A stretch of DNA of 64,000 bases from an uncultured archaeon. GTDB taxonomy: Archaea > Asgardarchaeota > Lokiarchaeia > Sigyniarchaeales > SOKP01. The position numbers and the translations under genes are program-made. Each line of letters opens with the position of its first letter. Position 1 is the first letter of the stretch. The stretch spans positions 64,001 through 128,000 of the forward strand of contig CAZALK010000015.1 in assembly GCA_964486045.1 (NCBI GenBank). Direction: 5' to 3'. Below are positions 1-64,000 of the stretch, piece by piece. The notes below the pieces were generated by a model. The model made no database searches, was not told the origin of the DNA, and was given only the letters and a program-made list of their open reading frames with translations.

Positions 1-566
1 AGGAATTAAAAGAAAATTTAAACATAAAAGGCCGGGTGATGTTGACTTTTGGACGGATTACTAGCTATAAAGGTGTCAACGATATAATAGCGGCTTATAA
101 ATTAGCCAAAAGAAAGATCCCAGATCTTAATTTAATCATTGGTGGGGCTCCGGATTTTAAAATGATAAATATTTATAACAAATGGAGAGTTTATTATAAA
201 GACATTAAATTTTTAGGCTTTGTACCTGAAAAATCAGTTCCGGCTTATTATACAATGGCGGATATATTAGTGCAATATTCACATGGTGCTGAAGGATTTG
301 GCAATACTCAACTAGAAGCACTTGCTTGTGGGACTCCTGTTATAAGTTCATCATTAAAAGTCTATCGTGAAATTTTGCAAGATAATGCAATCTTTATTCC
401 TCCTAAAAGACCCCAATTACTTGCTGAAGCAATTACCAAACTTATTAAAGATGGTACTCTAAGGGAAAGTTTGATTAAAAAAGGACAGGAGTTTGTAAAA
501 AGATATTCCTGGGATGCTGTAGGTAAAAGGTTAGAAAAAATTTATCAAAAGTTTTTACAAAAATAA
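1..566 (+). CDS. Glycosyltransferase family 4 (GT-B), C-terminal part; 5'-truncated by the window edge
   Basis: Frame is open from the window start; motifs FGRITSYKG and EGFGNTQLEALACGTPVI (GT4 E-x7-E signature). Confidence 0.9.
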   Translation, partial: ELKENLNIKGRVMLTFGRITSYKGVNDIIAAYKLAKRKIPDLNLIIGGAPDFKMINIYNKWRVYYKDIKFLGFVPEKSVPAYYTMADILVQYSHGAEGFGNTQLEALACGTPVISSSLKVYREILQDNAIFIPPKRPQLLAEAITKLIKDGTLRESLIKKGQEFVKRYSWDAVGKRLEKIYQKFLQK

Positions 567-606
567 ATTCTTTACTAATATCTTATGATTTTAGAAAAAA
601 ACATAC

Positions 607-1716
607 TCAAACTCCATTCAATTTATTTCTTACGTAGTTAAAGCAAATTTCAATAGGATTTTCAAATTTTCTTATTTTCTCTCTAAAAGGACCAACTTGA
701 AATCTCTCTGCTGATGGACCCTTATTGAGTATTTCAATTGCACTTTCAATTAATTTATCTGTTTTTCTAATATGTTTTAATGGGAATCCATTCTTCATCA
801 AAAAATTCTCTTGAGGCGCTGAATCACCAGGAAAGAACTCTATACTAGGAACATTCAAAAGACTCGATTCTCTTACAATCGTCCCTCCTCCGCTAATGAC
901 TAGTGCCCCATAAAAACATAAATCCACGATATTCGGTAAATATTGAGTGACCCGAATATTTTTACTTTTCTTTAAATCTTTTAATTTTTTTAATAGGAAT
1001 TGTTCTTGTTTATCAGAGCGAACTAAGAGTAGATATGTATGATTCGGAAATTGTTTATAAATTCCCGGAAGGAATTCACTTATCATTGTTTCTTCGGGTT
1101 TAAGTTTATCAATAAAATAACTAGCATGAACAGGCTCACTTCTTATCAAAACAAAATTTCCCTTCTTTAAGCCAAATTTATCAAGAATGTTCGAGTCGGG
1201 TTTATACTCTGAGAGCCAAGCAATTTCATCTAGACCATTATACCGTATTATTTTTTCGATGTCAGCGTGGAGTCGTATATACCATTCAATAGGAATACAT
1301 TCCGGGGTTATGATATTTTCAATAAATGGGTGAAATAATTTACAAACGGGTTCATTTCGTGGTTCATCATTAATCCCAATTGAAGGAATTTGTAGCCCAT
1401 AAGCAATTCTAGTACCTTCTAATGATAAAAATGTTGCAAAATATTCTGGTGAAAATTTTTTTACAATTGGAAAAAGAGCTTTTAAGCGATTTACATATGT
1501 TTCTAATTTATCTTCTAATTTCTCTCCACCATGTTTACCAATCTTTTTATAATCAACACTCTTATCATCTAAAATTTGATACGTTGATTCATAATCTCGT
1601 GCTGTTATAAGAAGATTCGATTCTTCGTTTTCAAATCTTTTAATTAGCGAATGAAGCATGATAGCAGTTTTCGGTTGCTCGATGTCTATCCAAATCCTCT
1701 TGTTTTTAAGAATCAT
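607..1716 (-). CDS. DUF354-family GT-B fold protein (putative glycosyltransferase)
   Basis: N-terminal IWIDIEQPK, ITARDY, IGKHGG and C-terminal ISGGGTIVRESSLLNVPSI typical of archaeal DUF354. Confidence 0.8.
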   Translation of the reverse strand: MILKNKRIWIDIEQPKTAIMLHSLIKRFENEESNLLITARDYESTYQILDDKSVDYKKIGKHGGEKLEDKLETYVNRLKALFPIVKKFSPEYFATFLSLEGTRIAYGLQIPSIGINDEPRNEPVCKLFHPFIENIITPECIPIEWYIRLHADIEKIIRYNGLDEIAWLSEYKPDSNILDKFGLKKGNFVLIRSEPVHASYFIDKLKPEETMISEFLPGIYKQFPNHTYLLLVRSDKQEQFLLKKLKDLKKSKNIRVTQYLPNIVDLCFYGALVISGGGTIVRESSLLNVPSIEFFPGDSAPQENFLMKNGFPLKHIRKTDKLIESAIEILNKGPSAERFQVGPFREKIRKFENPIEICFNYVRNKLNGV

Positions 1717-1842
1717 TGTTCGATCAAAAAACTCATCATAATTATTGCGTTTATAAGTAAAACTAAGTTATTTTTTAGAAATTTTGACGGTTTATAGTGT
1801 TTTCTATAATTATGTGTTTTTATTCTTATAAGCAACCAAACT

Positions 1843-2136
1843 TCATTTCCCACAAATACATGGATTGGATTCGCATTTTAAACACATATTGGGATACTTT
1901 TTGAATAAGGAATATTCGAGGTCAATGTCTAATAGGTTTGCTAAGGAAGTTGTCCAAGCAATAATATCTGCTAATTCTTCTGAGACTTTACTCGTTTTAA
2001 TTTCTTGATTCTTTAAAATATGTGCTAATTCTCCTATTTCTTCTATTAACCAGGTAAATGTTTTCTGTACTCCTCTTTTTTGATCCCGTTCAATATAAAG
2101 GTTCTTAATCAGTTTCTGAAATTCGGATATTTTCAT
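1843..2136 (-). CDS. MazG-like nucleotide pyrophosphohydrolase
   Basis: WLIEEIGELA...EELADIIAW acidic motifs; C-terminal CxxCxxxPCxC. Confidence 0.9.
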   Translation of the reverse strand: MKISEFQKLIKNLYIERDQKRGVQKTFTWLIEEIGELAHILKNQEIKTSKVSEELADIIAWTTSLANLLDIDLEYSLFKKYPNMCLKCESNPCICGK

Positions 2137-2181
2137 TTAAGATGAGCAAGAATGTAAATTAATGTTGAATATTAATTCTGA

Positions 2182-2403
2182 TTAGCCCCCACCTGGTGTA
2201 AAAAGCCAGTTAAAAACTCCCACATGCGCTAAGATTACGAGCATAATTAAAGTAACCGATAAGATAATTGTGCTTATTGGTCCGACCTTAATACCAATTG
2301 AACTATCTTCAAAGAATCTCATTAATCCTGCTCCACCCATAGGCATAGGAGCATTTCCACTTCTTCTTTTCTTACGTCTAGATTGAGTACGACTAGTTGA
2401 CAT
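2182..2403 (-). CDS. secG: Preprotein translocase subunit Sec61beta (archaeal SecG)
   Basis: GAGLMRFFED...IKVGP motif followed by one C-terminal TM helix; ATG at 2403 preferred as start. Confidence 0.9.
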   Translation of the reverse strand: MSTSRTQSRRKKRRSGNAPMPMGGAGLMRFFEDSSIGIKVGPISTIILSVTLIMLVILAHVGVFNWLFTPGGG

Positions 2404-2556
2404 TGCAAATATAGTCAATATTTGTTTAGTATTATAATATGCATAAATACTTAAAAAAATATAAAACTATATCTAAAAGTTTTAAATTTATCTTTTAATA
2501 AATTTTTATATCTTGTATTCATTTTTTTTAGATAATTCTATAAAGTTTAAATAATC

Positions 2557-4401
2557 ATGAAAAGAAAAATCTCTGCATTAATTTCAATTTGTTTTTTATT
2601 ATCCATAATTTATGTTTCATTTATTTCGATACCCTCTGAATCACTTAATATTAGACAGGATGATATAAAACATCCAAATTTAGCAGCTAGCCTAGAAGAT
2701 GCAGAAAATATTGTGATAACAGACATGGTTAGAAGGGTAAACATAAGCGGTTACGGATTAGTGATATTTGAAGATTACCTATCAATTAAAAACTTAAACA
2801 ACAATCCAATAAATTCAATCTTAATAGGAATTCCAATTGCTCAGACAGATGATTTAATTTTTCTTGAGGCCACTGGAATTAGTCAGAATACCTTGTTTAT
2901 TGAACGCTTAGATATGATAATGAAAGACTATGAGATGTATGCAATATACTTTGATTCTCCATTATTGCCACACCAAACAAAATCAATTTACTTTATACAC
3001 CAATATAAGAATCTTTTATCGTACTTCCAATTTGAAAATCAGTTTATTGAGTTTACCGGTTTTGTTTACCCAATCTTACCATACAGATCAGAGGGAGAAA
3101 TAAATGCCCATTTTTTCGTACCAGATGGTTCTAGTGAAATAGAAGGTGGTTGGGGTCTTGAATTTACTGACGAACACTTTATATTATATGGTATCGCCAC
3201 TGTGAAAGAGTTGATAGGGGAATCTATTCTTGAACCCTTTTTGGAAAATTTGCACAATCTTAAAACAATTATTATCAATTTTACTCATGACCAAACATCG
3301 AAAATGGAAGTAAAAGAAGTTAACCGTGAAATATTCATCTCCCCATGGGGAATAATTCGAGTAAACGAAGAACTTACAATAGAAAACTTAGGATTACTAA
3401 CAACAAGTTCTATAACTGTAAACTTACCTCATGACGCTAAAGAAATATACGTGTCAGATGATATAGGAGAAATAATGGGAGTTAGAATTAGGTCTTTAGG
3501 GAGCTCAAATTCTAAGCAAGTAATAATTGATTTATCTGTAAATCGTGTAGTAATGTTACCTAATTCGAAGTATCGATTTAAGATTAGGTATTTTTTACCA
3601 TTTGAGGAGTACGCTTCAATAAATTGGTTTCATGAATCAATTAAAGTTGATCTCTACTCCACATACTACGAATTTTTGAGTAACCAACAATCTATTAAAA
3701 TCATTATAGAGGGATGTTTTAATGTTGATTACATTACAGAAGCTCCTGAAGCTATAAATAGAGCTCATGGTACTACTACGTTGGTTTATTCTTCTAGCAC
3801 CGTTAGTCCCAAGGAAAAAAGAATTATACAGTTCACCTTTAGCATTAATTATTTTGACTTACTTCTAAGACCTATTCTTATAATACTCACAATCTCTCTA
3901 ATATTATCGATCTATGTACTTACAATTAAAACAAGAAAGAAATATTATGGCGTACCAATATTAAACAGGGAATTTATCCCTTTGAACGAAATTCGAGAAT
4001 TTTGTGCTTTATATGAAGAAAAAAATGCACTAATATTAGAAATAAGACAAGCTGAAGAAGATGCTAAAAAGAAGAAAATTGCTAAGAAGAATTTAAAAAA
4101 TATTTTAAATAAAAATACTTCAAAAGTAGATGAAATTCAAAATGAAATAATCCCATTTAAGAGAATTTTAATGGAACCTGGTAAAGTTTTTAGAACTGTA
4201 GTAGAAAGGTTGGATCTTTTAGAAGCTGAGAGAATTAGTATCAAAGACAGCTTAAATCTTTTAGAATCTCGGTATAAACGAGGAAGATTACCTTCAAGAG
4301 CAGCTTTTAGGAAGTTATCAGAAGATTTCAAGAAAAAACGAAAGAAAATTGATAGGAGCATAGACAAATACTTGCAGCAATTAAGAAGTTATCTTATTTA
4401 A
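2557..4401 (+). CDS. Ribophorin I (OST1/RPN1)-like oligosaccharyltransferase subunit
   Basis: Signal peptide; REIFISPWGIIRVNEE and YVSDDIGEI resemble ribophorin I motifs (RxIEVSHWGNIAVEE, YYRDEIGNI); one TM near aa 435-457; long basic cytosolic helical tail. Confidence 0.8.
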   Translation: MKRKISALISICFLLSIIYVSFISIPSESLNIRQDDIKHPNLAASLEDAENIVITDMVRRVNISGYGLVIFEDYLSIKNLNNNPINSILIGIPIAQTDDLIFLEATGISQNTLFIERLDMIMKDYEMYAIYFDSPLLPHQTKSIYFIHQYKNLLSYFQFENQFIEFTGFVYPILPYRSEGEINAHFFVPDGSSEIEGGWGLEFTDEHFILYGIATVKELIGESILEPFLENLHNLKTIIINFTHDQTSKMEVKEVNREIFISPWGIIRVNEELTIENLGLLTTSSITVNLPHDAKEIYVSDDIGEIMGVRIRSLGSSNSKQVIIDLSVNRVVMLPNSKYRFKIRYFLPFEEYASINWFHESIKVDLYSTYYEFLSNQQSIKIIIEGCFNVDYITEAPEAINRAHGTTTLVYSSSTVSPKEKRIIQFTFSINYFDLLLRPILIILTISLILSIYVLTIKTRKKYYGVPILNREFIPLNEIREFCALYEEKNALILEIRQAEEDAKKKKIAKKNLKNILNKNTSKVDEIQNEIIPFKRILMEPGKVFRTVVERLDLLEAERISIKDSLNLLESRYKRGRLPSRAAFRKLSEDFKKKRKKIDRSIDKYLQQLRSYLI

Positions 4402-4430
4402 AATATTATTTTTTAATTTATGTGAAATCT

Positions 4431-5054
4431 ATGAAACCTTGGTTATTTGACATATTAGCCTGCCCAATTGACAAGTATTTTCCATTGCAATTATATATCT
4501 TTTCTTTTGAGACTAAAGAAATAGATTTTCGTACTTTCATCGAAATTTATCAGAAAAGAAACATCGATTTTGATAAAAAAGAGGAAATAATAGAGGTTTA
4601 TAGAGAAGATGAAACAATTTTCATAAAAGATAATGTTATTATAGAAAGAACTGAACTTAAAGACTATATTAATCTTGTTATTTTGAGTATAAAAGAATTA
4701 GATAATATTTTCGATAGAACCTCCAATAAACTTAGCAAAAAATGTTTTGAAATTTTGAAATCAAAAATAAAGCTTAAAATTTTAGAATTTTCTGAAAAAA
4801 TGAATCCTAACCAACTTGAAGATATATTACCCGAGTTGTATTTCTTAAATAAAATAAAAATGGAAACTGAAATTGAATCTGGATTATTATTCTGCAAAAA
4901 ATGCTATCGCTGGTATCCAATTATCGAAACCATACCGCAAATGCTCCCTGATGAGTATAGAAATAAGGAAAAAGAAATTGAATTCTTAAAAATCAATAAA
5001 AATTTATTAGATGAAAAATTTTTAAATCAAGATCTTAAACCATTTAATTTATAA
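4431..5054 (+). CDS. trm112: Trm112-family methyltransferase activator with large central insertion
   Basis: MKPWLFDILACPIDK at the N-terminus and EIESGLLFCKKCYRWYPIIETIPQMLP at the C-terminus. Confidence 0.8.
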   Translation: MKPWLFDILACPIDKYFPLQLYIFSFETKEIDFRTFIEIYQKRNIDFDKKEEIIEVYREDETIFIKDNVIIERTELKDYINLVILSIKELDNIFDRTSNKLSKKCFEILKSKIKLKILEFSEKMNPNQLEDILPELYFLNKIKMETEIESGLLFCKKCYRWYPIIETIPQMLPDEYRNKEKEIEFLKINKNLLDEKFLNQDLKPFNL

Positions 5055-5070
5055 TTCAAGATCTAAAAAG

Positions 5071-5172
5071 AGCCCGGTGGTGTAGTGGCCAAGCATTTGG
5101 GGCCTTGAACCCCGCGACCACGGTTCGAGTATTAATAAGTTTGCTTGTTAATTGAAAATCCGTGCCGGGCTA
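5071..5172 (+). tRNA. tRNA-Gln(UUG) with a 29-nt intron (5130-5158) in the T-loop at 59/60
   Basis: Acceptor AGCCCGG/CCGGGCT (A1:U72, A73); anticodon arm TGGGG-CCTTGAA-CCCCG; T-stem CACGG/CCGTG; BHB with bulges AGT and AAT around helix TTCG/TGAA; T-rich run follows. Confidence 0.92.
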
Positions 5173-5330
5173 TTTTTATATAAAAAAAGGTCAAAGAAAT
5201 AAAGATATGAATTTATTTCTTTTAAAATTTGATTTTAATGTATCAGAAAAAAAATAGTAAAAATTAATCCATTATAAGAGAATATAACTAAAATAAATTT
5301 AATCATTAAATATTAAAAGATTTCAAAAAA

Positions 5331-6695
5331 ATGTATCCTCTCACGCAATTAAATTGGGGCTTTTTAGAAATATTCTATTTAGTAATTATCTTTTTAGTAG
5401 GTTTTTTGGTAACTTATATAATTCTCCCTTATGTTATTGAATTTATGAAAAAGAAAGAGTATGTAGGCTATGATATACATAAAAATTCTCGACCTAAGGT
5501 AGCCGAATCTGGCGGACTTGTTTTAATTATAGGTTTCACAGCTGCTTCAATTTTTTTAATGTTATTTTTTCAAAGATTTCTTAATGAAATCATCATTTTT
5601 CTTTTAACTGTTATTATCGCTGGAGCTATAGGGTTTATTGACGACCGAAAAAAATTGAGATCACGATATAAAATTACTCTCTCGATTTTCTCTGGAAGTG
5701 CACTTTTTTTCGCAAATATCTTTGGTTTTATAACTATTTCTTCCCCAACAATCCCTTTTCTTGATAAGACCAGGTTAACCGTTATTTACCCACTTATAAT
5801 TCCTCTAATTATCGCCGTCTTTACAAATACAGTAAATATGTTAGAAGGTTATAATGGAGAAGGTGCTGGAACTTGTTTAATCGCAGTTAGCGCTCTATTT
5901 ATATGTGGTATAATCTGGAATTCTGCTGAGGCTGTGATTTTTACTATCCCTGTAATTGCGGTGCTTATCCCATTTTTTATATATAATAAATTTCCTGCCA
6001 AAGTTTTCCCTGGAGATATAGGAACATTAAGTATGGGGGCAATGATTGCATCTATTATGTTTTTTGGTTCACTTGAAGTTGCTACATTTGTCGCACTTTT
6101 AACTCATATTTTTAATAGTTTTTATGTTATCTATTCTGCACGAGGATTTTTTGAAAGTAGTGATATTCATGAGGATAAGAGTGATATTATTTTGCTAAAA
6201 GATGATCGAATTAAGGCTTCAAGTCAAAAAGATGCGGCATTAACTTTACCTCGATTGATTTTAGCTAGAGGTCCATTAACAGAACCAGAGTTAGTAAAAA
6301 ATTTCTTTGCTATCTCAGTAATCTCTGGATTCTTTTCTATTTTCTCAGTTATTATTTTACAAGTTTCTATAGGAAATTTCGAACTGATATCTCTCATTAT
6401 ATCATTAAGCATACTTATACCTCCTACTGGTTTTATATTATATAAATTTCCCAGAATCAGAGGAATAATTGTGCTAATGATCATTTTATTGGTATCTGTT
6501 GCAATATTCCTAGTAATTGTACAAACTTTAATTATGCCTTTGCCTATTGAAGATATTACATTCGGGATAATAATAATTCCCATCAATCTTTTAATATCTA
6601 TTCTCTTAATTGTTCCAGGATTACTGATTTGGTATTTTTTTACTATTAAATATTTTTGGTCAGTAATTAAGAAAATGAAAAGGAAAAACAATTAG
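5331..6695 (+). CDS. aglH: UDP-GlcNAc:dolichyl-phosphate GlcNAc-1-phosphate transferase (AglH/Alg7/DPAGT1 family)
   Basis: GYDIHK...VAESGG, GFIDD, NTVNMLEGYNG, FPAKVFPGDIGT motifs; polytopic. Confidence 0.85.
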   Translation: MYPLTQLNWGFLEIFYLVIIFLVGFLVTYIILPYVIEFMKKKEYVGYDIHKNSRPKVAESGGLVLIIGFTAASIFLMLFFQRFLNEIIIFLLTVIIAGAIGFIDDRKKLRSRYKITLSIFSGSALFFANIFGFITISSPTIPFLDKTRLTVIYPLIIPLIIAVFTNTVNMLEGYNGEGAGTCLIAVSALFICGIIWNSAEAVIFTIPVIAVLIPFFIYNKFPAKVFPGDIGTLSMGAMIASIMFFGSLEVATFVALLTHIFNSFYVIYSARGFFESSDIHEDKSDIILLKDDRIKASSQKDAALTLPRLILARGPLTEPELVKNFFAISVISGFFSIFSVIILQVSIGNFELISLIISLSILIPPTGFILYKFPRIRGIIVLMIILLVSVAIFLVIVQTLIMPLPIEDITFGIIIIPINLLISILLIVPGLLIWYFFTIKYFWSVIKKMKRKNN

Positions 6696-6754
6696 AAATA
6701 AAAAAAACAGAATTTCATTTTTTTTTCCAAGAAATCTAAAGAATTAAATTTATT

Positions 6755-9346
6755 TTGTATGTTTTATTAGAAAATAAGCAAAGAGAAAAAAATAAGGTAT
6801 TACAATTGAAAAAGTTCTCAAGGAATTTACTATTGATTATTTATCTTTTTACATCCATCGGATTATTTGTCATATTGAATTTTCTTTTTTTTCATTATAA
6901 TTGGCTAAGACTCATAACAGATTGGAGTTTTTTAATAACAATTTTATTGTATTTGTTAACAATTGAAGAATTTTATCATTGGGTTCGAAATAATAAAAGA
7001 AGTGAAATGAGTGATATTGTAGCAATAGTATTTTTCTTTTTCCTCATTTTTTTCTTTACTAAGGACTTTTTAACTTCTTTAATGGGGGCATTCTCAATTT
7101 ATCTGTGGATTGGAATTTTTGAATTAAGAGAATATCCAATACTAAATAAAATATTAATTATCTCATTAGTTACTTATAACATTATATTTGTTGCAGGTAT
7201 TCTTTCTTTCTACCAAAATAATTCTGTATTTATTGATACTGCTTTTGCATTTTCTTTCTGGATTATTCTTATTATGGGATTTATATTATTTGGGAGAAAA
7301 TATTTAATTGTATGGAGATTTATGAGCCCAGAATATTTAACGCTATTTTTATACATAATTGCATGGTTAGCAATCGTCGTTATCAATCAGTATACACCAC
7401 TCAACTTCATTAGTAATAAACCGTTGATTTTTGGTCAATTTAATATTCTAGATTTTTTTATGAATATATATATCATCCTAATCGGGGTGAATTGGTTAAT
7501 TTACTTTGTTTCGGGTCCAATTTTAGACAAAATGCTTGGAATTAAGAGAGTAAAAGATAAAGAAATCCTAAGTAAAGTAAAAAAAGTAAAAGACAAAATT
7601 GGAATTAAAGGTAAGGTAAAAGTTGGGTATGGAAAGTATCCAATTCTGAATGCCATGGCTTATGGCTCATTGTTTGACAAAAGAATTGCTATTATTGCAG
7701 AAGATCTGAACCAAATTCCAAATGATGAGTTGGATGGTATTTTAGCTCATGAATTGGCCCACACAAAAGGAAAACATACACTTGTTTTAACTTGTATTAC
7801 AACAGGAGATTTAATTGTTAGAATGTTCTTAGGCATACCTGCAACTATGTACGACTACACTTTTGGAAATCCTCAAATTCCAATGATCGTTTTCATAATT
7901 TTAAACTTAGGTATTTACCTTCTTCTTTTTATATTTGTGAGAATTTTAGAAGGAAGAGCAGATTTAAAAGCGAAAAAAGTAGGATATGCAAATGAGCTAG
8001 CTAAAGCACTTTATAATTTGGAAAGTTTTTATGCTACTGGACGAGAAATTGGATTTAATACCATGCTTTTATGTGATGAGAAAATAACAAAAGATAATCA
8101 GCTGCTAGATTATATGAATACCGCTATTTATTTAAATCGTTCAATGATCAAACCCTCAAGATTATCTCTCATAGGTAATTTTATTAATTCACATCCACCG
8201 AGTTATTTTAGAATTGCAGCATTATTAGGTGATGAATTAAAACCAAATAAAGAAGCCATTCTTCCATTTATATGCTTGAAAAAATCTCGTCAAAAAAAAT
8301 ACGCTCGGAAATTTGAAAATGCAAGACGAAAATTTAAAATTATAGCAAATGAAAAGTTTAAACAATCGTTTCAAGTTAAAGATATCTCGTTATTAATGCA
8401 AAACCTGAGGAGAAAAGAAGGATATAAATTTGATCTAACGAAAAACTTTATTTTTAGAAATAAAATTACAGATGAGATTATAGTAGGAAAATTAAATGAT
8501 ATACATTTTCTTGATGATCTATGTGAGGGAGTACAATTTATTATAACTAATCTAAAAAGCAATCAAAAAGAAATCCTTAATACGTCAATATATACTCATT
8601 CTCAAATCGAATTTAACGAAACATATTTCTTACAAAAGAATACACCATTAAAATTAGAAGATATTGATATAAAAAGGGATAATGATATTATTGAGAATTT
8701 CTATGTTTTTTTAGATGAAGAAAATAACAAAATTCTAAAACCAATTCTAAAAACTAAATTACCAAATTCCCTGGCTTTACTTAAAAATTTTAAAGAACGA
8801 GATATTTTCTTAAAATCTAAAGGCGAATTGAATATCTCAAGATGCTTTAATGTTTTAGAAGCTAATGACTTAAGTAAGTATAAGCTAATCTTTTCAAATT
8901 CTGATACTAGTGAAAAACAAGAACAAAAACAGTTTACTTATACAATTAATGAATTAATAATTAGACCTAAAACGATAAATTTGACTATACATAAAAATAA
9001 AAGATTTCGTAAATCTGAATACCAAATAATAGAATGGCTGATAAATAAAGAGCTTCTAACTTATCTTTATCTTAAAAAACCAGTAAATAATCTAGAAATT
9101 GGATTTATCCAAAAAATAAAAAGAAATTTTGAAAATTCTAAAAAAGAGGGGAACAGTAATAAAGAGACTCTAATTCTAAAAAATATTTTTGACAAAACAA
9201 TAGAAATTCCATATAATAAAATAGAATTAATCATGTTTGAATTTAATAGTGCTACGATTCAAGTTAAATCTGAAACAAGCTTAACAAGTCGCTTAGGTTA
9301 TAAAATATTGAAGAAATTTAAACCAGCGAGAATTATAATAACATAA
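6755..9346 (+). CDS. Membrane M48 (HtpX/Ste24-like) zinc metalloprotease with long C-terminal soluble region
   Basis: Many TMs, NAMAYG, AHELAH (HExxH), EGRAD, SHPP motifs; true start may be slightly downstream. Confidence 0.8.
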   Translation: MYVLLENKQREKNKVLQLKKFSRNLLLIIYLFTSIGLFVILNFLFFHYNWLRLITDWSFLITILLYLLTIEEFYHWVRNNKRSEMSDIVAIVFFFFLIFFFTKDFLTSLMGAFSIYLWIGIFELREYPILNKILIISLVTYNIIFVAGILSFYQNNSVFIDTAFAFSFWIILIMGFILFGRKYLIVWRFMSPEYLTLFLYIIAWLAIVVINQYTPLNFISNKPLIFGQFNILDFFMNIYIILIGVNWLIYFVSGPILDKMLGIKRVKDKEILSKVKKVKDKIGIKGKVKVGYGKYPILNAMAYGSLFDKRIAIIAEDLNQIPNDELDGILAHELAHTKGKHTLVLTCITTGDLIVRMFLGIPATMYDYTFGNPQIPMIVFIILNLGIYLLLFIFVRILEGRADLKAKKVGYANELAKALYNLESFYATGREIGFNTMLLCDEKITKDNQLLDYMNTAIYLNRSMIKPSRLSLIGNFINSHPPSYFRIAALLGDELKPNKEAILPFICLKKSRQKKYARKFENARRKFKIIANEKFKQSFQVKDISLLMQNLRRKEGYKFDLTKNFIFRNKITDEIIVGKLNDIHFLDDLCEGVQFIITNLKSNQKEILNTSIYTHSQIEFNETYFLQKNTPLKLEDIDIKRDNDIIENFYVFLDEENNKILKPILKTKLPNSLALLKNFKERDIFLKSKGELNISRCFNVLEANDLSKYKLIFSNSDTSEKQEQKQFTYTINELIIRPKTINLTIHKNKRFRKSEYQIIEWLINKELLTYLYLKKPVNNLEIGFIQKIKRNFENSKKEGNSNKETLILKNIFDKTIEIPYNKIELIMFEFNSATIQVKSETSLTSRLGYKILKKFKPARIIIT

Positions 9347-9363
9347 TAAAATTTATTATCAAT

Positions 9364-10311
9364 GTGCCTTTCAATGGATTATCGATGCCGAATAAACTCA
9401 AAAGTATTTTAAACCTTCTGCGTATCCGGCAATACTATAAAAACTTACTGATATTTGTTGGAATTTTTTTTAGTGAAAGGCTTTTTGAAACAGATCTTTA
9501 TAATACTCTAATAATAGGCTTTCTTCTATTATGCTTCACCTCATCTTTTAACTATATTATTAATGATATAATAGATATCGAAAGAGACAAAAATCATCCA
9601 GAAAAAATCAAAAAGAAACCTCTGGCATCAGGTGACATCTCTATATATTTCGCGATATTAATATTGGTCATATTGGGAGGAACCACTATTTTGTTTCTGA
9701 TTTTTTTAATCCCAAATTTGGGTTTTGCTTTAATGATAGTCATGATAATTGTTACAGGTCAACTTTATACCCATCTTTTTAAGAAATTTGCTTTTATCGA
9801 CATTTTAATTTTATCGACGGGATATTTATGGAGAACTTTAGCAGGATGCGCAATTATTGAAGAATATGTTTCTGCTTGGTTATTTTTAGCCATTTTTGAA
9901 GTAGCTATGTTTTTGAGTATTGCAAAAAGAAAAGGTGATTTGAGTTTTCTTGGAAAAGAAAAAGCTTTTGAGCATAAGAAAGTATACGATCAATATTCTC
10001 TTAAATTACTAGATCAATTTTATGTAATAATCGCGGGGTCATTGTTTATGACCTATTCTTTATATCTTCTTATTAATTTTAATTTGACAGGGACTCAAAA
10101 TCCTAATTTTTATGAATACCTAGCGATTTTTACAATACCACTTTCACTATATATAATTATGCGCTTTATGTATTTAACTTCTGCGAAACCAGAAATCGCA
10201 AGAAGCACTGAGAGAGCCTTTTTAGATAAAGGAATAATTATTACCAGCATAATTCTTATTACGATTTTATTTTTCTCATTCTATTTTGATACTTTATTTT
10301 TGACCTTATAA
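9364..10311 (+). CDS. UbiA-family prenyltransferase (decaprenyl-phosphate phosphoribosyltransferase-like)
   Basis: LRIRQYYKN, NYIINDIIDIERDKNHPEK, PLASG, KRKGD motifs. Confidence 0.85.
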   Translation: MPFNGLSMPNKLKSILNLLRIRQYYKNLLIFVGIFFSERLFETDLYNTLIIGFLLLCFTSSFNYIINDIIDIERDKNHPEKIKKKPLASGDISIYFAILILVILGGTTILFLIFLIPNLGFALMIVMIIVTGQLYTHLFKKFAFIDILILSTGYLWRTLAGCAIIEEYVSAWLFLAIFEVAMFLSIAKRKGDLSFLGKEKAFEHKKVYDQYSLKLLDQFYVIIAGSLFMTYSLYLLINFNLTGTQNPNFYEYLAIFTIPLSLYIIMRFMYLTSAKPEIARSTERAFLDKGIIITSIILITILFFSFYFDTLFLTL

Positions 10312-10649
10312 TAGGTATTCTAAATTAACAAATAATGGAATCCCTGTCCTAATGTAAATAACAAAATCGAAGCTTAGATTTCAATCAATTCTTTAAATTT
10401 AGATATGATTTGATCTCACTCGATGGTTTAATACTTTTATTGTACAAGCTTAATGGGATACAGACATTTATTATTCATGTTTTGCCTTTTCAAGAAGTTT
10501 AAGAATCAGTTAACTAAATCAAATTATATATTTCATTATTAATTCACTATTCTCCCATAAGATTTGAGTTTATCATTCTTTTCAGGTCGTTAAAAAACGT
10601 GCCTAATGCTCTAAGCAACAAAATTTAGTGATTCTTAATTTCTCTGGTA

Positions 10650-11222
10650 TCAATGGGGACCTTTAAGGCTAATGATTAAAATTGAAGAGAAAATATTAAT
10701 AGTTCCCACTATGATAAATAGTAATCTCCAAAATCTAACACCTATTAGCATGAAGATAAAACCGAAGCTAATTAACAATATAACTATAGTTAAAAGTAAG
10801 AATATTAAATAAGGACCATTACTCCGATCCGATGGCAAAGCTCTAATAATTATCATTATGAAAATAGGCAATATAAATCCGATTCCTACACCCGTGATGA
10901 GAAAATTCAAAAAATAAATTTGCCAATTCCATGAAAAGCTTGTATAAATAAGGCTAAAACCGGTGAGTACTACGCATATAATGAGAGTCGACTTATGAGC
11001 TATTTTATCAATAAACTTTATTGTTATCAAAAGGATAATGGTAAATACAATAAAGGTTATAGCTAATAAATCTGAAAAACTTAGAGAAGTGATAAACCAT
11101 GATCCGACATAATCAACTATTGTGGGATTAATAAAGGATAGGAAATTAAAAACAATCCCAACAAAAATGCTAGATAAGATAAGAACTGGTATTATAAACT
11201 TCACAATTAATTGTCTGTTCAT
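10650..11222 (-). CDS. Six-TM membrane protein, half-MFS-like
   Basis: About 6 hydrophobic helices; KFIDKIAHK resembles MFS motif A. Confidence 0.5.
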   Translation of the reverse strand: MNRQLIVKFIIPVLILSSIFVGIVFNFLSFINPTIVDYVGSWFITSLSFSDLLAITFIVFTIILLITIKFIDKIAHKSTLIICVVLTGFSLIYTSFSWNWQIYFLNFLITGVGIGFILPIFIMIIIRALPSDRSNGPYLIFLLLTIVILLISFGFIFMLIGVRFWRLLFIIVGTINIFSSILIISLKGPH

Positions 11223-11550
11223 ATTATCTTCTTAATTTAAACTCAATAAAAAAAGTTTGTTTTTTACATAAAAAATACAGTATAATTCTAAACCATCTCT
11301 TTTTCATCTTTTGGGTAGAGGAAACTTTGTTTAGAAGAAAATTACGTGAGATTTTGTTGAAATTAATACTTAAGATTTTCTTATGCTAAATGTGAAGAAA
11401 AAATTCAAAGCAACTTCCTGTTTTATTAAATACTTCTGTTACATAATTTTAGATTTAAAAAATTAAGACTCTTGATTGTCATTAATTAATAGTAGGACTT
11501 AAGTGTTATCTTAGAAGAAAATTTATATAAAACAATTCAAAATATTTATT

Positions 11551-14442
11551 ATGTTAAATAAAACAAAATTAAATATTGCAGTAATTTTATTAGCTACTGG
11601 CATAGGTTTAGCACCAACTGGTTTTTTCATGAACGGATATTTTAGAGATCAAGTTCGTGCTAATGTTCCTGAAACACTTTTAATCATTAATAATGCTGCA
11701 ATTCCTGTAATAGAGGCAAATTTTTCTGGATTAGGTATACCAGAGGTTTTAGAAGCGCTTCGAGAACAGGAAACTCAAGATATTGAGGACGAAATAGTTA
11801 AAGTGCGTTCTATTCCTAATATTCTCTCATTTCTCAAAAATTTATCAATGCCGATTTTCCTAGAAAGAGTTAACACTTCGATGACTAGCACTATAATAAG
11901 TGATAGCCTTGATTCTGTAGCCGCCGTTGTCCAAGAAAGGATTGAAGGCTCAAGGTCAGCTCAGATTATTAACCAAACTTTGGAACAAGTAATAAATTCT
12001 AATTCGACTACTCTAATAAATGCTATGGAAGTGTTTTTTAATAATTACACTTTTCAAGAGAATTACACAACTTCAATAGAAGGTGTCTCAGAATTTGTTA
12101 CAAGAGGTTTAAATAAACTCAATTATACTGCTACTGCCCAACAAAGTTTATTATTTGGAAATGCATCTTCTCCTGGATTAACCCAAGATCTTGTAAACGG
12201 TACTGGGGTTCAGGATTTTTTAGAATTTTACGATAATGCTACTCAAGATCCCGCAACATACAATCTTACTATGCAGATATCATATAATTCTACTTGGGGG
12301 CAACTTACATCTGTAGCAGAATATGTTACTGATTATTTGATCGCTTCTGTAGTTTCTGGTGAATATGTTACAAACTTTAGCATAACTCCATCCAAGTATG
12401 CACTCTTAAACATAACGGAACAATTCTTCAATGATGATAACTGGTCAATTACTACACAAGGAATAACTACTATTAGTGGTATTTCTGAGTTTGGAACAAG
12501 CGGCTCATATAACCTTAGTTATACTAATACCACTCAACAAAGATTATTATATGGTGAGGATAATGGGGAAATTTATCCGGGAATTCTAGAAGATCTTGCA
12601 TTAGGTACCGGAATTTCTTATTTTCTCGATCTCTATAACGAGACTTCTGGGGATTCTTCAATGCAATTACAATATAATGCTACTTTTTACCAATTAAAAA
12701 ACTTAACTTCTTATTTAACTCAATACATGTTTGATTTGATTATACCTGCTCAATTGGCTTTAAAAGGCTTAACTTTAGATTCTGCAGCAGAGAATGATTT
12801 CCATATGCAATGGGCTAATGGTACAATTTTCACAAGTGGAATATTCCTGAGAGATTTAAGTGAGGAGCTTGGATCCATGCTAAAAGCCTCCAGTGCAGTA
12901 AGACTTATTCAAAACACAATAAACCAAGTTGTAACTCAAAATTCTACAACTCTACTAAATGCTACGGATAATTTTTTTAACAATTATGAGTTTCGAACTA
13001 ATTATTCGGTCGAAATAGAGGGCGTATCAGAGATGACGACTTTTGGAATTAGTAGTCGGGACTATTCTATTACTGCTCAAGAAAGAATTTTATATGGGTA
13101 TGGAGACGCACCGGGATTGTTAACAGACACTGTATCGGGGTTAGGTTTTATAAAATGGCTAGATTTTTATCAAGCAGCAACATTAAATATTGGAAGTAAT
13201 AGAACCTTGATGGAATCTACTTATAATGCAACCTGGCTCGATCAACTCTATTATATGGGAATATATCTCCAATATCACATTTTGGAGCAACCGATCGTCT
13301 TATCAGGGCAAAAAGGTTTAGAAGTAGGAATTCCTAGCCCCTCATATATTTCTTTGGATGACTCCAAAAGTCTTTGGGACCCAGTAAACTTGTCTGGGTT
13401 TGCTAATGATGTTGGAATTCTAAAATGGTATGATGCTGTAAATGGAAATTTAACTGCTCAAAGTGAAATTAATGCAACCCATAATTTAAGTGATGCTAAA
13501 TTCGGGAAAATTTATAATTGGTTATTTTCAACCATCAAAGATGTTGTTTTGCCAATAATTTTTATTCTCCAGGCTCCTACAGGAACAAGAATTACAACTA
13601 CTCAATATGCCGAAATCCTCTTTTTGGAACAATGGGCAAATGCCACTGTTGTACCAGAAGGTCTTGATCTTGGAGCTGGACTCAAGGGATTTGAGGTAGG
13701 CATTCCGGTAACATCTAACATTTCCCTTTCAATAACTACTTCTTTCTTTGAAACAGGAAATTCTTCATCATTCATCAATAAGAATGGACTTTTAAAATGG
13801 ATTGACGCTGAAAGTGGAGATATTGCCTCTCGGACAGATTTAATCACCACATTTAATTTAGATCCAAATCAATTAGATTTAATCCTTAATTGGTTATTTA
13901 CGACATTTAAAGTAAATGTTGTTCCTAATATTGTTCTTAATATAACAGGATACACTATGACAGAACTAGCAGGATTTGAATTCTTTCGCCAATGGGCTAA
14001 TGGTTCACTCTTTACTAACGGAATTGACCCAGGGCCAGCCTTTGGCCTTGATTCTCTCAGTGGTTGGGAAATTGGTCTTCCAATTGCGAGTAAAATAGAT
14101 TTAGACACCGCTATGCAATTATGGTCTGAGGAAAATCCTGAGTCATTCGTAACACCAATTGGAAATACTAAATGGTTTATCGCAGTGGAAGCACCTAACA
14201 CATATAATAATTTGAAATTGCTTTTTCAATTGAGCGATGATCAAATGCATACAATTTTCGGGTGGTTAGCAAAGATAAGAGATGAATTTGCATTATATTT
14301 TTCGCAAGTAGAAGGAGGTTTACTAATTAACGCTTATGAGCTTGGAAATATACTACTGATGGGATGTGCAATTAGTGGGTTTGGTCTTGCTGCCATGGGT
14401 GTTCTTACTTTAGTAGTGACGAAATTGTCTAAACGTCGATAA
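11551..14442 (+). CDS. Large membrane-anchored repeat glycoprotein of unknown function
   Basis: Hydrophobic segments at both termini; two classes of internal repeats; about 35 NxS/T sequons. Confidence 0.75.
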   Translation: MLNKTKLNIAVILLATGIGLAPTGFFMNGYFRDQVRANVPETLLIINNAAIPVIEANFSGLGIPEVLEALREQETQDIEDEIVKVRSIPNILSFLKNLSMPIFLERVNTSMTSTIISDSLDSVAAVVQERIEGSRSAQIINQTLEQVINSNSTTLINAMEVFFNNYTFQENYTTSIEGVSEFVTRGLNKLNYTATAQQSLLFGNASSPGLTQDLVNGTGVQDFLEFYDNATQDPATYNLTMQISYNSTWGQLTSVAEYVTDYLIASVVSGEYVTNFSITPSKYALLNITEQFFNDDNWSITTQGITTISGISEFGTSGSYNLSYTNTTQQRLLYGEDNGEIYPGILEDLALGTGISYFLDLYNETSGDSSMQLQYNATFYQLKNLTSYLTQYMFDLIIPAQLALKGLTLDSAAENDFHMQWANGTIFTSGIFLRDLSEELGSMLKASSAVRLIQNTINQVVTQNSTTLLNATDNFFNNYEFRTNYSVEIEGVSEMTTFGISSRDYSITAQERILYGYGDAPGLLTDTVSGLGFIKWLDFYQAATLNIGSNRTLMESTYNATWLDQLYYMGIYLQYHILEQPIVLSGQKGLEVGIPSPSYISLDDSKSLWDPVNLSGFANDVGILKWYDAVNGNLTAQSEINATHNLSDAKFGKIYNWLFSTIKDVVLPIIFILQAPTGTRITTTQYAEILFLEQWANATVVPEGLDLGAGLKGFEVGIPVTSNISLSITTSFFETGNSSSFINKNGLLKWIDAESGDIASRTDLITTFNLDPNQLDLILNWLFTTFKVNVVPNIVLNITGYTMTELAGFEFFRQWANGSLFTNGIDPGPAFGLDSLSGWEIGLPIASKIDLDTAMQLWSEENPESFVTPIGNTKWFIAVEAPNTYNNLKLLFQLSDDQMHTIFGWLAKIRDEFALYFSQVEGGLLINAYELGNILLMGCAISGFGLAAMGVLTLVVTKLSKRR

Positions 14443-15272
14443 CTTTAAGTTATTAGATACTTCATTTTTTTTAAATTTTATTTCAAGAATTTATTTTCCC
14501 AAATAAATAAAATCTTACAAAAATTCCTCTTAAAAAATTTTAAAATTGCCATTGACACTGTTTTGGGCAATCTAATCTAAATTTTTTTAAAAATTTTCAA
14601 TAGAATATTAGGTTAATTTACGTATAGTTGAATTCTTGTCAAATAAAGAATTACTAATTAAAAAAGAACATTAATAAATTCAAATTGATTAACGTGAGTG
14701 ACTCATTAAGGCTACGATTCCATGAATTGTATAATTTAAAACAAAAATTAAATATTAAATATCCCATTTAGATAAAGTAAGTGATTTATTAACTTTCTGT
14801 AAACCCTCAAGAGTTTAAAAATGTCTTTCTTCATTACTATGAATGAAGAATTTAAAAATCAAGAATTCTATATTCGGAAGCGCGCCTTGAGCAAGGAGTA
14901 CAATCTTTCTGAGACACGGGAGCCGGATGACCATTAATGTAAATAACTTGGATAAAAATTTCTATTGATTCGATCTGTTCCAGAAATTTCTCATTAGAGT
15001 ATTACGAAGCTTATCTTTACCAAAAAGCATTTTTCTGGTTGAAAATGCACTTACTACTCAACGTATTAAGAAAATGACGTGCCTTTTGGAACCGCTTATA
15101 TCTCCAAAAATAGTAATTAATACCCACTTAAATCCCCCATTAAAAGATAGTTATTACTTTTCCTAATATTTTCAAATGTTATTTTTAAAAAGATAAAACT
15201 TATAAGCTTTTGAAACAAAAAAACTATTTAACCACAAATCTAAAAAAAAACAATTAAACCTAAAAAAATAAA

Positions 15273-16994
15273 GTGATTAAATTTATGGAAAGAAAAACTT
15301 TAGCGATAGGAATCGTAGTTATCATAGCAATTGCAGCTGGTACCACTGGTGCCGTAATATTTTTTGTACAACCACCAGCAGGAGCAGGTGGAAAGACACT
15401 TGTTGCCGCAACAATGTATGGTCCTGTTGATCTTGATCCAATAGTAGCTTGGGATAGTGCATCAATTGATGTAATTGATCAAGTGGTTGAGGGTTTATAT
15501 AGATATGATTTAGGTGACCCTTCCCTTGCTCAAATTCCGGCCCTCGCTACTGACGACGGCTCATGGAACGGCCCGGCTACCGAATTTACAGTTACCCTTA
15601 GACAAAATGTTAAATTCCATGATGGAGCTGATTTTAATGCGGATGCGGTAATAGCTCACTGGGATAGAATGGCTTGGGCTTTAAACACTACTGGTACTAA
15701 CACAGTTATTATAACTCAAACAGCAGAATTATATGAATTTCCAGATGGTACTCCCATTGTATCTAGTATTACAAAAAACAGTGATTACAGCGTAACCTTT
15801 GTTTTAAGTGGTCCATTTATTCCATTCAAAGCTCTTTTGTCATTCAGCGCTTCTTATATTCAATCACCATTACATTACGCCAGCCTTACGAATCAATACA
15901 TTGATACGGCTACTGGAGATATAATCGGCACTGGCCCATTCACCTATGATGGATATGAAGTTGGTGTAGAAGTTATCTTTACTGCTTTTGATGGTTATTG
16001 GGACGGACGAGCTGCTCTTGATATAATAGTTCTCTCAGAAATTGTCGATGCAAATGCCAGAAACTTAGCTCTATTATCCGGTGACATTGATCTTTTATTG
16101 GATCCTATGGATGAGTTACTCGATATGATAAACAGTACAGCAGGTCTACATGTAGAACAAGGTCCACAAGGTACGGTTGTTCAATATCTAGGGATGAATA
16201 ACAATTTGATAAACGTAACCTTTAGAGAAGCAATTTCTTATGCATTGGATTATGATTACATTCTTAACGAACTTCGACAAGGCAATGCTTTGAGAATGAA
16301 ATCTCCTGTTCCAGAAGGTATTATGTATGCTGACACCACATTTAATGCACCAATCTTAAACATTACTCATGCGAGAATGAAAATGCAAGACATGGGTTTT
16401 GGAACAGCTTTAGATGCAACCTCTCCAGGTCCAGATGACTGGCTATGGCGAAATTCTAATTTTGCTTCATTCAGCTATACTTACAACATCGGTAATAACT
16501 TCCGGGAGCAAATGTTAGTCTTATTACAAGACAATCTCGGAGACATTGGTGTTACAGTAACAGATGATGGTATGACATGGGGAGATTTCATTTACAGGCT
16601 TTACGAAATAGGAAATCTTACTAGGAATATGTTAGAACTGTACTTCATCGGATGGGGTCCAGATTATAACGATCCGAGCAACTTCATTAATCCCTTGTTT
16701 ACCAATAGATCTGTTGCTTCTAATGGAGCACAATACAATGGATGGCTTTCCTCAGGTAATTCAAGCGTTCTAAATGATAATGTCCAACTCTTAATGGAAG
16801 CGGCTCTAGCAGAGACCAATCCTGTTACAAGAGAAGCTCATTATAACAGGATTCAAGAACTACTGGTTGAAAGAGATTTTCCATGGGCTTGGTGCTATGT
16901 TGGTATGAGTTTCCGCGCGTATGTTGACAACATGATTGGATACGATCTTAACCCAATGGGTAGAGAGTGGTGGTATCCTATCGACTTTACCTAA
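15273..16994 (+). CDS. dppA: Peptide/nickel ABC transporter substrate-binding protein (family 5)
   Basis: LDP..AWD, LRQNVKFHDGADFNADAV, IGTGPF, WGPDYNDP; N-terminal membrane anchor; ATG at 15285 likely. Confidence 0.9.
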   Translation: MIKFMERKTLAIGIVVIIAIAAGTTGAVIFFVQPPAGAGGKTLVAATMYGPVDLDPIVAWDSASIDVIDQVVEGLYRYDLGDPSLAQIPALATDDGSWNGPATEFTVTLRQNVKFHDGADFNADAVIAHWDRMAWALNTTGTNTVIITQTAELYEFPDGTPIVSSITKNSDYSVTFVLSGPFIPFKALLSFSASYIQSPLHYASLTNQYIDTATGDIIGTGPFTYDGYEVGVEVIFTAFDGYWDGRAALDIIVLSEIVDANARNLALLSGDIDLLLDPMDELLDMINSTAGLHVEQGPQGTVVQYLGMNNNLINVTFREAISYALDYDYILNELRQGNALRMKSPVPEGIMYADTTFNAPILNITHARMKMQDMGFGTALDATSPGPDDWLWRNSNFASFSYTYNIGNNFREQMLVLLQDNLGDIGVTVTDDGMTWGDFIYRLYEIGNLTRNMLELYFIGWGPDYNDPSNFINPLFTNRSVASNGAQYNGWLSSGNSSVLNDNVQLLMEAALAETNPVTREAHYNRIQELLVERDFPWAWCYVGMSFRAYVDNMIGYDLNPMGREWWYPIDFT

Positions 16995-17055
16995 ATGGAT
17001 TCGTATATAATAAGATAACAAATTAATCTACAAAATTTTTTTTTTTTAAATTTTT

Positions 17056-17928
17056 TTGGTATTTCAAATGAGCCCAAAATATTCTTTTTTTAATTCCCCC
17101 GTTAAATTAAAATCATTCAAAAGAGACCTTGCGCCTATAGGTTTTTATTTTGATATATTTGCATCAGAAATATTTAAAATTCCCGTGATGCCAGTTCCAA
17201 TGAGAATTGATAAATTAACAAACGGGGATTTGACATTATTTATATTCCCTGATCTTGAAAATTTGAATAAACTGTTAAAAAAGCTTGATTTGACCGTTAA
17301 TGTTAAAAAATTTTTCATACTTGGAATCACTAATTTTATAAATTTCGCAAAAGGAAAATATAAGGAAATTATACACCGAAATTTAAAACATGAAATGATA
17401 ATAAAATGGTTTGAAATTTCACGCCTAATAAAAACAGAAATCCCTAGCATTATAGAAGCCTTTACTTACCTGCTTCTTGAATTTTTGAAAACTTTTTCTA
17501 ACATTGAAGAAAAAAGATTAAAACCACACCTTGAGGGATATACTACAGAACTGTTAACATATTGTGATAAAATTATTACTTATATGAAAGAAAAAATAGA
17601 AAATAATTTAATCCTAATTAAAGAGGAAGGGTCAATAAAAACAGTACAGTTATATTTAGAAAAAAAAGAGAAATATTATCCACAAATAATTTCCATTAAA
17701 ATCGATAAGAAAACAAAAATGAACTTTATTCCCTATTTAATCTATGACGATATTCTTGATATTTTTTCTTATAATAAACAAATTTTACATGAGGGTAAAC
17801 AAACCCCCGTTGATATGACGATTTGGAAATGCAAGGGAATAATTAATAAGAGATCGAATCTAAATTATAGTAACGATTTTATAAGAGATTTTGACTTGGA
17901 AAAGATTGATATAGAGAAAGTTTTATGA
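17056..17928 (+). CDS. Hypothetical soluble protein within the ABC operon
   Basis: 290-aa ORF; stop overlaps next start (ATGA). Confidence 0.7.
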   Translation: MVFQMSPKYSFFNSPVKLKSFKRDLAPIGFYFDIFASEIFKIPVMPVPMRIDKLTNGDLTLFIFPDLENLNKLLKKLDLTVNVKKFFILGITNFINFAKGKYKEIIHRNLKHEMIIKWFEISRLIKTEIPSIIEAFTYLLLEFLKTFSNIEEKRLKPHLEGYTTELLTYCDKIITYMKEKIENNLILIKEEGSIKTVQLYLEKKEKYYPQIISIKIDKKTKMNFIPYLIYDDILDIFSYNKQILHEGKQTPVDMTIWKCKGIINKRSNLNYSNDFIRDFDLEKIDIEKVL

Positions 17929-18377
17929 AACTCAAAATCGAATTAAGTAGACAAGGAAATTTTATTCTGGCAATTTTATTGATTCATTTCGTGTTTTTCG
18001 GTTATATAAGCAATATTTTTCAAAAAAATATTGGGGAAAAAATATTATTTTTATATCAAATTTTATTTAATCCAAGTTCTTTTATTTCATTAATAATTCT
18101 TTTTGTAATTGTGTTTATAATGGTATATCGAGAAAAATTCTTTGAATATGGAATTAGAAATAGCATTTGGCTTACACCAATTACGATATTGCAATCTTGG
18201 ATATGGAATTGGATCATATTTGGTTTTGATATCGCTCCTATTGGTGCATTTTTTATTCGTTATGAAGGATATCTTACAATTTTATCCATATTATGTATAA
18301 ATTTGTTATCTGCTGTTTTAGCAACTGTAGCTAAAGAGCAATATGAAAAACGTATTAAGAGAATCAGAACCTTTTAA
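17925..18377 (+). CDS. Hypothetical four-TM membrane protein
   Basis: Hydrophobic helices; translationally coupled to the upstream ORF. Confidence 0.7.
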   Translation: MKLKIELSRQGNFILAILLIHFVFFGYISNIFQKNIGEKILFLYQILFNPSSFISLIILFVIVFIMVYREKFFEYGIRNSIWLTPITILQSWIWNWIIFGFDIAPIGAFFIRYEGYLTILSILCINLLSAVLATVAKEQYEKRIKRIRTF

Positions 18378-18401
18378 AAAAGATCAGGAGATCAAATATC
18401 A

Positions 18402-19418
18402 ATGAGTATGATTAAATATATAATCCGAAGGCTTTTAGTACTATTACCGGTATTATTTGGAGTAATTACATTGACATTTATATTATCTAGATTAATGCCA
18501 GGAGATCCGGTTTTAGCACATCTTCCTAGAAATTTTTCGGCAGAGGATTATACTAACGCACTCCGTGCACTCGGACTTCATCTCCCCATACTTCAACAAT
18601 ACGTAATTTTCCTTGGAGATTTGTTTACTGGTAATTGGGGTACTTCCGTTTCGGTTGCCCAAGGTGCTCCAATATGGGATCTCGTTTTAGAGCGATTTTT
18701 TAGAACTTTTGATATTGCGATATTCGCTATTGTTATTGCTGCATTTTTGGGAATTAAAACTGGAGTGATTTCAGCAACAAACAGAAATAAAGCTAAAGAT
18801 ACAGTATTAAGGGGATTTGCCCTTGTAGGAGTTGCCATTCCAGTATTCTGGATGGGAATGTTGCTCCAATACTTTTTAGCTTTTAGAATACCCATTTTTC
18901 CTGGGGTTGGATATAAAACAGCGGGTATTGGTGATCCTCCGAAAATTACTTATTTTAGGATAATTGATAGTATCTTAGCTGGAGATATGCGTTTACTCGT
19001 AGATTATATACAGCATCTAATTTTACCTGTAGCATGTTTATCCTTTATAACTCTTGCATCAATTACTAGACAAACTCGTTCGAGTATGTTGGAAATTTTA
19101 CAGCAGGATTATGTAAGAACTGCTAGAGCGAAAGGTTGTAAAGAAAAAGATGTGATAAAAACCCATGCCCGTAAAAATGCGTTAATTCCAACTATGACAA
19201 TTATAGGATTAAACTTTGGAGGTTTGTTAACGGGAGCTATTCTTACTGAGACGACTTTTAATTTGCATGGATTAGGTGAATTATTAATTGTGGCGATACG
19301 GAATACGGATTATTGGGTACTTAACGGAGTTGTATTTGTTACTACAATTACCTTTATCACTGTGAATTTAGGTGTTGATATTCTTTATGGATTTGTAGAT
19401 CCAAGAATAAGATTCTAA
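18402..19418 (+). CDS. dppB: Peptide ABC transporter permease
   Basis: YIIRRLL, MPGDP, TRSSMLEILQQDYVRTARAKG, DPRIRF. Confidence 0.95.
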   Translation: MSMIKYIIRRLLVLLPVLFGVITLTFILSRLMPGDPVLAHLPRNFSAEDYTNALRALGLHLPILQQYVIFLGDLFTGNWGTSVSVAQGAPIWDLVLERFFRTFDIAIFAIVIAAFLGIKTGVISATNRNKAKDTVLRGFALVGVAIPVFWMGMLLQYFLAFRIPIFPGVGYKTAGIGDPPKITYFRIIDSILAGDMRLLVDYIQHLILPVACLSFITLASITRQTRSSMLEILQQDYVRTARAKGCKEKDVIKTHARKNALIPTMTIIGLNFGGLLTGAILTETTFNLHGLGELLIVAIRNTDYWVLNGVVFVTTITFITVNLGVDILYGFVDPRIRF

Positions 19419-19450
19419 TTCAAACTTACAAAATTATAGGTGAAAAATTT

Positions 19451-20464
19451 ATGGGACAAAGATATGAACAAGAACTTACAGAAGAAGAGGAATTGGGGGA
19501 GGAGAAGAAAGAGAGCGTACTAAAAAATACAGTCTCTTGGATTTTCACCAATATTAAATTCCTCCTTATTCCAGGTTATCGATTAGAAGAATTATCAAAT
19601 CGGGAAAAAGACTACGAAAAATCTATAAGTAAAAGAAAATTCATTCGAAGATTAAAATCAGTCTTAACTATCTTGGGTATTGTAATTATTTTTGTAATTA
19701 TAACTTTTGCCGTTTTAGGACCCTGGCTTGCTCCATACACTTTTGAGGAAGCAAATGGAGTTTTCGATAATTGGTGGGCAGCTGCATCACCAGAACATGT
19801 ATTAGGAACAACTATGTTTGGACGTGATATTTTATCAAGATTAATTTATGGGGCCAGATCTTCATTAACCATTGCTTTACCGGCAATATCATTTAGTGTT
19901 ATTCTTGGTGTTATACTTGGTGTTATTTCCGGATATTACGGCGGATGGATTGATTCATTAATAATGAGAATTGCGGATGTCTTTTTTGCTTTCCCTGGAA
20001 TTATTCTGGCTCTAGTCTTTGTTGCAATTTGGGGACAAAGGATGGAGTACATAATGCTGGCTTATGGAATACTTGGCGTACCTTATTATTCACGTATAAT
20101 TCGAGGATCTGTCTTACAAGCTCGAGAATTACCCTACATTGAAGCGGCAAAAGCATCGGGGGCAGGAAATTGGAGGATTATGTTTAAACATATACTTCCA
20201 AATACTATTCAACCCATTATAATTTCATTTACATTCGATATCGGTGGCATCATTTTAAGCTTGGCAGGTCTTAGCTTTTTGGGGTATAGTGATTATAGGC
20301 TAATTGAATGGGGAAACGACATTAGTGCTGCTAGGCTTCATCTATATGATGCTCCATGGACAGCTCTTTGGCCCGGATTTATGATCTTAATAACTGTACT
20401 AGGTTTTATGTTAGTCGGTGATGGATTAAGAGATGCCCTAGATCCGAGATTAAGAAACTTGTAG
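19451..20464 (+). CDS. dppC: Peptide ABC transporter permease
   Basis: HVLGTTMFGRDILSRLIYGAR, EAAKASGA, GDGLRDALDPR. Confidence 0.95.
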   Translation: MGQRYEQELTEEEELGEEKKESVLKNTVSWIFTNIKFLLIPGYRLEELSNREKDYEKSISKRKFIRRLKSVLTILGIVIIFVIITFAVLGPWLAPYTFEEANGVFDNWWAAASPEHVLGTTMFGRDILSRLIYGARSSLTIALPAISFSVILGVILGVISGYYGGWIDSLIMRIADVFFAFPGIILALVFVAIWGQRMEYIMLAYGILGVPYYSRIIRGSVLQARELPYIEAAKASGAGNWRIMFKHILPNTIQPIIISFTFDIGGIILSLAGLSFLGYSDYRLIEWGNDISAARLHLYDAPWTALWPGFMILITVLGFMLVGDGLRDALDPRLRNL

Positions 20465-20563
20465 AACGTTATCAATATATTACCGAGTCAATAGTTATTA
20501 CTGGTTGAAAAAGAAAATAGTGAATCTGGTTAAAAAAGAAATAGATTTATTGAAAATAAGAAA

Positions 20564-21799
20564 ATGAATCAAACGAAATTAGATGTAGAAAAAGAGTCAA
20601 GAGACCTGCTTGAAATTAAAGATCTTAAAACAAATTTCTATACAGAAGAAGGGATTGTTAAAGCAGTAGACGGTGTTTCATTTGATATATACCAAGATGA
20701 GATCCTTGGCCTTGTTGGTGAAACGGGGTGCGGAAAATCAGTCACAGCACTTTCTATTTTACGCCTTGTGAGAGCACCAGGAAAAATAATCAACGGGACC
20801 ATAAAGTTTAATGGTGTCAATTTGCTGGAGTTATCTGAAGGACAAATGAGGGAATATCGTGGCAACAACATAACTATGATATTTCAGGATCCACTAAATT
20901 CACTTAATCCAGTAATGTCAGTTGGAAAACAAATATCGGAAGTATTTTTATTACATCAGGAAGAAGAACTTAAGAAAATCATTGATAAACGAAATTCAGA
21001 GCGAAAAATACAGAAACTAGAAATAAAAGAACTAAAAAGGGAATTTAAAATAAATAAAGACCGTTTAACAGAAGATGAAAGGAGCGATTTTAGAGTAAAA
21101 ATAAAAGATCTAAAAGCCAAAATACCTAAAAAACCTTACCTGAAAAATATTGCATGGGAAAGATCGGAAGATATTATTAAAGAAGTAGGAATTGCAGATG
21201 CAGCAGGTATCCTAAAAAGATATCCGCATGAGTTAAGTGGGGGTATGAGACAACGTGTAATGATTTCAATGGCACTATCTTGTAACCCCCAACTGCTAAT
21301 CGCAGATGAACCTACTACTGCCTTGGATGTAACTATCCAAGCTCAGATTCTTGATTTAATGAAAATTTTGAAAAAGAAATTTAAAACATCAATTCTAATG
21401 ATAACTCATGATTTAGGTATAATTGCGGATTTGTGTGATCGGGTAGCTGTCATGTATAGTGGAAACATTGTTGAATATGCAACGGTAAAAGATTTATTTA
21501 AAAATCCTCGGCACCCCTACACGAAAGGACTTATTGGTGCAATTCCAAGCATAGAAAAGAAAGATCAAAAATTACTTACTATTCGAGGAATGGTACCAAA
21601 CTTGATTTTTCCCCCGTCTGGCTGCAGATTCCACCCAAGGTGTGATTATCGATTGGAAATCTGTAATAAAATAAGACCTAAATGGATTGAAATCGCAAAG
21701 AAATACTTAGTTGCTTGCCACCTTTTCGATCCTGATCATAAAAATTCCCCAAAACATGAGTGGGGTAAAGCGGAAGATAAAGAATCTTATAAAATATAA
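20564..21799 (+). CDS. dppD: Peptide ABC transporter ATPase
   Basis: GETGCGKS, YPHELSGGMRQR, DEPTTALD, C-terminal GCRFHPRC. Confidence 0.95.
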   Translation: MNQTKLDVEKESRDLLEIKDLKTNFYTEEGIVKAVDGVSFDIYQDEILGLVGETGCGKSVTALSILRLVRAPGKIINGTIKFNGVNLLELSEGQMREYRGNNITMIFQDPLNSLNPVMSVGKQISEVFLLHQEEELKKIIDKRNSERKIQKLEIKELKREFKINKDRLTEDERSDFRVKIKDLKAKIPKKPYLKNIAWERSEDIIKEVGIADAAGILKRYPHELSGGMRQRVMISMALSCNPQLLIADEPTTALDVTIQAQILDLMKILKKKFKTSILMITHDLGIIADLCDRVAVMYSGNIVEYATVKDLFKNPRHPYTKGLIGAIPSIEKKDQKLLTIRGMVPNLIFPPSGCRFHPRCDYRLEICNKIRPKWIEIAKKYLVACHLFDPDHKNSPKHEWGKAEDKESYKI

Positions 21800-21840
21800 C
21801 AATTAAAATTGGTAGACTAGTTGAAAGGAAATAAAAAAAA

Positions 21841-23187
21841 ATGATTAACCATAACGACGAAATAAACAATTCAATGGCAGAAAATATAAAAACTTCGAGT
21901 AAAAAGAAAGAAGTTATTCTAGCCGTTAAAGATCTCAAGACATATTTCCCCATATATGGTGGAATTTTTAAGCGGACAATTGGATATGTCAAGGCAGTAA
22001 ATGGGGTCACTTTTGACCTTTATAAAGGAGAAACACTTGGTTTAGTTGGAGAGAGTGGTTGCGGAAAAACTACTATCGGGAACAGTATATTAAATCTTGT
22101 ACCAGCTACCTCAGGAAAAATTTTCTATAAAGGACATAATATCGTATTAGGAAAGACTGAAAGAAAAGAAAAAACTCAAAAATTACGAGAAGAAAATGAT
22201 TTAAAGAATATTATATTAATTCCAGTAATTCGTTTTGCTCTAATATTTTTAGGTGCATTCCTCAGACGAACAAAAACAAACTTAAAGCAAATCTATCAAA
22301 CCACAAAGAATTATTTAGCTAAATTACACCCATCTTTAAGGGATGCATTTACTGCTATGATATCTTTCTCAAAACGAAATTATCTTAATATAAGTAGAAT
22401 AAAGCGCGGATATAATAAAGAATTACGAAGGAAAATTCAAATTGTGTTTCAAGATCCTGATTCTTCATTAAATCCACGTTGGAAAACAGTTAATATTATA
22501 GGAGAACCGCTTAGAATTCTCTTAGGAATGAGAAAAAGGAGAAAAATTCGTAGACGTGTCCTTGAAATTCTAGAAACCGTTTCAATGAAGATGGAGCACT
22601 TGGATAGATATCCACATGAATTTTCTGGTGGTCAAAAACAAAGAATTGTAATAGGTAGAGCTCTAGCACCTAATCCTGAAATTGTGATTTTAGACGAACC
22701 AACTTCCGCTCTAGATGTGTCCGTTCAAGCCCAAATTTTAAATTTATTAAAAGACCTCCAAGAAAAATTTGATTTTTCCTATTTATTTATTACTCATGAT
22801 TTAAGCGTAATACAACATATAGGAGATAGAATTGTAGTAATGTACCTTGGTAAATTCGTAGAGACTGGAAACATTGATGATGTATTTTACGATCCTAAAC
22901 ATCCATATACCAGAGCACTATTGTCAGCTCGACCTACATTCGATCCTACAACAAGACAAACCAGAATTATATTAGAGGGTGATGTACCTAGCCCAATTAA
23001 TCCACCTATTGGATGTGCTTTTCACCCTAGATGCCCAGAAAAAGATAAACATATTGGATGTGATGTAGACGAACCTAGGAAAATTCATATCGGGGGTGAC
23101 CATTACATTTATTGCCTACCATACAAGCATGAACAAGGCTCCTATGAAGGAAAGACAGTTATCTCAGATACTTGGAGAAAATCTTAA
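21841..23187 (+). CDS. dppF: Peptide ABC transporter ATPase
   Basis: GESGCGKT, YPHEFSGGQKQR, DEPTSALD, GCAFHPRC. Confidence 0.95.
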   Translation: MINHNDEINNSMAENIKTSSKKKEVILAVKDLKTYFPIYGGIFKRTIGYVKAVNGVTFDLYKGETLGLVGESGCGKTTIGNSILNLVPATSGKIFYKGHNIVLGKTERKEKTQKLREENDLKNIILIPVIRFALIFLGAFLRRTKTNLKQIYQTTKNYLAKLHPSLRDAFTAMISFSKRNYLNISRIKRGYNKELRRKIQIVFQDPDSSLNPRWKTVNIIGEPLRILLGMRKRRKIRRRVLEILETVSMKMEHLDRYPHEFSGGQKQRIVIGRALAPNPEIVILDEPTSALDVSVQAQILNLLKDLQEKFDFSYLFITHDLSVIQHIGDRIVVMYLGKFVETGNIDDVFYDPKHPYTRALLSARPTFDPTTRQTRIILEGDVPSPINPPIGCAFHPRCPEKDKHIGCDVDEPRKIHIGGDHYIYCLPYKHEQGSYEGKTVISDTWRKS

Positions 23188-23408
23188 TTCTATCCTAAAT
23201 GGCATAAATTTTAATGTCTTGTACTAAATTTGTATAAAAATTATTTTAAACAACTTGGATTTATTTTGATCCCTCCTCAAATATTGAAGATATCTTTTTA
23301 TTTCACTCTATTTTTATTTTTTACCTAAGATTTACGGAACATTTATTGAAATTTATCGATTAATTAATGAAAATAAAAAAGTTAAAGGATTATGATTTTA
23401 AATAGATA

Positions 23409-24581
23409 ATGACTTCAAAAAATTCCCAAATATTTGTATTAAAAACTTCACCTGAAACAATCTTAGAAGATTATAAAGATTTAATGCATTTAGCAAATTA
23501 TGAACGATTTTATAATAAGGATAGTAAGACTATTATCAAACTCAATTTAAGCTGGTCAAAATTCTTCCCTGCTTGCTCAAGCCCTCCTTGGCAGGTAGAG
23601 GGTATCTTAAAAACGATGACGGATGATGGGTACGATCCACAAAGACTTTTCCCCTCAGAAAACCGTACGGTTGTCACTAATATCGAGCGAGGCTTAAAAG
23701 GTAATAAGTGGGGTCCAATTATTAAAAAATATAATACCAGGTTTATCCCCTTAACACGAATACCCTTTGTTCCATATGAGTCTTTAAGACGTAAATTTCT
23801 TAGCTTAAAAAATCAAAAATTGCATGTTTTAGATTCTGAAATATTTCCAGAGGGTTTTAAAATTCCAAAATTTTATGTTGGTAAACAGATTATTCATGCA
23901 CCCACCATCAAAACACATGGTCATACTGGAGCTATAGGGGGTAGTTTAAATCACACTAAAGGAGAATTAAAGCATGGTGGTATCACATGCGCTATGAAAA
24001 ATGCATTTGGTGGACTTTTGACCAAAAGAAGGCATTTTTCACATCAATTTATGTCAGAAGTACTCGTTGATCTCTTAATTATTCAAAAACAAATTCATCC
24101 GAGCGTAATGGCAATCGTAGACGGAACAGTTTGCGGAGATGGTGCTGGTCCAAGAACCATGATACCTCGAATAAAAAATTATTTAATAGCAGGTTATGAT
24201 CAAGTTGCGATTGATACCGTTATCGCTAAAATGCTAGGTTTTCAGCCATTAAAATTACCTGCAATAAAATTAGCAAACGATGAAGGATTAGGTTGCGGTG
24301 ATTTTGATCAAATTGAAATAATAGGAAAAGATATCTCAAGTATCAATTGGAATTTTAAAGTTAAACGTAGTTTAGTTATATGGGGTGATCAAATGGTAAG
24401 AAAAGGCTCGCTAAAATTTATTAATCCACTTCTTAAGAATAAGATCTTTTTTATGGGACCGATTTTAGGTTCTTTAATTTATCATGATTTGTTTTGGTAT
24501 CCAATAATAGGAAAGCGTAGAATAAAGAATTTTATGAAAACTAAATGGGGGGATGTATTTAAAAATTATCCAGAGAGTTAA
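23409..24581 (+). CDS. DUF362-domain protein
   Basis: IKLNLSW, PTIKTHGH, ITCAMKNAFGG, DGTVCGDGAGP, DQVAID motifs. Confidence 0.85.
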   Translation: MTSKNSQIFVLKTSPETILEDYKDLMHLANYERFYNKDSKTIIKLNLSWSKFFPACSSPPWQVEGILKTMTDDGYDPQRLFPSENRTVVTNIERGLKGNKWGPIIKKYNTRFIPLTRIPFVPYESLRRKFLSLKNQKLHVLDSEIFPEGFKIPKFYVGKQIIHAPTIKTHGHTGAIGGSLNHTKGELKHGGITCAMKNAFGGLLTKRRHFSHQFMSEVLVDLLIIQKQIHPSVMAIVDGTVCGDGAGPRTMIPRIKNYLIAGYDQVAIDTVIAKMLGFQPLKLPAIKLANDEGLGCGDFDQIEIIGKDISSINWNFKVKRSLVIWGDQMVRKGSLKFINPLLKNKIFFMGPILGSLIYHDLFWYPIIGKRRIKNFMKTKWGDVFKNYPES

Positions 24582-24823
24582 GAAAGTCAATTCCAGTTAA
24601 TAATTATCTTATCATAGAGTACATTATCTGGTTTTGGTCAACTAATACGGTATCTAGCATAGTGTCAATTTAAAAGGTTAATCACTTATTTGTGCTATTT
24701 ATGAGAATAAAAACACTTTACAGACAATTTATCTTAATTTTTATAATATTACAATAATCTTGATATATAATTTTAAATTTTGAGCTTTAACGTAGGAAAT
24801 TTTTTTTAGCAAAAAGCAATACG

Positions 24824-26080
24824 ATGGATATTTCGGATTTAAAACTACATCACAATAAAGGGATAATACAACACATAAATCTATTAATGTTTGAGCGTAT
24901 AGCAGGAACAAAAGGAGAAACTAAAGCGATAAATTATATTCAAAAAGAATTAAATAATGAAAATGTTGATAACATTCTTGAATCTTTTAAATGGTCTAAA
25001 ACGATAGATATTTTGGTTAAATCGATAGCCATTTGTATCTTTTGGTCAACCATCCTTTTTGAGGTAACTATTTTATTAAACCTTGCCTGGTTAATGGTTA
25101 TTCTTGATTTATTTTTTATTGGGGTTATTTATTTTCTTGTAATAAACTTCTACGATATGACTCATTTAATGTTACTAGGTAAAAGGAAAAAATCAAAAAA
25201 CATTATCGCTAAAGTATCCGCAGTGGAAAAAAAAGATAAAAGTCCTCTTATTATTTTTACTGCTCACTATGATTCAATTTCAGCAAAATATCCTTATAAT
25301 TTAAAAAAATTTTTTTATTTATTGGTAATAACCATAAGTTTTCCAATTATTTTTTCAACACTTATTATATCTGAATGGACAGTTTTAACATACTTTTTTG
25401 ATTCTTATAAAACTAATTCATATGCAGCTTTATTGTCTAAATCCATCGATTTTTCCCATATGTCCCTTATTTTCTTGATTGTCGCCATCCTTATACTTCT
25501 ATTTAATAGAGAACGAAGTCAGTCGTTGGGTTCAATTGACAATGCCAGTGGAGTTTCAATTTTAATTGAGCTTGCAAAAATTTTAAACAAAAATCCTCTG
25601 AAGCACATCGATATTATATTCTTATGGAGCGGGGCTGAAGAATGGGGTTTATGGGGTTCAAAGCAATTCTGTATAAAGCATTTTGACGAATTAAATGAGG
25701 AATATGATCTTAATAAATCTTATAACATCAATATTGATATGGTAGGGACATACGTCGGACTTATAAACAAAACAGGCATAATCAGGAAAAAAGAGACTGA
25801 AAAATTAATCAATTTTTTAGATTCCTCAGCAAAAAAATTAAACGTGCCCTTAGATAAATATAATTTAGCTTTAGAACCAAGAAGCGACCATAATACATTT
25901 CGATCATTTGCTAAAAAAACCAGAAAAAAAATGCAATCATGTTGCTTTTTATCTAATCAAGATTCAAAATACATTCATTCTTCGAGAGATACCCCAAATA
26001 AGTGTTCATCTAAAAATCTTAATTGGTGTGTCGATATTTGTTATGATGCTATTAAAAATTTAGATTTGGAAACAATGTAG
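24824..26080 (+). CDS. Membrane-associated M28-family peptidase
   Basis: AHYDS, DNASG, GAEEWGLWGS, NIDMVG, SDH, IHS..D. Confidence 0.9.
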   Translation: MDISDLKLHHNKGIIQHINLLMFERIAGTKGETKAINYIQKELNNENVDNILESFKWSKTIDILVKSIAICIFWSTILFEVTILLNLAWLMVILDLFFIGVIYFLVINFYDMTHLMLLGKRKKSKNIIAKVSAVEKKDKSPLIIFTAHYDSISAKYPYNLKKFFYLLVITISFPIIFSTLIISEWTVLTYFFDSYKTNSYAALLSKSIDFSHMSLIFLIVAILILLFNRERSQSLGSIDNASGVSILIELAKILNKNPLKHIDIIFLWSGAEEWGLWGSKQFCIKHFDELNEEYDLNKSYNINIDMVGTYVGLINKTGIIRKKETEKLINFLDSSAKKLNVPLDKYNLALEPRSDHNTFRSFAKKTRKKMQSCCFLSNQDSKYIHSSRDTPNKCSSKNLNWCVDICYDAIKNLDLETM

Positions 26081-26308
26081 ACTAAATGAGGCAAAATATC
26101 TTATGAAACCTTGAATTAATATTAATTGTTAGACTTTAACCATATTCTTTTGTTAAGAATTTCCGCCTACAAGCACTATATTGTATTTTCTCCTATTTTT
26201 TGGTAATAATCACTTTTAAAATAATCCAACTCCAAAGGGGGAAATTTGAAAAACAGCGCTAAGCTAATTTTTTTCTTTTAGCAGCACTAAAAATATAAAT
26301 AATTCCGA

Positions 26309-26791
26309 TTACCACACTATAGGTAGACGGTAATCTGGAAAGAGTGCTGAGTAAATTGCTAAAAAAATAAAGATTATTGCCGTTAATATTATTATAAGAA
26401 CGATTAATCCCGTAATATCTCGTGGTGAAAACCGAGTTCTAGTTTTTATTTTGTGTTTAGGGATTGCAACTTTCTCAATTAACCAATTTTTATAAGATTT
26501 TGTTAACTTTCCCTTTTCTAATGGATTTTCTCCTGAAGATCCCTTAAAAAATTCTTGAGTTTCTACAGAATTTATCGCAAGATATGCTTTTTTGATTCTT
26601 ACTCTCTCAAATGCAAAATCAATACTTGAAAAGCTGATGATTATAATGGGTACTGATATATACCAATAAAAAAATACGAGCAATACAAAACGAATAACAA
26701 ATTGGAAATAAAATGTTGCTACCATGATGGATATAATAATAACACCAATAAAAGCAAAACATTTTGTGTCTTCCTTAGATGGTAAAGGCAT
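26309..26791 (-). CDS. Hypothetical membrane protein
   Basis: 160-aa ORF with 3 hydrophobic segments. Confidence 0.6.
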   Translation of the reverse strand: MPLPSKEDTKCFAFIGVIIISIMVATFYFQFVIRFVLLVFFYWYISVPIIIISFSSIDFAFERVRIKKAYLAINSVETQEFFKGSSGENPLEKGKLTKSYKNWLIEKVAIPKHKIKTRTRFSPRDITGLIVLIIILTAIIFIFLAIYSALFPDYRLPIVW

Positions 26792-27148
26792 GAAAATAAT
26801 CTCTTTTTTATATAAAGACTTTTATTGTTTTGTGTTAATTAAATTTTCATTTAATTATTTATCTTACCATTTTAAAGCATAAAAAAGTTTGATATAAAAA
26901 TTCTAACTTTAAATTAGAGATGATCAGATGGAAGAAAAATTATGGGGAATTTTAGGCTTGTACAAACTCCTACATGATATTTTTACTGAAATCTTTAATA
27001 AAATAATCTAAACTTGAAAATCATGGATTATTTCAATGATTTTATATCTTAACATGGAAATTTCTCTTCTATTAACAATTATCGATCCTTTCCTTATTTT
27101 CTATTACGTTTTCATTAGGTTGCACCTATCTTTCTCTATACAGACAAA

Positions 27149-27388
27149 ATTAACTGGAATTTTAAAGTTAAACGAAGTTTGGTAATATGGGGGGACCAAA
27201 TGGTACGCAAGGGGCCACTCAGTTTTATTAATCCACTTCTTAAAAATGAGCTCTTTTTTATGGCCCCAATTTTAGCTTCATTAGTCTATCATGATATGAT
27301 TTGGTATCCTACTGTAGGAAAACGTAGAATTAAGAGATTCATGAAAACAGAGTGGGGTAAGGTATTCAAAAATTATCCAAAAAATTAG
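27149..27388 (+). pseudogene. Orphan 3' fragment (79 codons) of a DUF362 gene, paralogous to 24342-24581
   Basis: 63 of 79 aa identical by manual alignment; 20-bp exact match TGGAATTTTAAAGTTAAACG at 24348-24367 and 27155-27174; no 5' part. Confidence 0.9.
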
Positions 27389-27423
27389 CATCTTACAATC
27401 CTAATAATACATTAAGTGGGTAA

Positions 27424-28206
27424 TCAGTTTAATAATGTTTTTAGAATCTCTGTAAAATTAATAGGTATTTTTTGCTCCTCAATGCGTAAATGCACAAGAA
27501 ATTCAATTGAGTTTTTAATATCTGAAAGTAGTGCTTTAATTATTCCAAACGGATTAAATTTATTCTTAATACACCATTCAATTAAATCGACAAGAATATG
27601 ATAAAGAAATGAAGAATTTTCCGCAATTCTAAATTTTTGCTTTTTCCTAAATTGACTCTCAAACAAAGGTTTTACTAATGCTAAAATATCCCCATCTTTC
27701 TTTAAAAATTGCTTTACATTAGGGAGGATAGATTTCAGTGAAGTAAAGGTAACATCTATAGTACAAACATCAATTTTTTCATTAATATCAATCATTTCAC
27801 GTGCATCCACGCCTAGAAACGGAATCACTTTTTCCTTCATCTTCTCACACCGGAAAGAAGGATGTAACCGATCTAAGGTGATATCTACAGCGTAAATCCT
27901 TTTAGCTCCACGTTGCAGTAGGCAATCTGTAAATCCTCCTGTTGAAGCCCCAATATCAACACAAATTCTATCTTCAACCCGAATCGAAAATTCATCTAAT
28001 GCTGCTTCTAATTTCAATCCACCACGACTCACATAGGGAAATTTTTTTTGAAGTTGTATCTCGTAGGAATTGTCAACTTTTTTACCTGGTTTTGTTATTT
28101 TGATTCCATTTACAATTACATGCCCCTTCCTTATTAGCCATTGTGCTTTTGTCCGGCTCTCTACTAGCGCTCTGTTGACTAATAATATATCAATTCTCTC
28201 TTTCAT
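27424..28206 (-). CDS. tlyA: TlyA-family rRNA methyltransferase
   Basis: S4 domain, YVSRGGLKL, DIGASTGGFTDCLLQRGA, LVKPLFE. Confidence 0.92.
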   Translation of the reverse strand: MKERIDILLVNRALVESRTKAQWLIRKGHVIVNGIKITKPGKKVDNSYEIQLQKKFPYVSRGGLKLEAALDEFSIRVEDRICVDIGASTGGFTDCLLQRGAKRIYAVDITLDRLHPSFRCEKMKEKVIPFLGVDAREMIDINEKIDVCTIDVTFTSLKSILPNVKQFLKKDGDILALVKPLFESQFRKKQKFRIAENSSFLYHILVDLIEWCIKNKFNPFGIIKALLSDIKNSIEFLVHLRIEEQKIPINFTEILKTLLN

Positions 28207-28209
28207 AAG

Positions 28210-29325
28210 TTATGGCTTAGCATCTCTTTTATTTATTATTACCTCAATTTTCCGTGTCAGTGCTAGACTTAATCTACCCACTTGTACTTTTAATGAGGCC
28301 TTTCTTTCAAATTTCTTATAAATTTCCCTTAATATAAATCCCATTGAAAAAAATGCTGTGGCTGCAAAGACCCAAATGCTAATCAAATCTAGTTTGTTTA
28401 AGAAAAGAAAATACAATAAGTTATGAGCTAGGTAAATTGTGAGAGAATAGTACGAGTAGTAGAATATTAATTTATAGCTCCTTTTTGTTCTAAGAATATT
28501 AAATTTTTCGATCGTTAATAAGATAGAAAGCAAAAATAAATCAATTCCAATCGAATATACTACCCATGACAAACTTTCCCTTATCAGAAATTGAGGAAAC
28601 TGGATAAGAACACCAGACATTATCATAAAAATTCCAATTAAAGTTGTGGGAATTAACAATCTTTTTTTAAAGACTGAATTATTATTCTCTTCCTTATTCA
28701 TAGAACTAGTCTCATGGATTAAATCTCCTATAACAGTTCCGATTATGAAAAATGGGAAAAATATTAGAATCGGATCCTGGTGGATAATATTATACAGTAT
28801 ATGGAATATTAAACCAATAATATTCGATTCACCTTGAAATGGTAATAACCATGAAACAATAATAAAATGGACAAATAAAATTGCAAATGCAATGAAGATC
28901 CTAAAATATTTGTGAATCTTTAGTAGTGGCCAAGTTAAAAAAATTGAAACCGCCGAGGTTAATAACACAAACCACGTCCAAATCATAGTTGGATCTTTTA
29001 GTACAATCGCGGTTGGTATGTTGTAAATAATGGCGATTATGAAAATAAAGAATGCTCGAAGAAAATATGAATTTTTCACCATTCTATAATTAAATTCTTT
29101 CGATTCTTTTACTTCATTTAATCTACGTCTATGTGAAATAGTAATACTAACCCCTGAAATGAATAAAAAACCTGAGGCACCAATAGGGTCTATTATCATT
29201 ATCACTACCGTATGTAGCCAACTGTACTCAGTCTTTAACCACCAATCAATTAAATGAGCTAACACCATCCATCCCATACAAGCTCCACGAAATATATCAA
29301 TACTCCTTAATCTGCTAGGTTTCAT
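28210..29325 (-). CDS. DUF1624/HGSNAT-like membrane acyltransferase
   Basis: RLRSIDIFRG...H, FLFISGVS, SLTIYLAH; polytopic. Confidence 0.75.
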   Translation of the reverse strand: MKPSRLRSIDIFRGACMGWMVLAHLIDWWLKTEYSWLHTVVIMIIDPIGASGFLFISGVSITISHRRRLNEVKESKEFNYRMVKNSYFLRAFFIFIIAIIYNIPTAIVLKDPTMIWTWFVLLTSAVSIFLTWPLLKIHKYFRIFIAFAILFVHFIIVSWLLPFQGESNIIGLIFHILYNIIHQDPILIFFPFFIIGTVIGDLIHETSSMNKEENNNSVFKKRLLIPTTLIGIFMIMSGVLIQFPQFLIRESLSWVVYSIGIDLFLLSILLTIEKFNILRTKRSYKLIFYYSYYSLTIYLAHNLLYFLFLNKLDLISIWVFAATAFFSMGFILREIYKKFERKASLKVQVGRLSLALTRKIEVIINKRDAKP

Positions 29326-29427
29326 GTTTAAAAAGTTTTAATTATTGACTGTTTTTTGACCTCCAGTAAAATCAGTCTATTAGGAAGATTTAAAGCTGAA
29401 TATAATTAATATTGTTCCTTTAATACC

Positions 29428-30288
29428 TCAAATTGGCTTAATTCTCAATCCATTAATCAATTCGGAAGATTTACTTAGTGAAATGTCATTATCTAATAGT
29501 TTTTTCAAAATTTCTTTCAAAATTAATGTTTCATCCTGAGCTTCATTTAAATCATATGCTTCATTTTTTTGGTAGTTTATATTCTTAGATTTATTCTGTT
29601 TTATAATTTGGTAATAATTTTGAGAATTAACTTCAATACCTTTACGCGTTGCAATTAATAATGCAGAAATTTCATGCTTGGTCTTTACCCGTTTTCCTTT
29701 ATCTTGGATTTTAATTTTAGAAGTTTTTGATTCATCAATTAAATAAACTTTAATAGATTTTCGGTTTTTAAAAGTTTCATAAACTCGCTTTAATAAATCA
29801 ATAGTTACTGGTATGATCCCCCTACCAAATTTGAAGGTAAAACGCATAGGTTTTGAACCTTCCTTTTGAAAACAAAGAATATAATCATTAATAATTTCAA
29901 GAAGTTTTTCTTTTTTATAGATTGTGTGAGATTGTAAATAAAAATCATCCAAAAAAACGACAATTCCAATTTGGCTTGTACCTGGATCAATAGAAAATGT
30001 TAAATTTGAATAACTCTCCTTAAATTCTATTTTATATGCCGCTAATATTTTTAAAATATAATGGTGAAAATTTTCATTCTTGTCGTACGGAAGAATTTTC
30101 AATTTTTTATAGTTATCGTCAAATTTATGAATTTCTTCAGATGTTGTAAGAACTATCGAAGGAAGAGTATGGAATTTTCTTTGTACAGTTAGAATTTTGA
30201 AATTAACATTCAATCGAATCAATTCTCTGTTTAACTTATAGAAAAAATTTAAATTTTCAGTGAAGATGTATAATAATTTCTTAATCAT
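29428..30288 (-). CDS. Hypothetical protein with RNase H-like (YqgF/RuvC-type) domain
   Basis: SIDPGTSQIGI and IDESKTS motifs. Confidence 0.6.
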   Translation of the reverse strand: MIKKLLYIFTENLNFFYKLNRELIRLNVNFKILTVQRKFHTLPSIVLTTSEEIHKFDDNYKKLKILPYDKNENFHHYILKILAAYKIEFKESYSNLTFSIDPGTSQIGIVVFLDDFYLQSHTIYKKEKLLEIINDYILCFQKEGSKPMRFTFKFGRGIIPVTIDLLKRVYETFKNRKSIKVYLIDESKTSKIKIQDKGKRVKTKHEISALLIATRKGIEVNSQNYYQIIKQNKSKNINYQKNEAYDLNEAQDETLILKEILKKLLDNDISLSKSSELINGLRIKPI

Positions 30289-30357
30289 GATTAACTGTCG
30301 TTAAATATATTATTATACAAAGGGAAAAAAAGTCTTTTGTAATACAAATGAGATATG

Positions 30358-30391
30358 TAGCAACCAAACGTAATACAATTGAAAGCAAGAA
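30358..30391 (+). repeat. Direct repeat copy A (TAGCAACCAAACGTAATACAATTGAAAGCAAGAA)
   Basis: 30370-30391 is identical over 22 bp to 33153-33174, with upstream TAGCAA/AAA also shared. Confidence 0.9.
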
Positions 30392-30418
30392 TTTGAATAT
30401 AATAAATCTCTTTAAAAA

Positions 30419-30730
30419 TTAATCTTGAAAGTTTTTTAATAGAAACTTAAGGGCTTTAATTCCTTTATCTGATATTTTATACTTTATATATCCATCTTCT
30501 TTTCTCTTTCTATCACTTTTATCAATTAAATCATATCTCAAAAAGCATTTTATATATCTGAAAACCGAACTCCTTTTCATTATAGACATTTTAGAAATTT
30601 CTTCAATTAGGTTTTTACATAAAAGTTGAGGCTGTTCATTTATGAATTTAAGTAAAGTGATTCCTTTCTCGTTTAAAAAATTAATAATCGGAAGTCGATT
30701 ATCAAACCTGAACGTCAATGATTTTCTCAT
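30419..30730 (-). CDS. Winged-helix (ArsR/MarR-like) DNA-binding protein
   Basis: KRSSVFRYIKCFLRYDLI...YKISDKG wHTH pattern; ATG at 30730 preferred over 30781. Confidence 0.7.
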   Translation of the reverse strand: MRKSLTFRFDNRLPIINFLNEKGITLLKFINEQPQLLCKNLIEEISKMSIMKRSSVFRYIKCFLRYDLIDKSDRKRKEDGYIKYKISDKGIKALKFLLKNFQD

Positions 30731-30771
30731 AACTAAAATATGGAGGTATTTTATAAAAATATATCTCAAAA

Positions 30772-30787
30772 TTTGACACATGTCAAA
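30772..30787. promoter_or_regulatory. Palindrome TTTGACA-CA-TGTCAAA, candidate operator
   Basis: 7-bp perfect arms in the divergent intergenic region, next to TATA-like TTTTATAAAA (30749-30758). Confidence 0.45.
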
Positions 30788-31017
30788 AAAATGTACATCT
30801 CTGAAATTTGTCGAGGAATCTAAAACATCTAATTTTATATTTTATTTTCAAATTTGATTTATATGGTTCACCCAATATTAACATAAAATTATCTAATAAG
30901 GGAAAATCCAAAATTTTGGGTAGAGTTTATATTTTTTAAAAATAATAATTATTATTAAATAATTTTAAATAAAATAATTGTTTACATATTATTTAGCATC
31001 TAAGAGATGGAGAGAGA

Positions 31018-31323
31018 ATGGAAGTATATACACCTGCTTTTATAAAGATTAGGGAATTACTTCAAGTAGAACTACTAAAATATATTGGCGAAAATATTGC
31101 CGTTAATTCCAATGATATAAATGAATTTATAATGGTTCTTAAAGAGAAAAGTAAACATGATAACAAAAATTTTAATTTAATTGAATTTACATATAGTTAC
31201 CCATATAGTTCTCAAGTTCAAGATTTATTAGTTGATTTAGTCAGACGATGTATCGTAAAGCAAACAAGAGATGGATATCAATTAACTAGCCATGGTCTAA
31301 GCTTGATTGGAAATGATATATGA
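31018..31323 (+). CDS. Small winged-helix protein (YwgA/Panacea-like)
   Basis: F..YSYPYSSQVQDLL and YQLTSHG; stop overlaps the HD gene start (ATGA). Confidence 0.55.
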   Translation: MEVYTPAFIKIRELLQVELLKYIGENIAVNSNDINEFIMVLKEKSKHDNKNFNLIEFTYSYPYSSQVQDLLVDLVRRCIVKQTRDGYQLTSHGLSLIGNDI

Positions 31324-33035
31324 ACCTCAATAGCAAAATTAATGATATTATTAATTTTATTTTTGATAAATTTGGAATGACAGAAGATTTTCCAGAGAAA
31401 CCCAAATTACATATTCATGATAATGTTTTTGGAACCTTAACTTTTACTGATTATGAGCGAAAGGTTGTTAATTCTCCACTTTTACAGAGATTGACTCAAA
31501 TAACACAAATGGGATTAGCCAATTTTGTATATCCTGGTGCTGTTCATAATAGATTTTCTCATAGTCTAGGGGTGTCTCATATTTCTGCAAAAATTTATCG
31601 TCAATTAATGGAATCAGATACTGGACGTGACAAAACAAATATAAAAGAAGACATTAATACTTTGAAGTTAGCGGGATTACTTCATGATATTGGGCATTGT
31701 CCGTTCTCCCATGTTTCTGATGATGTTATCAAAACTTCAACTCATTTTAATGATATCCCTAAAGCTAATATTGATTCTGAGATTTGCTCTCGAACAGGTG
31801 AGCAAGGTGATAACAAAAATATCCATGAGTTTTTAGGGTTTCACCTTTTGAAATCTAATCGAGTAGAAAATTTAATAAATACAATTTATAAATGTGTCCC
31901 ATTTGATTTTGAATTAATTCCTTTATGTGTTACAGGCAATTTATTACCTTTTAATAATGAAAATGGTCTATGTCACCAAATTTTCGATGATAAATATAAG
32001 ACATTACTAATAAAAATAATTAATGGATTTTCTGATTCAGATAAAATTGATTATATATTACGAGATTCTCAATTTTCGGGATTACCACTCCCTGCAGATA
32101 TCGATAGATTAATTTCATTTTTTGAAATTATATCTCATCAAGATACTTATGAATTAGGCGTATCTGAGAAAGGTGCAAGAGCTTTTAATTTATTACTTCA
32201 ATCAAAAACAAAGATGTTTCCAACTGTTTATCAACATCACACTACATTAGCTTGTGAATCTCTATTAGTATTTGGAATAATTGATGCTATGCGAAATGTA
32301 AATGAAGCCACAGTAAATATTGATACTGAAAAATGGCATCCTATCGAATGTGGCGTCGATCTTCTTTATTATACTGATGGGTCATTATTAGATTATTTAA
32401 GAATAATAGATAATCCAATTTCTAATGATGTTGTAAATAGACTTTTAAATAGAAGACATTATAGGACAATTAGACGTATATTTACTTGGGAACTCAGAAA
32501 TGAGTTAATAGTGTCAAGAAAGGTTTTTAGAGAAGACTTAAAAAACAGTGGATTATTTTCAGACTTCCAAAAACTATTAGATGAGGGAAAGATGGGACAA
32601 TATACTGTAGAAATGAATTTATCTTATATGAAATATGAAGCTATAAGAGAAAAAAGAATTGATGAATTTTATAAAGAATTTGATTCAAGAGATAAAATGC
32701 TTAGTTTTAAGAGAAAGATGATCAATAAGGAACCTTATATTTTAAAGAAATTGAATAAAAATTTTCCCAATGTTGATGAAGACACATTAATAGATTATAC
32801 TATATGTGTCCGAATTGCTGGAACTCTATCTGACAAACCATATCAACAACCGTATGTAAAGAGATTAAACAGGTTTAAGAATGAAACCGAATTATTATCA
32901 TTATCGCAGATGGGATTTGTAGAGCCTCAAGCATTAGATTATCAACACATCACTTTCTATTCACTACCTAAGTTTTCAGACATATTAAGACCACATATAA
33001 ATGATTATTTACAAGAAAAATTATTTACTAATTAG
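31320..33035 (+). CDS. HD-domain phosphohydrolase, SAMHD1/YwfO-like dNTP triphosphohydrolase
   Basis: LQRL..ITQMG, VYPGAVHNRFSHSLG, LLHDIGHCPFSH, HE, DSDKIDYILRDS, VYQH. Confidence 0.9.
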   Translation: MNLNSKINDIINFIFDKFGMTEDFPEKPKLHIHDNVFGTLTFTDYERKVVNSPLLQRLTQITQMGLANFVYPGAVHNRFSHSLGVSHISAKIYRQLMESDTGRDKTNIKEDINTLKLAGLLHDIGHCPFSHVSDDVIKTSTHFNDIPKANIDSEICSRTGEQGDNKNIHEFLGFHLLKSNRVENLINTIYKCVPFDFELIPLCVTGNLLPFNNENGLCHQIFDDKYKTLLIKIINGFSDSDKIDYILRDSQFSGLPLPADIDRLISFFEIISHQDTYELGVSEKGARAFNLLLQSKTKMFPTVYQHHTTLACESLLVFGIIDAMRNVNEATVNIDTEKWHPIECGVDLLYYTDGSLLDYLRIIDNPISNDVVNRLLNRRHYRTIRRIFTWELRNELIVSRKVFREDLKNSGLFSDFQKLLDEGKMGQYTVEMNLSYMKYEAIREKRIDEFYKEFDSRDKMLSFKRKMINKEPYILKKLNKNFPNVDEDTLIDYTICVRIAGTLSDKPYQQPYVKRLNRFKNETELLSLSQMGFVEPQALDYQHITFYSLPKFSDILRPHINDYLQEKLFTN

Positions 33036-33139
33036 TTAGATTAAAAAGAGTAAAATAATAATCAACTTTTTTTTTTTAATTTTCTGAACTTATAAAGTGT
33101 AGTATCATCTCTAAAAATAAAGCACTTTTTATACGTAAA

Positions 33140-33174
33140 TAGCAATTGAAATGTAATACAATTGAAAGCAAGAA
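33140..33174 (+). repeat. Direct repeat copy B (TAGCAATTGAAATGTAATACAATTGAAAGCAAGAA)
   Basis: See copy A at 30358-30391. Confidence 0.9.
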
Positions 33175-33405
33175 GAACAGGTGAATTATTTTTTCTTTAT
33201 AATTTTCTCAAAGTGCCTATTCTTGAGCAAAGGAAATGAATCCCAGAAAATATAAAAGATAAAAATAAATGGAAATTATTAAAATTAAGAACCCTATTCA
33301 TTATTAATCTTTAAATACGAATTGTAAATAAATTATAAAATATTAACAGTAGTATTGACGAACTTCTCAAAGATATGTTAGAAAACTTAAGAGGATTATA
33401 AAAAG

Positions 33406-33618
33406 ATGCTAGAATGTGACTTTTGTAACAAGAATCGGGTTGTTACAATAAAATTAGAATTATTTAACTCAGAAATTGATGAGGATCCAGAAGATTTAGA
33501 TTCAAAAAGAATTTGCATGATATGTCTTGAAAAAAGAAATTGGAAAATAGATATAAGGGAAGTTTTACAATTTGAAATAGAAGATTCAGTAGATTTTCCA
33601 GAGGATTTTGAAGGGTGA
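33406..33618 (+). CDS. Small acidic zinc-finger protein
   Basis: CDFC...CMIC; GAGG upstream; its end carries the GGTGA RBS of the next gene. Confidence 0.65.
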   Translation: MLECDFCNKNRVVTIKLELFNSEIDEDPEDLDSKRICMICLEKRNWKIDIREVLQFEIEDSVDFPEDFEG

Positions 33619-33625
33619 ATAAAAA

Positions 33626-34696
33626 ATGAAAATAAAAATCGCAAATATGGATGTTGGTAAATTTGCCATAAGAGAGAAATTTGAAGATGAACATGTGAAA
33701 GAAATTATAGAAAGTTTTAAAGTAGATGGACAATGGAATCCAATAATTGTCAGACCAATAGAAGATGGAAGATATGAACTCATTGCAGGGCATTATCGTT
33801 TACAAGCGGGTAAAGAATTGGGTTGGGAAGAAATTGAAGCTACTATTAAAGATTTAGCAGATGATGATGCAGATATATTATCTCTAAAGACTAATTTATT
33901 GCATTCTGACATGACAGCCACAGAAAAAGGAAAAGTTATAAATAAAATTATAACAAAATATGGAATTACCCAAACAGATTTAGCAAAAAAACTGGGCATA
34001 AGTGAATCTTCAATTAGTAGATTCTTAACTCTGGCACTATCATTACATGAAGATGTTTCAACTGCTTTAAGTAATGGTGAAATTAACTATGCTGTTGCTG
34101 TGATCATAGGGAGTTTCAAATTGAAAGACCAACCAAAATTCTTGGAAATAATCTTGGAACGGAAAATCTCATCCCCAGAAGATGCAAGTAAATTAAAAGC
34201 GAAATTTCTTAACGATACAATCTATACAATCGGTTATCAGGGAAAAAAGTCAATTGACTTTATTAAAATACTCCAAAATAATGAAGTAAAAGTTCTTATT
34301 GATGTTAGATATTCAGCTAAATCAACCATGCTACCAGAGTTCAGTAAAGATGTCTTAAAACGAGATTTAGAACGAAATAAAATAAAATATCGACATTATC
34401 CAGAATTGGGAATTCCTTTTGTAATTCAAGCTCCCTATAAAGATGGGAAACTTTCAGTTGATTGTTTAAAACAATGGTATAAATGGCAAGTAGAAGATAG
34501 CGATAAAGTTGATTTCGATAGTGTTATGAAATACTTAAAAGATTCAGGACGACCTGCATTAATGTGTATGGAAAAATATGCTAAAAAAATGAGAGATCAG
34601 AAATATTCATGCCATAGAGATATTTTAGCTAATTTAATTCTAAACTATACAACTATAGATTCCTTACTTAAATTTAAGCATAGGATTGATCTCTAA
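33626..34696 (+). CDS. ParB/Spo0J (N-domain + HTH) fused to a C-terminal DUF488 domain
   Basis: PIIVRP..GRYELIAGHYRLQA; HTH TQTDLAKKLGISESSISR; from aa ~197 IYTIGY, LIDVR, YRHYPELG, ALMCME, CHR. Confidence 0.85.
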   Translation: MKIKIANMDVGKFAIREKFEDEHVKEIIESFKVDGQWNPIIVRPIEDGRYELIAGHYRLQAGKELGWEEIEATIKDLADDDADILSLKTNLLHSDMTATEKGKVINKIITKYGITQTDLAKKLGISESSISRFLTLALSLHEDVSTALSNGEINYAVAVIIGSFKLKDQPKFLEIILERKISSPEDASKLKAKFLNDTIYTIGYQGKKSIDFIKILQNNEVKVLIDVRYSAKSTMLPEFSKDVLKRDLERNKIKYRHYPELGIPFVIQAPYKDGKLSVDCLKQWYKWQVEDSDKVDFDSVMKYLKDSGRPALMCMEKYAKKMRDQKYSCHRDILANLILNYTTIDSLLKFKHRIDL

Positions 34697-34782
34697 GTGT
34701 AATGCTAAGGATGATATATACGTTGATGTAAGAATTTTATAAATAATAATTTAGAATATAGATTAGTAAATGGTGATTTTGT

Positions 34783-35592
34783 ATGTTAATAAAAGATTTA
34801 ATTATTTTAGGGAGGGCAGTTCCAGTTTTATTAAAAGATCAGCGTAAAACAATCTGTACTGCTGGTTATTCTCACGAATTAGGTTTTGTTAGAATATATC
34901 CTACATTTTACTATGAGAATATTCATCTTTGGGATATAGTTTCTATTGATGTAAAAAAAGACACACGTGATTCTAGAAGCGAATCATGGAAAAAACTTGC
35001 GGATTCTGAATTTAAAAAAATTGGTACATTAAAAAATGACAGAGAAGAAAAGGAAACTTTATTGGAATCAATTTATCAAAATAAATGTACACATGATTTG
35101 AATGAGGAGAATAGAAGTTTAGCCATTATTAAACCTCAAATTGTAGATTGCAATTTTAAAGAAGTTTCTGCTACTGAAGATGGAAAACTTGTCACAATGA
35201 GTTTAATGGATTTCTTTACAAATAAAAAAAAAACAAATAGGAAACCTCTGCTGGTAAAAACAAATTTTGATGTTATTCCCTATATACGTTATAGATGTTG
35301 TGTTAACTGTAGAACTAAAGCGCCTCATAATCAACAGATATTAGAATGGGGAGGATACCAATGGATTCAGAAACACCCTGATGAAAAAGAGCAATTATGG
35401 GAAAATTATCGAATTTTTGATGAGGAATGGTATAAATATTTTTTCATTGGCAATTTACGGGATCAAAGAACTACATGGTTGATAATTAACATTTTAAGAG
35501 GAAAGAAAAATGAAGGTATTGAGAGAGAGAATGGAAAAATTTTGTACCAATCTAAAGAGGAAAGCAAAATAACTCAGAAAAAATTATTTTAA
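34783..35592 (+). CDS. Hypothetical protein, probable OB-fold nucleic-acid-binding partner of DUF488
   Basis: TICTAG...VRIYP, DSRSESW, SLAIIKP, CxxC...H, FFIGN. Confidence 0.55.
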   Translation: MLIKDLIILGRAVPVLLKDQRKTICTAGYSHELGFVRIYPTFYYENIHLWDIVSIDVKKDTRDSRSESWKKLADSEFKKIGTLKNDREEKETLLESIYQNKCTHDLNEENRSLAIIKPQIVDCNFKEVSATEDGKLVTMSLMDFFTNKKKTNRKPLLVKTNFDVIPYIRYRCCVNCRTKAPHNQQILEWGGYQWIQKHPDEKEQLWENYRIFDEEWYKYFFIGNLRDQRTTWLIINILRGKKNEGIERENGKILYQSKEESKITQKKLF

Positions 35593-35697
35593 AAAGATTA
35601 ATTTAAGAGTATTTTTCATTTTCTGTAAAAATATATAATAATTTATTTCTCAAATTATAATTATTAATATTAGATAAAATTAATAATTTGTAATTAG

Positions 35698-36387
35698 ATG
35701 CTATTTCCAGCCTCAAACTTAAATAAAATTTTCAAAAGCTTCTCTTTGAATAAAGGGATTATCTCAATTTGGGGTGATTTTGGTGTTGGAAAAACTACAT
35801 TTGCTCTTCAAACTGCAATTTACACTGTTAGAAATGCAAATAAAATCATTTATATATATTCTAAGCCAAATTTTCCGGCTGAAAAAATAAGGAACTTGGT
35901 AAGAGGATCAAGAGAAAGTCTAAATAATATTATCTTCATACAAACAGAGAATTTTGAGGATGTATATAATATCGTGTTTAATTTAGAATTTTTAATCCTA
36001 AATTCTCTCAATATAACAAAAGAAAAATTTGAATTAATTGTGATAGATTCCTTAACAGGTCTTTATCGATTAGCGTTAAATAAAGCGAAAAAAGAACAAA
36101 ATTATAACTTAAATTATACTTTAAACCAAATTCTAGCAAATCTCTTAAATATAAATATTTCATACGACATTGAAATTCTGATAGTAAATGAGAAGGTAAA
36201 CATGTTGATCAACAATCAGATTATTGAAATACAAAGTGGTGGGAAAGTTATGGATTATTGGGTTCCAACAAATATCAAAATTGAACGAACGAAAATTTTA
36301 AAAGAGAGAAGATTTCTACTAACGAAACGTCCTGAGATTCAAAATATGGAATTTAAATCTAGATTAACTGAAAATGGTTTTCAGTGA
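35698..36387 (+). CDS. RadB-like RecA-family ATPase
   Basis: GDFGVGKTT, LIVIDS, GGKVMDYW; lacks the RadA N-domain. Confidence 0.8.
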   Translation: MLFPASNLNKIFKSFSLNKGIISIWGDFGVGKTTFALQTAIYTVRNANKIIYIYSKPNFPAEKIRNLVRGSRESLNNIIFIQTENFEDVYNIVFNLEFLILNSLNITKEKFELIVIDSLTGLYRLALNKAKKEQNYNLNYTLNQILANLLNINISYDIEILIVNEKVNMLINNQIIEIQSGGKVMDYWVPTNIKIERTKILKERRFLLTKRPEIQNMEFKSRLTENGFQ

Positions 36388-36498
36388 ATATCTCAAAAAA
36401 TATATTCCATATTTTCATAAAAATTCCTTTTTTATACTTTTTCACATTAATATTTGTGCAATTACAATATTTAATTTAATTTTTAGTTATATATTATA

Positions 36499-37752
36499 GT
36501 GATGGATAAAAAAGAAGAATTTATGAAACATGCCTTAAGTACAATTAAAGAAGGAAATACCGAATTCTATATACATAATGTTGACAAGGACTCCATTCCT
36601 TCAAAATCAATGACCGTCTTCTATAATCAGAAAATGGAGATAAATAGAGATATTTCTAATTTAGCAATTATCGCTTATAGTAAAATTTATAATCAGGATT
36701 CTCTCATAATCGTAGATTCTATGGCTGCTTCAGGAATAAGCTCAATCAGAATGTTAAAAGAATGCGCTAATATTAAAAAAATCTACATCAATGACATAAA
36801 CCCCGTTGCGGTAGATCTCATTCATAAAAATCTATTTTTGAATAATCTATTTGATCAACCATCTTATATAAAAGTGTCAAGAAAGGATGCAAATTATTTA
36901 TTTGCAGAAATTACACAAAATTACTTTACCCATCTGTATGATAATCCAGAAAAACCAAATATCATCTCAATTGATCCATTTGGTACTCCAAATTTATATT
37001 TAGATGCTGCTTTTAAAGCTATCCAAAATAAAGATGGATTATTATGTGTAACAGCAACTGATACTCCAGTTTTGTTTGGAATAAGGTCAAAAAGTTGCAT
37101 TCGAAAATATATGTCAAAACCTCTCCACACCGAGTATTGTAAGGAGATTGGAGCCCGAATTTTAATCCATTTTATATCTAGAATTGCGAATGTGAATAAT
37201 ATGGGGATAATTCCACTTCTAACATTTTATTCTTCACATTTCTTAAGGATTTTTTGTCTAACTTTTAAAAATAAAGATGAGATCTCAAAATCCTTTAAAA
37301 ATTATGGTTTTATAGTCCATTGTAATAAATGTGGATATCGCTCAAGTTTTCAGGATAACATTTTAGAATTACCGGGGAATTGTCCTCTTTGCAAGGAAAG
37401 TAGAAAAATGGAGTATGCTGGTCCTCTCTGGATTAATGATATTCATGATTTGGAATTTTTAAATGAAATTGTCGGTTTAAATAATGAATTACAATATACC
37501 AACAAAAAAAGAATTGACAAATTGCTAAATATCATCAGGGAAGAAGTCAAAAATCCAATTTCCTTTTACAATATTCATAAATTGAGCAGAATTTTAAAAA
37601 TTTCAAACACCCCAAAATTAAATACAATAATCGAAACCATTAGGAAAAAAAAGTATAGTGCTTCTAAAACTCATTTTGATTTTTTATCAATTAAAACAAA
37701 TATGAATATAGTGGGGATTAAAGAGACTCTATTAGAATTGAATGATAAATAG
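36499..37752 (+). CDS. trm1: tRNA (guanine26-N2)-dimethyltransferase
   Basis: VFYNQKMEINRD, NDINP, IDPFGTP, VTATD, GPLW. Confidence 0.95.
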   Translation: MMDKKEEFMKHALSTIKEGNTEFYIHNVDKDSIPSKSMTVFYNQKMEINRDISNLAIIAYSKIYNQDSLIIVDSMAASGISSIRMLKECANIKKIYINDINPVAVDLIHKNLFLNNLFDQPSYIKVSRKDANYLFAEITQNYFTHLYDNPEKPNIISIDPFGTPNLYLDAAFKAIQNKDGLLCVTATDTPVLFGIRSKSCIRKYMSKPLHTEYCKEIGARILIHFISRIANVNNMGIIPLLTFYSSHFLRIFCLTFKNKDEISKSFKNYGFIVHCNKCGYRSSFQDNILELPGNCPLCKESRKMEYAGPLWINDIHDLEFLNEIVGLNNELQYTNKKRIDKLLNIIREEVKNPISFYNIHKLSRILKISNTPKLNTIIETIRKKKYSASKTHFDFLSIKTNMNIVGIKETLLELNDK

Positions 37753-38401
37753 ACTAATACTTACGTTGACAGACAATCATAAAACTCATAAAAAAGATCC
37801 TTATTATCAGCAGGCGAAAATTGAGAAATATCGAGCCAGATCTGCTTACAAATTATTAGATATTCAAAAAAAGTTTAGGGTTTTTAAAAGGGCATTCTAC
37901 ATTCTAGATTTGGGATGTGCTCCGGGTTCCTGGTTGCAAGTTGCTAAAAAACTCACTGTGGATAATTTAAATAAGTATAATGACCAGTATTATCATCGCA
38001 ATCATTATAAAATCTTAGGAGTAGATGTTAAAAGAGTATCACCGATTGAGGATGTTCAAATTCTTAAAATGGATCTTACAAAACCGGAGATAAATAATAA
38101 TCTGGAAGCCTTCTTTCAAACCAAAATCGATCTAATTTTATCTGATGCTTCAATAATCAAGTCTGGTAACATGTTTTCTGACCAATTAAAACAAGTTAAA
38201 TTATGTTTAAAGATCCTTGAATTAACAAAAACACATTTAAAATTTAAGGGTTCATTAGTTATGAAGATCTTTCAAGGATCTGATTATCATGAGCTATTTA
38301 AAAAAGCTAAGAGTAATTTCAGGATATTGAAAGCATTTAAACCACAATCCTCAAAAAAAAAAAGTAATGAAATTTATTTAATAGGATTGCAGAAAAAATA
38401 A
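37742..38401 (+). CDS. rlmE: 23S rRNA Um2552 methyltransferase (RlmE/FtsJ)
   Basis: YRARSAYKL, LDLGCAPGSW, ILSD, KIFQG, KPQSS...EIY. Confidence 0.92.
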   Translation: MINRLILTLTDNHKTHKKDPYYQQAKIEKYRARSAYKLLDIQKKFRVFKRAFYILDLGCAPGSWLQVAKKLTVDNLNKYNDQYYHRNHYKILGVDVKRVSPIEDVQILKMDLTKPEINNNLEAFFQTKIDLILSDASIIKSGNMFSDQLKQVKLCLKILELTKTHLKFKGSLVMKIFQGSDYHELFKKAKSNFRILKAFKPQSSKKKSNEIYLIGLQKK

Positions 38402-39013
38402 TTAGATGTCTTTTAAACCAGCTCCTATTTCATCAAAATTAATATCATATTCATTTCCATCTATTAAAATTTCAATCCACTCGGTTAACCAAGGACAGCG
38501 AAAAGGATTAAATTGGTCCATATTAGTATCATTACACTTACTCCAAAAAGGACAGATAAAACATGGTTGTCTAGAAAACATATTCCATATGTAATCTCTT
38601 CGATCTTTATTTATTTTAACTTCTTTTATCTTTACATCGATTTCCTCAATCGAGGATATATGTTTTGTCCAAGAAGCCTCAATTAATTCTCTTTTGATAT
38701 ATATTTTTGATTGTAATGATAATACATCCAAAATTTCATCTAAATCATTTGGCTTTTTATCACAGAATTTTAAAAGATCATTAAAATAAATCTCTTTTTC
38801 TCGATTTATTATATTTAAAATTTGTATCTCATCTTTATTTAAATTGCGATTAAAAATTCTCTTTTTTTCTTCTATTCTTTCGATCCTTCTCTCAACTTCA
38901 GATTTTTCGTCTGAAGGGCCTTCTATTCTTTCTTTTATCTTACATTTATGACGGGATAAATAAGCAAAACTTTTACCACAATAAGGGCAAGTCTCTTTTT
39001 TCTTCTTAGCGAT
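38402..39013 (-). CDS. TFEbeta/Rpc34-like protein: N-terminal Zn finger, wHTH, C-terminal 4-Cys Fe-S motif; apparent ATC start
   Basis: Frame of ORF 38402-38731 stays open 94 more codons to ATC at 39013 (TAA two codons before; GAGGTG 8 nt upstream); CPYCGK..YLSRHKC; PCFICPFWSKC...NPFRCPWLTEW. Confidence 0.7.
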   Translation of the reverse strand: MAKKKKETCPYCGKSFAYLSRHKCKIKERIEGPSDEKSEVERRIERIEEKKRIFNRNLNKDEIQILNIINREKEIYFNDLLKFCDKKPNDLDEILDVLSLQSKIYIKRELIEASWTKHISSIEEIDVKIKEVKINKDRRDYIWNMFSRQPCFICPFWSKCNDTNMDQFNPFRCPWLTEWIEILIDGNEYDINFDEIGAGLKDI

Positions 39014-39232
39014 AAATTATGCACCTCATACTTATTGAAAATATCTCTGGTTCGAAATGTAAAGGTTTTTAAACTGAAATTTCAATGCCTGAATCTAAAA
39101 AGTTCAGTAATATGATATTATTTTATGTTTATTTTTAAATTAATTTTTCGGTTTTGATGTTGGATGTTTTAAGTTATCTTTTTAATAGTATTAACTCACT
39201 ATATTTAAATTAACATTTCTTACTACAAATTA

Positions 39233-40048
39233 ATGGATATCCATAAAATTTTAGAAATTAAACAACAACAAATTAAAGATTTTAATGAAATTTATAAATC
39301 AAGAAATCAGAAAAAACACAAAATAATATTACCATTAGATCAGAGAAATTTTGATGATGTTCTAGATGGTGGGTTTCATTCAGGAATAGAATATGTTATT
39401 TTTGGTCCCAACAAGGCAGGTAAAACTCAATTATGTCATCAATTATGTGTTCAAGCTTATAAACATCTAAATAAAATTTTCAAATTGAAAAAAACGAAAT
39501 TTATTTACTATTTTGATACAGAAAACACATTTCGTCCTGAGAGGATTGAAGAACTAGTAGCTCCTACTGAATTTGAAATTGATCGTGTACTTAAAAGTAT
39601 ATTAATCTCAAAAATTATGAGTAATTCAGCCCTTCTACTTGCATTAAAGGACTTTGAAAAATTTATCATAAAAGATATGGGAGGGATTTTAATTATTGAT
39701 ACAATTAACAATCATTTTAGGTCTGATTTAAGTAATAATAACATTATTTTTCAAAAAGCAAAAAATAGATTTTTAAATATTTTAAAAATTATTGATGAGT
39801 TTACTAATAAATATAATCTAATTACCATACTAATGGCTCAAATCGCTTCTAATTTCTCAAGAGACACTATTATTAGAGAATTACCCGTTGGTAATCAATT
39901 TTTAAACCAATTTTTTTCAGAATATATATATTTAAGTAAAGGAAATAAAGAAAAGAATTACATTCACTTAGTTAATTCGTTAAATCATCCAGAAAAAAAG
40001 GTTCTATATAATATTACTAAAAATGGGATTCAAGATTATAAGATTTGA
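39233..40048 (+). CDS. RadA/Rad51 paralogue
   Basis: FDDVLDGG, GPNKAGKTQLCHQLCV, DTENTFRPERI. Confidence 0.85.
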   Translation: MDIHKILEIKQQQIKDFNEIYKSRNQKKHKIILPLDQRNFDDVLDGGFHSGIEYVIFGPNKAGKTQLCHQLCVQAYKHLNKIFKLKKTKFIYYFDTENTFRPERIEELVAPTEFEIDRVLKSILISKIMSNSALLLALKDFEKFIIKDMGGILIIDTINNHFRSDLSNNNIIFQKAKNRFLNILKIIDEFTNKYNLITILMAQIASNFSRDTIIRELPVGNQFLNQFFSEYIYLSKGNKEKNYIHLVNSLNHPEKKVLYNITKNGIQDYKI

Positions 40049-40889
40049 AAGATCTAGACCTTACAATTTTTAAAAAATCTTCTATCGAAATACATTTTAA
40101 TTGATTATTAACAAATTTAGAGTTAACAAAAATTAAATCATTAGGAATTTTATTTCTTAACCATTCTATTAATTCAACAGCATAGAGTAGCTTTTTCTTC
40201 TTAATCTGACTCCCTTCTCGATTGTGTTTGATATACAATTTAGAATATTTCCCTACGATATTTTTGAAATCCATTCCTATAAGAAATAATTTCTGAGATG
40301 GGGTTATTAAACTGCGTAAAAAAAAAAGAATTCTATCCCCATCAGTGAAACCTCCTGGGTTTACAATATTATTTATTGGGTCTACTTGAGTTGTTCCTAT
40401 AACATTATGAAAATTTATTATTTCATTTTCAAACTGCATTAATTTGTCGAGATTATCTCCATGTGCATGAACGATATTAAAATTTGAATAATTGAATTCT
40501 TTTTTAGTAATCCCATCTAAGTCTGTAAAGATGGCATCAATTGGAATATTTTTTTCTCTTAGTAATATTGAAGCGCCATCTGCTGTTATATTAATGAATT
40601 CATCGAAGAAATTTTTCCCCTTATTGCTCAAAATAACATTCATTGTCTCTTCTAATGATGGTCCACAACCATAAATTAAAATTACCGGCTTTAATAGGAT
40701 CCTATTTCTAAAGGATTCTAAAATATTATCCAATTTCCATTTATAAGTCTTTTTCTTTAAAATGACTGATAGCAGATCACGTGATTTCAAATCTCTTTCA
40801 TAATCAAACTTGAAATCCTCCCTAATATGAAAATACCAATCTTTAAACTCGTTAAAAAAATTTAACTCATCCTTAAGTGTAGAACCCAT
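40017..40889 (-). CDS. mptE: 6-hydroxymethyl-7,8-dihydropterin pyrophosphokinase (DUF115)
   Basis: GCGPSL, TADGA, TDLDG, VHAHGDN, GTTQ, GGFTDGDR. Confidence 0.88.
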   Translation of the reverse strand: MGSTLKDELNFFNEFKDWYFHIREDFKFDYERDLKSRDLLSVILKKKTYKWKLDNILESFRNRILLKPVILIYGCGPSLEETMNVILSNKGKNFFDEFINITADGASILLREKNIPIDAIFTDLDGITKKEFNYSNFNIVHAHGDNLDKLMQFENEIINFHNVIGTTQVDPINNIVNPGGFTDGDRILFFLRSLITPSQKLFLIGMDFKNIVGKYSKLYIKHNREGSQIKKKKLLYAVELIEWLRNKIPNDLIFVNSKFVNNQLKCISIEDFLKIVRSRSFKSYNLESHF

Positions 40890-41019
40890 ATTTATTAAAT
40901 TATCTAAATTGATAATTGAATAATAAAATTTTAAATTATTATCTTAATTAAATAAAAACATACTATTTAATTCAATATTATTATAATTCTTAAATTAATT
41001 AACAGGGAGTTAGATAAAA

Positions 41020-41412
41020 ATGGCTAAGTGGTTAACTAAAACACATCAATGGTTTGATGACGCAACAAAAATGGTTGGAATTACTCCTTATGCTGCAGAG
41101 CAACTGGGAGAAATTAGTTTTGTTGATGTAGAAGGCCTAGAAGGGGCTGAACTCGCCCAAGTAACAATGGATGGGGATGAACCAACAAGTGATCCTATAG
41201 ATTGCACCGTCGAATCAAGTAAGGCAGTAGGCGACATTTATTCACCCGTCAGTGGATCAGTGATAGAAATTAATTCGGATTTGATGGATGAGCCAGAAAA
41301 AATTAACGAAGACGCTTTTGCAGCGTGGCTTTTTAAAATTGAACCATCAAATTGGGACACTGAAAAAGGTAATTTGATCGATGAGGCAGCTTATAACGCA
41401 TTTGTAGAGTAG
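41020..41412 (+). CDS. gcvH: Glycine cleavage H / lipoyl carrier protein
   Basis: VGITPYAAEQLGEI, VESSKAVGDIYSPVSG, PEKINED. Confidence 0.93.
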   Translation: MAKWLTKTHQWFDDATKMVGITPYAAEQLGEISFVDVEGLEGAELAQVTMDGDEPTSDPIDCTVESSKAVGDIYSPVSGSVIEINSDLMDEPEKINEDAFAAWLFKIEPSNWDTEKGNLIDEAAYNAFVE

Positions 41413-41475
41413 TATAAATAATTCATATTCTTATTTTCAAAATTACTTTTCTTTTTTTCTTTTAGGGAGACTTTA

Positions 41476-42618
41476 ATGGGAATCTTTAAATTTACATTAG
41501 GTTTAATTATAAATCCTATATCTGGTATGGGGGGTTCTGTAGGCTTAAAAGGAACAGATGGTCGAGATATACTACTAAAAGCTGTTAGCCTTGGAGCTAA
41601 ACCAAGTGCATTTAAACGAGCGAAAAATTTATTAAAGGAATTGGAACCTTTTGAATCAAAAATAAAATTTTTGACATGTCCTGGAATCATGGGTGAAGAT
41701 ACTATGAATGAATATAATTTTGAATTTGCATGTATTAACCACTCAAATTTCACTAATATAACTAGTATATTAGATCTCAATCCAGAACATACAAAGATTG
41801 CTGCTGGAATAATGAAGGATGTTGAAGACTTGAAAATAATATTATTCGTTGGAGGCGATGGTACTGCTCGAGATATAGTTAAAGTAATTGGAAAAAAAAA
41901 GCCATGTTTGGGCATCCCCGCGGGAGTAAAAATTTACTCTAGTGTTTTTTCAATAAACCCAAGGATGGCAGGTTCCATTATTCTGCAGTTCTTATTAGGT
42001 GAAATTCCACTGAAGGAATCAGAAGTTTTAGATATTGATGAAAAAAAATATAGGAATGGAGAATTGGTTACAAGGCTATATGGATCCTTGCTTATACCTT
42101 TTAGTCCAGATTATACACAACCATCTAAAATTGGCTCTCCAAAGTCTGATTTAAGCAACCAAGAGCGAATAGCAAAACGAATAATTGAATTGTTTCAAGA
42201 TAACACTTATTATCTTATAGGACCAGGAACGACAACAAAAACAATAGCTGATAAGTTGAAACAGCCCAAGACAGTTTTAGGTGTTGATTTATGCTTAAAT
42301 CATAGAATAATTGCTCAAGATTTAAATGAACACCAAATTTTAAACCATATAGAAGGAAGAAAAGTTAAAATTATTATATCACCTATTGGAAACCAAGGTT
42401 TTTTATTTGGAAGAGGAAATTTACAATTTACACCCCAGTTGCTCAGAAAAATTGGTCCTAAAAACATTATTATAATCTCAACTCAGTTTAAACTACAAAA
42501 TATCCAACATCAGATCCTAAGATTAGATACTCGAGATCCTGAATTAGATAAAAAATTAAGAGGATATTATAAAGTACATATAGATTATAATGAGCTACAA
42601 ATTTGTTGGGTAAATTAA
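41476..42618 (+). CDS. ATP-NAD kinase-family protein
   Basis: NPISGMGGSVGLKGTDG, GGDGTARD, GIPAGVKIYS, GFLFGRGN. Confidence 0.88.
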   Translation: MGIFKFTLGLIINPISGMGGSVGLKGTDGRDILLKAVSLGAKPSAFKRAKNLLKELEPFESKIKFLTCPGIMGEDTMNEYNFEFACINHSNFTNITSILDLNPEHTKIAAGIMKDVEDLKIILFVGGDGTARDIVKVIGKKKPCLGIPAGVKIYSSVFSINPRMAGSIILQFLLGEIPLKESEVLDIDEKKYRNGELVTRLYGSLLIPFSPDYTQPSKIGSPKSDLSNQERIAKRIIELFQDNTYYLIGPGTTTKTIADKLKQPKTVLGVDLCLNHRIIAQDLNEHQILNHIEGRKVKIIISPIGNQGFLFGRGNLQFTPQLLRKIGPKNIIIISTQFKLQNIQHQILRLDTRDPELDKKLRGYYKVHIDYNELQICWVN

Positions 42619-42637
42619 CTTAAAAATTACTTATTAT

Positions 42638-43165
42638 TTATTGAGTTAGAACTCCTGTTTTTACTGCAATAATGTATTGGAGAGCAATAAATGTTATAAT
42701 TATCATTAATATACCAATAGTCATAATCGATGCAGCTGTTTTTCGGTTATAAACATACTTTGATGCTTGATACAGAAATATAAACCCAACGGAGCTTAAT
42801 AAAATTAATATTGAAGCAACAATACTCTCAATTATAAATGCTTCATTAATACTAGTAAATATAAAAATTGGGTCTCCCTGTTGAGTTGCTCCTAATGCTG
42901 GAGGTTCTCTAACAAGTAAATATGCAATCCCAGTTTGAAGAACAAATAAAATCGCGAATATCGTTATTACACTCAATGTTCTTGATGGCATAGGTAGTGA
43001 TAATCTCGGTAATCTTAATGTTGGAAAACTAATTTTAGGTTTTCTTAAAGTGTTTCCAAGGATCCATGGTGTTTTATCTTTGAATTTCTCTAAAATAGTC
43101 TCAGAACCGATGACTTCTACTTTTTTGTATTCCTCTTTATTCGGTGGTTGTTTTTGCATATTCAA
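42638..43165 (-). CDS. OSTC/DC2 (OST3/OST6 membrane domain)-like oligosaccharyltransferase subunit
   Basis: LPMPS, GIAYLLVREPPALG, FIIESIVAS...GFIFL; three TMs. Confidence 0.7.
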   Translation of the reverse strand: MNMQKQPPNKEEYKKVEVIGSETILEKFKDKTPWILGNTLRKPKISFPTLRLPRLSLPMPSRTLSVITIFAILFVLQTGIAYLLVREPPALGATQQGDPIFIFTSINEAFIIESIVASILILLSSVGFIFLYQASKYVYNRKTAASIMTIGILMIIITFIALQYIIAVKTGVLTQ

Positions 43166-43231
43166 CGATAATGAATTATTAAGGACAATATAATAATTTT
43201 TTCAAATAATTTTATGCTATAACTTATTATT

Positions 43232-44739
43232 TTAACATAATTTGCCTAATAGAGTTATCAATAAATCCCAAATTTTTTCAACGGATTGTACCGATATTCG
43301 TTCATCGGGTGAGTGAGCACCAATATTTTTCGGACCTATCGAAATCATCTCCATATTAGGGTATTTTTGCTTTAAAATTCCACATTCCAGGCCAGCATGT
43401 ATTACTTTAACTTGAATTGCCTTTTTAAAAAGTTCTTCATAGATATCTTTAGTTAAAGCTAAAATTTTAGAGTTAAAGTCAGGAGTCCATCCTGGGTAAT
43501 CGGTGTCAATTATGATCTCATTTACCAGACCAGTTAATTCGAATAAAGATTTAAGTTTTTCCCAGTTTGCGATTTTCTGATATTTGCTCAGACTTCTCTG
43601 ACTAACTTTTATAATAATTTTCTCTATTTCAGTTTTTATTACAGCTAAATTGGATGATGTAAAGACTAATCCTTTAATTTGTGGATGCATTGAAATTGGG
43701 CCATTTGGTATAGTATACAAAATGTTTAGGATGCCATCTTGAATTTTTTTGGTGAATACCTTTGAATTGTCAAAGTTTTTTAATTTTTCAACCGAGATTT
43801 TAAAACCAGGTTCATTACTATCAAAAATTACATTGATATTTAGAAAAAGTGCTTTAATTAATTCTTCCACCTGTCTAAATTCAGCATCCTTAATAAAGAA
43901 TATGGCACTGGCTTCTCTTGGTATCGCATTTGTTCTATTACCACCGTTGATAGAGTTAATTTTTATTTTGTATTGTTTATTTAACTTCCAGAGCATTTGT
44001 CCAATGAGTTTTAGCGCATTTCCTCGCCCTAGATGAATATCTACTCCTGAGTGTCCTCCTAACAAGCCAGAAACAAAATTTTGACTGGAATTAGATCTGC
44101 TTCCTTGTTTATTTCATAATTTTCATTTTTAATGCTAATTAAACTCACTCTTCCCCCAGCACAACCAATGGTAACAGCATCCTCATCTTCAGCATCAAGG
44201 TTGATAAGAAAGTTTCCGTTGATTAGATCCCTATCAATTTTGAATGCTCCTCTTAGCCCCAGTTCTTCATCAACAGTAAATAATAAATCAAATCCGAGTG
44301 ATCCAAAGTTTAATTCCCTATTCTGAATCTTTTGCATAATTGTTAATAGATAGCAAATCCCAACTCCATTATCTGCCCCTAATGTAGTTCCTTCAGCTGA
44401 AATCCATTTTTCATTATTCATCTCTAGAATTTTAAGTTTTAAAGGATCTTTAGAAAAGTCATGAGAAACTCCCTCATTTTTCTCACATACCATATCAATA
44501 TGGCATTGTAATACTGCTTTTTGTTCTTGTTTTTGATTTGACGGAATTCTAACTACAAGATTTCCCGTAATATCAACCTTAGTTTTAAAACCCAATCTTT
44601 CAGCTTCTTCCTTTATGTAAATTCTTACCTTTTCCTCATGTTCTGAGCACCGAGGGATTTTAGTAATTTGCTCGAAATATTCCCAAAATTCAGATAGTTG
44701 TCCTAAATCAATCAATTTTGACAAAAATATCCCTACCAA
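43232..44739 (-). pseudogene. pepD: PepD-type M20C aminoacyl-histidine dipeptidase split by a 1-nt frameshift near 44078
   Basis: N-half LQCHIDMVCEK, TTLGADNG, TVDEE; C-half GGHSG.DIH, NAIPRE, IHAGLECG, HSPDE; one extra T in AAAATTTTG restores KIFVSGLLGGHSG. Confidence 0.85.
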
Positions 44740-44820
44740 TCAAAATATATATATTAATTATTTTATAATAATTATAAATTAACACTAAATTCCTTTTAAT
44801 ATTATTTATAGGCTGAACAA

Positions 44821-45930
44821 ATGAGTTTAAAAGACATATATTCAGAAGTAAAGAAACGTAAAATGGAGGCGTTAAATAAAAAAGACGTTGTGCAAGCGGT
44901 TGAAAAACATGGGAAAATTCTTGCTGTAAATGGAAGATATGAAAAACCTAAAAAAATAATTGAACACATGTATGCATCAATGAAGAAAGTTTTAAAAGAA
45001 AAAGAATTTATGAAGGAGAATCTGGCACAATATGACGTAATCTTGATAGGGTGCCCTGGCAGTGACATTCCGAATGCCTCCCATCCAAAAGTAAAAGATT
45101 TTGTAATGAATGGGGGATGGTTAATAACTACAGATTGGGCACTAAAAAGTATTATTGAAACAATTTTCCCCGGATACATTAGGTGGAACGGAGCAAAAAC
45201 TGCCGATGCAGTAGTTCCCTGCCAAGTTCTACAACCAGATCACCCCTTTTTAGACGGTGTTTTAAGTGAAATTCAGCAAAGTAAATGGCAGAAGCAAACA
45301 GCTAAAAGTACAAAAAAAAAGGAATTTCGTTGGTGGCTTGAGATAAGGTCTTTCCCTATCCAAGTTATTAATCAAGAAGCTGTTAGGGTATTGATTAATT
45401 CTTGGGAACTCCAAAATAAATGGGGAGAATCCCCTGTGCTCGTTGAATTTGATTATGGAAAAATGGGAGGACGAATAATTCACATGATTAGTCATACACA
45501 TCTACAAAAAGGTGGAGCTAAAGGCAAATATGCTTCTGCTTTAATTCTTACAAATATTTTAGATGAAAAGATATCTCAAAAGATGGGGATTTCAAAAACT
45601 CAACCTCAAGGATACGTGTCTGATTGGGAAACAGCTCAACCTCACAATCAAAAACAATATTCTCAACCAACTCCGCAAACAAATTATATAACTCCAACAG
45701 TTGATGGGGGCGGATTAACAGGCACATCGCAAATTATTGAATTAGATGAAAATAATACTAGTTCTTTTTCTTATACAAACAAATGTGTCTATTGTAGCTA
45801 CGATTTTGTTGAACAACTGGGGAAAATTTATATTTGCAAGGAATGTAATGCCCTGTATCACGAAAGTTGCATAAATATGCAAATAAATGAGGGAATCTGT
45901 AAAAAATGTAGTAGAATACTACTATGGTAA
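44821..45930 (+). CDS. Hypothetical protein: GATase-like alpha/beta domain, Q/P/T linker, C-terminal C4HC3 RING/PHD-like finger
   Basis: YDVILIGCPG, FVMNGGWLITTDWA; CVYC..CKEC..HESC..CKKC. Confidence 0.65.
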   Translation: MSLKDIYSEVKKRKMEALNKKDVVQAVEKHGKILAVNGRYEKPKKIIEHMYASMKKVLKEKEFMKENLAQYDVILIGCPGSDIPNASHPKVKDFVMNGGWLITTDWALKSIIETIFPGYIRWNGAKTADAVVPCQVLQPDHPFLDGVLSEIQQSKWQKQTAKSTKKKEFRWWLEIRSFPIQVINQEAVRVLINSWELQNKWGESPVLVEFDYGKMGGRIIHMISHTHLQKGGAKGKYASALILTNILDEKISQKMGISKTQPQGYVSDWETAQPHNQKQYSQPTPQTNYITPTVDGGGLTGTSQIIELDENNTSSFSYTNKCVYCSYDFVEQLGKIYICKECNALYHESCINMQINEGICKKCSRILLW

Positions 45931-45986
45931 ATTTAAAATAAATAAGAAAAAATAAAAAAACAAAAAAGATTAACTTGTTCTGAAGT

Positions 45987-46184
45987 TTAATTCTCAACTA
46001 TTTCTATGGCTTCATCAGCACATTGGGTTTCACAAGCCCTACAACCCACACAGTCTTCACGATTTTCATCGATAACATTTACCTTCCCACCTTCAGGTTC
46101 TCCAAAACATTCACTAGGGCAAACTTCATAACAAGTACCACACCCTGTACATGCATCCTGGTCGATCTTTATTTCAAAATCCAT
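45987..46184 (-). CDS. 2x[4Fe-4S] ferredoxin
   Basis: CTGCGTCYEVCP and CVGCRACETQC. Confidence 0.93.
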   Translation of the reverse strand: MDFEIKIDQDACTGCGTCYEVCPSECFGEPEGGKVNVIDENREDCVGCRACETQCADEAIEIVEN

Positions 46185-46381
46185 CTTTCAACAAAACTCT
46201 TATTAATTCTTGATTTATATCCATTAATTCTATTTGTTGAAATTAAGTAAAAGATATAAAGTTCTTTTTTATTTATGATACAAGGCTTTACTGAAGAACT
46301 TATAAAAAAAAAGAAAAAATAAATTGTAATTTTGGATGAATACGAGGTAAAATAGATTAAAAAAAATCCCAATGATATTAT

Positions 46382-46579
46382 TTATTTCTCAATAATTTCG
46401 ATTGCCTCATTTGGGCATTGAGATTCACAGGCTCTACATCCAGAGCAATCTTCAGCATTATCCTCATCTACATGACATTTTCCTCCATCCGGTTCAGTGA
46501 AACATTCACTTGGGCAAACTTCATAGCAAGTTCCATTTCCATCACATAGATCAGCATTGATTTTTATTTCAAAACTCAT
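46382..46579 (-). CDS. Ferredoxin, tandem paralogue (first site CxxNxxC)
   Basis: CDGNGTCYEVCP and CSGCRACESQCP. Confidence 0.92.
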   Translation of the reverse strand: MSFEIKINADLCDGNGTCYEVCPSECFTEPDGGKCHVDEDNAEDCSGCRACESQCPNEAIEIIEK

Positions 46580-46827
46580 GATTAATAGTCACTTTTTTCT
46601 TTTCTTAACCGACAAAATTTCGATAATAGATAATTTTTCAAATATTCCAAATTATATAAAAATTACAGCTTCGTTTTTATTAAATAATAGTATCCATATA
46701 AACCTTTAAACTAAATATTGAAAAAATAAGTATGACATGCTCTAATTGAAAATAAAGATCGATCCACCTGAAAAAAGAAACTGAATTAACAATTCCCCAC
46801 TTAAATTTAAATATTTAAATAAAAAAG

Positions 46828-47292
46828 TTGAATAAATTAAACTGTATTATGCTTGACCGAAAATTTATTAGTTATGAATTTGCCCCTAGTGAAATGGTAT
46901 TAAGCAGATGGAAACTAACTCAATTTGCGAATGCAATACGAGATTTTAACCCAATATATTATGATTTAAATGAAGCTAAAAACCAGGGATTTAAAGACAT
47001 CCCTGTTCCTCCAACATTTTATACTAAAATGACATATTCTGGAGAGAAAAATTTTTATGCGACCTTAGGTATCGATTTTAAAAAGCTGTTAGACGGTGGA
47101 AGAGAATTTAGATATTATTCTCAATCTTTTGCTGGAGATACATTAGTATATCAAACTAAAGTAGAAAATATTGTTGAAAAGGAAGGTAATCGAGGGAAAA
47201 TGGATATATTAACAGCCGTATATAGTGGTAAAAATAAGGATACAGATGAAAAGGTTTTTGATGCTATTATCACTCTAATCGTTTTCCATTAA
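46828..47292 (+). CDS. MaoC-like dehydratase, HadA-type subunit
   Basis: FANAIRDFNPIY, VPPTF, LLDGGREF; ATG at 46849 likely. Confidence 0.85.
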   Translation: MNKLNCIMLDRKFISYEFAPSEMVLSRWKLTQFANAIRDFNPIYYDLNEAKNQGFKDIPVPPTFYTKMTYSGEKNFYATLGIDFKKLLDGGREFRYYSQSFAGDTLVYQTKVENIVEKEGNRGKMDILTAVYSGKNKDTDEKVFDAIITLIVFH

Positions 47293-47327
47293 AGTTTATT
47301 TATTAAAAAAAGAATCGAGAAAATAAT

Positions 47328-47768
47328 TTGTCTGTCAAAAAATTAGATTTTAAAGAGTTAACAGAAGGGTTGGAGCTCCCTGAAGGGAAAACTAACCCAA
47401 TTACACGAGTACAATTAGTTGACTATGCTTCAGCTTCAGGTGACTATAATTTGTTACATTATGATAAATCTTTTGCTAAAGAAACTGGTTTAAACGGATG
47501 TATTGCACATGGAATGCTTCAGGCAGGTATGATTTCTTCTTATATTCTAAATTGGGCTAAGGGTGGGATTATGAGAAATTTTAAAATCCGGTTTTCAGAT
47601 GTCGTTAATGAAAATGATATTCTCACTTTCAAGGGTAAAATCGTGAAAAAATATCAAGAAAATGGTGAGAATTTAATTGAAATAAGCGTGGTGAGTGAAA
47701 CCCAAGAAAAACGGGTTACATCTCAAGGATCTGCTGTAATAACTTTTATTTTGCCTAGAGAAAATTGA
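47328..47768 (+). CDS. MaoC-family (R)-specific enoyl-CoA hydratase, catalytic subunit
   Basis: YASASGDYNLLHYD...IAHGM hydratase-2 motif. Confidence 0.9.
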   Translation: MSVKKLDFKELTEGLELPEGKTNPITRVQLVDYASASGDYNLLHYDKSFAKETGLNGCIAHGMLQAGMISSYILNWAKGGIMRNFKIRFSDVVNENDILTFKGKIVKKYQENGENLIEISVVSETQEKRVTSQGSAVITFILPREN

Positions 47769-47821
47769 ATTGTTTAGTGGATTAAATTTCAAATAAAAAA
47801 AATAAGAATTAAAATTTTTAT

Positions 47822-48136
47822 TTATTCAGCCTCTTCCTCGGCAGCTAACTCTTCTTCAAGCTCCTCTAAGGGAACTGGAGCTGGGGTAGTTAACATGCTG
47901 TAACCAATCCAAATGGCGATAATGGATATAAGAACCACCAAAAGCCAGATCGGGAGGACGGTGAAAAGCTTCCAATCGAGCCAATCAATACCAAATATCC
48001 TTGACCAGGAATCCCAACTAGGATTAGCCCATATGGTATCGAAGAGTAGATCGAGAATTGAACCCATTGTGTAAATCACTGCTATTGCAATCCCAATTAT
48101 AATAACAAGGGCGCCAATAACTTTATCTTTAGCCAT
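47822..48136 (-). CDS. Two-TM archaeal membrane protein, possibly DPM2-like
   Basis: DKVIG...IYT; LP...WIGYSMLTTPAP; acidic tail. Confidence 0.6.
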   Translation of the reverse strand: MAKDKVIGALVIIIGIAIAVIYTMGSILDLLFDTIWANPSWDSWSRIFGIDWLDWKLFTVLPIWLLVVLISIIAIWIGYSMLTTPAPVPLEELEEELAAEEEAE

Positions 48137-48344
48137 ATTTAAAACCTTTGAAAACTGCTTTCTTATTATATTTGATGATTTTAGTTAAAATTGTTATTTG
48201 CTTATATTATTTTTAAAAAGTGATTTAATTAAAACCATTCGATCAAATATTATATGATCGTAAATAAAATATGTAGATCATCCACATATAAACCATATAG
48301 AATTATAATATTTCACAATTGAATCCTAATTATGTGTTTAAGTT

Positions 48345-49307
48345 ATGAATAAAAAACCTTCTTATGTAATAATAATTGGTTCTAGTAATATGGATCTAAA
48401 TATCTATTCTGAGCGGTTTCCAGATATCGGTGAAACTATTACTGGAGGGATATATAAACAATTTTTAGGGGGTAAGGGTGCAAATCAGTCAGTTGCAGCT
48501 GTGAGATCAGGAGTAAAAACTGTGTTTATCGGAAAAATCGGAGAGGATTCTTTTGGAGATCAGATGGTTTCTAGCTTAACTAAAGAAGGGATAAATACTA
48601 GTTATGTAATTAGAGATGCTAATGAAAAAAGTGGTGTTGCTTTCATATTGATTAATAAAAAAGGGGAAAATAAGATAACTGTAGCTCCTGGGGCAAATTT
48701 TAAATTATCTGTAGAAGAAATAAAGTCTAATGCTGAAATTATAAAAAATTCCTACTGTTTAATTGTCCAAATGGAGATTCCTATGAAAACAATTAAAGAA
48801 ATATTTAACATAGCGGCAACAGGTAATGTTATTAAAATTCTTAATCCTACTCCGTTAAAGCCAATACCTCTTGAAATTCTAAAAAAAGTAGATATTTTAA
48901 TCCCTAATGAAGGAGAAATCTATCAGTTATACTCCTATTTAACAAAAAATGAGTTAAAAGAAGGAAGAAAGCAAAATATTGTGAAGGCATCAAAAATTCT
49001 AACTAAGTTGGGAATTAAATGTGTAATAACTACCTTAGGTAGTCGGGGAAGTATTATATATTTAGGTCCAGAAGATAAAGTTGTTGAAGTGCCCACACCA
49101 ATGATTAATGCTATTGATACTGTTGGAGCAGGAGATTGCTTTATTGGAGTATTTGCAAGTTTCTTGAGTAGAGGTGAGAAAATTGTAAACGCCGTGAAAT
49201 ATGCTACGATAGCTGCTTCCATTGCTGTTACAAGGAAGGGAGCTCAAAATTCAATGCCTTATTTAAATGAAATTAAAGAGAAAATAAAAGAATTAAATAT
49301 ATTATAG
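48345..49307 (+). CDS. rbsK: Ribokinase (PfkB family)
   Basis: GSSNMD, GGKGANQ, PNEGE, DTVGAGDCF. Confidence 0.93.
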   Translation: MNKKPSYVIIIGSSNMDLNIYSERFPDIGETITGGIYKQFLGGKGANQSVAAVRSGVKTVFIGKIGEDSFGDQMVSSLTKEGINTSYVIRDANEKSGVAFILINKKGENKITVAPGANFKLSVEEIKSNAEIIKNSYCLIVQMEIPMKTIKEIFNIAATGNVIKILNPTPLKPIPLEILKKVDILIPNEGEIYQLYSYLTKNELKEGRKQNIVKASKILTKLGIKCVITTLGSRGSIIYLGPEDKVVEVPTPMINAIDTVGAGDCFIGVFASFLSRGEKIVNAVKYATIAASIAVTRKGAQNSMPYLNEIKEKIKELNIL

Positions 49308-49327
49308 AATTTAAGGGAGATCTTGAT

Positions 49328-50002
49328 TTGATTAAAGAGATGGTTTCTTCTAAAAGAAGCACATTACTAAGGAAGAACAATTCGAGTGTACTATCAATGA
49401 CAATTAAATTTAACAAATTTCAAAATGTTTTCATTTTAAACGGCACTTCTTTTTTAATTGAAGAAATTCCTAACCAAGTTTCAACAATAAGACCAGAAAA
49501 CTACTATATGGTAATAAATAATGGTGATAGCTCAATTGAAATACAATACAATCAAGATATTTCTCGACATAAGTTAATCTATGATCCATATAAATTTGAA
49601 AATTCAAAAAAAATCAATCTTACACCAGAATTATTTGTAGATAAACACCAGATCCCTAAAAATTATATTGATACACTTCCAAAGTGGTATAGCTTCAAAT
49701 TTACTTATTCTGATTATAATTTGATTTTTATTCGTCCAGAATTTGGAATATCTATCCAAACTCACAAATATAGAAGCGAGTTTTGGGAAATTTTAGAAGG
49801 AAATCCTATAATAATTAGTGGAAATAAAGTGCATTATTTTGTAAAAAATGGGACTGAATTTAATCACCCAATGAATTCTTTCCATTCTGTTATCAACCCT
49901 AATAAAGAAATTGGTAAATTTGTAGTGATAAAAGAAAAATGGGAAGGGAAATTTGATGAAAGTGACATAACACGCATTTTTAACCCAAATCAATATCACT
50001 AA
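49328..50002 (+). CDS. Protein with C-terminal type II mannose-6-phosphate isomerase-like cupin
   Basis: ISIQTHKYRSEFWEILEG...HSVIN...ESDITR. Confidence 0.65.
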   Translation: MIKEMVSSKRSTLLRKNNSSVLSMTIKFNKFQNVFILNGTSFLIEEIPNQVSTIRPENYYMVINNGDSSIEIQYNQDISRHKLIYDPYKFENSKKINLTPELFVDKHQIPKNYIDTLPKWYSFKFTYSDYNLIFIRPEFGISIQTHKYRSEFWEILEGNPIIISGNKVHYFVKNGTEFNHPMNSFHSVINPNKEIGKFVVIKEKWEGKFDESDITRIFNPNQYH

Positions 50003-50221
50003 TTTTTTTTACGGTTTGAACAAACTAATCAAGATGCTTGCCCTAATTTGCGAATTTAAGATTCTGTGTGGAACAACATTTAAGACTTATAAGTTTTATG
50101 ATTTTCACCTACTTAAACTAAAAGTTAAAATTTAGGGCAACACTAAAATGCTTACCGTATGAATTTATATCAGAAAAAATTAACTGAATAATACTAAAGA
50201 ACTAAGCAGATTGGTTAAAAA

Positions 50222-50797
50222 ATGGCTCCGGATGAACAATTAAAGGAAGAAAAACCAGAAAAAGTAGAAGAAACATCTACTGGTGATTCAAAAAAAGAAT
50301 TAACTTCAGAGAAAACGGAAAAAACAGATATTAAATTAGATTCAGAAGAGGATTCCTCCAAAGAAGAGGAGTTAGATACAAAAAAAGAGCTAGATAGATT
50401 AAAATTTCATTACAGAGGATATACTCTTGAGGATCTCAAGAAAATGAATATGGATCAATTTATTCAATTGCTACCCGCAAGAGCAAGAAGGTCCTTAAAG
50501 AGAGGACTACCACCAAGACAGAAGAAATTGCTTGAACGTCTAAGGAGGGCTTACCGTGCTAAAAAGCGTGGAAAGGATCTGCTAACACGAACACATGTGC
50601 GTGATATGATTTGTTTCCCCGAGATGGTAGGACTTAAAATTGGAGTTTACAATGGAAAAACTTTTGTTGTCGTTGATATAAAACCTGAGATGATTGGTCA
50701 TTATCTCGGGGAGTTTTCATTAACGCGAAAACGCATTTCTCACGGTTCACCAGGAATAGGAGCCACTAGAAGTTCAAAATATGTTCCATTAAAGTAA
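50222..50797 (+). CDS. rps19: 30S ribosomal protein S19 (uS19) with acidic N-terminal extension
   Basis: [35 protein letters not shown]. Confidence 0.97.
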
Positions 50798-50825
50798 AAT
50801 AAATGAAAAAATGAGATGAAAATTT

Positions 50826-51305
50826 GTGCCGAACTGGGGTTATTCATTCATAGAACAAAAATTTAATACAGAAAGACTTGCAAAAGCATCTGGGAGGGAT
50901 CTAAGGATTAAACCCAAGCATGCGAGAGAGATTTGTGCTGTTATAAAGGGAATGCGAGTTGAACAAGCCAAAGAATTTCTTGAAAAAGTTATTCAACTAA
51001 AACAATCCGTACCTTTTAGACGTCATAAGAAAAAACTTGCTCACCGGAAAGATTTGAAGCAGTTTAAATGGTATGCTGGAAGATATCCTCAAAAATCAGC
51101 TGCCAGAATATATGAAGTTCTTTCAGCGGTAGAATCAAACGGAGAATATAAAGGATTGGATATTGAAATGTGTCGCATTATTCATGCTGCCGCGCATAGG
51201 GGGAGAATTGTCAAAAGATATATTGAACGCGCACGTGGTAGGTCAACCGCAAAATATAGAACTCTCACCCATGTAGAAATTGTTATCTATGAATTCCCAA
51301 GTTAA
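50826..51305 (+). CDS. rpl22: 50S ribosomal protein L22 (uL22)
   Basis: VPFRRH, GRYPQK, RARGR; GTG start. Confidence 0.97.
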   Translation: MPNWGYSFIEQKFNTERLAKASGRDLRIKPKHAREICAVIKGMRVEQAKEFLEKVIQLKQSVPFRRHKKKLAHRKDLKQFKWYAGRYPQKSAARIYEVLSAVESNGEYKGLDIEMCRIIHAAAHRGRIVKRYIERARGRSTAKYRTLTHVEIVIYEFPS

Positions 51306-51419
51306 TAAACCTAATCATCAACTATTTCAAGATAACATTTCCATCGTTTCCTAAAAGATTATTTTTAATGTCGTTATTAAGGTCATTTCTAATATTATAA
51401 CCCTATCGTTGGTGACTTA

Positions 51420-52073
51420 ATGGAAGATACTTCTGAAAAAATCCCTAAATACGATTTAACAAAAGAAATATTAAAAGGTTTAGAAGTTCGAGAATTAATG
51501 GAGAAATATCATATAAATACATATGAAACCCTTGAGAACTTGTTTGAAAAATATTATGATACCAGAAAATTGATAGAAGTTCGGACAATACTAATTAAAC
51601 CTGTTTTGGAAAGATCTCTTAAAATGGGTTTAGATCGTGATCAAGCTTTTCAAGCAATTATTGATAGTGGAATTTTCTTTGTTGACAAATTTGATTGGCA
51701 GGATTCATTAATTAATAAATATTGCAAAGATTTATGGGGAAAAACTTATGACCAACTTCGCTTAGATTTTTTTGTCAATCCGTATATCGCATATTTACAA
51801 GATTTAGGTTTTGAAATTGGTGATAGAGCTGACAAGAACACCATTGGTCTTATAGAACTTCTAGTTTTAGAAGGTTTAGGTGAAGTTAGAATTGCAAGAA
51901 AGATCGGTTTGACAACAGAAGACTCGACTAATCAAGAACTAGACAATGCTCGGAAGAGAGTAAGGGCGTTCATTAGAATAAAATGGGGAAAGACAAGAAA
52001 GGAATTATATGAGTTTCTAAAGACAAATTATTTAGGGATCAACATACGTGACACATATATTAATAACTTATAA
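51420..52073 (+). CDS. Hypothetical helical-repeat protein inserted in the ribosomal cluster
   Basis: Recurring KYYDT/LWGKT/KWGKT helical units; possibly a 5'-truncated remnant. Confidence 0.55.
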   Translation: MEDTSEKIPKYDLTKEILKGLEVRELMEKYHINTYETLENLFEKYYDTRKLIEVRTILIKPVLERSLKMGLDRDQAFQAIIDSGIFFVDKFDWQDSLINKYCKDLWGKTYDQLRLDFFVNPYIAYLQDLGFEIGDRADKNTIGLIELLVLEGLGEVRIARKIGLTTEDSTNQELDNARKRVRAFIRIKWGKTRKELYEFLKTNYLGINIRDTYINNL

Positions 52074-52135
52074 AAGTCAATACTCTGTTAGAGTCGTTTT
52101 ATTTTTAAAGTGTAGTAAGTTCTAAGTGATTAACC

Positions 52136-52504
52136 ATGGTGCCTTTTATAATAGACATTGAGCAATCTTATTTTGGAGGGGTGTTCAAACGAGATGTATT
52201 AATCCCTGTTTTAAAAGATTTAAAAGAGCATAATTTACCTCAGGCAATATTTAAGTTCATCCATCTTTTAATTCGAGAATGTAGCCATTCTATTATAAGC
52301 TCTTTTGAGGAGTTATACAAAAAACTAGGTTTTAATGACGTTAATCAATATAGAGAATTTCTGAATTTAATGCTCTCTCATGGGAGAGTGATTCGAGAAC
52401 ATAATCAAGCTAAATCCAATTCAAAAGTCAAAGTAAATCGTTTTGATCTCCAATATCTAGCGGAGAGTTATTTAGATTACCTTGATGAATTCAAAGTTTC
52501 TTAA
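52136..52504 (+). CDS. Hypothetical protein inserted in the ribosomal cluster
   Basis: 122-aa ORF with AGTGA upstream of ATG; no motif recognised. Confidence 0.5.
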   Translation: MVPFIIDIEQSYFGGVFKRDVLIPVLKDLKEHNLPQAIFKFIHLLIRECSHSIISSFEELYKKLGFNDVNQYREFLNLMLSHGRVIREHNQAKSNSKVKVNRFDLQYLAESYLDYLDEFKVS

Positions 52505-52750
52505 ATTTTCCTTTCCCATTTTTATTTAAATGTTGAACTAAGGTAAACTATAGAGCTAGATTTAAATCGAGTCATTTTATTCTTATCATTTTTTTTCTCT
52601 CATATAAATCTTTGGTTTTCCTTCAAATTCAAAAGGAATTATAACTCTTTTTAATAAACTTAAAATTTTATAAGTCCTTTTAAAATTTATCACGCTAAAA
52701 AATATGATTGTAAAAATTATGATGTATAAAAAAACAAATGCTCCGCAGCG

Positions 52751-53551
52751 GTGTTACCAATCCCTCTAGTCAAAAATTTCATTGAGCAGGGAATCAAATT
52801 GATGCAGATCAATGAATATTTGCGATCTGAATTAGTAAGGGCAGGATTTGCAGGAGTGGATGTTCAAAAAACGCCTTTGGGGGTCCGCATTACATTAAGA
52901 ACTAGTAGACCAGGTCTTGTAATTGGAAAGGGTGGAAAGCGCATCCAAGAGATTACGGACGTGCTCCAAGAAAAATTTGATCTAGAAATGCCACAGATTG
53001 AAGTGGAGGAGGTTTCTAACCCAGACCTTAACGCACAAATAATGGCTGAACGATTAGCTTACTCACTTGACAGAGGGCGCCATTATCGTCGAGCAGGTTA
53101 TTACATCCTTAGAAAAATTATGGAATCTGGAGGCGCAACCGGTGCTGAAATTAGGGTTAGTGGTAAGGTAACTTCACAACGTGCAAGGGTTCAAATCTTT
53201 CGAGCCGGTACAATGACAAAGAGTGGCTATCTTTCGCAAGAAGGTATAGATAAAGGTGTGGCGCAATGTATTCAAAAATCAGGGGTACTAGGGATTGTAG
53301 TAAAAATCCAACATACTGGTGTCAAGATAGGAGATGAAGTAAAAATAATGGGAGATCTTCTTTCTAAGGCTCAAGCAGAAGCAGAAGCAAAAATAGCAAA
53401 AACCAAAGCAGAGTATGCTATTGAGGAAGAAGAGGTACTACTATCCGATGAAAGTAAACAAATTATTGATGAAGTTGACGAAGAAGCTATATCTGAGATT
53501 TCTTTAGCTCCCCAAAAAGAAACCGAAGAAGGCGACTCAGAAAAAACATAA
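52751..53551 (+). CDS. rps3: 30S ribosomal protein S3 (uS3)
   Basis: RPGLVIGKGGKRI KH motif, GAEIRVSGK; acidic C-tail; start may be ATC at 52760. Confidence 0.97.
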   Translation: MLPIPLVKNFIEQGIKLMQINEYLRSELVRAGFAGVDVQKTPLGVRITLRTSRPGLVIGKGGKRIQEITDVLQEKFDLEMPQIEVEEVSNPDLNAQIMAERLAYSLDRGRHYRRAGYYILRKIMESGGATGAEIRVSGKVTSQRARVQIFRAGTMTKSGYLSQEGIDKGVAQCIQKSGVLGIVVKIQHTGVKIGDEVKIMGDLLSKAQAEAEAKIAKTKAEYAIEEEEVLLSDESKQIIDEVDEEAISEISLAPQKETEEGDSEKT

Positions 53552-53576
53552 ATTTAGTTAAAAGATGTGATAGTTT

Positions 53577-53780
53577 ATGGGAAATACACTAACTGCTAAG
53601 AAAATACGAGAAATGGATGAGAGAGAAAGAGAGAGAGCTTTATTGAATTTACGCGAGGAAAAAATGATGCTTTATTCTAATCAAACTGGTGGGGGGCTTT
53701 CTGATAACCCAGGTAAAGCTAAAATATTGAGAAAGCAAATCGCAAGAATATTAACTGTAATGAATGAGGAAAGACGATGA
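53577..53780 (+). CDS. rpl29: 50S ribosomal protein L29
   Basis: NPGK...RKQIARILTV; position after S3. Confidence 0.93.
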   Translation: MGNTLTAKKIREMDERERERALLNLREEKMMLYSNQTGGGLSDNPGKAKILRKQIARILTVMNEERR

Positions 53781-54091
53781 TTAATTCTAAATTTCTAATA
53801 TATCATGATTTAGTTGGAGTTCAAGCTTATATCAAACTTAAATCTAAAAAGAATAATAGTAAATTCTCTTATATTGGTGTAGTTATTGATGAAACACGAA
53901 ATATGCTAATTTCGGAGAAAGACAATAAAGTTAAAAAATATATTAAAAAAGATTACATATTTCGATTTAAAATTATAGATTTCAAGAATAGGGAAGAAGA
54001 TCTTTGTGTCGAAGTCCAGGGTAACAAGATTGTGGGACTTCCTGTGAATAGGTTGAGAAGTTTAAAAAAAAGGAGATGGTTTAAGAGATGA
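53777..54091 (+). CDS. rnp1: RNase P protein component 1 (Rpp29/Pop4)
   Basis: HDLVG, GVVIDETRNM, G..IVGLP..R; conserved position. Confidence 0.9.
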   Translation: MINSKFLIYHDLVGVQAYIKLKSKKNNSKFSYIGVVIDETRNMLISEKDNKVKKYIKKDYIFRFKIIDFKNREEDLCVEVQGNKIVGLPVNRLRSLKKRRWFKR

Positions 54092-54441
54092 GTAGAAATA
54101 TCGGGATCCCTGGTGTGATTCCACCTAAACTAAAAGCTGAAGATTGTAATGATCAATCTTGTCCTTTTCATGGGAATACAAGAATAAGAGGAAAAGTTAC
54201 ACAAGGTGTCGTTGTAAGTAAGAAATCTAAAAATTCAGTCATAATTAGGAGAGATTATGTTAGATTTATTAAAAAATATCAAAGATATGAACGTCGCAAT
54301 ACAAGACTTGCATGTCACTTACCAGAATGTTTGGTCCATGAGGTTGCTATCGGAGATCTTATAAAAGTTGGAGAATCTCGAAAAATTTCGAAGACAAAGG
54401 CTTTTATTGTGTTAGGTAAAATATCAACAGGAGGAGTTTAA
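54088..54441 (+). CDS. rps17: 30S ribosomal protein S17
   Basis: CPFHG..RIRG, KYQRYERR, RKISKTK. Confidence 0.97.
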   Translation: MSRNIGIPGVIPPKLKAEDCNDQSCPFHGNTRIRGKVTQGVVVSKKSKNSVIIRRDYVRFIKKYQRYERRNTRLACHLPECLVHEVAIGDLIKVGESRKISKTKAFIVLGKISTGGV

Positions 54442-54867
54442 ATGGGAACAAGGCGTAAAATGGGTCAGAAAGGAGTTATAAGACGTAGAACTAGTTATGG
54501 ATTATGTAACGGCTCAAAAATTAAGATAGCAGATAACTCCGGAGCAAAAATAGCCCAAATAATTAATGTAGATCATTTCAATACCAGGCTTCGGAGGTTG
54601 CCTAAAGCCACGGTTGGGAGTATTTGCACGGTCACGATCAAAAAAGGAAAGCCGGAAATGCGTGGAAATATTATGAAAGCAGTAATAGTTAGACAGAAGA
54701 TGATTATTCGACGAATAGATGGCACACGATTAAGTTTTGAGGATAATGCAGGGGTTTTGATAACTAAAGAAGGAGATCCTAAAGGAACTGAAGTGAGAGG
54801 GCCCATTGCTCGAGAAGCAGCAGAATTATTTCCTAGGTTGGCATCAATATCATCAGTAATAATTTAA
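54442..54867 (+). CDS. rpl14: 50S ribosomal protein L14
   Basis: ADNSGAK, FEDNAGV, GPIAREAAE. Confidence 0.97.
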   Translation: MGTRRKMGQKGVIRRRTSYGLCNGSKIKIADNSGAKIAQIINVDHFNTRLRRLPKATVGSICTVTIKKGKPEMRGNIMKAVIVRQKMIIRRIDGTRLSFEDNAGVLITKEGDPKGTEVRGPIAREAAELFPRLASISSVII

Positions 54868-54890
54868 TGTTCAAAAAAGAGGAGTAGAAA

Positions 54891-55319
54891 ATGAAAATAA
54901 AGAGCAGACAGCCTCGTAAGCAAAGAAAAGCGCTATTTAATTATGGGAATCACCAAAGATCAAAATTGTTCACTACAAGGGTAGCTGATTTCGTTCGTGA
55001 TGAGTATGGAATAAAAAAGCTTCCCATTAGAGTAGGTGACAATGTTCGAATAACAAAAGGGGAGTATAAGGACTTTGAAGGGGAAGTATTAGAGGTTACG
55101 AAGAATTTAAGATGTAAGATAAAGGAGGCCCAATTCGAGAAAACTGATGGGACCCAATTCCATCCTGCTATACATATCTCGAACTTAATTATTACAAAGT
55201 TTACTAAAGAAAAAAAAATGGATCCCTGGCGAGCCAAAATTATTGAAAGAAAAGCTTTGTATGGTTTTTATGATGAAGAATTAAAAGGCCCAAAGAAGGA
55301 AATGGAGGAGGAAAAATAA
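54891..55319 (+). CDS. rpl24: 50S ribosomal protein L24
   Basis: SRQPRKQRK, PIRVGDNV KOW, IHISNL. Confidence 0.96.
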   Translation: MKIKSRQPRKQRKALFNYGNHQRSKLFTTRVADFVRDEYGIKKLPIRVGDNVRITKGEYKDFEGEVLEVTKNLRCKIKEAQFEKTDGTQFHPAIHISNLIITKFTKEKKMDPWRAKIIERKALYGFYDEELKGPKKEMEEEK

Positions 55320-55322
55320 ATC

Positions 55323-56078
55323 ATGACAAGACATGGCGGCCAAAAATCACTTAAAAGACTTAATACTCCGGCTTTTTTACAGATTAAAAGGAAGCATGGA
55401 AAGTTTTTCGTTAAACCATCAGCTGGTCCTCATCCAAATAAATTATGTTTACCCTTACTCCATATTGTTAGAGATCTTCTCAAAATTGTGGGTGACCATA
55501 GAGAAGCAAAAAAACTAATTGGATTAGGATATATGAAGGTCGATGGAAAGGTAGTGAGAGACACAGGTTATCCAATCGGATTGATGGATGTACTCTCAAT
55601 TGAAAAAATGAATAAATATTATCGAATATTACCCGATTCTCATCATGGGTTAATCTTGCATGAAATTTCAAAGGAAGAGAGTTCTTTTAAATTATGCAGG
55701 ATAAATAACAAAACTAGTATAAAAGGTGGTAATATTCAACTAAATCTTCATGATGGAAGAAATATTTTAGTTTTAGTGAATGACCCAAGAAGCCCAAAGG
55801 AAGATATTTACAAACATATGGATGTCTTGAAAATTTCAATCCCAGAACAGGAAATATTAAAAGTATTGAAATTTAACGAGAATAAGTTAGCAATTATCAT
55901 TTCTGGGAAAAATATTGGGCAAGTAGGGAAAATTATAACAATTCTAAAAAGATTTGGTCCTAAAGCAAGTACGGTCTCTATTCAGCATAATGGGGATCAT
56001 ACAGAGACTTTATACGACTATACTTTTATTATTGGAGAAGAACAATCAGAAATTAAATTACCAAAGATTGAAAATTAA
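55323..56078 (+). CDS. rps4e: 30S ribosomal protein S4e
   Basis: LKRL, PSAGPH, VDGKV, PIGLMDV, LHDGRN. Confidence 0.97.
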   Translation: MTRHGGQKSLKRLNTPAFLQIKRKHGKFFVKPSAGPHPNKLCLPLLHIVRDLLKIVGDHREAKKLIGLGYMKVDGKVVRDTGYPIGLMDVLSIEKMNKYYRILPDSHHGLILHEISKEESSFKLCRINNKTSIKGGNIQLNLHDGRNILVLVNDPRSPKEDIYKHMDVLKISIPEQEILKVLKFNENKLAIIISGKNIGQVGKIITILKRFGPKASTVSIQHNGDHTETLYDYTFIIGEEQSEIKLPKIEN

Positions 56079-56098
56079 TAACCTAATTAAGGAATAAA

Positions 56099-56692
56099 AT
56101 GTCAGCCAAAACCAAAAAGAAAACATCAAGCGCTCAATCGAAAGATTTTGATGAAAAGTGGAAAAATCCAATGAAAAAACCCTTTTTAGAGAAGATTGTA
56201 TTAAATATAGGGGTCGGAGGCGGTGGAGAAGAATTAGAAAAAGCAGTAGGGGTTTTACAACAAATTACAGGGCAAGGTCCTATTAAAACACTGTCGAAGG
56301 TAAATGTAAAAGAGTTCAATCTAAGAAAAGGGCGCCCAATCGGCTGTAAAATCACAATTCGAGGTAATAAAGCAGAAAGGTTGTTAAAACGATTATTGAT
56401 TGTTAACAATAACAAAATTTTGAGAAAAAGTTTTGATAATTTTGGGAATTTTGCTTTTGGTATCGATGAACATATTAAAATCCCACAAACTGAATATGAA
56501 GCAAGCATCGGATTATGGGGCTTGGATGTGTGTGGAAGAATAACTAGACCTGGGATGAAGGTGAAATTTAGAAGAAAAGCAAGGTCAAGGATTTCAAAAC
56601 ATCATTATGTATCACGTATGGAAGCCCAATATTTTTTACAGCAAAATTTTGGAGTTGATATTGTCAAAAATTTGGATTTAGAATATATTTAA
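56099..56692 (+). CDS. rpl5: 50S ribosomal protein L5
   Basis: NPM...EKIVLNIGVG, FDNFGNFAFGIDEHI. Confidence 0.97.
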   Translation: MSAKTKKKTSSAQSKDFDEKWKNPMKKPFLEKIVLNIGVGGGGEELEKAVGVLQQITGQGPIKTLSKVNVKEFNLRKGRPIGCKITIRGNKAERLLKRLLIVNNNKILRKSFDNFGNFAFGIDEHIKIPQTEYEASIGLWGLDVCGRITRPGMKVKFRRKARSRISKHHYVSRMEAQYFLQQNFGVDIVKNLDLEYI

Positions 56693-56710
56693 TGATTTTA
56701 GGTGAAAAAA

Positions 56711-56860
56711 ATACCACAAGGAAAGCGTTACGGTAAAGGACAGAGAAAATGTAGGCGTTGTCAAACACATAGGGGAATAATTCGACGTTATGGGTTATAT
56801 ATTTGCCGTAGATGCTTCTACGAGATTGGAAAAGACATAGGATTCAAGAGATTTGAATAA
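56711..56860 (+). CDS. rps14: 30S ribosomal protein S14 (Zn-binding), absent from the ORF track
   Basis: (M)[48 protein letters not shown]; ATA start after AGGTGA, or in-frame GTG at 56702. Confidence 0.95.
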
Positions 56861-56891
56861 AACTTGTGTTTATAGTTAAAAGTGATAGAAA

Positions 56892-57275
56892 ATGGTAAAT
56901 ACCTTAGCAGATGCATGTTGTGCACTTAAAAATGCAGAAGGAGCTCGTAAGAAAGAAGTTGTGATAACCCCAGCTTCTAAAGTTATTCAGCAAATTCTTC
57001 GAATCTTTCAAAAACATGCCTACATTGGAGAGTTTGAAAGATACGATGATGGACGTCAAGGAAAATTCAAAATTGCCTTACTAGGTAGAATTAATGAATG
57101 TGCCGGTTTATTAAGGTTGAATTATAGAACTAATCAATTTGACACTCTAGAAAGAAGATTATTGCCCGCTCCTGGTTTAGGTCTAATAGTATTAACTACA
57201 AATGAAGGTATAATGACTATGAAAGAGTCAGAAGAAAAACACATTGGAGGACATGCATTGTGTTATATCTACTAA
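56892..57275 (+). CDS. rps8: 30S ribosomal protein S8
   Basis: YIGEFE..DDGRQGK, LLGRINEC, TTNEGIM. Confidence 0.97.
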   Translation: MVNTLADACCALKNAEGARKKEVVITPASKVIQQILRIFQKHAYIGEFERYDDGRQGKFKIALLGRINECAGLLRLNYRTNQFDTLERRLLPAPGLGLIVLTTNEGIMTMKESEEKHIGGHALCYIY

Positions 57276-57298
57276 TCCCTACATGAGGTAACTAAAAG

Positions 57299-57877
57299 AT
57301 GGTAAAGATAGCATTCTTTAAAGAAGAACTGGAGATTCCTGATGGTGTTAAAGTTTCTTTAGAAGGTGGGCATCATATAAGGGTTAAAGGACAAAACGGC
57401 GATATCACAAAAGATTTTTCTCATATAAGGGGAATAAAAGTTGCAATTAAAGATAAAAGAGTTAATTTCTCAACTAATTTCCCGAAAAGTGGCACTTTAG
57501 CATTAATAAAAACTATTGTAAGTATTGTAAACAATCTGATCATTGGAGTTCAGACAAATTATCAATATGTTTCAAAGATTGCTTATTCTCATTTCCCATG
57601 TAGCGTAAGAGTTGATGAAAAAAAACAATATATTTACGTTGAAAATTTTTTAGGAGAAAGAGCTCCTCGAGTCGCAAAATATCCAGATAATGTAAAAGTG
57701 GAAATAAAAGGAGAGGATGTCTATTTTATCGGACCAGATAAAGAAGCTCTTGGCCAAACTGCCGCAAATGTTAAAACAGCTTGTCGAATAAGAAAAAAAG
57801 ACCCAAGGGTTTTCCAAGATGGTGTCTATTTATTTAAAAAACAAGTAGGACAAGAAGTTATCTGGGAAATTGAATAA
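57299..57877 (+). CDS. rpl6: 50S ribosomal protein L6
   Basis: YSHFP, NFLGERAPR, DPRVFQDGVY. Confidence 0.97.
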   Translation: MVKIAFFKEELEIPDGVKVSLEGGHHIRVKGQNGDITKDFSHIRGIKVAIKDKRVNFSTNFPKSGTLALIKTIVSIVNNLIIGVQTNYQYVSKIAYSHFPCSVRVDEKKQYIYVENFLGERAPRVAKYPDNVKVEIKGEDVYFIGPDKEALGQTAANVKTACRIRKKDPRVFQDGVYLFKKQVGQEVIWEIE

Positions 57878-57892
57878 AATAGGGAAAATATC

Positions 57893-58375
57893 ATGGTGCA
57901 AGATAAAAGATTGATGGAACTAAGAAAAAAGATTAATAAGAACAGACCTTCTTTCAGAAGAGTTGAATCTTGGAGGTATAAGAGAGTAAAAGATTCCTGG
58001 AGAAAAGCCAGAGGTATTGACTCAAAAACAAGGAAGAAAAAAAAACTAGGTGTTAAGTCTCCAACAATTGGGTATAGAGGACCAAAAAAAGTGAGAGGAT
58101 TACATCCCTCTGGGTATATAGAAGTAAGAATTACTACACCAAAGGATTTACAAAATTTAAGCAAGAAAAGGCACGTTGTTAAAATTTCAGGAAAATTGGG
58201 TGCAAGAAAACGTATAGTTTTAACAGATTATTGTCAAAAGAGAGGATTTAAAATATTAAATCTTGGAATTTCCCGAAGAGAAATTGAAATGTTAGAAGAA
58301 ATGGCAGAAGCTCCTATCGCTGATTTTGAAGATGATGAATTAGAAGATTCTCTAGAAATGGAGAAAGAAGAATAG
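57893..58375 (+). CDS. rpl32e: 50S ribosomal protein L32e
   Basis: WRKARGIDSK, RGLHPSG. Confidence 0.96.
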   Translation: MVQDKRLMELRKKINKNRPSFRRVESWRYKRVKDSWRKARGIDSKTRKKKKLGVKSPTIGYRGPKKVRGLHPSGYIEVRITTPKDLQNLSKKRHVVKISGKLGARKRIVLTDYCQKRGFKILNLGISRREIEMLEEMAEAPIADFEDDELEDSLEMEKEE

Positions 58376-58392
58376 ATTAGAGGTATATAAAG

Positions 58393-58848
58393 ATGAATTT
58401 AACACCACAGAAAAGGATGGCTGCTGAGATTCTCAAGTGTGGAGAGAATAGAGTTTATTTTGATCCTTTTTTAATTGAAGATATTTCACTTGCGATAACA
58501 CGTGAAGATATTCGGAATTTGATAAAACAAGGAGTAATTCAAAAAAAATATAAAAAAGGAAATTCAAAGCGTAGAAAAAATATTCGCCATGAGAGAAAGA
58601 AAAAAGGAAGAGCGAGAGGTTTTGGAAAAAGAAAAGGAACAAAACACGCTAGAACTCCAAAAAAAAGAGCATGGATAAGGCGAATTCGTCCACAAAGAAG
58701 AGAATTGAAAAAATTAAGAGATAGAAAATTGATCACAACCGCTAATTATCGAAAATTGTATAAAAATGCAAAAGGCGGAATGTTCGCTAGTGTTGCTCAA
58801 TTAAATCGTCATATTAAAGAAAAAGATTTAATAAAAAGAGGCAGGTAA
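58393..58848 (+). CDS. rpl19e: 50S ribosomal protein L19e
   Basis: QKRMAAEILKCG, AITREDIR, AKGGMF. Confidence 0.97.
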   Translation: MNLTPQKRMAAEILKCGENRVYFDPFLIEDISLAITREDIRNLIKQGVIQKKYKKGNSKRRKNIRHERKKKGRARGFGKRKGTKHARTPKKRAWIRRIRPQRRELKKLRDRKLITTANYRKLYKNAKGGMFASVAQLNRHIKEKDLIKRGR

Positions 58849-58851
58849 AAT

Positions 58852-59445
58852 ATGGCAAGAGGTCCAAGATACAGAAGACCATTTCGAAGAAGATTTGAAG
58901 GGAAAACTGATTATCATAAAAGATTAAAACTATTGAAATCGAGAAAATTGAGAGTTGTGATAAGAAGCTCCAATAATCATATGAGAGTTCAAATTGTTCA
59001 ATCTAAGTTAGGTGGTGATAAAGTTCTGATCTCTGCATTTTCAAAAGAACTTGCTTTAAAATATGGATGGATTGCTAATACTGGAAATATTCCTGCATCT
59101 TATTTGACAGGTTACCTGGCAGGATTACGAGCAAAGAAAAACAATATTCAAGAAGCTATATTTGATCTGGGTATGATCTATAATAAAAATCGCGTGCTGG
59201 CTACGTGTAAAGGTGTTGTAGATGCTGGTATTCAAATTCCTTATAATGAGGAATTCTTTCCAAAGGGCTTGGAAGAGAGAATAAAAGGTAATCATATCGA
59301 AAGTTATGCTACAAATTTAAAATCAGAAGATCCAGAAAAATATGAACAAGTATTTTCGGGATATTTGAAAGTTAAAAATGTAGATCCGATGAAAATTAGT
59401 AAAATTTTTTCAGATTCATTAAAAAAAATAGAAAATGAGGCTTAA
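58852..59445 (+). CDS. rpl18: 50S ribosomal protein L18
   Basis: RRRFEGKTDY, GNIPASYLTG. Confidence 0.97.
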   Translation: MARGPRYRRPFRRRFEGKTDYHKRLKLLKSRKLRVVIRSSNNHMRVQIVQSKLGGDKVLISAFSKELALKYGWIANTGNIPASYLTGYLAGLRAKKNNIQEAIFDLGMIYNKNRVLATCKGVVDAGIQIPYNEEFFPKGLEERIKGNHIESYATNLKSEDPEKYEQVFSGYLKVKNVDPMKISKIFSDSLKKIENEA

Positions 59446-59459
59446 AATAAGGGATAAGA

Positions 59460-60074
59460 ATGAGTCGTTTACGAGATATGGATGAGCAATGGGTCCCAAA
59501 AACCAAGCTTGGAGAATTAGTTCAGCAAGGACTAATTACTTTGGATAAGATTTTCCAAAATAATTTAATAGTGAAGGAAAAAGAAATAATGAATGTTCTT
59601 TTACCACAGCTAAAAGAAACAGTAGTTACGATCAAAATGGTACAGTTGATGACTGCTAGCGGGCAGCGTAGTAAATTCAAAGCGGTTGTGCTTGTTGGAA
59701 CCGATGGATTTATAGGAACCGGCTCAGCTAAGTCGAGAGAGGTTGGTCCCGCTATAAGAAAAGCAATAGATAAGGCGAAACTCTCTGTAGTTCCCGTTTT
59801 CAGGGGTTGTGGAAGCAAAGAATGCGGATGTGGTGGCACCCATAGTATCCCCTTTAAAGTTAAAGGTAAATGTGGTTCAGTACGTATCAGACTTATACCC
59901 GCTCCTGCTGGTGTAGGCCTAGCTTGTGCTGATAAAGTTAAAGACGTGTTAAGATTATGCGGAATTGAAGATATTTGGAGTAAGACCTTTGGTGATACAA
60001 GAACTAGTGAAAACCTTGTAAAGGCGACTTTTGATGCCTTAAAAAATGCGCATAAATATAATTTTAATCTATAA
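59460..60074 (+). CDS. rps5: 30S ribosomal protein S5
   Basis: WVPKTKLG, GKCGSVRIRLIPAP, ATFDAL. Confidence 0.97.
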   Translation: MSRLRDMDEQWVPKTKLGELVQQGLITLDKIFQNNLIVKEKEIMNVLLPQLKETVVTIKMVQLMTASGQRSKFKAVVLVGTDGFIGTGSAKSREVGPAIRKAIDKAKLSVVPVFRGCGSKECGCGGTHSIPFKVKGKCGSVRIRLIPAPAGVGLACADKVKDVLRLCGIEDIWSKTFGDTRTSENLVKATFDALKNAHKYNFNL

Positions 60075-60093
60075 GAAACAAAGTGGTGTATAC

Positions 60094-60618
60094 ATGACGA
60101 TGGTAAAAAAGAATATCAAGTCAAAAGAAACTGAATATGTTCCCAAGCTTTATTTCGCAATTCGCCTAAGAGGAGCACCAGGTATGAGAGGGACAATTCT
60201 TGATACTCTTAAAATGCTTAGAATGCATAAGGTAAATCATGGAGTCCTTATTTGGGGTACAAAAAGCTTTAAAGGAATGCTTGTGAAATGTAAAGACTAT
60301 ATCTCTTATGGAGAGATTGATGACAAGACTTTAGTAAGACTTTTAAGAGTTAGAGGAAAAATAGAAGGAAATAAAGCACTTACAAAGGAATCTTTAAGGC
60401 TTTTAACCGAATATAAAACTTTTAAAGAACTTTCAAAGGCATTACTTAATGGAGAAATACAATTACGAGAAAAAGATTTAAATAAAATTAAACCTGTATT
60501 CCGCTTGCATCCTCCTAGAAAAGGACATAGAGGAACGATAAAAAGACATTATGGTGAAGGAGGAATTTTAGGTTATGTCGGTGCTTATATCAATCAGATA
60601 ATCCCTAAAATGGTATAG
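60094..60618 (+). CDS. rpl30: 50S ribosomal protein L30 (uL30)
   Basis: AIRLRG, DTLKMLR, FRLHPPRKG; ATG at 60094 after GGTG. Confidence 0.95.
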   Translation: MTMVKKNIKSKETEYVPKLYFAIRLRGAPGMRGTILDTLKMLRMHKVNHGVLIWGTKSFKGMLVKCKDYISYGEIDDKTLVRLLRVRGKIEGNKALTKESLRLLTEYKTFKELSKALLNGEIQLREKDLNKIKPVFRLHPPRKGHRGTIKRHYGEGGILGYVGAYINQIIPKMV

Positions 60619-60636
60619 TAAGAAGGTGAATCATAA

Positions 60637-61116
60637 ATGAGAAAATTTCCAAGAAAAGTACTCAAAATGAGAGGTAGTAGAACCCATGGGTATGGTGTAG
60701 TAGGTCAGCATAGGAAAACAGGGCAGCGTGCGGGGAGAGGAAAAACTACTCAATGGAAAAAGAGTAAGAAAAGTTATTATCTTAAACAAAAAGAATTAGG
60801 TTTTCCGGATCCTGATTGGGATATGGGAAAAAAAGGTTTTAAAAGACCTCAAGATATCAACCGAATCTATCAAGTAAATACCATGAATGTAAAAGATCTT
60901 GATCTAAAAATTGATAATTTCGTTCTGGATAAAAAAGCAACAAAATCAGGTAACTCTTACAGCATTAATTTGAATGAGTTTAATATTCAAAAACTTTTGG
61001 GGAACGGAGAAATCAATAGAACGATTAATATATCCGTGAACAAAGCCTCAAAAAGAGCCATTGAGAAAATTGAGGCTGCTGGGGGAAAGATAACTTTAAT
61101 CTCAAACACTAAATAA
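60637..61116 (+). CDS. rpl15: 50S ribosomal protein L15
   Basis: RGSRTHGYG, GKKGFKRP, KLLGNG, EKIEAAGG. Confidence 0.97.
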   Translation: MRKFPRKVLKMRGSRTHGYGVVGQHRKTGQRAGRGKTTQWKKSKKSYYLKQKELGFPDPDWDMGKKGFKRPQDINRIYQVNTMNVKDLDLKIDNFVLDKKATKSGNSYSINLNEFNIQKLLGNGEINRTINISVNKASKRAIEKIEAAGGKITLISNTK

Positions 61117-61182
61117 GGTATCAAACCTACTGTTTCTTTTAAATATTATTTATCGGTTTAAATTTCTAAAGAAGATAAAAAA

Positions 61183-61326
61183 ATGGAAGCTAATCCTAAC
61201 AAAAATCAAAGTGAAGATGATTTAGGTGATGATAGTCAAGATCGGAGAAAAAGGAATAAATGGATAATAATTTGTTTAATAATTATTATTGTTATGATGC
61301 TTCCTTCTACTTTAATTTTTTTTTAA
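61183..61326 (+). CDS. Possible 47-aa tail-anchored microprotein
   Basis: MEANPNKNQSEDDLGDDSQDRRKRNKWIIICLIIIIVMMLPSTLIFF: acidic N-terminus, basic patch, terminal TM. Confidence 0.4.
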   Translation: MEANPNKNQSEDDLGDDSQDRRKRNKWIIICLIIIIVMMLPSTLIFF

Positions 61327-62129
61327 AATCTTGTTTTTTTATTAAAATCGCTGTCTTCCCAAATAAAGAGATGTTTTAATAATTCCGGTAAGAATTTAAT
61401 GGTACCAAGGTTATAGAAAAACAAATCGGTAAGATGTTTAAATTTACACATCACCTCTGGTATTATGTCTAAATCAGGAATACCTAAGCGTAGGCTTACG
61501 ACACGCTTATTTTCCACATGAAAAAAATTACTGCTTCTTGTGTAATTGGGAGGTTTTTCATCGTTAATTATAATATAGACAGGCTTTCTTAGTATGAATT
61601 CTAATTCGCGTAGAATTTCCGCCTCTCTTGGCTCTAATAATGCATCTATAAGTTCACCGTGAGATAGTAGCGATGTAAGGCGGGATTCATAGAGGTAATT
61701 AACCACACTTTCGTAACCACTTCCCAATCTTTTAGCAATTTCTTCTTTTAAAATAATTTTTGCATATAGGTCATGTTTTGCTAATTCCTGAAGTAAGCTA
61801 AATGATAGACTATAGTGCAAAATTCGTGAATCGTAGCCACTTTCATACCATGCTTGAATATTCGAGCAATGCCCAAAGAATTCATCTTCTGGGGATATAC
61901 CATTTTCGACATCATCCCAACCAGTTTTTTCTGTTAATTTTAATTTTTCTATTACTTCCTCAATTGATTCAATACCATTAAAGCTTTCAGCTTCTTCAAG
62001 GGGTATATTTAATGTCAAGCTTTTACACTGCCTGAAAAGCTTATTATTGATATAAATATTAGTGTCTCCGTCCTCTAATCTGAGAGAGATTAACTTATTA
62101 ACGACAAATTCTTTATCTGCCATCCTCAT
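61323..62129 (-). CDS. Lokiarchaeal-type hypothetical protein with short C-terminal LRR-like segment
   Basis: EFFGHCSNIQAWYE.GYDSRILH motif; IPEVMCKFKHLTDL..FLPE. Confidence 0.65.
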   Translation of the reverse strand: MRMADKEFVVNKLISLRLEDGDTNIYINNKLFRQCKSLTLNIPLEEAESFNGIESIEEVIEKLKLTEKTGWDDVENGISPEDEFFGHCSNIQAWYESGYDSRILHYSLSFSLLQELAKHDLYAKIILKEEIAKRLGSGYESVVNYLYESRLTSLLSHGELIDALLEPREAEILRELEFILRKPVYIIINDEKPPNYTRSSNFFHVENKRVVSLRLGIPDLDIIPEVMCKFKHLTDLFFYNLGTIKFLPELLKHLFIWEDSDFNKKTRF

Positions 62130-62270
62130 TAAAATACATATTTTATTAAAATATAAATTAAAAGTTTTTCAAGCTCTTTCGAGAGATTCTTATTATCTAT
62201 TCTTTTAAATTTTCAATATAAAATCTATGGAGATGTATAAGTAAAGAAAATTCCGATTTTTTAGATATAA

Positions 62271-62921
62271 TTAATAAAGCATCTTATATATTAGTTGGAT
62301 CAATCCTGGCAATATAAAGATAAACCCGAGTGTATTCCCTATAAGATGTGTTATAGTAAAAGGAATACCAGTTATAAATATTGGTAAAAAGCGATCAACT
62401 GTGCCATAAAACGATATAGCATCAACCATCGTGGAAAAAATTTGAAAAAACGTTGTGATCATTCCCCCAGTAATTCCAAAAATAACCATTAAAGAAATTT
62501 TATATAGATCTTCATCTGGTGTAAAGAAAGTCTTATTTCTAAGTAATTGATGGACTACTGCTCCTAATAATCCTACTGATGTATAATACATTAATTGGAA
62601 AGCTAAAAGGGGTAAAGGAGAAGCACCAAGAGGATTAAAGAATGTAAAGATAATTGAACTTAGGAATCCTACAATCATCCCATCTCTTTTCCCTAAGATA
62701 AAACCTGATAAAAATATTGTAAGAGTAAATAATTCAACATTAGGTATAAATACTAATGCATATCCTAGAACCACACTTAATGCCGTAAAAGTACTGACTA
62801 ATGCAATTCGGAATGATCTTCTTTCTAACCAAACTGAAGTATTTCTAATCTCCTGTTCTGATCTTGCTGTCTTAAGTGGTTGTTTATCTGGATTTATAGA
62901 GTCTGGTTCTAAATTTTCCAC
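62271..62921 (-). CDS. ECF transporter substrate-specific (S) component
   Basis: IALVSTFTAL, IPNVE, GFILG...G..VG; about 6 TMs. Confidence 0.8.
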   Translation of the reverse strand: MENLEPDSINPDKQPLKTARSEQEIRNTSVWLERRSFRIALVSTFTALSVVLGYALVFIPNVELFTLTIFLSGFILGKRDGMIVGFLSSIIFTFFNPLGASPLPLLAFQLMYYTSVGLLGAVVHQLLRNKTFFTPDEDLYKISLMVIFGITGGMITTFFQIFSTMVDAISFYGTVDRFLPIFITGIPFTITHLIGNTLGFIFILPGLIQLIYKMLY

Positions 62922-63111
62922 AGAATTTCTCTCGGCAAGTTATTACTTTATAGCTTAAAGAGAATAATTTTACACTATTTAAAAATTTATAGGAAACATC
63001 ACCTATTCTTTGTGACAGAAATATAAAGAATCATCAGAAACATTTAAACATAATATTTTATTATTGCCTAAAATGTTTTATATATTAATAATTAGAGATT
63101 TATGAATTGCT

Positions 63112-63576
63112 ATGGAAAATATAATTCAATTACAAGTAGAGATAAATTGTGATATAAACACTGCCTTTGACATGTTTACGCAAAACAGATTATTAGAGAG
63201 TTGGTTAACAGAAAAGGCTGAAGTAGAACCAAAAGTTGGGGGGAAATTTGAATTATTCTGGGTTCCTGAAAATCGAGAGCACGATAGTACGATTGGTTGT
63301 AAAATTACAGGAATAGAGAAAAATAAATTTCTCTGTTTTTCATGGAAAGGACCCACACAGTATGAGGCTTTCATGAATTTTGCTGATCCTCTCACACACG
63401 TAATTGCTTGTTTCTCTCAAGAAAATAATAATTCAAATAAAACTACTATTCATTTATTCCATACAGGTTGGAGAAAGGCTCCTGAATGGCAAGAAGCGCG
63501 AAATTGGTTTCAAGAAGCTTGGGTAAATGCATTTGAAGTATTAAAAGAAAAAATCAAAAATAAGACATTGCCTTAA
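63112..63576 (+). CDS. SRPBCC/AHSA1 (START-like) domain protein
   Basis: LESW...VEPKVGGKF, FSWKGP, LFHTGW, W...FEVL. Confidence 0.88.
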   Translation: MENIIQLQVEINCDINTAFDMFTQNRLLESWLTEKAEVEPKVGGKFELFWVPENREHDSTIGCKITGIEKNKFLCFSWKGPTQYEAFMNFADPLTHVIACFSQENNNSNKTTIHLFHTGWRKAPEWQEARNWFQEAWVNAFEVLKEKIKNKTLP

Positions 63577-63608
63577 ATTATAAGATTTGGTTAAAAAAAG
63601 AAAAAAAT

Positions 63609-63893
63609 TCATATGTCAATGTTTATTTTGCCTGATTTAACTGCTTCATATAATTCTTCCCAAACTTTTCGTTCTTCTTTCGTCAAAAAGTAGACTCCTA
63701 TGGTTATAACTAAATAAATTATAGAGGTTATTATTCCAATAACCATTGAGATAATTTGAGATTCTTGACCGAAATAAATTGGGGATTGATCATCAAATGT
63801 TAAGAGTAACCAGTATTCATCAACAAAAAATCCTAAACCTGCACCAAATAAAATGTGCTCAATAGGTGCGAAAACTAAGTTAACTATTTTAGG
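63609..63893 (-). pseudogene. 5'-truncated membrane-protein fragment
   Basis: Open frame ILFGAGLGFFVDEYWLLL...IDI* bounded upstream by TAA with no ATG/GTG/TTG ahead of the conserved-looking part. Confidence 0.45.
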
Positions 63894-64000
63894 TTAATGC
63901 TAAGATTACTGTACTATTTACTACTATCTACTAAATGATTAAAATTAAATTTAGAGTAGCATTTTATTAAATTCATTAGATGTTAACCTATGAGAAACTC

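What the first reader, a model, noticed from the sequence alone, without database searches (positions are those of the whole stretch)
33406..35592. Zn-finger / ParB-DUF488 fusion / OB-like three-gene module: candidate DNA-scanning defence or damage-response system
Seen: a complete ParB-like N-domain plus HTH fused to a DUF488 domain that keeps its YTIG, DVR, CxE and CHR motifs. A CxxC-CxxC microprotein precedes it and a CTAG/RIYP protein with a CxxC...H site follows. No ParA lies nearby, and the ParB arginine patch is altered (GHYR instead of GxRR). Established: ParB N-domains act as nucleotide-gated sliding clamps or nucleotide sensors. From recall, DUF488 proteins are predicted nucleic-acid-acting enzymes often found in conflict loci with OB-fold partners. 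Inference: a ParB clamp repurposed to deliver or gate a DUF488 effector on DNA, rather than a partition system. I do not recognise this architecture as a named system.
Basis: partly seen in the sequence, partly recalled or inferred. Interest (0 to 1): 0.8.

Follow-up and report, generated by a model that had tools for sequence, protein, structure and literature searches.

The report
ParB-DUF488 enzyme with double-OB partner
A 2.3-kb mobile three-gene cassette in an Asgard-type archaeon encodes a small zinc-finger protein, a CTP-switch ParB DNA-binding module fused to a phosphatase-like DUF488 enzyme, and an RPA-like double-OB DNA-binding protein. The genes are real and travel together, but this is an archaeal variant of a catalogued, untested candidate antiviral gene pair, not a new kind of system.

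Summary
Three co-directional ORFs sit at the stated coordinates:
- a 70-aa CxxC…CxxC protein;
- a 269-aa protein that models as two OB folds with a Cys/His site.

The fusion–OB pair is strongly conserved. The partner lies next to the fusion in 18 of 20 archaeal genome loci, in three gene arrangements. It also pairs with stand-alone DUF488.

The zinc-finger gene occurs only in the closest Asgard relatives.

The trio is a discrete cassette (33273-35611). It sits inside a 5.4-kb insertion that is absent at the same site in all six same-genus relatives examined. No ParA-like (AAA_31) gene is on the contig.

The pair is already catalogued. Both proteins hit PADLOC candidate PDC-M19, which is predicted but untested. 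The ParB-HTH-DUF488 architecture was published in 2025 with CTP binding shown for one archaeal member.

This scan reached the same reading on other genomes before.

Best reading (about 0.45): a mobile DNA-directed conflict or defence module. ParB/HTH would load on DNA, the OB partner would bind single-stranded DNA, and DUF488 would process a phosphate-bearing nucleic-acid end.

Function is unproven. Interest is moderate.

The parts
33273..33405 (+). Conserved non-coding leader of the cassette. It holds a TTTAAATA-type box, a likely archaeal promoter.
   Evidence: 87% nucleotide identity with metagenome contig L041 begins at 33273. A block of about 65 nt is nearly identical in both. The promoter role is inferred.
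33406..33618 (+). 70-aa zinc-finger microprotein (CxxC-x29-CxxC) with an acidic, aromatic C-terminal tail. It is a lineage-specific accessory gene.
   Evidence: ORF found. No hit in Pfam, PADLOC, NCBIfam or PHROGs. The frame and all four Cys are kept in L041, and similar microproteins occur in L029/L042 and L052. It is absent from more distant loci.
33626..34696 (+). 356-aa ParB_N - HTH_ParB - DUF488 fusion protein.
   Evidence: Pfam; NCBIfam parB_part E 3e-33; at least 315 homologue clusters with the same architecture.
33629..33895 (+). ParB N-terminal (CTPase-fold) domain. It has GHYRLQA in place of GERRxRA and KTNLL in place of ENLQR.
   Evidence: Residue-by-residue alignment to Noc and Spo0J structures, E 7e-22; conservation in alignment A2.
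33908..34174 (+). ParB-type helix-turn-helix DNA-binding domain.
   Evidence: Pfam HTH_ParB E 3e-10; aligned to the Noc/Spo0J DNA-binding domain.
34259..34636 (+). DUF488 domain: a Rossmann-like, PTP/rhodanese-like fold with invariant D-x-R and C-H-R.
   Evidence: Pfam E 2e-15; PADLOC PDC-M19A E 3.5e-24; AF2 pLDDT 95; fold matches; invariant residues.
34783..35592 (+). 269-aa double-OB (RPA/HIN-like) partner with a Cys3-His site.
   Evidence: PADLOC PDC-M19B E 1e-16; phrog_25907 E 2e-32; AF2 and fold search; adjacency tally.
35613..35652 (-). Orphan relic of the first ~12 codons of the neighbouring 286-aa core gene. It marks the right end of the 5.4-kb insertion.
   Evidence: Repeat D2. The alignment keeps the ancestral TTG AGA AAT AAA start seen in relatives.
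30248..30287 (-). Functional 5' end of the 286-aa core gene. It is the left copy of the ~40-nt duplicated target and marks the left end of the insertion.
   Evidence: In six relatives this gene abuts radB with a gap of about 54 nt.
30419..33035 (.). Co-resident module in the same insertion: a wHTH regulator (-), a 101-aa protein and a 571-aa HD dNTPase-like protein (+). It is not conserved with the ParB-DUF488 pair.
   Evidence: Pfam HD and HD_assoc_2; PADLOC dGTPase E 2e-12. No homologue appears beside the fusion in other loci, and L041 shares no DNA left of 33273.
33149..33174 (+). 26-nt repeat, with a second copy at 30366-30391. It heads an ~85-nt element shared with two other contigs and lies just left of the cassette.

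Best explanation
This is a horizontally acquired three-gene cassette whose conserved core is a two-protein, DNA-directed module. It is an archaeal, ParB-fused variant of PADLOC candidate PDC-M19.

Shown:
- The first core protein joins a ParB nucleotide-switch domain and a ParB HTH to a DUF488 enzyme domain.
- The second core protein is an RPA-like double-OB protein.
- The two genes are almost always adjacent.
- The cassette lies in an insertion that close relatives lack.

Inferred mechanism:
1. The ParB/HTH part binds CTP and DNA, and holds the enzyme on DNA.
2. DUF488 replaces the ParB C-terminal dimerisation domain.
3. The double-OB partner recognises single-stranded DNA or DNA ends, such as replication or entry intermediates of an invading element.
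4. The partner recruits or licenses DUF488.
5. DUF488, with its PTP/rhodanese-like pocket (D-x-R, C-x-E, C-H-R), then processes a phosphate-bearing nucleic-acid terminus.
6. The net role is in conflict between host and mobile elements, most likely defence.

The small zinc finger would be a lineage-specific regulator or adaptor.
For: Domain calls.

The ParB part aligns over its whole N-terminal and HTH region to the Noc and Spo0J CTP clamps. An archaeal ParB-HTH-DUF488 protein bound CTP in vitro (PMC12704722).

DUF488 fold (pLDDT 95): the matches are Cys phosphatases, including RNA 5'-phosphatases, diphthine-synthase-like and tetrapyrrole methylases, and RapZ-C. D, R and C-H-R are invariant in 59 sequences.

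The partner is a tandem OB fold (N-terminal OB Z 9.4).

Adjacency:
- 18 of 20 genome loci, in three gene arrangements, across Promethearchaeota, Bathyarchaeia, Methanomicrobia, Thermoplasmatota and Halobacteria;
- also with stand-alone DUF488 in other archaea.

Both proteins hit PDC-M19A/B.

Mobility:
- a 5.4-kb insertion absent in 6 of 6 relatives, with an orphan gene-end relic;
- the cassette is shared at 87% nucleotide identity with an unrelated contig;
- a full-length fusion was found in only 1 of 24 other same-genus species, plus a fragment with a stop codon in a second;
- the pair is present on plasmids pSOG1 and PL100.

Conflict-type neighbours occur in some loci: McrBC-like and DUF4238, a type IIG RM enzyme, DNA methyltransferases, DUF262, a weak CARF-domain hit, and here an HD dNTPase-like gene.
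Against: No member of the family has a tested function. PDC-M19 is only a 'guilt-by-embedding' prediction.

Most neighbours in 21 loci are unrelated or are mobile-element genes. Only a minority are recognised defence genes.

The fold matches for DUF488 are middling (Z 6-8.7), and the canonical C-x5-R phosphatase loop is absent. The C of C-x-E is lost in some homologues.

The ParB domain lacks the Box III catalytic Glu and two of the three Box II arginines, so clamp cycling may differ.

No loading site was found.

Nearest language-model clusters of the partner are mostly viral. That fits a virus-side function equally well.
Confidence: 0.45

Rival explanations
1. The module serves the mobile element itself: establishment, replication or segregation. 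ParB/HTH would mark the element's DNA. The double-OB protein would coat single-stranded DNA transfer or replication intermediates. DUF488 would process their ends. In this reading the chromosomal copy is leftover cargo of an integrated element.
For: The pair is on the Sulfolobus conjugative plasmid pSOG1, a S. shibatae plasmid and Haloquadratum PL100. Integrases occur in 4 of 21 neighbourhoods, and rep- or primase-like genes also occur. L029 sits among small unannotated genes, a virus-like context. Nearest atlas clusters of the partner are 67-74% viral. There are PHROG hits for both proteins.
Against: The window's insertion has no integrase, replication or transfer genes. Many loci are plain chromosomal contexts. 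No ParA accompanies it. Bacterial relatives were catalogued because they are embedded in BREX, DISARM or RM systems. No full-length fusion was found in 50,697 phage records or in IMG/VR.
Confidence: 0.25
2. It is a DNA-modification or restriction-linked module. DUF488 would chemically mark or unmark DNA or DNA ends. It would work together with DNA methyltransferases, as part of a self/non-self system.
For: N6_N4 methyltransferases lie next to the pair in 3 of 21 loci. They also do so in Halosimplex and on PL100, which has two methyltransferases and a DUF262 protein. An earlier report of this scan found the pair travelling with an RM operon in haloarchaea (unchecked here). The top fold match includes methylase-type domains.
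Against: No methyltransferase is present in this window's insertion or in most loci. Nothing in the DUF488 data points to a SAM-binding site: the conserved residues are D-x-R, C-x-E and C-H-R.
Confidence: 0.12
3. It is a housekeeping DNA-repair or damage-response factor, suggested by its position next to radB.
For: It is adjacent to radB. It has an ssDNA-binding partner and a candidate end-processing enzyme.
Against: The radB adjacency is accidental. In six relatives radB abuts the 286-aa gene, and the 5.4 kb between them is missing. The fusion is missing from most same-genus genomes and is patchy across phyla.
Confidence: 0.08
4. It is a canonical ParABS-type chromosome or plasmid partition protein.
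For: Automatic annotation of homologues reads 'ParB/RepB/Spo0J partition protein'. There is strong sequence similarity to Noc and Spo0J.
Against: No ParA (AAA_31) is on the contig. There is no ParB C-terminal dimerisation domain. The catalytic Box III Glu is replaced. The locus is a recent insertion. Archaea generally lack chromosomal ParABS (PMC12704722).
Confidence: 0.03

Closest known systems
PADLOC-DB phage defence candidate PDC-M19 (M19A = DUF488 protein, M19B = ~260-aa partner); Payne et al., bioRxiv 10.1101/2024.01.29.577857
   Same: Both window proteins hit the two PDC-M19 models (M19A E 3.5e-24; M19B E 1.3e-16 over nearly its full length), and the genes are adjacent.
   Different: The M19A model matches only the DUF488 part (profile positions 140-287 of 294). 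The window protein carries ParB_N + HTH in place of the M19A N-terminal region. The window adds a zinc-finger microprotein. It is not embedded in BREX, DISARM or type I RM. PDC-M19 itself is untested.
Archaeal ParB-CTPase-fold / HTH / DUF488 fusion proteins surveyed by Kaljevic et al., PNAS 2025 (PMC12704722)
   Same: Same domain architecture. That paper reports CTP binding for one archaeal DUF488-HTH fusion.
   Different: The paper gives no function, partner or genomic context for this class. The double-OB partner and the cassette structure come from this analysis. Which protein was assayed could not be traced.
Canonical ParB / Noc CTP-gated DNA sliding clamps
   Same: The N-terminal nucleotide-binding fold and the HTH align end to end (E 1e-21). 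The G-x-x-R-x-x-A core and the Box III Asn are kept.
   Different: There is no C-terminal dimerisation domain, no ParA and no identified parS. GERR is replaced by GHYR and ENLQR by KTNLL. An enzyme domain is fused instead.
Rhodanese / PTP-type Cys phosphatase superfamily, including RNA 5'-phosphatases and the RapZ-C domain. The 'RapZ-C-DUF488-DUF4326 clade' of Burroughs and Aravind 2023 is recalled from memory; the paper is not held.
   Same: The DUF488 model's matches are PTP/DSP phosphatases, diphthine-synthase-like methylases and RapZ-C. A conserved Cys and Arg sit at a strand end and helix start.
   Different: Z scores are middling (5-8.7) and there is no C-x5-R loop. Activity and substrate are unknown.
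RPA70 / HIN-200 tandem OB-fold DNA binders; Pfam DuOB (PF22557)
   Same: Two OB folds in one chain, the second with a Cys/His insertion as in RPA70 DBD-C. Three of 37 homologues weakly hit DuOB, and a DuOB cluster appears at rank 27 in the atlas.
   Different: There is no significant sequence match of the window protein to any OB family or to DuOB. DNA binding is untested.

Membership tests
ParB/Noc-type CTP-dependent DNA clamp | ParB N-terminal (CTPase-fold) domain | tested here: met
   PF02195 E 7e-17, above the cut-off. Aligned to Noc and Spo0J structures.
ParB/Noc-type CTP-dependent DNA clamp | ParB-type HTH DNA-binding domain | tested here: met
   PF17762 E 3e-10. TIGR00180 E 3e-33, above the cut-off.
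ParB/Noc-type CTP-dependent DNA clamp | Box II GERRxRA arginine patch and Box III ENLQR with the catalytic Glu | tested here: not met
   GHYRLQA and KTNLL[H/R] are at the aligned positions. Only G, one R, A and N are kept.
ParB/Noc-type CTP-dependent DNA clamp | C-terminal dimerisation domain that closes the clamp | tested here: not met
   The C-terminal third is DUF488. Whether DUF488 dimerises was not testable.
ParB/Noc-type CTP-dependent DNA clamp | Cognate ParA and parS sites | tested here: not met
   No AAA_31 match on contig C15. The only 16-bp palindrome is unique in the genome and not conserved.
ParB/Noc-type CTP-dependent DNA clamp | CTP binding and hydrolysis, sliding on DNA | not testable with these tools
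   One archaeal homologue of this architecture bound CTP (PMC12704722).
DUF488 (PF04343) | Profile match above the curated cut-off | tested here: met
   57.7 bits against a cut-off of 22.2.
DUF488 (PF04343) | Conserved T-x-G-Y, D-x-R, C-x-E and C-H-R residues | tested here: met
   All are present. D, R and C-H-R are invariant in 59 sequences.
PADLOC PDC-M19 | Protein A matches the M19A model | tested here: inconclusive
   E 3.5e-24, but only over the DUF488 part of the model (positions 140-287 of 294). The N-terminal part differs.
PADLOC PDC-M19 | Protein B matches the M19B model and is adjacent to A | tested here: met
   E 1.3e-16 over positions 6-261 of 269. The genes are 86 nt apart.
PADLOC PDC-M19 | Anti-phage activity | not testable with these tools
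   PDCs are predictions only.
Pfam DuOB (PF22557) | Profile match | tested here: inconclusive
   The window protein has no hit. Three of 37 homologues hit at E 4e-4 or weaker, with no evidence that they reach the 27-bit cut-off. Ten divergent paralogues have no hit.
Pfam DuOB (PF22557) | Two OB folds in one chain | tested here: met
   AF2 pLDDT 87. N-terminal OB Z 9.4. The whole chain aligns to HIN-200 and RPA70 AB.
PTP / rhodanese-type Cys phosphatases | Fold similarity | tested here: inconclusive
   Z 5-7.7 to many PTP/DSP chains. The top hit is a methylase domain at Z 8.7. Foldseek found no match at E <= 0.001.
PTP / rhodanese-type Cys phosphatases | C-x5-R catalytic loop | tested here: not met
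   Cys and Arg are 16-17 residues apart (C-x-E ... C-H-R).

The most novel reading that the evidence does not exclude
The fusion is a CTP-gated ParB clamp that carries its own enzyme. It would load on DNA, scan it, and use the double-OB partner to detect single-stranded or end structures of invading DNA. DUF488 would then chemically process these. This would be a new mode of archaeal antiviral defence, and the first ParB clamp shown to deliver a catalytic domain. The zinc-finger microprotein would act as a lineage-specific switch.
Probability: 0.25. Interest if true: 0.75.

Novelty: new variant of a known kind. Interest (0 to 1): 0.4.

Why it matters
ParB-type CTP switches fused to enzymes are a recently recognised class with almost no known functions. 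DUF488 is a large family with no characterised member. This pair is widespread in archaea, including Asgard lineages, and it sits on cultivable-host plasmids (Sulfolobus pSOG1, Haloquadratum PL100). That makes it experimentally tractable. Showing what the pair does would assign a function to DUF488 and test a PADLOC candidate. It would also show whether a ParB clamp can deliver an enzyme to DNA. The local result, a clean cassette insertion with an orphan gene-end relic, also documents how such modules move in Asgard genomes.

Tried and rejected
- Sequence search of ORF3 and of a DUF488 profile against PDB chains found nothing meaningful.
- Foldseek on the DUF488 model found no match at E <= 0.001.
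- IMG/VR scan with the fusion alignment found no relative.
- tblastn of ORF3 against 50,697 phage records found no match. The fusion gave only partial ParB or DUF488 hits.
- Rfam on 29800-36500 found nothing. The bacterial promoter/terminator scan was uninformative for an archaeon.
- parS search: the single perfect 16-bp palindrome (34246-34261) is about what chance gives. It is unique in the genome and not conserved beyond the nearest relatives.
- HD dNTPase as part of the system: rejected. No homologue appears beside other fusions, and it lies outside the shared cassette.
- The zinc finger as a universal third component: rejected.
- Pfam DuOB membership could not be established.
- The Burroughs and Aravind 2023 paper could not be read, so its placement of DUF488 is cited from memory only.
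- The text of Payne et al. does not name PDC-M19. The link rests on the PADLOC models themselves.
- The protein assayed by Kaljevic et al. could not be identified in the held supplements.
Full report
**Observation**

All are on the + strand, in DNA of about 28% G+C.

The 356-aa protein matches three Pfam families, each above its curated cut-off:
- ParB_N, residues 2-90, E 7e-17;
- HTH_ParB, residues 95-183, E 3e-10;
- DUF488, residues 212-337, E 2e-15.

It also matches NCBIfam parB_part at E 3e-33.

ORF1 has two CxxC pairs and no hit in any library. ORF3 has no Pfam hit. It matches PADLOC PDC-M19B (E 1.3e-16) and phrog_25907 (E 2e-32). The DUF488 part of the fusion matches PDC-M19A at E 3.5e-24.

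**The three proteins**

ParB part. Residues 2-182 align end to end with the N-terminal and DNA-binding domains of Noc and Spo0J, the CTP-dependent clamps (E 7e-22).
- At the aligned positions GERRWRA becomes GHYRLQA, and ENLQRE becomes KTNLLH.
- The glycine, one arginine, the alanine and the asparagine are therefore kept.
- Two arginines and the Box III glutamate are not.
- There is no ParB C-terminal dimerisation domain. DUF488 occupies that position.
- Kaljevic et al. (PNAS 2025, PMC12704722) list this architecture ('DUF488-HTH' fusions in archaea). They report that one such protein binds CTP.

DUF488 part. It was modelled alone with 59 sequences (pLDDT 95) and is a Rossmann-like alpha/beta domain.
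- No solved structure matches by sequence.
- Foldseek gives nothing at E <= 0.001.
- The exhaustive structural search gives three groups of matches:
  - PTP/DSP cysteine phosphatases: SsoPTP Z 7.7, laforin 7.5, KAP, PRL, Siw14, baculovirus RNA 5'-phosphatase, PIR1 and the mRNA-capping phosphatase;
  - N-domains of tetrapyrrole methylases and diphthine synthase (top Z 8.7);
  - RapZ-C (Z 5.3).
- These Z values are middling. From memory, this set of matches is what the rhodanese-phosphatase superfamily of Burroughs and Aravind (2023) contains. That paper defined a RapZ-C-DUF488-DUF4326 clade and predicted DNA-end processing roles in conflict systems. The paper is not held, so this is a recollection and not a test.
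- D-x-R and C-H-R are invariant, and T-x-G-Y and C-x-E nearly so.
- The canonical C-x5-R loop is absent.

ORF3. It was modelled with 37 homologues (pLDDT 87) and is a tandem OB fold.
- The N-terminal OB (residues 1-83) matches TEBP, RPA, PriB and SSB at Z 8-9.4.
- The whole chain aligns to HIN-200 and RPA70 AB.
- C25, C172, C176 and H182 are conserved, which suggests a zinc site.
- Only 3 of 37 homologues touch Pfam DuOB, weakly (E >= 4e-4). The window protein does not hit it, and neither do ten divergent paralogues.

**Conservation of the genes together**

The fusion has at least 315 homologue clusters with the same architecture and nearly the same length.

In a set of one genome per species it occurs in Promethearchaeota, Bathyarchaeia, Methanomassiliicoccales, Methanoregulaceae, Methanosarcina, Thermoplasmatota and several haloarchaea.

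A profile of ORF3 finds a partner directly next to the fusion in 18 of 20 full-length genome loci. Three arrangements occur: downstream, upstream and divergent. Some loci hold two or three paralogues. The two exceptions are short contigs.

ORF3 homologues also sit beside stand-alone DUF488 genes in other archaea.

ParB_N-DUF488 fusions of other lengths (394-508 aa) exist too.

The pair is on Sulfolobus conjugative plasmid pSOG1 and on Haloquadratum plasmid PL100.

The conserved unit is therefore two genes.

The zinc finger behaves differently:
- It is absent from the genome loci.
- In Bathyarchaeia-type loci a different 70-aa wHTH-like gene overlaps the fusion's start.
- It is present, with frame and all four cysteines kept, in the closest relative, L041 (fusion 90% identical).
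- Similar CxxC…CxxC microproteins lie between the fusion and the OB gene in two further close relatives, L029/L042 and L052.

**Genomic setting**

In six same-genus genomes the homologue of the 286-aa gene (window 29428-30288, minus strand) abuts radB (window 35698-36387) with about 54 nt between them. Synteny holds for more than 15 kb on both sides. The 5.4 kb between these genes in the window is therefore an insertion.

Its right end carries an orphan copy of the first ~12 codons of the 286-aa gene (35613-35652). That copy keeps the ancestral TTG AGA AAT AAA start seen in the relatives, while the functional gene now has a replacement 5' end. This is the signature of site-specific integration into a gene end.

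The insertion holds two modules:
- Left: a wHTH regulator, a 101-aa protein and an HD dNTPase-like protein.
- Right: the trio.

Metagenome contig L041 shares 87% nucleotide identity with the window over 33273-35611 only. The trio, with a conserved ~65-nt leader, therefore moves as one cassette. The HD module is not part of it.

At E <= 1e-20, a full-length fusion was found in 1 of 24 other same-genus species (55% identity), a fragment with a stop codon in a second, and none in the 16 other same-order genomes searched. It is single-copy here.

No ParA-like gene (AAA_31) lies on the contig.

**What the neighbourhoods say**

Among 136 neighbours from 21 loci, the recurrent families are phage-type integrases (4 proteins) and N6_N4 DNA methyltransferases (3). 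Rep- and primase-like genes and many unrelated housekeeping genes also appear.

Individual loci show:
- McrBC-like genes plus DUF4238;
- a type IIG RM enzyme plus an integrase;
- weak CARF-domain hits;
- a weak SocA/Panacea-domain hit next to a transposase;
- DUF262 plus two methyltransferases on PL100.

The language-model atlas places ORF3 nearest to clusters that are 67-74% viral. No full-length copy was found in cultured-phage records or in IMG/VR.

Overall the context is 'mobilome and variable regions'. Defence genes are frequent but not dominant neighbours.

**Interpretation**

Shown:
- the domain architectures;
- the tight two-gene linkage;
- the mobile-cassette nature of the locus;
- the lack of any partition context.

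Inferred: the ParB/HTH part holds the protein on DNA under nucleotide control, the double-OB partner supplies recognition of ssDNA or DNA ends, and DUF488 acts on a phosphate-bearing nucleic-acid terminus.

I favour a role in host-versus-element conflict, probably defence (about 0.45). The basis is the PADLOC candidate status of the bacterial relatives (predicted by embedding in BREX, DISARM and RM systems), the methyltransferase and restriction neighbours, and the accessory, patchy distribution.

Rivals:
- An element-maintenance or establishment role (0.25) is a serious rival, because of the plasmid and virus-like contexts.
- A modification-linked role (0.12) is suggested by the haloarchaeal methyltransferase association.
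- A housekeeping repair role (0.08) is undercut by the synteny result.
- Canonical partition (0.03) fails several defining features.

**Comparison with what is known, and novelty**

The DUF488 + double-OB pair is PADLOC PDC-M19, and the ParB-HTH-DUF488 fusion is in the 2025 ParB survey.

Three follow-up reports of this scan on other genomes (two Asgard archaea and a Haloquadratum plasmid) reached the same reading, and a fourth filed a ParB-ASCH cassette in a Chloroflexi genome under the same candidate.

What is specific here:
- the ParB-for-N-terminus swap relative to the M19A model;
- the Asgard-lineage zinc-finger accessory;
- the clean definition of the cassette and its insertion site.

I class it as a new variant of a known but uncharacterised kind, of moderate interest.

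Noticed in passing
window 30248-30287 and 35613-35652: The 5.4-kb insertion is bracketed by a ~40-nt imperfect direct repeat. The right copy is an orphan relic of the first ~12 codons of the 286-aa core gene and keeps the ancestral start seen in relatives. The gene now uses a replacement 5' end brought by the insert. No integrase lies in the insert.
   Followed up: yes
window 30366-30391 and 33149-33174; also G000 C13:132806, C14:135923, C22:35261 and 35914: A 22-26-nt motif (GTAATACAATTGAAAGCAAGAA) occurs six times in the genome and never in the reversed control. The copy left of the cassette extends to an ~85-nt element that is nearly identical to the copies on C14 and C22. Its ...ATTGAAAG core recalls the 3' end of some CRISPR repeats (from memory). 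Rfam finds nothing. Its role is unknown: a recombination site, a small RNA or a promoter element.
   Followed up: partly
window 30419-33035: A second module sits in the same insertion: a divergent wHTH regulator, and a 101-aa protein whose stop overlaps the start of a 571-aa HD / HD_assoc_2 protein. That protein has weak dGTPase (anti-phage dNTPase) similarity in its N-terminal part only. This module is not linked to ParB-DUF488 elsewhere.
   Followed up: partly
L032:7789-8004, L033:7792-8004, L029:6202-7004: In Bathyarchaeia-type and some Asgard loci, a conserved small wHTH-like protein (motif LTW.QI...P.N.WVRRME.DIGLIR) sits just upstream of the fusion with a 4-nt overlap. It takes the place that the zinc finger holds here.
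   Followed up: partly
L008:1788-4331, L031:4108-5671, L048: Some Asgard loci carry two or three divergent paralogues of the double-OB partner in tandem next to one ParB-DUF488 gene.
   Followed up: no
G000 C1:447564-448069: A second ParB_N-containing ORF (439 aa open frame, preceded by a short ParB_N fragment) lies elsewhere in the genome. It was not examined.
   Followed up: no
L014 (Bathyarchaeia contig) and proteins P0164, P0172: A few fusion homologues have Gly in place of the Cys of the C-x-E motif but keep C-H-R. That cysteine is therefore not universally required.
   Followed up: no
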